Positions 1-23,024 of a stretch of DNA of 23,024 nt are shown here, piece by piece. The stretch's first letter is position 1. The number at the start of each line of letters is the position of its first letter. The notes under the pieces were generated by a model. The model saw nothing but the letters and a program-made list of their open reading frames with translations. It was not told the DNA's origin and searched no databases. The stretch lies in NCBI GenBank assembly GCA_052168235.1, contig JBQLZK010000086.1, positions 1 to 23,024 on the forward strand, given 5' to 3'. The position numbers and the translations under genes are program-made. Source of the DNA: Thainema sp. (lineage in GTDB: Bacteria; Cyanobacteriota; Cyanobacteriia; Phormidesmidales; Phormidesmidaceae).

Positions 1-41
1 CTCAAAGCGTCTTCTCTGATCACCTTAGACAATCATCTACC

Positions 42-55
42 TATTCAGCAACGCC
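42..55. mobile_element. Probable terminal inverted repeat of an IS5-like element or MITE extending left of the window
   Basis: TATTCAGCAACGCC resembles GGCGTTGCTGAATA-type ends of cyanobacterial IS5-family elements (from recollection). PepSY-like coding similarity starts abruptly right after it. Confidence 0.5.
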
Positions 56-489
56 CCGTTTCCGCCTTTCCCGCTGACCCAACTCAGGAAGTAACGATGC
101 ACATTGATCAGTACAGCGGTACAGTGCTGGCAGATGTGCGCTGGCAGGATTATGGCTTAGTTCCTAAAGCGGTCGAGATGGGAACTGCGATTCACATGGG
201 CAAATACTTTGGCCTAGCTAACCAACTGCTGATGCTGGTGGCAGCGTTGATTGTTGTGCTGCTGTCGATTACCGGAGCCATTATGTGGTGGCAGCGCCGT
301 CCCCGCGAAAGCGGCCTCATCGGTGCGCCAGCAATGCCTGCTCATGTGCAAAGTTGGCGGGTTCCCTTAGCAATTGTTGCGGTTTTAGGATTAGCGTTTC
401 CCTTAGTCGGCCTGTCGCTCGTGATTGTGCTGCTGCTGGACTACTTCTTGTTGCGCCGTATCCCGGCGCTCAGACATATCTTCAACTAG
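56..489 (+). pseudogene. 3' part of a PepSY-associated TM helix (iron-regulated membrane protein) gene, probably interrupted at ~55/56
   Basis: VSAFPADPTQEVTMHIDQYSGTVL...GTAIHMGKYFGLANQL...GAIMWWQRRP are typical PepSY_TM C-terminal motifs. The in-frame upstream sequence (LKASSLITLDNHLPIQQRP) does not look family-like. ATG 97 is internal. Confidence 0.7.
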
Positions 490-525
490 AGAGATGGTTT
501 GCTTACTCTGAGCCATCCACATATA

Positions 526-614
526 TAGCGGTTCTAGATAAAAGCGAGAGAGGAGAGTGCCTCATCCTGAGGCACTCTCCTCTCTCGCTTTCTCACCCTT
601 AATTGGAATCACTA
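526..614. mobile_element. MITE-like element, family A copy 1 (89 bp, TA-flanked, palindromic core)
   Basis: TA[TAGCGGTTCTA...TGGAATCACTA]TA. Perfect 24-bp inverted repeat at 541-564/568-591 with a 3-nt loop. Same architecture as 12212-12302. Confidence 0.6.
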
Positions 615-665
615 TAGGAATGCTGTCTTTTGAAGGCGTAGAAGAAGAAGATTGGTAAGTTTTAT

Positions 666-710
666 AAAAGAAAAAGAGTGCATCATCACTGCCCCTGGAT
701 CATGCACTCT
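666..710 (-). terminator. Rho-independent terminator of the RTX gene
   Basis: Minus strand: AGAGTGCATGATC...GATGATGCACTCT hairpin followed by TTTTCTTTT. Confidence 0.6.
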
Positions 711-776
711 ACACATCATGAATTGTGATTAGTTGTGGTCAAGAAGACCTTTAAGCCAGAACCGCCAAGCTAACTT

Positions 777-3695
777 CTAGCTCACGGTCAAATCTGCGAA
801 CAAATCGCTCGCCTGCACATTGACAAAGCCAGCTAATGGCGCTCCTGTAGTGGTTAGCAGCAGCGCATCGCTGCCCGACTGCACGACGCTAACCTGTCCC
901 AGCGTTAGGCCATCGGTTAAGACCACCTGATCGATGCCAGCCTCGTAGTCGAAGACAATATCGACACCGGAGGTGGGGCTGATGACGAATTGGTCAGCAC
1001 CAGCGCCACCAAACAGCGCATCGCTGTCGGAACCACCGTCGATCAAGTCGTCACCAGCGCCACCGTTGAGTAAATCCGTGCCGTTCCCGCCGCTCAGCTC
1101 GTCAGCACCAGCGCCACCATGCAAAATATCGTCGCCATCTTCACCGTTGAGCAAATCCCGACGGCCCAGGCCACTGATGACATCATTGCCATCGCCACCC
1201 AGAGTCTGATCGCGTCCATCGGTACCATTGAGAACGTCATTGTCAGGTGTTCCAGAAATGACGGGGCCAAAAGAGGGAGGATTGACAGCAGTCAATTCGT
1301 CGAGCAGCGTAAAACCAGCTTGGATATTCCCCGGATCAACCGTATAGCCATCACCCGGCAGCAGATCCAAGGAAATCACCTCATCGGCTTCCAGCTCGGT
1401 ATCGCCAGGGAAGGGCGTGACCGTTAGCCGGGCCTCGGTTGCGCCTTCTTCAATCGTGACTGATGAGACGAAGCCGGGAATGGGACGCACGGTGAAATCG
1501 CTAATATTTTCGCCGCTGATCTCCACATCCACATCTCCTGCCACAGGATCAGTGTCGCCTGCTTGGAAATTAATGGTTAATCCCCCAGCAGGTGCGGGTT
1601 CCGACAACTGGAAAACGAAACTGCCGCTGTTTTGATCCGCTTCAGAAAGGAACGCATCGGTATCTGGGTAGACACTCACCGTCGGCAGACCATTAACCGT
1701 ACCGCCTAACAGGGGATTGTCCGGCAGATGGGTAAAGCTGCTTGTGTCCAGAGAAGCGGCATCGACGAAGGGAAGAAATGCGATCGCATCTCCCGTCGTC
1801 TTCGAGATAATCACCGTGCTGTTAAACAGGCTGTTGATTTCCAGGTCATCAACATCTAGGCCACTGAGGGAAAGGGAATCTTGGCCAACGGTGAAATCCG
1901 CCACAACCGTAAAGCCCTGGTCGGAAAGAACGACGGTGTCATGTCCCGCGCCTGTGAGGACAAAATTCACGCCTGATCCAGCATTGATGGTGTCATTACC
2001 CGCGCCCGCATCAATGAAATCATTGCCAGAGCCACCGGAAATTAAGTCATCACCGTCGTTACTGAGGATAAAATCATCGCCTGTGCCGCCTGCGAAGATA
2101 TCATCAGCGTCGCTGCCAATTAGCTGATCGTTGCCGCCGTTGCCAAACACGACGCCGTCAACAGAACCATTAGCTGTGCCATCAGTCCCGACATATACAT
2201 CATTGTTCTGGCTTAGCCGCACATCGCCAACGATCTCGCCCGTGTTGATTAGCGTAATTGGGCTAACGGCACCGCTGGTATCCACTGCCAACTGTCCACT
2301 GAAGGAATCAGAGAGTCCGCCCGTGATTAAGCCGCTATTGGTGATCACGCCATTCAGCGCCACCCGGTCGTCAATCAGTAGCGTTGCGCCTTGCTCCGCT
2401 GCGAGTTCACCGTGGTTGATGATGTCACCGTTGAACTGGGAGACGGGTGCGCCTGCGCTTTCCACCCAGTAGAGCCGAATTGCTGACGATGCCGTGTTGG
2501 TGTCGGGAACGGGCGTGCCGCGCCCCTGCACTAAACCCGTATTGAGAATGCTGCCGTTGACGACTGCGCCCAATTCTAGAGCAATGGCATCACCGTTATT
2601 GCCGTGGCCAACATCGATCAGGCCGCTGTTTTCAATCTCAATATTGAGCGCTGTAACGTCGCCGTAGACGGTGCCATTGCGCGGATCATCAGTGGTGAGA
2701 ATTGTGCCGGAGTTGATCAGAGTATTGAAATTGCCGCCCAAATTCACTGCTCGACTGGTGCCTTCGATCAGTCCTTCATTGACGATAGTTGCGATCGCAG
2801 TTCCACCGTTGCCAACATCGATGCCCGTGCGTCCGCCGCTAATCTCGCCCCGCCGACCGTTAAAAATGGTGCCGTTTATCGTTGCGCCATCTTCAATCCG
2901 AATGCCAACACCGTTATCGGGATCGAGGCTTTCAATCCGTCCATCATTGCGAATATCGCCATTTAGAATCACATATTCTTCGACGACAACTGCTGGGCCA
3001 GTTTCGGCGGCGAGTAAACCACGCCGGAGATTTTCAATATCGCCGTTGAAGGTTGAGGTGGGGCCAGCGTCAGGCACCCAGTAGAGGCGCACCGCTGCCG
3101 CTTGGTTGTTACCGAGCGCGACGCCCCGACCCTGAAGGACACCAGAGTTGCGGATCAGACCGTTGACCGTTGAGCCTAGCTCCAGCGAAATAGCGTCGCC
3201 GTTGTTGCCGTGGCCAACGTCGATTACGCCGCTATTGCGATTCACGATAAAGATGTTCTGCGCCGTAACATCGCCGTATACCGTACCGTTGCGCGGATCG
3301 GCTGAGGTGGTAATCAAACCGCGATTGTCCAACAGCGCACCAATGCCGCCAATATTGACTGCTCGGCTTTCACTGGTGATGATGCCTTGGGGCCGATTAA
3401 AAATTTGGGCAAATGCGGCGTCCCCATTGGCGACATCAATGCCGTTGAAGTCACCGCTAATTAGGCCACGATTATCAATTTCAGTATTCAAGCCCTCAAC
3501 TCGAATTGCCGTACTTTCGGATAAGATTTCGCCTGACTGATTCACGCGAACGTCATTGTTAAACCCTTGGGTGAGAACGCCAATTTCGTCGCCAATAGTT
3601 TGTAAGGTGCCATTGACTCGCAGACGCTCCTCAAATTCTGAGAGGACAACGCCAGTTTGCTGAGTTTGGCCGTTGGGAATAGTTTGGTTTGCCAT
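777..3695 (-). CDS. Large secreted calcium-binding RTX protein (972 aa): duplicated N-terminal beta-helix module, RTX repeats, Calx-beta-like domain, RTX repeats
   Basis: Two clusters of GGxGxDxLx nonapeptides. N-terminal Gly/Asn-rich NxGxI repeats with an internal ~204-aa duplication. FVFQLSEPAPAGGLTINF...EADEVISLDLLPGDGYTVD is Calx-beta-like. No Sec signal peptide, consistent with type I secretion. Confidence 0.85.
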   Translation of the reverse strand: MANQTIPNGQTQQTGVVLSEFEERLRVNGTLQTIGDEIGVLTQGFNNDVRVNQSGEILSESTAIRVEGLNTEIDNRGLISGDFNGIDVANGDAAFAQIFNRPQGIITSESRAVNIGGIGALLDNRGLITTSADPRNGTVYGDVTAQNIFIVNRNSGVIDVGHGNNGDAISLELGSTVNGLIRNSGVLQGRGVALGNNQAAAVRLYWVPDAGPTSTFNGDIENLRRGLLAAETGPAVVVEEYVILNGDIRNDGRIESLDPDNGVGIRIEDGATINGTIFNGRRGEISGGRTGIDVGNGGTAIATIVNEGLIEGTSRAVNLGGNFNTLINSGTILTTDDPRNGTVYGDVTALNIEIENSGLIDVGHGNNGDAIALELGAVVNGSILNTGLVQGRGTPVPDTNTASSAIRLYWVESAGAPVSQFNGDIINHGELAAEQGATLLIDDRVALNGVITNSGLITGGLSDSFSGQLAVDTSGAVSPITLINTGEIVGDVRLSQNNDVYVGTDGTANGSVDGVVFGNGGNDQLIGSDADDIFAGGTGDDFILSNDGDDLISGGSGNDFIDAGAGNDTINAGSGVNFVLTGAGHDTVVLSDQGFTVVADFTVGQDSLSLSGLDVDDLEINSLFNSTVIISKTTGDAIAFLPFVDAASLDTSSFTHLPDNPLLGGTVNGLPTVSVYPDTDAFLSEADQNSGSFVFQLSEPAPAGGLTINFQAGDTDPVAGDVDVEISGENISDFTVRPIPGFVSSVTIEEGATEARLTVTPFPGDTELEADEVISLDLLPGDGYTVDPGNIQAGFTLLDELTAVNPPSFGPVISGTPDNDVLNGTDGRDQTLGGDGNDVISGLGRRDLLNGEDGDDILHGGAGADELSGGNGTDLLNGGAGDDLIDGGSDSDALFGGAGADQFVISPTSGVDIVFDYEAGIDQVVLTDGLTLGQVSVVQSGSDALLLTTTGAPLAGFVNVQASDLFADLTVS

Positions 3696-3778
3696 TGGAA
3701 ATCGCCTCGTTATCGATGGGGGTGTCGAAAACGCGAAGATGCCAAAATCCGGATTTTGAAGATCTTGAGAGCAGTGAA

Positions 3779-4102
3779 TTGAGCTGATTCAGTTCAACTT
3801 GTTCTCTGTGCGCTTGTGTTTAGCATGCCGGATATTGCTCCCATGAATTACTCAGTTTTGAGCCGATTTCCAGCGAGTTGTGATATCGATCAACCTCTCG
3901 AAAAGCTTATCTGAAGACAATTTCAAGCCTGCTTCAGCAAATTCTCAGACTGCATTTATTCACCATTCAGATACAGATTTTGTCCAATCGTGTAAGGCGT
4001 GATTTGGGAATGTCTAGCATACTTCTGAAAAACTGCGATCGCACTTTTGCGTTTCAGTTGTTTCAGTTATTTTGAGATTCTCAGTTAGTTCTCAGCTTCA
4101 GG
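3779..4102. promoter_or_regulatory. Divergent promoter region with repeated TCAGTT motifs (candidate operator)
   Basis: TCAGTT at 3789, 3852, 4054, 4063 and 4081, TCAGCT at 4092. Near-palindrome TTGAGCTGA-T-TCAGTTCAA at 3779-3797. Confidence 0.4.
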
Positions 4103-4138
4103 CCCTATAACAGGCAAAGTGAGCGCACGGAGTGGATC

Positions 4139-5560
4139 ATGGCAGACTCACTCAGGATGTCTGATAGCGGACTACAGATTATGGAGCGAGCCCGCCGCCT
4201 CAAGCACTGGCACAAAACCTCAGAAGCCTGGTGCATGGAGGCCTTTACCTCTCGCGCCACGCTGAACCGCTTTTGGCGGCAGCAGCCGATTCGCAGCGAA
4301 ACCTTTATCTCCATCTGCAAAGCTGTATCTGTGGACTGGCAGACAGTTGCCGAACCAAACGTCACCTCTGATCCCGTCAGTCCAATCCCACTGAACACCG
4401 TATCGGTTGCCCCCGTTCCAATTGGGACTACTGGCTTCCAGACCGACTGGGCCGATGCCCCCGAAATTCTCAACTTTGTTGGTCGCGCGGAGGAACTGCA
4501 AACGCTGAGTCAGTGGCTAGAGGATGAAACCTGTCGTCTAATTTTGCTGTTGGGTACGGGCGGCGTGGGCAAAACGGCTCTGGCCGTTCACAATGCGCGC
4601 CTATCCCAACCCGCATTTGATGGGATTATCTGGCAGTCGCTCCGCAATGCGCCAACGGCTGCATCCGTGATTCACAACTGCATTGCCACGCTTGCGCCTC
4701 AGTCCGTGTCCCAACTGCCGCCGCATTTAGACAGCTTGATAAACTGGCTGCTCAAAACGCTGCGGCAGCACCGCTGCCTGTGGATTCTTGACAATCTGGA
4801 ATCTGTACTCCAGCCTGGTAGCCGCACAGGAGCCTATCGTCCAGGCTTTGAAGGCTATGGACAACTGTTGCGATCGCTAAGTGACGCACCGCATCAAAGC
4901 CAGATTCTGGTGACATCGCGGGAGTTACCCAAGGGAATTGGGTTTCGCATTGGACGGGAGTCATCTGTACGAAGCTTGAATCTGGCGGGACTGCCAGCAA
5001 CAGATATTCAGCTCCTTCTACAGGCCAAAGGTGATTTTGTCGGATCAACTTCAGACTGGCAGGCACTGACTGAGCGCTACGCAGGTAATCCGTTGATGCT
5101 GACTATGGTTGTCTCGATGATTCGTGATTGTTTCGACAGTAGTCTGGCTAAATTTCTCCAGTACATACAGCAAGAACCGTTCATCCTGGATGACATTTGC
5201 CAGCTGATCGACGATCAGGTGCAGCGACTGCCGAAACTGGAACAGTCGATCCTGACCTGGTTAGCCATTCACCGCATTTCTGTTTCCCTCACGGATTTAC
5301 AACAACAGGGTTTTATTGAGCCACCCCTGACGCGGGATTTGTTGCAGGCAATCGCTTCACTACAAGTGCGATCGCACATCCAAAAGCAAGGCGACCAGTT
5401 CACACTGCCCCCAATTGTGATGGAAGCGATCGCGGCGCGATATGCATATTCACTTAATGACGAGAACTCCTGTTGTAGAGATCTCATGGATATGCGATCG
5501 CACTTAGCCTCGGAACGGAAAGCTGATAGCCTAAGTCAATGTAATGACAAGATGGCATAG
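4139..5560 (+). CDS. NB-ARC (STAND) NTPase with N-terminal Cro/XRE-like HTH and no C-terminal repeat domain
   Basis: N-terminal W..EAFTSRATLNRFW...TFISICKAV..DWQ HTH. DWADAP..FVGRAEEL, Walker A GTGGVGKT, Walker B LWILDNLE, LVTSRE, YAGNPLML, winged-helix end FTLPPIVME. Confidence 0.85.
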   Translation: MADSLRMSDSGLQIMERARRLKHWHKTSEAWCMEAFTSRATLNRFWRQQPIRSETFISICKAVSVDWQTVAEPNVTSDPVSPIPLNTVSVAPVPIGTTGFQTDWADAPEILNFVGRAEELQTLSQWLEDETCRLILLLGTGGVGKTALAVHNARLSQPAFDGIIWQSLRNAPTAASVIHNCIATLAPQSVSQLPPHLDSLINWLLKTLRQHRCLWILDNLESVLQPGSRTGAYRPGFEGYGQLLRSLSDAPHQSQILVTSRELPKGIGFRIGRESSVRSLNLAGLPATDIQLLLQAKGDFVGSTSDWQALTERYAGNPLMLTMVVSMIRDCFDSSLAKFLQYIQQEPFILDDICQLIDDQVQRLPKLEQSILTWLAIHRISVSLTDLQQQGFIEPPLTRDLLQAIASLQVRSHIQKQGDQFTLPPIVMEAIAARYAYSLNDENSCCRDLMDMRSHLASERKADSLSQCNDKMA

Positions 5561-5569
5561 GATTCTCGC

Positions 5570-7306
5570 TTGAAAAACCGCTCTAGCTACTGGCAGCTCA
5601 TACCGTATCTGCATCCGCAGTGGCCCACCATTGCCCAGGCTCTTGTTTGCACGGTCTTCTTCACCGCATTTTGGCCAATTCTGGCTTGGCTAGCAGGCGA
5701 AATGCTGGGTGTATTGGTGCAGGGGCAAGTAGCTGCGCTAGCTCGGCTAGCGGCAATCACCGCAGCAGGCTTTTTGATTCAAAAAATTGCTCAGTACGGT
5801 CAAGATGCACTGATGGCGAAAGCGGCACTTGAGATCGCGCTTGATCTGCGAAAAAAAGTGTATACCCATCTCCAGCGGCTCAGCCTCAGCTACTTCGAAA
5901 CCGCCAAGACAGGCGACCTGTCCTATCGGATGACCGAGGATATTGACCGGATCGGCGAAGTGATCAACAAAGTTTTTCACGACTTTACGCCCTGCGTGTT
6001 GCAGCTCATCGTCGTGCTGGGCTACATGATTTATCTCAACTGGCAACTGACGCTAGCGACGTTCATTGTTGCGCCACTGATGGGGGTGCTGATTGGCTGG
6101 TTCGGTCAAAAGCTGCTGGAGTTTTCTCGCCGCAGTCAAAGCCGCATTTCTGATTTATCATCGCTGCTGACCGAGGTGTTCAGCGGTATTCGGCTGGTTC
6201 GGGCTTTTGCTGCTGAAGATTATGAGATTGAGCGTTTCAGCCACGAAGCGGAACGCAATCGACAGGCCAAATATTCAGCCGCATGGCTACGAGCCGTGCA
6301 GTTTCCGGTTGTCGGCTTTCTACAGGCGATTAGCGTTTTACTCTTGCTCCTGCTCGGCAGTTGGCAGATCTCCCAGGGCAATTTAACCGGGCCAGAGTTC
6401 GGCAGCTTCGTCGCTGCCGTGGGACTGCTGATTGACCCGATTGCCCACCTGACCGAAAACTACAACGAATTCAAGCAGGGAGAAGCCTCAGTTGATCGAG
6501 TGTTTGAGCTAACGGCGATTCGGCCTGCTGTCCTAGAAGCGCCCGATGCGATCGCACTTCCACCCGTGACGGGCAAAGTTGAATACTGCAACGTCACCTT
6601 TAGCTATCACGCTGATCAACCCGTGCTACAAGAGCTAAATCTGCTGGCCTTTCCCGGAGAGGCGATTGCCCTAGTTGGCCCATCCGGTGCTGGAAAAACC
6701 ACGCTGGTCAATCTGCTGCCCCGGTTTTATGACCCCCAGGGCGGCCAGATTTTAATTGACGGTCAGGACATTCGCACCGTCACCATTCAAAGCCTGCGTC
6801 GCCAAATTGGCATTGTGCCCCAGGAAACGGTGCTGTTCTCCGGTACGATTGCTCAGAACATCGCCTTCGGGCAGGCGCAGTTTGATCTAGAAGCGGTCAA
6901 AGAAGCAGCGAGAATCGCCAACGCGCATCAGTTCATCAGCGAATTTGCCGACGGCTATCAAACCTGGGTGGGCGAGCGCGGCGTCAACCTATCCGGTGGT
7001 CAAAAACAGCGAATTGCGATCGCACGTGCCGTTCTGCTCAATCCCCGCATTTTGATCCTGGATGAGGCGACTTCAGCACTTGATTCGGAGTCTGAGACCT
7101 TAGTGCAGGAAGCCCTAGAGCGACTCATGGTCGGCAAAACCGTGTTCATCATTGCCCATCGTCTAGCCACCGTGCGCCGCGCCGATCGCATTCTGGTACT
7201 AGAGCAGGGCCGCATTGTGGAGTCAGGCACCCATACCGAACTTTTGGCCAAGGGCGATCGCTATGCCCAGTTCTATGCTCAGCAGTTTGGCAGAGGTGAG
7301 GAGTAA
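5570..7306 (+). CDS. ABC exporter, fused permease/ATPase (MsbA-like), TTG start
   Basis: N-terminal TM domain. GPSGAGKT, LSGGQKQRIAIARA, ILDEATSALD and IAHRL motifs. Confidence 0.93.
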   Translation: MKNRSSYWQLIPYLHPQWPTIAQALVCTVFFTAFWPILAWLAGEMLGVLVQGQVAALARLAAITAAGFLIQKIAQYGQDALMAKAALEIALDLRKKVYTHLQRLSLSYFETAKTGDLSYRMTEDIDRIGEVINKVFHDFTPCVLQLIVVLGYMIYLNWQLTLATFIVAPLMGVLIGWFGQKLLEFSRRSQSRISDLSSLLTEVFSGIRLVRAFAAEDYEIERFSHEAERNRQAKYSAAWLRAVQFPVVGFLQAISVLLLLLLGSWQISQGNLTGPEFGSFVAAVGLLIDPIAHLTENYNEFKQGEASVDRVFELTAIRPAVLEAPDAIALPPVTGKVEYCNVTFSYHADQPVLQELNLLAFPGEAIALVGPSGAGKTTLVNLLPRFYDPQGGQILIDGQDIRTVTIQSLRRQIGIVPQETVLFSGTIAQNIAFGQAQFDLEAVKEAARIANAHQFISEFADGYQTWVGERGVNLSGGQKQRIAIARAVLLNPRILILDEATSALDSESETLVQEALERLMVGKTVFIIAHRLATVRRADRILVLEQGRIVESGTHTELLAKGDRYAQFYAQQFGRGEE

Positions 7307-7327
7307 GGCGAGAGGAGTGAGGAGTCA

Positions 7328-7358
7328 GTAGGGTGTGTTGAGTGAAGCGAAACGCACC
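7328..7358 (+). repeat. GTAG-type REP
   Basis: GTAG-GGTGTGTT-GAGTGAAGCGA-AACGCACC: GTAG tetranucleotide followed by an imperfect palindrome. Preceded by GAGGAGT-like heptamers. Confidence 0.6.
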
Positions 7359-7519
7359 GTTTCTAGGGCTGTAGAGGCGGTAAAGGGCTGTAAGGGGAAT
7401 TGAAGAACTTGATGAAGTGGATAGGTAATAAGGGGGACAAAGTAATGGATTAGATTAGCTTTGCCAAGCAGTTACGCGATCACCCATCTACCCCCTCACG
7501 CAACACTAATTTGCCGGAG

Positions 7520-7894
7520 CTAGAGCGTCTCAAGGTAGCGCAGCAAATCTGCCATATCTTCAGGACTGGGCTGAAACTGCGGCATAGGTGGCGTTTCGCC
7601 GCTGGTAACCTGATGAATTAGACCGACGTTTGATTTGCGCTCAGAAATGTGGTGCAAACTGGGGCCAACACGACCATCGGCGGTGACACCGTGACAGCTC
7701 GCGCAGTTCATCTGAAAAATTGCATAACCGCGATCAGCGTCGCCAGGTTGGTTCATCACAGCTTTGATATAGGGATCGGCAGTCTGCGCCTGCCCAATTC
7801 CCCACATCACCGCCAAAATTGCCATCGAAATAACCACAAATGCGATCGCAACCCGCTGGATGATATTTTCTATGGTGAGCGACTGATTATCCAA
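7520..7894 (-). CDS. cytM: Cytochrome cM
   Basis: N-terminal TM helix, DPYIK, heme motif CASCH, GETPPMPQFQPSPEDMADLLRYLETL. Divergent from petG as in other cyanobacteria. Likely TTG start at 7894 (MDNQ); alternative 7921. Confidence 0.9.
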   Translation of the reverse strand: MDNQSLTIENIIQRVAIAFVVISMAILAVMWGIGQAQTADPYIKAVMNQPGDADRGYAIFQMNCASCHGVTADGRVGPSLHHISERKSNVGLIHQVTSGETPPMPQFQPSPEDMADLLRYLETL

Positions 7895-8173
7895 GGGTTT
7901 CTCAATCAAGTTTGTAACCAAATTAATGCGGTAAACAATATTTATTCACACAACAACAACATAGCTTAAAGTTTGGAGCTTAGGGCAGCGAATCCCCAAA
8001 ACAGGGGAGAACCCCCTATTTTTCAGCAAAAAGCTGGTGTTTTGTTTGTAAAATTGCTCAACATTTAGAGCCTTGTGTGGGCTAAGATACCTAGTAATAT
8101 TAGATATTGGGCAAAATTCTTAAACTCTTTTTACATTTTGCCGCCGCTGTGTTCACGATTTAGGAGAAACGAC

Positions 8174-8290
8174 GTGGTTGAGCCTTTACTATCTGGCATT
8201 GTCTTAGGTTTAATTCCGGTTACGCTGGCTGGATTGTTCGTCGCTGCTTACTTGCAGTACCGTCGGGGCAATCAGCTCGACATCGAATAG
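8174..8290 (+). CDS. petG: Cytochrome b6f complex subunit V (38 aa)
   Basis: [41 protein letters not shown] start with AGGAG RBS at 8162-8166. Confidence 0.97.
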
Positions 8291-8312
8291 GCATTTCTAT
8301 ATCCCTAACAAT

Positions 8313-8347
8313 CAGAAAGGGGGGTCGCTCAGCGGCCCCCCTTTCTG
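8313..8347. terminator. Bidirectional terminator between convergent petG and rsmD
   Basis: CAGAAAGGGGGGTCGCT...CGGCCCCCCTTTCTG GC-rich hairpin. Confidence 0.75.
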
Positions 8348-8355
8348 GTTAAAGT

Positions 8356-8907
8356 TTAGTCCTGCGCGCTGCGCTGATAGAATGCGATCGCAGTATTGCC
8401 GTAGACTTTTTGTCGATAGCACTCTAACCCTGAAAAGCTTTGGGGTTGCCACAGATCGGGCTGATGTTCAACCGCCAGTTCGCCATCCGGTGCCAAAAGT
8501 TGCAGTTGTGCGATCGCAGTCAAAACGGGTTCATACAGTCCCCCAGCATAGGGCGGATCAAAATAAATGCGGTCAAACGATTGGCCTGCCAGATCCTTGA
8601 GCTTCGCCACCACATTGCCCCGCAGGATCTGAACCGATTGTTCTGGCTTTGCCACCTGCTGCCAGTTCTGCCGAATCACACCACAGGCTTTACTAGACTG
8701 CTCAATGCCAATCACCTCAGTTGCTCCACGACACAGGGCTTCGGCTCCCATCGCTCCACTGCCCGCACAGAGATCCAGCCAGCGACAGCCGCTAATCTGC
8801 CCCTGCCAAATATTAAACAGCGCCTCACGTACCCGTGCCGGAGTCGGACGAGTGACCTGTCCCGGCAGGGTTTTCAACGTACGGTTGCCATAAATTCGCA
8901 GAGACAT
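8356..8907 (-). CDS. rsmD: 16S rRNA (guanine(966)-N2)-methyltransferase
   Basis: LRIYG...TRPTPARVREALFNI, LDLCAGSGAMGAEALCRGA, YFDPPY, YGNT. Confidence 0.93.
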   Translation of the reverse strand: MSLRIYGNRTLKTLPGQVTRPTPARVREALFNIWQGQISGCRWLDLCAGSGAMGAEALCRGATEVIGIEQSSKACGVIRQNWQQVAKPEQSVQILRGNVVAKLKDLAGQSFDRIYFDPPYAGGLYEPVLTAIAQLQLLAPDGELAVEHQPDLWQPQSFSGLECYRQKVYGNTAIAFYQRSAQD

Positions 8908-8948
8908 GAAGTTTATCGGTTAGGTTGATAAAAGCAACCCACATCCCC

Positions 8949-8977
8949 ATGAGTTGCACGTCGCTCACCCATCCTAC
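8949..8977 (-). repeat. Degenerate GTAG-type REP
   Basis: Minus strand GTAGG-ATGGGT...ACTCAT. Confidence 0.4.
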
Positions 8978-9056
8978 AAAAACTTAGCCTGAATTATTCA
9001 CAGCGCAGGATGAGCAGTGCCCCACCAGAACCTTAAATCCAGGACAGTAAGCTAAT

Positions 9057-9076
9057 GGTGGGCAGTGCCACCCTAC
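9057..9076 (-). repeat. GTAG-type REP
   Basis: Minus strand GTAG-GGTGGCACTGCCCACC, followed on the plus strand by CACCTAA/CCCAATA-like heptamers (9080-9111). Confidence 0.55.
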
Positions 9077-9242
9077 AGAGCACCTAATACCCAATAACCC
9101 AGCACCTAATATCTCATTTCTATCAAGCGGCAGCCGCCGTGCATCCGACTTTTCTTTCCCCAGATAGATCTCCGCCGGGGCTGCCTCTGCGAAGCTGGTG
9201 AAATAAAAAGTAGCAGTGATATTACAATTTGCGGGATCTTTT

Positions 9243-10145
9243 ATGGCTGGGATGAATCTGTTCAAGACGTTTGCGCTGCTGGCATTGCTCAGTGGGTTAA
9301 TTGTGCTGGCAGGCTATCTATTAGTGGGTAATGAGCAAGGGCTGTATTACGGACTGGGTTTTGCGGCATTGAGCAGCTTTGGATCGTGGTACTACTCTGA
9401 TCGGGCAGCACTGGCAGCATTTCAGGCTAAGCCTACTCCTCGTGAAGAGGCTCCTGAGCTGTATGATCGGCTAGAAAAATTGTGCGATCGCGCTGATATT
9501 CCCACATCGGCTCTCTACGTCGTACCGTCGGACACCCCGAATGCCTTTGCGACTGGGCGTGATCCAAACCATGCTGCGATCGCACTGACCGAAGGAATTA
9601 TTGATCTACTGCCTGCTGATGAATTAGACAGCGTAATTGCCCACGAGCTAACCCATGTGCGCAATCGTGACACCCTCACCCAGGCCGTAGCGGGTACTTT
9701 AGCCGGATCGCTGACTTATCTGGGCCGCATTCTCACATTGGGAGCGCTGTATTTTCCCGTTACGCGCGGAGGACGGCGCGGCAATAACCCTATTGCCCTT
9801 TTGTTTCTGCTGGTCGTCGCACCACTGACAGCGGGTCTGATCCGCATGGCCATTTCGAGAACGCGAGAATATGCCGCTGATGCAGGCTCGGCTGAAATTA
9901 CGGGCAATCCCCTCGCGCTGGTGCGGGCGCTAGAAAAGCTAGAAGCTATGGGACAGAAAAATCCCATCCACGGCAATCCCGCCTTTGCCCCCCTGTTTAT
10001 TGTCAATCCCCTTTCCAAAGAAGGACTGATGACACTATTCATGACCCATCCCGCAACAGCCGATCGGATTCAGCGACTGAAGCAGATGGCTGAAAAGAGC
10101 GAGACCAACACCAATCAGTCGCAAGTCCTGAGTCCTAGCACTTAA
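9243..10145 (+). CDS. htpX: HtpX-like M48 zinc metalloprotease
   Basis: PNAFATGRDP, HEXXH motif (AHELTH), SRTREYAADA, THP...RI. Two N-terminal TM helices. Start ATG 9243 or 9252. Confidence 0.88.
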   Translation: MAGMNLFKTFALLALLSGLIVLAGYLLVGNEQGLYYGLGFAALSSFGSWYYSDRAALAAFQAKPTPREEAPELYDRLEKLCDRADIPTSALYVVPSDTPNAFATGRDPNHAAIALTEGIIDLLPADELDSVIAHELTHVRNRDTLTQAVAGTLAGSLTYLGRILTLGALYFPVTRGGRRGNNPIALLFLLVVAPLTAGLIRMAISRTREYAADAGSAEITGNPLALVRALEKLEAMGQKNPIHGNPAFAPLFIVNPLSKEGLMTLFMTHPATADRIQRLKQMAEKSETNTNQSQVLSPST

Positions 10146-10150
10146 TAATA

Positions 10151-10236
10151 GACTTTATCGGAAATTGTTTTGTAGCGCGGCGAAGCCGCGCTACAAAACA
10201 ATTTCCAACCCCAAAAACTTTATTTCCAATAAAGTC
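10151..10236. mobile_element. MITE-like element, family C (86 bp, TA-flanked)
   Basis: TA[GACTTTATCGGAAAT...ATTTCCAATAAAGTC]TA (14/15 TIR). Internal perfect 22-bp stem with GAA loop at 10160-10206. Confidence 0.6.
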
Positions 10237-10268
10237 TAATAGAGGTCAGTGCTGATGTTGATTACTGA

Positions 10269-10369
10269 TATGAAATCCGGTTGAAAACCCATTGTTTTTT
10301 TTGGGTGAAATGCTTGCCAAGCAAGCATTTCACCCAAAAAAAACAGGGTTCTTACACACGGATTGTATA
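10269..10369 (+). mobile_element. MITE-like element, family B copy 1 (101 bp)
   Basis: TATGAAATCCGGTTGAAAACCCA...GGGTTCTTACACACGGATTGTATA. Long internal palindrome centred on CAA. Flanks are shared with 15941-16041. Confidence 0.65.
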
Positions 10370-10464
10370 GGAGTGCTGAGAATTGAGTTATCACCATCGT
10401 TTTGAAAAAGACGGTATCGCGCGATCTCATGTCTTGGAACTAAACATCCAGCCCCTAAACAAAT

Positions 10465-10489
10465 AAACCGCTCGCAGTGCGAGCGGTTT
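10465..10489. terminator. Hairpin/terminator downstream of the CPBP gene
   Basis: AAACCGCTCGCA-G-TGCGAGCGGTTT, with T-rich tails on both strands. Confidence 0.6.
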
Positions 10490-10540
10490 GCCATTTTTAT
10501 CAACAATCTTTGTCAATCTGAAGACAACGAGTTTTCGACC

Positions 10541-10571
10541 CTCAGCGCTCAGCATTCAGCCACTCAGCACT
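10541..10571. repeat. Short tandem heptamer repeat (STRR-like, CTCAGCA)
   Basis: CTCAGCG CTCAGCA TTCAGCCA CTCAGCA. Confidence 0.55.
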
Positions 10572-10576
10572 TCGTC

Positions 10577-12169
10577 CTAATGAGCACTACTGCCCAGAAT
10601 AAAGAGACTAATCATGGTGGCACTGTTCCAAAGGCTATGGAGCAACATGGGAGCCAGCAAATTCCGCGATCGCGAATAGATAAATCCCAGCACCATGCCG
10701 AGTGTCGTCAGCGGCAGAACTTCCGAGAAGCTGAGGTGGGCAATGGCAAATAGGAGACTGCTGGCCAGAATCGCACCGCTGACGGGCATATAACGGGTGA
10801 GAGAAGGCAGCAGAAAGCCGCGAAATAGCGTTTCTTCGAACAGTGGAGCTGCGATCGCAGCCGTCAGGAAGAACACAATCAGCGCCACTGAATCGCCTTC
10901 TTCCAGCACCGTTTGCAGCAGAGGATTGCTGCCGCCTTGACCGTTCCAGATCTGCTGGTTAACCAGCGACACCCCAATCATCAGCGGTAGCGCGACTAAG
11001 TAACCCCCAACGCCCCACAGCGGCCAGCGGTTAAATAGCTTGAATTTGAACCAATCAGCGGGTAGTGGCAAATAGGTGCGAATTGACCAGTAGAGGACGA
11101 AAATACCGCCTGCCGACATCAGCAAGTAATAGGCCAAAGAGTAGATCGCGCGTTCCCGACCGGAAAACTGACTACCGTTAACGCCCACAATCCCCAGCAG
11201 AATCGGCAGCAGGAACTGTCCAACAAAAAAGAATCCGACCACGAAAACTTGCCAGATCGTCTCCCAATTCCACGGAACTTGCCACTGCTCGTTGCTGCGG
11301 TAGGCCAGGATGGACTGCTTCCGCTTAATCAGCCACTGAACCGCTAAGCCAATAATGAGACCAACGCCAGCCATGCTGCCCAGCACAGGTAATGCACCAA
11401 TCAAGAGCAGTTTGATAAAGGTTTGCTGGGCGACGGTTTGCTCCACAGCGGCCAGTTCTACAAGCGCATCCTGCCGCTGCTGAAGTTCATAAAGCTGCTC
11501 CAGTGCCCGATAGCGAAACCAACCGTCTAGATGCTGCTGAATGACGGTTTCGGCGTCCGGTGCAATTTGAGCTGGTTCACTCCATAGCCCGATTAGAACC
11601 TGAGCTGTTTCAACGGAATTTGCCGCAGAACCTGACGCATCATTGGCATCGCCGGGTTCGATCTGTGACCAAATCTTGAGTGCCTCTTGTCGCTGCTCGG
11701 TTTCGGTTTTGAGAATCCCCAAGCGCAGATCAAGCTGACTAATTAATGGCTGCAATTGCTGAATCGAGCGCAGAATTTGGCGTGGACTAGAGGTGGTAGG
11801 CTCCAGCCCACTTTCGGCAGGGGCAACGGGAGCCAATTCCTCAAGCTGAGTTTGCGATCGCACTAGGTTCTTCTCAGCTTCCTCGCGCACCGATTCATAT
11901 TGCTCAATTGCCGTTTCCAGTGGCTTTTGACCGACCAAAGCCTGCCGAAAGGATGCGGCTTCTTCGGGTTCAACCAGATCGCCGCCTTGCCACTCAGTGG
12001 TCTGCAGCAGCAAGTCAGTTTGGTAGAGCTGTAGACGGCTCGTGACCTGTGGTTCGTTGAGGCTACCGACTAACGTACTGACAATGGGAATCGCTATCAG
12101 GATCGTTAGTGCAGCTAGGATAAGAAGTTTAATTGCTCTGAAACCAGATCCTCTATCGTAATCGGCCAT
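10577..12169 (-). CDS. CPBP (Abi/CAAX) family intramembrane metalloprotease with large periplasmic N-terminal domain
   Basis: APLFEETLFRGFL, FAIAH and LLHSLWN motifs. Multiple TM helices. ATG at 12169 with GGAG RBS (alternative GTG 12181). Confidence 0.9.
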   Translation of the reverse strand: MADYDRGSGFRAIKLLILAALTILIAIPIVSTLVGSLNEPQVTSRLQLYQTDLLLQTTEWQGGDLVEPEEAASFRQALVGQKPLETAIEQYESVREEAEKNLVRSQTQLEELAPVAPAESGLEPTTSSPRQILRSIQQLQPLISQLDLRLGILKTETEQRQEALKIWSQIEPGDANDASGSAANSVETAQVLIGLWSEPAQIAPDAETVIQQHLDGWFRYRALEQLYELQQRQDALVELAAVEQTVAQQTFIKLLLIGALPVLGSMAGVGLIIGLAVQWLIKRKQSILAYRSNEQWQVPWNWETIWQVFVVGFFFVGQFLLPILLGIVGVNGSQFSGRERAIYSLAYYLLMSAGGIFVLYWSIRTYLPLPADWFKFKLFNRWPLWGVGGYLVALPLMIGVSLVNQQIWNGQGGSNPLLQTVLEEGDSVALIVFFLTAAIAAPLFEETLFRGFLLPSLTRYMPVSGAILASSLLFAIAHLSFSEVLPLTTLGMVLGFIYSRSRNLLAPMLLHSLWNSATMISLFILGSSAH

Positions 12170-12194
12170 ACCGCTCTCCACACGTTCTCTTTTC

Positions 12195-12382
12195 TATCCA
12201 GTCGTGGACTACAGCATTTTCCAGCCTAGTGAGGTTGATCGGAATGTTTCTCCGCCTTCGGCGGAGAAACATTCCTGTACTCCACCAGCGTGAAAAATGC
12301 TATAGAACCTGATTATTTAAGTGAATGGCTAACATCGCGAACCTTCACCCAAATAATTATGGATTTTCAACCAGACTTGATA
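12195..12382 (-). mobile_element. MITE-like element, family B copy 3, interrupted by a family A element
   Basis: Minus strand TATCAAGTCTGGTTGAAAATCCA...CAGGTTCTA|[family A]|GTCCACGACTGGATA. About 95 bp when the insert is removed. Confidence 0.6.
12212..12302. mobile_element. MITE-like element, family A copy 2 (91 bp, TA duplication)
   Basis: TA[CAGCATTTTCCA...TGAAAAATGCTA]TA. Perfect 16-bp stem with 3-nt loop at 12241-12275. Confidence 0.65.
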
Positions 12383-12520
12383 TTTAGGCAGGGTTGCCCT
12401 TGGAACATTATGAAGTGAAACTCTACATTTTGTCGGCGTCTCAGCGACATCGCCAAATTAAGCAAAACGCCACCCGCAAGACACGGTAGAATTCTTCTGG
12501 CTTAACAGGAGGGCAGACCG

Positions 12521-13858
12521 CTGAAGACTCGTATTATCATCGTCCGGCATGGCGAAAGTACCTACAACATTGAATCCCGCATCCAGGGACATTGCGACGA
12601 ATCCACGCTGACCGAAACAGGGCGACAGGGAGCAATTCAAGCGGCTCAGGCACTGCAAGGTATTCAAATTGATGCCGTATATGCCAGTCCCTTCAAGCGG
12701 GCAAAAGAGACGGCTGAGCTGATTGTGGCTCACACCAATGCGCCTGCGCCCACGTTCTCAGATGACCTGAAAGAGGTGAACCTGCCGCCGTGGGAGGGGA
12801 TGACCTTTGATCAGGTGAAGGCACAGTATCCCGCTGAGTACAAAATTTGGCGGCAGGAAACTCACAAGCTGGTGCTGCAAATTGAGCAGCCAGATGGCAT
12901 TGTCGAATTTCGGCCACTGCCAGAGCTGTATGTGCAAGCCCAGCGCTTTTGGGATGCCACCCTGTCCCAGCATGAAGGCCAAACCATTCTGCTTGTTGGC
13001 CACAGCGCCATTAATCGGGCCTTGATTAGCACGTTAATTGGCCTTGGCATTGAGCGGTTCTCCTCGCTCTACCAGTCCAACTGCGGCATCAGCATTTTGA
13101 ATTACGACTCGGCTAGCGGCAATGTCCAGATCGAGTCGATGAACTTGACGGGACACTTGGGGCAGCCTGTACCTCGGCCTCGGCGATCACACTCTGGCAT
13201 TCGCGTCTTACTCGTGCGCCACGGCGAAACGGACTGGAATCGCCAGAAGCGGTTCCAGGGTCAGATCGACGTGCCGCTGAACGATAACGGTCGCCAGCAG
13301 GGACAGCTAGTGGCCGACTTCCTGAAGACGATTCGGATTGATCGAGCCGTCAGCAGTCCGATGCTGCGGCCCAAGGAAACGGCGGAAGCGATTTTGCAGC
13401 ATCATGCCGATGTGGAGCTGGCGCTAGATGACGGGCTGCGGGAAATCAGCCACGGTTTGTGGGAAGGCAAGCTGGAATCGGAAATTGAAGCCGAGTTTCC
13501 TGGCGAACTCGAGCGCTGGCAAAGTACGCCCGAAGTGGTGCAAATGCCGGAAGGTGAAAACCTACAGCAGGTCTGGGAACGAGTGGTGATTTCTTGGCAG
13601 AACCACATTAAAGACTGTGGCGATCCAGAGGAGTTGCTGACCCTACTGGTCGTTGCTCACGATGCGGTGAATAAGGCCATCCTGTGTGATGTTGTGGGGT
13701 TAGGGCCAGAAGCGTTCTGGGTCTTCAAACAGGGCAACGGTGCCGTCAGCGTGATTGACTACCCCCAAGGTTTGAACGGTCGCCCCATCCTGCGGGCATC
13801 GAACATTACGACTCACTTCGGCAGCGTGTTGGATACCACCGCAGCCGGAGCACTTTAG
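12521..13858 (+). CDS. Two-domain histidine phosphatase (phosphoglycerate mutase-like / phosphoserine phosphatase-like), 445 aa, CTG start
   Basis: KTRIIIVRHGESTYN...YASPFKRAKETAE and a second LLVRHGETDWN domain. In-frame TAA at 12503, AGGAGG at 12507-12512, CTG at 12521. The ORF track start at 12725 omits the first RHG motif. Confidence 0.88.
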   Translation: MKTRIIIVRHGESTYNIESRIQGHCDESTLTETGRQGAIQAAQALQGIQIDAVYASPFKRAKETAELIVAHTNAPAPTFSDDLKEVNLPPWEGMTFDQVKAQYPAEYKIWRQETHKLVLQIEQPDGIVEFRPLPELYVQAQRFWDATLSQHEGQTILLVGHSAINRALISTLIGLGIERFSSLYQSNCGISILNYDSASGNVQIESMNLTGHLGQPVPRPRRSHSGIRVLLVRHGETDWNRQKRFQGQIDVPLNDNGRQQGQLVADFLKTIRIDRAVSSPMLRPKETAEAILQHHADVELALDDGLREISHGLWEGKLESEIEAEFPGELERWQSTPEVVQMPEGENLQQVWERVVISWQNHIKDCGDPEELLTLLVVAHDAVNKAILCDVVGLGPEAFWVFKQGNGAVSVIDYPQGLNGRPILRASNITTHFGSVLDTTAAGAL

Positions 13859-13878
13859 GATGCCAGGTGAATTTAATT

Positions 13879-13945
13879 GTAGGGGCGGGTTTAGCCCAGT
13901 CATGCTGCTGCTGAGTCAAACCGGGACAACGAAACCCGCCCCTAC
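13879..13945. repeat. REPIN-like GTAG doublet
   Basis: GTAGGGGCGGGTTT ... AAACCCGCCCCTAC, a perfect 14-bp inverted repeat. Confidence 0.7.
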
Positions 13946-13987
13946 GGCAGGGCGTATTTTTCGCGGATAACGTGTAAGGAACTGTGC

Positions 13988-15259
13988 ATGACTCGTGAAC
14001 TGTTACAACAGGTGCGACTGCTTGATCCGTTAACGGATACGGATCAGGTGACAGACGTGCTGATTGAAGATGGCGTTATAACTGCGATCGCACCTTCACT
14101 GTCTACCGATGCAGCCGATTCGACACAGATCATCACAGCGCAGGGATGCGTTCTTGCCCCCGGTTTGGTTGACCTCTATAGCCACAGTGGCGAACCCGGT
14201 TTTGAAAGTCGAGAAACCTTAGCTTCGCTCAAAGCCGCTGCCGCCGCTGGTGGCTTTACCCGGATTGCGGTTTTGCCAGATACCGATCCGCCCATCGATC
14301 AGCCGAGCCAAGTAGCGGCCCTGCAAGCCCAGTGGTCACGATCGGCTACTGCCAATCAGCCCCGGCTGTATCCCTGGGGCGCATTGACGTTGGGGGTTAA
14401 AGGAGAACACCTGGTTGAGTTTGCAGAACTAGCTGATGCGGGTGCGGTTGGCTTTGCCGATGGCTATCCGATTCAGAATCCGGTGCTGCTGCGACGATTA
14501 CTTGAGTTTTTGCAGCCACTTGAGCAACCGATTGCGCTGTGGAGTTGCGATCTCACCTTATCCGGTGATGGTACGGCTCGGGAAGGATTCGACTCGATTC
14601 GATTTGGTCTGCCTGGCAATCCAGCGCTATCGGAAACCGTGGCCCTGACCTCCATTTTGGAATGCGTTGCGGCCATTGGCACCCCGGTTCACATCATGCG
14701 TGTTTCCACTGCCCGCAGCGTGGAGCTAATTCATGCCGCCAAAGAGCGGGGATTGCCGATTACTGCCAGCACAACCTGGCTGCATTTGTTGTGCAATACC
14801 GGGGATTTAGCGACCTATGACCCCAATCTGCGGCTTGAGCCTCCCTTGGGTACACCCGCCGATCAGCAAGCGCTAATTGAGGGCGTTAAAGCTGGAGTGA
14901 TCGATGCGATCGCAGTTGACCACAGCCCCTACACCTACGAAGAAAAAACGGTCGCATTCAACGAAGCTCCACCAGGAGCCATTGGCTTAGAGTTGGCATT
15001 ACCCTTACTCTGGCAGCAGTTGGTGGAATCCCAAACGCTGTCTGCACTGGAGCTTTGGCGAGCTTTAAGCGCGAATCCAGCTAACTGTCTCAACCAGTCA
15101 CCCGCGCGCGCGCAGGTCAATGCACCCGCAGAACTAGTGTTATTTAATCCAGCAGAAACTTGGGTGGTCAATGAGGAAACATTGCGATCGCAATCCTCAA
15201 ACACTTCTTGGCTCAACCAAACCATTCAGGGCAAAGTCCAACGCATCTGGACACCATAA
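13988..15259 (+). CDS. pyrC: Dihydroorotase-like protein (PyrC'-type; first metal-binding His replaced)
   Basis: PGLVDLYSH.GEPGFE.RETL, AAAGGFT, HIMRVST, LEPPL, AIAVDH.P, APPGAIGLE. Confidence 0.85.
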   Translation: MTRELLQQVRLLDPLTDTDQVTDVLIEDGVITAIAPSLSTDAADSTQIITAQGCVLAPGLVDLYSHSGEPGFESRETLASLKAAAAAGGFTRIAVLPDTDPPIDQPSQVAALQAQWSRSATANQPRLYPWGALTLGVKGEHLVEFAELADAGAVGFADGYPIQNPVLLRRLLEFLQPLEQPIALWSCDLTLSGDGTAREGFDSIRFGLPGNPALSETVALTSILECVAAIGTPVHIMRVSTARSVELIHAAKERGLPITASTTWLHLLCNTGDLATYDPNLRLEPPLGTPADQQALIEGVKAGVIDAIAVDHSPYTYEEKTVAFNEAPPGAIGLELALPLLWQQLVESQTLSALELWRALSANPANCLNQSPARAQVNAPAELVLFNPAETWVVNEETLRSQSSNTSWLNQTIQGKVQRIWTP

Positions 15260-15309
15260 GACCTGTCCCTGTAGCCGTCGCTCTTTTGGTTCAGACAGCT
15301 ACACAAACC

Positions 15310-15355
15310 AACGTTCAAACATTTCAACGTTTAAACGTTTCAACTAAACGTTTCA
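15310..15355. repeat. Tandem 8-mer repeat (AACGTTTC-like)
   Basis: AACGTTCA AACATTTC AACGTTTA AACGTTTC AACT AAACGTTTC. A related run occurs at 22867-22884. Confidence 0.6.
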
Positions 15356-15456
15356 GCACAACAGAATTCGGCAGCGCAAAATCCAAAACCATCAGGATTG
15401 ACTCAACTGCCACCGTAAAGAGTGGGTAATATCCAAATTCACCGACTCTTTTCAAT

Positions 15457-15897
15457 ATGGGAATTTCTTACAAATCACCATCTGTACTGCTTGGCTTATC
15501 CGTCCTGGGGGGCCTAATTGCTCAAAATCCAGCAGCGGCTGAAGATTTAGACGGGTTCTTTGCTGAATACGACGCGCTGCGAGTTTCAACCTGCACGATT
15601 GATCAAAACGCCGCCCGTTACCACTTCCAAAACATGGTGGCTCCCTCAACCGTGCGAGCCTACAGCCGACTGTCACAAAAAGGGCCAGTTGTGATTATGA
15701 CACCCGGATGTCATCGAATTGGGATGCCCGTTGCGATCGCACCTACGGGGCAGGTTCGCACTGTTTCCCCCAATAACGGTCGGATCATGATTCGCACCTC
15801 GTCAGTCCAGACCAATCCCACCCTCGCGGCTCGCGCAGTAGCAACGCCAGAGGTTGTCCCACCCGCCTATCAGCAGGTTGTCGCGTGGAATAATTGA
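15457..15897 (+). CDS. Hypothetical secreted protein (146 aa)
   Basis: Signal-peptide-like N-terminus (K, hydrophobic core, PAAA|ED). Fills the gap between pyrC' and the NlpC/P60 gene. No recognised family. Confidence 0.65.
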   Translation: MGISYKSPSVLLGLSVLGGLIAQNPAAAEDLDGFFAEYDALRVSTCTIDQNAARYHFQNMVAPSTVRAYSRLSQKGPVVIMTPGCHRIGMPVAIAPTGQVRTVSPNNGRIMIRTSSVQTNPTLAARAVATPEVVPPAYQQVVAWNN

Positions 15898-15913
15898 GTT
15901 CTGTTCAATCTCG

Positions 15914-15940
15914 GTACGGGCGAATGGCCATCCGCTCTTA
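15914..15940. repeat. Degenerate copy of the 28-bp GTAG palindrome, interrupted at its right end
   Basis: GTACGGGCGAATGGCCATCCGCTCTTA compared with 17782-17809. Confidence 0.6.
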
Positions 15941-16041
15941 TATCAAGCCTGGTTGAAAACCCATGATTTATGTTTTGTGAACCGTTTGCTCCACAAACGG
16001 TTCACAAAACATAGATTGGGTTCTTATACACAGACTCGATA
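15941..16041 (+). mobile_element. MITE-like element, family B copy 2 (101 bp, TTA duplication)
   Basis: TTA[TATCAAGCCTGGTTGAAAACCCA...GGGTTCTTATACACAGACTCGATA]TTA. Internal perfect 20-bp stem with CTCCA loop. Confidence 0.7.
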
Positions 16042-16065
16042 TTACTAGGTACGCAAAATCAACCG

Positions 16066-16791
16066 CTACATCGAACAATAATTGTGAATAACGCGGCCAA
16101 AGCCGCGCAGTTGTTCAAAATAGGTGCGGCTCACGGCATCTCCCTCCATTGAGAGCTGATCAATGCCGATGCCGTTGCGGCCCTGGTCGCGGCCTGAACT
16201 GTGGATATATTCATTGTTACCCAGGCATAACCCGACATGGGTGGCCTTTTCCGGGGGGCCAAAAAAGACCAGATCGCCTGCTTGCACCTCCGCTTGTTCA
16301 ATTGGATCGGCAAATCCCTCCTGCTGATAGGCATCGCGGGGAATCCAAATGTCTACAGATTGAAAAGCGGCCTGCATCAGACCGGAGCAGTCATAATTGG
16401 GCGCAACCGTGCCGCCCCAGAGATATTCATTGGGTTGGTTCATGGCCGCTTGAGTGAACGCAATTACCTCAGGTAGACGGGCGGCGATATCCTCTCGGTC
16501 ATAAACAGCGGGCTGATAGGGAGCAGGTGCGATCGCAACTCTCTCCAAATCATCCACCAGCAACCAGCCGGGATAGCCATCTTCTTCCAGACGGACGTAG
16601 AGATAGGGCTGATGGTTGATGGGAGGATCGAGGGTTTCAGTTGGCAGTTTTTCAACGCGGAATTGGCGATTTTGGGCGGCTTGGGTGACGAGGCTGTTTG
16701 CTTCAGGTGGCAAATCTGGAGTTTTGTAGAGATTCAGATTGGCCAAACACCGATAGGACTGATTAAGCTGAAGTTCAGAGAGTGTAACCAT
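16066..16791 (-). CDS. NlpC/P60 (C40) peptidoglycan endopeptidase with N-terminal SH3b-like domain
   Basis: YLWGG...DCSGL, IPRDAYQQ, GDLVFF, THVG, YIHSS; N-terminal EDGYPGWL. Start placed at MVTL (16791) to avoid overlap with the divergent gene. Confidence 0.9.
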   Translation of the reverse strand: MVTLSELQLNQSYRCLANLNLYKTPDLPPEANSLVTQAAQNRQFRVEKLPTETLDPPINHQPYLYVRLEEDGYPGWLLVDDLERVAIAPAPYQPAVYDREDIAARLPEVIAFTQAAMNQPNEYLWGGTVAPNYDCSGLMQAAFQSVDIWIPRDAYQQEGFADPIEQAEVQAGDLVFFGPPEKATHVGLCLGNNEYIHSSGRDQGRNGIGIDQLSMEGDAVSRTYFEQLRGFGRVIHNYCSM

Positions 16792-16826
16792 AAAATAACC
16801 GTCAGATAAGCCCGTTTTGTGACACC

Positions 16827-17768
16827 ATGACCTTTTTTCAGCGCGACCCAGATCTTCAGCAGTCATTAGAAACTATCCTAAATGAAACCTGGGCTGAGTT
16901 TTCAAGCTTGGCCGAAAACCAGATTGCAGCTACCTGGATTGTGTATGACGAACCTGTGATTGTAAATACGGGCGGTGCCCTTAGCGCTAATGAATTTTGG
17001 CAGCATAAGCCCAGAGGAGCCGTTTATCGCGGGGTTGAGCGCATTTATCCGGCCAGTATCGTCAAGCTGTTTTATTTGGTGGCGGTGCAGGAATGGCTGG
17101 AAACCAATATGATTCAGTCGTCTGCGGAACTGGATCGGGCGGTGACGGACATGATCGTAGACTCCAGTAACGATGCAACGAGTCTAGTCGTCGATGTTCT
17201 ATCCGGCACCACCAGCGGCCCCGAGCTACCACCTGGCCCATTTGAAACCTGGCAGTATCAGCGCAACATCGTCAATCGCTACTACGAATCGCTACAGTGG
17301 CCGGAGTTGGCAACAATAAATGTCAATCAGAAAACCTGGTGTGATGGAGCCTACGGGCGGGAGCGCATTTTTCTAGGCGAACTGATGCAGCAGCGCAATA
17401 TGCTGACCACCAATGCCACAGCCCGATTGCTGCACAGCATTGTTGGTGGCGTGGCGGTTTCGTCAGTGCGATCGCAATTGATAATGCAGTTGATGTACCG
17501 CAGTCTGTATCCGGCAGACTTGGCGGCGAATCCGCTCAATCAGGTCAAAGGCTTTTTGGGAGCCGGACTCCCGCCCGTGGCGCGGCTCTGGTCAAAGGCG
17601 GGGCATACAAGTCAGGTGCGGCATGATGCCATCTACGTTGAACTGCCGGAACAGTTGCCGTATTTGCTGGTGGTGTTTACGGAAGGGGAAGCCCAGAGTG
17701 AGTCGGAGGATCTGCTGCCGTTTGTGTCGCAGCGAATTGTAGAACAGATGCCAAAGCGATCGATGTAA
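16827..17768 (+). CDS. Serine hydrolase, class A beta-lactamase-like (beta-lactamase2/PBP-like)
   Basis: SxxK (PASIVK), SSNDAT, SKAGHTSQVRHD, PYLLVVFT. Confidence 0.88.
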   Translation: MTFFQRDPDLQQSLETILNETWAEFSSLAENQIAATWIVYDEPVIVNTGGALSANEFWQHKPRGAVYRGVERIYPASIVKLFYLVAVQEWLETNMIQSSAELDRAVTDMIVDSSNDATSLVVDVLSGTTSGPELPPGPFETWQYQRNIVNRYYESLQWPELATINVNQKTWCDGAYGRERIFLGELMQQRNMLTTNATARLLHSIVGGVAVSSVRSQLIMQLMYRSLYPADLAANPLNQVKGFLGAGLPPVARLWSKAGHTSQVRHDAIYVELPEQLPYLLVVFTEGEAQSESEDLLPFVSQRIVEQMPKRSM

Positions 17769-17781
17769 TGTTGACACGGAC

Positions 17782-17809
17782 GTAGGGGCGAATGGCCATT
17801 CGCCCCTAC
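17782..17809. repeat. Perfect 28-bp GTAG palindrome (REP) between convergent genes
   Basis: GTAGGGGCGAATGG|CCATTCGCCCCTAC. Confidence 0.75.
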
Positions 17810-17814
17810 AAAGT

Positions 17815-18222
17815 TTATTTGCTTACGCTAGCAGCCTTATAGGCGGCCCAGCCGCCGAGGTCGGAGATGTCGGGCCAGTCGTGTTGTTCGACGAGTTCTT
17901 GGGGGTAGAGCATGGCGGTGAGGACTTCGCCGTCTTCGAGAATTACGTCAGCGGGGTACATGTTGGGTGGTTCGTTGGCCAGCAGATATTCGAATTCGGC
18001 CAGGGTCAGCTCGTAGACTTCACCGGGAATGCTGATGCCGTCAGTTTCGACTTGGTAGATGGCGGGATGCCAGCCGTCACCTGCGGCGTGGAGGCGGTAG
18101 AGGGGCTTCGTTTTGGCTTCTTTAATGAACGTGGCGTTCCCCAGATTTTCGTGATCGGGCTGTCCCCGCAGGGCAGAACCACAAATAAAAATCCGCTTCG
18201 TTGCTGCCGTTGGTTCAGACAT
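17815..18222 (-). CDS. Gamma-glutamylcyclotransferase-fold protein resembling the allophanate hydrolase C-terminal domain
   Basis: IFICGSALRGQPDH.NL, T.P.YRL, IPGEVYEL, EPP, DISDLGGWAAY. AAAGGAG RBS before ATG 18222. Confidence 0.8.
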   Translation of the reverse strand: MSEPTAATKRIFICGSALRGQPDHENLGNATFIKEAKTKPLYRLHAAGDGWHPAIYQVETDGISIPGEVYELTLAEFEYLLANEPPNMYPADVILEDGEVLTAMLYPQELVEQHDWPDISDLGGWAAYKAASVSK

Positions 18223-18774
18223 AGGTACTCCTTTCAAATGTTTTGAATCCTTGATATAAATGGCGCAGGTTTACATTTCTTCATGGATACTGTGATCAAC
18301 GGCACCGTGATCCGTCCGAACGCTCAGCCGTCTCGCCTAAAGCCATCTGCATGGATTCGCCTTCAACCGGGAATTCTAGCAGCTATAGGAATACACCTTA
18401 CAACCTGCTTTATTTCTCAAGCATTGTTAAGGAGGAATCACCCGCTAAATGTGTAGGCGTACACACTTTATCCGCAGATTAACTGAATACTGTATACAAA
18501 AGGCGGATTAGAATGGTCAAACCTGCTCGAATCGGATTGAACGGATTTGTCTGAGCGAAATCTATGCAGAGGTTGATGATTTCAAATCACTACGGCAGGA
18601 CGATCGACTAGTTCCCATCAAGCTTCAGAATGAACGGCAGGTTTACTAAAACAGGTCAACTGACTCACCGTTAGGTCAACTTCTCACTTAATTACCAATT
18701 GGTTGTCTCAATCGAGATTATTCAAATCACGTTTCAACACACCATTAGCAAACTAGGGGAGGGAAAATACAAAC

Positions 18775-20025
18775 ATGGTCGCAATTACCCGACAGTTAAC
18801 GTTAGACGTCAATGGCGATCGCCTCAATGCCAGTATTGAGCGACTGGCTGAAATCGGTAAGCTCTCCCAAGGCGGCATTCGGCGGTTGGCTTTTACGCTA
18901 GAAGACCAAAAGGCGCGTTCTCTGGTGCAGCGCTGGATGCAGGAAGCGGGCATGATTGTTCGCATCGATACGGCGGGTAATTTGATCGGGCGCTACGAAG
19001 GCAAAATTCCCCACGCACCTGCCCTGGCAACGGGTTCCCACATCGACACCGTACCGCTCGGCGGCAAGTACGATGGTGTTTTAGGCGTTCTGGCTGGGAT
19101 TGAAGTGGTGCGGACGCTGAATGAAAACCGAATTCGGCTCAATCATCCGGTGGAAGTGATTGTGTTTGCCGATGAGGAAAGCAGCATGATCGGCGCACAG
19201 GGCATGGCTGGCACGGTCAAAGCGGCTGAGTATATCCATCCGCCCAATGATGAAGGCTCGATTGAGTCTTGCTTAGAGAACATTGGCGGTGACTGGAACC
19301 AGATTCATACCGCTGTGCGATCGCGGGATAACATGGCGGCGTTTGTCGAGCTGCACGTGGAGCAGGGCGGCGTTCTCGATAGTCAAGATAAGGCGATTGG
19401 TGTTGTTCTGGGCGTCGTCGGGATGCATCGCTATGCGATTCGGGTCACAGGCACGCCGAATCACGCTGGCACAACGCCGATGGATCAGCGGCAGGATGCC
19501 CTGGTTGCAGCGTCGCAGATTGTCCTCGCGGTGCAGAAGCTGGCCCTGGATGCGCCAGGTGCTCCAGTAGCAACCGTCGGGTCGCTAGAAGTCTTTCCTA
19601 ACGCTGCCAATATCGTACCGGGGCAGGTACAGCTGACGGTGGATATGCGTGATTTGTCGCCGGACTGTTTGGCATTGATGACGAAGCGGCTGCATCGAGC
19701 GCTGAACGAAATTGCGCGGCAGACCAACACGGAAATCGAAATTGAGCCAATCTTGGTTGTCGAACCCTCACCAGCCGCGCAGCATGTGCAGAACGTGATT
19801 GAGCAAACCTGTCAGGAACTGAACCTCAGCTACTGTCACTTACCCAGCCGCGCCGGACATGACGCGATGGAAATGGGCCGCATTACCGACATGGGCATGA
19901 TTTTTGTACCCAGTCACCAGGGGATTAGCCACTCGGAAGCCGAATATACGTCACCTGAACAGTGTACGCAGGGCGCAAATGTATTGCTTTATACACTGAT
20001 GAAGCTAGATCAGGCGTATCGTTAA
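18775..20025 (+). CDS. M20 Zn-dependent hydantoinase/carbamoylase-family amidase (allantoate amidohydrolase / N-carbamoyl-amino-acid hydrolase-like)
   Basis: GSHIDTVP.GG.YDGVLGV, DEE, ELHVEQG, NHAGTTPM..R.DAL, SRAGHDA, GISHS..E. GGGAGG RBS. Confidence 0.92.
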   Translation: MVAITRQLTLDVNGDRLNASIERLAEIGKLSQGGIRRLAFTLEDQKARSLVQRWMQEAGMIVRIDTAGNLIGRYEGKIPHAPALATGSHIDTVPLGGKYDGVLGVLAGIEVVRTLNENRIRLNHPVEVIVFADEESSMIGAQGMAGTVKAAEYIHPPNDEGSIESCLENIGGDWNQIHTAVRSRDNMAAFVELHVEQGGVLDSQDKAIGVVLGVVGMHRYAIRVTGTPNHAGTTPMDQRQDALVAASQIVLAVQKLALDAPGAPVATVGSLEVFPNAANIVPGQVQLTVDMRDLSPDCLALMTKRLHRALNEIARQTNTEIEIEPILVVEPSPAAQHVQNVIEQTCQELNLSYCHLPSRAGHDAMEMGRITDMGMIFVPSHQGISHSEAEYTSPEQCTQGANVLLYTLMKLDQAYR

Positions 20026-20048
20026 GCTTTATCCCGAAAACCCCACGG

Positions 20049-20078
20049 AAAAGGGCGGCACTGCCGTCCTTTTATTTT
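20049..20078 (+). terminator. Rho-independent terminator of the amidase gene
   Basis: AAAAGGGCGGCA-C-TGCCGTCCTTTTATTTT. Confidence 0.7.
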
Positions 20079-20347
20079 GAGCTTATTCTGAGCGATCCAC
20101 AGGGGAAATAGGTCATATCGAGAAGCGGATTTTGTTGACCGATTCTGAACTTAGACCCACAGTTTAACGGCTACGCGCCTGCGACAGCGTTCGATGGCGT
20201 TGTACAGGTGTGCCAAAGAGGTGCCAAAGAGAAAGTCCCAAACGTTTTAGCGGGCCAGCACATTGCAGTAATGGCTGACCCGCTGAGCTAACTTATTCAG
20301 TTGTAAGGTCCAAGGTTTGTCCTATAGCTAACTTCGAGTGAAGTTAT

Positions 20348-20465
20348 TGAGATTGCAGGACTTGAACCTACCTCTCCGCAGTGCATCTGACGATGCATGG
20401 ATTGACATAGCTCCCGAAGGAGTGCCGCCACTCCACCTACAGATGAGGTAGAGTGCCACAATCTC
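20348..20465 (-). ncRNA. tRNA-like structured RNA without an anticodon loop (pseudo-tRNA)
   Basis: Acceptor-like stem GAGAUUG/CAAUCUC-A. Canonical T arm GUAGG-UUCAAGU-CCUGC. Three internal hairpins, one capped by cUUCGg. G-U wobbles appear only on the minus strand. Confidence 0.6.
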
Positions 20466-20480
20466 TTCCACATACTAACA
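20466..20480 (-). promoter_or_regulatory. Extended -10 promoter of the tRNA-like RNA
   Basis: Minus strand TG-T-TAGTAT (20480-20472), 6 nt before the first G of the acceptor-like stem. Confidence 0.55.
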
Positions 20481-20591
20481 GAGCTATCCGGTTTGGACAC
20501 AAAGAAAAATTAAGATATAGCGGAGCAGTTGAATCGCAGAGATAAATATCTGTTTCGAGTTGTTAATGAGCATTTTAAGTTTGGATAAGTT

Positions 20592-20647
20592 CAAAACAGA
20601 GAACGGGAGAGAAATTGCTAGCAATTTCTCTCCCGTTCTCTGTTTTG
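20592..20647. repeat. Perfect 56-bp palindrome downstream of petL (possible terminator or MITE core)
   Basis: CAAAACAGAGAACGGGAGAGAAATTGCT|AGCAATTTCTCTCCCGTTCTCTGTTTTG, no mismatches and no spacer. Confidence 0.85.
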
Positions 20648-20667
20648 CTGGATTTTCGAAGTCTATC

Positions 20668-20760
20668 TTAGATAAGTTTGACAGCCTTTAGGCCAAAGTA
20701 AAGACCCATTGCCGCCGCAAATGAGATCGCAAGATAAACAAAATAAACAACAACAGCCAT
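20668..20760 (-). CDS. petL: Cytochrome b6f complex subunit VI (30 aa), absent from the ORF track
   Basis: MAVVVYFVYLAISFAAAMGLYFGLKAVKLI: single TM helix with the PetL-type L.FGL..VKLI end. GAGGA RBS upstream. Confidence 0.9.
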   Translation of the reverse strand: MAVVVYFVYLAISFAAAMGLYFGLKAVKLI

Positions 20761-20930
20761 GAATCGAGTCCTCGTTGATACCAAAATCTAAAATTGCAAT
20801 ATTTCTATTGAACCATTTCGGATGACTTTCATTTCATCTGGCATTCAATAGACCAAATCCCAGCAGAGGGAGGCTGCCGCCGCAATGGGGCAACCTGAGC
20901 TATACAACATGCCATCGTCGCCTCCACCAC

Positions 20931-21713
20931 CTATTTGGCTTTTGGTCGAAATAAATGCTGATGTTCTGGATTGTAGAGGCGCGATCGCAGTCCGCGATTT
21001 TGCCGCAGTGCAGGACTGATGACATAGAGCGTCGTGCGGATTAGATCTTCTTGCTGAGTCGTTTCTGCCATTTGCGCCAGCGGCACCATCACAATCCGCT
21101 CATCTGGCCAGCCTAAACGGTAACAAATTGCCACAGGGGTATCCGACGAATAATGCTCTAGCAGCTTTACTTGAGCGGACTCCACATGGCGAGCGCTCAG
21201 GTACAGACATAAACTGGCTTGATGGGCAGCCAAGCTGGACAGCTCTTCAGTCGGTGGAACCTGAGTGCGACCACTAATGCGAGTCAGGATAATCGACTGC
21301 ACAAGGTTGGGAATGGTCAACTCAACCTGTAGGGTCGCTGCTGCCGCCTGAAATGTACTGATACCGGGAATGACTTCAAACGGAACATCTGCTTCCGTCA
21401 GTGCTTCCATTTGCTCGTGAATGGCGCTGTATAAACTTGGATCGCCCGAATGCAAGCGCACAACCGATTTTCCGGCTCGTACCCGTGCGATCATCAAGGG
21501 CAAAATGTCTTCTAATGTCTTGTTGGCTGTCCCAATCACCTCGGCCTCTGGACTAACCCAGTCCAGCATTTGCGGCGGCACGAGAGAATTGGCGTAAAGC
21601 ACAACCTCGGCCTGAGCCAGAATCCGCTGCCCCTTAACCGTCAACAGCTCTGGATCACCCGGCCCAGCTCCAACAATATATACGGCTGGTTGAAGAGAGG
21701 ACGCTTGAGTCAT
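20931..21713 (-). CDS. cobM: Precorrin-4 C11-methyltransferase
   Basis: VYIVGAGPGDPELLTVKG, YANSLV, VVRLHSGDPSLYSAIHEQ, IPGIS, ELTIP.LVQSIILTR, RSRLY. Confidence 0.93.
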   Translation of the reverse strand: MTQASSLQPAVYIVGAGPGDPELLTVKGQRILAQAEVVLYANSLVPPQMLDWVSPEAEVIGTANKTLEDILPLMIARVRAGKSVVRLHSGDPSLYSAIHEQMEALTEADVPFEVIPGISTFQAAAATLQVELTIPNLVQSIILTRISGRTQVPPTEELSSLAAHQASLCLYLSARHVESAQVKLLEHYSSDTPVAICYRLGWPDERIVMVPLAQMAETTQQEDLIRTTLYVISPALRQNRGLRSRLYNPEHQHLFRPKAK

Positions 21714-21856
21714 ATTGGGCACGCGTTGGCACTGAGTAGAAAGCAGGTCATAATCGACACGGCTTTTCAGTATAAAGCAGTTAAGGCTTACGCAGGGAAT
21801 TCATGAGGCGCGTAAGCCCCTGCCCAGATTATTGTGCCTCTGCATAGGGGATGGAG

Positions 21857-22138
21857 CTATGCTGATGCGTGTGCGATCGCAGATGCAGATGCTGCAACTG
21901 ATTCTGAATTTTTTGCTTCAGATTTAGGTTCTACATTCGCGGCTATCGGTTCAAGATGATAGCCCACAACCGACATGCCCTGACAAAAAATGCCCTGCTT
22001 GGGTCGCACTTCAAAGGCAGGTTTGCGCTTTTTCTGCCACTCCATCTCGGTCAGAATGTCGAAGCCGTTTGCCTTGGGCACAAGCTGTACTGGGGTTTTG
22101 CGAGCGCGGGAAACTAAAACATGTGTGGGATTAAACAT
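21857..22138 (-). CDS. Hypothetical protein (93 aa)
   Basis: ATG with GAGG RBS. Globular-looking core (FNPTHVLVSR...LTEMEW...GIFCQG) with a low-complexity tail. Confidence 0.7.
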   Translation of the reverse strand: MFNPTHVLVSRARKTPVQLVPKANGFDILTEMEWQKKRKPAFEVRPKQGIFCQGMSVVGYHLEPIAANVEPKSEAKNSESVAASASAIAHASA

Positions 22139-22496
22139 TGCTAAACCTCAAATTTTCAAAATCATCACAATCAATGTGTTCTTCGTTTTAACTGGGTGAA
22201 TCCCGTTCAATTGAACGCCAGACAGTGGAGCAAGACGGCTTTGCCGCCTTACCCTAATCCTGAATGTTTCAACTAACGTGATACTTGGGAATTGGCTCTA
22301 GTGTGACTCAGTTCCAGCGATGCGTGGAACAGGGGAAACCGTAAAGCCAACTTCGTATTTCCCTATACGAATGCTCTACAGACAAAGTTCCCTCTTTTTC
22401 GGAGAACTCACAGGCTGTACTTGAAAATTTAGTCTTTATGGGGTGGGCCAGTGGGAAGAACCGTCCGGTTGAACCCAAAAAAATTCGGTTTACCCC

Positions 22497-22527
22497 TTGT
22501 CACTGCCCCCCTGAAATTCGCTATGAT
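22497..22527 (+). promoter_or_regulatory. Sigma70-type promoter of the 6S RNA
   Basis: TTGTCA (22497) and TATGAT (22522), ending 8 nt before the 5' stem. The 19-nt spacer is long. Confidence 0.5.
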
Positions 22528-22535
22528 GTCGAACA

Positions 22536-22740
22536 GTTCCACTGCGGCGTTGGTGACTACCAACAATGTTTTACGATCTATGCTTTATGTGAAAGGGAAC
22601 CAAAAGTCTCGATGGCAGTATACCGAGCTTGCGTAGGGCTTCGTGCTTTACCCTGTCACTCGGAAACTTAAAATTGAGGAAAAGGTACCCACCTGGTTTT
22701 TCCAGGTCGAAAGCTGAGGTAAGACGGCGTTGCGGGGAAC
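22536..22740 (+). ncRNA. ssrS: 6S RNA (SsaA-type, ~205 nt)
   Basis: Long rod fold: GTTCCACTGCGGCGTTG pairs with CGGCGTTGCGGGGAAC (many G-U pairs), with GGGAACC/GGTACCC and CCGAG/CTCGG helices and A-rich bubbles. Own promoter and terminator. Matches recalled cyanobacterial 6S motifs. Confidence 0.8.
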
Positions 22741-22749
22741 ACAAGCATA

Positions 22750-22787
22750 AGGCTCCTTTGTCCTTTGGGCAGGGGAGCTTTGTTTTT
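22750..22787 (+). terminator. Rho-independent terminator after the 6S RNA
   Basis: AGGCTCCTTTGTCC-TTT-GGGCAGGGGAGCTT-TGTTTTT. Confidence 0.75.
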
Positions 22788-22907
22788 AAGATGAGGCGTG
22801 AGGAGTAAGAAGTGAGGCGAATTAGTATGGCCGTTCACCGTTGGGGTTGAGACAGTTACACGAGCTAACGTTGAAACGTTTCAGTATGTGTTTAGCGCAG
22901 TTATCTG

Positions 22908-22977
22908 ATCCCCCGCTGTCGCCGCCCCCTTAAAAAAGGGGCCATGCCAACACTAGCTCCAAGTCCCCCTTTTTAAG
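22908..22977. repeat. CCCCCTTAAAAAGGGG-type cyanobacterial intergenic repeat with truncated right arm
   Basis: CCCCCTTAAAAAAGGGG...GTCCCCCTTTTTAAG, then unrelated sequence. Confidence 0.45.
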
Positions 22978-23024
22978 CTAATCCTGTAGGGGTTTGGAAA
23001 CGGCTGCAGCGCCCTGTTTAACAA

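Follow-up and report, generated by a model that had tools for sequence, protein, structure and literature searches.

Does the region just downstream of petL in Thainema sp. hold a small RNA that imitates a tRNA, or a structured RNA of another kind? The question is raised by nucleotides 20348–20466 of the window examined here (i.e., the whole 23,024-nt stretch of contig JBQLZK010000086.1), which an original prediction had read on the minus strand as an independently promoted tRNA mimic without anticodon. This element was compared between its source genome (G000; 7.5 Mb and 99.99% complete), another genome of the same genus (G001), and the public sequencing runs X1, X2, X4, and X14. The flagged stretch most likely constitutes the 5′ domain of a ca. 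230-nt non-coding RNA gene on the minus strand, and not a tRNA look-alike.

tRNA and RNA family searches

The minus-strand sequence of the element agreed letter for letter with the segmented string from which the tRNA mimic had been drawn, all of the drawn stems could pair, and, as had been noted, no CCA is encoded after the last stem. The likeness resides in a 6-bp terminal stem that abuts, in the source genome, a 5-bp hairpin with a UUCAAGU loop followed by a single A (cf. the T-arm-like word GUAGG-UUCAAGU-CCUGC at 20356–20371, minus strand). The acceptor and T stems that can be drawn amount to 6 + 5 bp instead of 12 bp, and as far as can be read from the sequence, the loop that takes the place of the D loop (CAUCUGU; CGUCUGU in G001) offers no GG partner for an elbow.

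ARAGORN returned no tRNA or tmRNA genes in the whole window, in line with the earlier statement that the element is not a tmRNA, and one standard tmRNA was located elsewhere in the source genome. When introns were allowed together with an 80% threshold (-ps80), a tRNA-Leu(cag) was proposed that had a 36-nt intron and two acceptor mismatches. Since these relaxed settings produced 42–54 calls in five shuffled copies, as against 42 in the 23-kb window itself, this call was regarded as noise. Counting both strands, the source genome has 200 copies of the GGTTCRANNCC word and 67 tRNA genes, and the presence of one such word in a 23-kb window is unremarkable since ca. 0.4 non-tRNA copies are expected there.

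A search of the window against Rfam 15 at gathering thresholds returned only a 6S RNA (SsrS) gene (22536–22742, plus strand; 85 bits vs. a gathering score of 46.4), located 2 kb from the element. With E-values up to 10, the region 20100–20750 yielded no tRNA-clan or tmRNA match, and the weak matches overlapping the element were mir-5681 (E = 0.47 and 7.2) and mascRNA-menRNA (14 bits vs. 42.5, E = 8.2), the latter being its best tRNA-like echo. Stronger sub-threshold rows belonged to a palindrome at 20594–20645. The Rfam and ARAGORN searches therefore placed no tRNA, tmRNA, or other family on the element.

An att-site remnant of a tRNA was rejected, as its acceptor is not common to any tRNA of the source genome (best local score, 16 of 32) and none of these tRNAs matched beyond a generic T arm. 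A bacterial Y RNA (YrlA) was rejected as well: the gene of its partner Rsr (TROVE) is usually adjacent, and PF05731 (Rsr/TROVE) is absent from the 99.99% complete source genome, while control genomes did match. Compared with tRNA-like structures in general (i.e., the tmRNA domain, mascRNA, and the YrlA module), the likeness of the element consists of its terminal stem abutting a hairpin with the GGUUCAAGUCC word in the source genome. It differs from them in having neither a model match nor an elbow partner loop, in not keeping the T-loop word in G001 or X4, in the thermodynamic disadvantage of its tRNA-like fold, and in the apparent continuation of the RNA past the "discriminator". Finally, the element resembles 6S RNA in that its 5′ and 3′ parts pair into a long rod, but it lacks both a large central bubble and an RF00013 match, and the genuine 6S gene is the one nearby.

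A predicted rod fold that the variants of the element retain

The minimum free energy (MFE) of 20348–20466 on the minus strand was –58.3 kcal/mol, as compared to –36.3 ± 3.7 kcal/mol in 200 dinucleotide shuffles (z = –5.9), none of which (0/200) folded as well as the element. The plus strand reached only –40.1 kcal/mol, revealing a strand-asymmetric structure. Both the MFE and the centroid structure were a long Y-shaped rod of 119 nt, in which element positions 2–11 pair with 104–118, 13–22 with 89–98, and 24–30 with 86–91, and in which a three-way junction carries a C(UUCG)G-capped arm (positions 31–70) and a short GUCA-loop hairpin (positions 71–84). G-U pairs made up 7 of the 46 MFE pairs, and the rod pairs had a median ensemble probability of 1.00 (minimum 0.67).

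The cloverleaf-like arrangement of the original prediction, by contrast, reached –44.0 kcal/mol in the source genome, i.e., 14 kcal/mol worse than the rod, and its five T-stem pairs had ensemble probabilities of 5e-8 to 2e-5. Instead of forming a T arm, the T-arm-like word is part of the 3′ strand of the rod, where it mostly lies in an internal loop. The same preference was found in every variant, the rod being 11–15 kcal/mol better than the cloverleaf in 4/4 cases (G000 as above; G001, –55.1 vs. –39.9; X4, –60.5 vs. –46.6; X2, –53.2 vs. –42.0 kcal/mol), and RNAalifold on the G000 and G001 sequences also returned the rod. The acceptor-like stem and canonical T arm can thus be drawn, as had been claimed, but are not what the sequence is predicted to adopt.

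The homologue in G001 is 95% identical to the element, with differences at 6 positions over 119 nt. Mapping these differences onto the tRNA-like fold broke two of its G-C pairs into A-C (one in the variable arm and one in the T stem, where the G53 equivalent is an A), leaving 74/76 cells paired, and the equivalent of T-loop U55 is a C in both G001 and X4. In the rod, on the other hand, 92/92 cells remained paired across both genomes, the changes being C-G to U-G, G-U to A-U, or in unpaired positions. Taking G001, X4, and X2 together, seven of the 13 substitutions affected stems of the rod, all of them preserving a standard pair, and the other six were located in loops or bulges. On the tRNA-like fold, 2 of 7 break. 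The UUCG loop became UCCG in G001, which is still a UNCG loop. Double-sided, pair-restoring changes were not encountered among the two full sequences and the partial contig variants, and formal covariation is nil because only two full sequences exist. The search for homologues with compensatory changes thus provided a homologue in which rod pairing is kept, though no double compensatory change.

The region of the element is non-coding. Open reading frames of 67 and 47 aa over the element contain stop codons in G001, a 37-aa frame on the plus strand has 4 residue changes from 6 substitutions in G001, and the 67-aa frame had no Pfam match. Since frames on both strands were either interrupted or non-synonymously changed, and Pfam remained blank, the coding hypothesis was rejected.

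A conserved block that includes petL

On the minus strand, the element is part of a block that consists of a promoter-like region, petL, a palindrome, a poorly conserved spacer, a –10 box, the rod, a small hairpin, a tail, and a 3′ hairpin. The petL gene itself (20668–20760, minus strand) encodes a cytochrome b6f subunit of 30 aa (PF05115, 33.2 bits vs. a cut-off of 30.1), and is of a size that goes unannotated and is easily missed by ORF length cut-offs. It is followed by a perfect palindrome of 26 bp (20594–20645), flanked on either side by U runs, which is present in a single copy in the genome and is likely the petL terminator. In Rfam, this palindrome also scores, below threshold, against several families of plant miRNA precursors.

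Upstream of the rod lies an extended –10-like box (TGtTAGTAT, 20472–20480, minus strand), which lies 5–6 nt before the first stem (6 nt in the original prediction) and from which a start at ca. 20465–20467 would be predicted. In G001 this box reads TGTTACTAT with TACTAT as its hexamer, in which the first T, the A, and the last T are retained. Nevertheless, the TGnTAnnnT word is common by itself, and a two-hexamer promoter scan called no promoter at this position.

Directly after the rod (20348–20466), the predicted fold of 20236–20466 contains a 7-bp hairpin with an ACUC loop (20329–20346, minus strand), which is invariant in G001 and for which no differences are listed in X4. This is followed by a weakly structured tail (20285–20328, minus strand) with two AAGUUAGCU copies and unpaired probabilities of mostly 0.3–1.0 in the ensemble, which together with its conservation mark it as a candidate interaction surface. 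A predicted 3′ hairpin of ca. 15 pairs (20249–20284, minus strand), without a U tract after it, closes the block.

Differences to G001 were unevenly distributed over these parts: 36/187 in the spacer, 6/119 in the rod, 1/63 in the tail including the 7-bp hairpin (20285–20347), and 2/36 in the 3′ hairpin. The RNA part as a whole was ca. five times better conserved than the spacer (9/218 vs. 36/187; Fisher p = 1.9e-6), although part of this conservation reflects a short divergence time, as all holders are close relatives. In X4, no difference is listed between 20276 and 20353. The tail is both the best conserved part and unpaired, which suggests that selection acts on the sequence of an open region. 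Two features of the 3′ hairpin count against a non-coding RNA gene: the lack of a U tract after it, and a pair in which both partners changed from U-G in the source genome to C-A in G001 (locus L009), which is non-standard on this strand. Exchanges between G-U and A-C are known from rRNA comparisons.

The RNA and petL stay together while their surroundings change

The petL gene is 97% identical in G001 and also present on the X4 contig, so that petL and the RNA are linked in 3/3 contexts (G000, G001, and X4). G000 and G001 could be aligned only over ca. 20250–20810, outside of which their sequences were unrelated, and the block in X4 has its borders at 20244 and 20816, with homology ending just past the 3′ hairpin (ca. 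20244). In the source genome the block is flanked by an M20 peptidase gene on the plus strand, which has a terminator of its own, and by a tetrapyrrole methylase gene on the minus strand, and in G001 the 96%-identical orthologues of both are located on other contigs. Hence, petL and the RNA have remained neighbours through rearrangements on either side. Within the block, the palindrome region was replaced by 104 unrelated letters in X4.

In most other genera of the family (petL loci L010–L039), a convergent membrane-protein gene is situated within ca. 30–250 nt after petL. This gene encodes ca. 300 aa or more with a GSRNG motif and looks O-antigen-ligase-like by eye; its adjacency to petL has been lost in genus g1. 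Among 30 petL loci of other genomes, only that of G001 had a similar downstream sequence and none had a tRNA there. Rfam was run on 20 of the 30 loci and yielded no families.

Distribution of the element

The element is single-copy in the 7.5-Mb source genome and does not belong to a repeat family. The BLAST comparison called for at the outset placed it in one other genome only, G001: queries with the element against 61 relatives, with the 3′ part against all 173 order genomes (order and family coincide here), and with the whole RNA against these 173 order and 401 class genomes gave only short chance matches beyond G001. Covariance models did not extend this range. The model of the 5′ rod (R1) had two extra matches among 151 family genomes, both at chance level (E = 0.08 and 0.55) and one of them (L042) being a long palindrome that matched on both strands, and the model of the tail (R2) had one chance-level match (E = 0.065) among 151 class genomes. 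An exact-pattern scan of genome contigs with a word from the 5′ domain retrieved only the G001 contig, exact-pattern scans of metagenome contigs gave 0 matches, and plasmid and phage collections gave none either.

Eighteen public sequencing runs shared 0.05–0.17 of the words of the stretch, six of which are labelled as RNA (X2 and X15–X19), and contigs were compared for X2, X4, and X14 of these as well as for X1. The X1 sequence is identical to that of the source genome and is not treated as independent, since X1 may be the source sample. X4, a biofilm DNA run, yielded one 1479-nt contig covering 20244–20559 and 20666–20816 with ca. 5% difference. A more distant relative was present in X14, in which a single 151-nt contig matched only 20282–20368; beyond this match, a ca. 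70% similar version of the 3′ strand of the rod could be recognized by eye, meaning that the tail is kept while the 5′ domain diverges.

The literature searched in full text, including passages of PMC6202907 and PMC12873609, described no petL-linked or tRNA-like cyanobacterial sRNA.

A metatranscriptome contig on the predicted transcript

In metatranscriptome run X2, a single contig of 218 nt was found on the 651 nt compared, covering 20244–20452 plus 10 nt at the 3′ side. Only the first 14 nt of the predicted transcript are thus not covered, while petL and the spacer have no cover at all, which hints at a discrete transcript with the predicted ends. As it concerns one contig (depth 3.7) from one run, and DNA can occur in RNA libraries, the X2 contig is a hint rather than proof.

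The earlier proposal that a small RNA is transcribed here from a promoter of its own fits with the kept –10 box, the palindrome, the disrupted reading frames, the conservation of the RNA part, and this contig, while the negative promoter scan speaks against it. The proposed mature 3′ end at 20348 fared less well, as the X2 contig crosses this position unbroken (a hint against such an end) and sequence conservation likewise runs across it.

An RNAduplex scan of 8769 start regions (mean –18.3, sd 4.5, best –39.0) provided no credible target, and was uninformative because the energies were inflated by long loops. A genome search for complementary matches, of which the best were 13–15 nt long (E ≥ 1.3), provided no credible target or partner either.

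A candidate lineage-restricted sRNA

Taken together, these data give about an even chance that the minus strand from 20466 down to ca. 20234 is a single-copy, genus-restricted non-coding RNA gene just downstream of petL, and an even to slightly better than even chance that a real non-coding RNA with the rod fold is involved. Its preferred fold, its strand, its inability to code for protein, its better conservation relative to the spacer, and its narrow distribution are shown by the data, whereas a discrete transcript with these ends is hinted at. The element is probably a lineage-restricted candidate sRNA, i.e., an orphan bacterial sRNA absent from Rfam. In such an RNA, the ends of the 5′ domain would pair into a long helix with the three-way junction and its UNCG-capped arm on top, followed by the small hairpin, a weakly folded tail of ca. 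45 nt, and the 3′ hairpin. A more tentative reading, somewhat short of an even chance, is that the RNA acts in trans as a riboregulator: its conserved, open tail would be the site at which target mRNAs pair or a protein binds, and the rod and 3′ hairpin would shield the RNA ends from nucleases.

Cyanobacterial trans-acting sRNAs include Yfr1, PsrR1, and NsiR4, families of which are present in Rfam. Like these, the element would be a small independent intergenic unit with a putative –10-type promoter, a structured body, an open conserved stretch, and a 3′ hairpin. Unlike these, it is confined to one genus rather than to a wide clade, matches no Rfam family, and is larger and more structured (ca. 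230 nt, with a 119-nt rod). If confirmed, the element would add one more lineage-specific structured sRNA in cyanobacteria, from a host genus that is poorly studied and mostly uncultured, and one that adjoins a cytochrome b6f subunit gene. Its linkage to petL, held through genome rearrangement, would then be a modest starting point for the study of RNA regulation related to photosynthesis.

In a highly improbable variant, some of the molecules would refold such that the terminal stem and the T-like hairpin form a tRNA-type minihelix, after which RNase P/Z-type enzymes could cut after 20348. Such cleavage would release the conserved tail as the active sRNA, and can be likened to mascRNA-type or tRNA-linked (3′ external spacer) processing. 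Refolding of this kind would explain why, in X14, the remainder of the rod is kept far less well than the sequence that begins with the T-like word.

Alternative explanations

The absence of any function of its own is unlikely, though less so than the other two alternatives. According to this explanation, the element would be young self-complementary intergenic DNA, left by an insertion or a duplication-inversion, that looks conserved only through close kinship. It agrees with a distribution limited, among the species genomes searched, to 2 that belong to the same genus, with the lack of double compensatory changes and of any family, target, or partner, and with expression resting on one contig. 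Against it stand a conservation five times that of the neighbouring spacer (p = 1.9e-6), pairing that is preserved at all seven substituted stem positions on one strand only, a UNCG loop that is kept, and the presence of the element as a single copy rather than as a member of a repeat family. Moreover, while hairpin symmetry might be invoked for the rod, it cannot explain the conservation of the tail (1/63), because the tail is unpaired.

Quite unlikely is the possibility that the element belongs to the petL transcript, either as its 3′ UTR or as a processing-and-stability element reached by read-through of the palindrome. The element is on the same strand as petL and ca. 200 nt downstream of it, and their linkage in 3/3 contexts persists though both flanks differ. 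Cyanobacteria are known to have sRNAs derived from 3′ UTRs downstream of photosynthesis operons. Against this stand the perfect 26-bp palindrome with U runs that separates the two, the spacer being the least conserved part (36/187) with its core replaced outright in X4, and the X2 contig stopping at 20452, short of both spacer and petL. In other genera of the family, the convergent gene close behind petL leaves no room for an element of this kind.

Finally, a tRNA mimic, in which an acceptor-like stem would stack on the T arm to give a minihelix or elbow for RNase P/Z processing, CCA addition, stability, decoy function, or integration, is very unlikely: against the abutting stems, the weak mascRNA-menRNA echo, and the better retention in X14 of the stretch from the T-like word onward stand the blank ARAGORN and Rfam searches with a relaxed call at shuffle level, the 14 kcal/mol deficit and T-stem probabilities of at most 2e-5, the T-stem and variable-arm breaks in G001, the C at the U55 equivalent, the missing GG loop, an acceptor foreign to the genome's own tRNAs, an RNA contig and conservation that cross the proposed 3′ end, and a genome with its own tmRNA and no Rsr/TROVE protein. 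More generally, a T-loop-like word and a terminal stem are insufficient for calling a tRNA mimic when the nearest relative and thermodynamics favor another fold, as they do for the rod of the candidate sRNA.

Elsewhere in the source genome, ARAGORN reported a tRNA with anticodon CTA (contig C38, 26305–26377, minus strand), labelled Pyl, which is possibly a suppressor or an odd tRNA and whose T arm has 14 nt in common with the element, i.e., at chance level. Contig C99 contains 22 tRNA genes within 2.8 kb (12246–15023, plus strand), some of them with odd sequences and unrelated to the element. Long tRNA arrays have been reported from Anabaena PCC 7120, and the C99 array resembles these.
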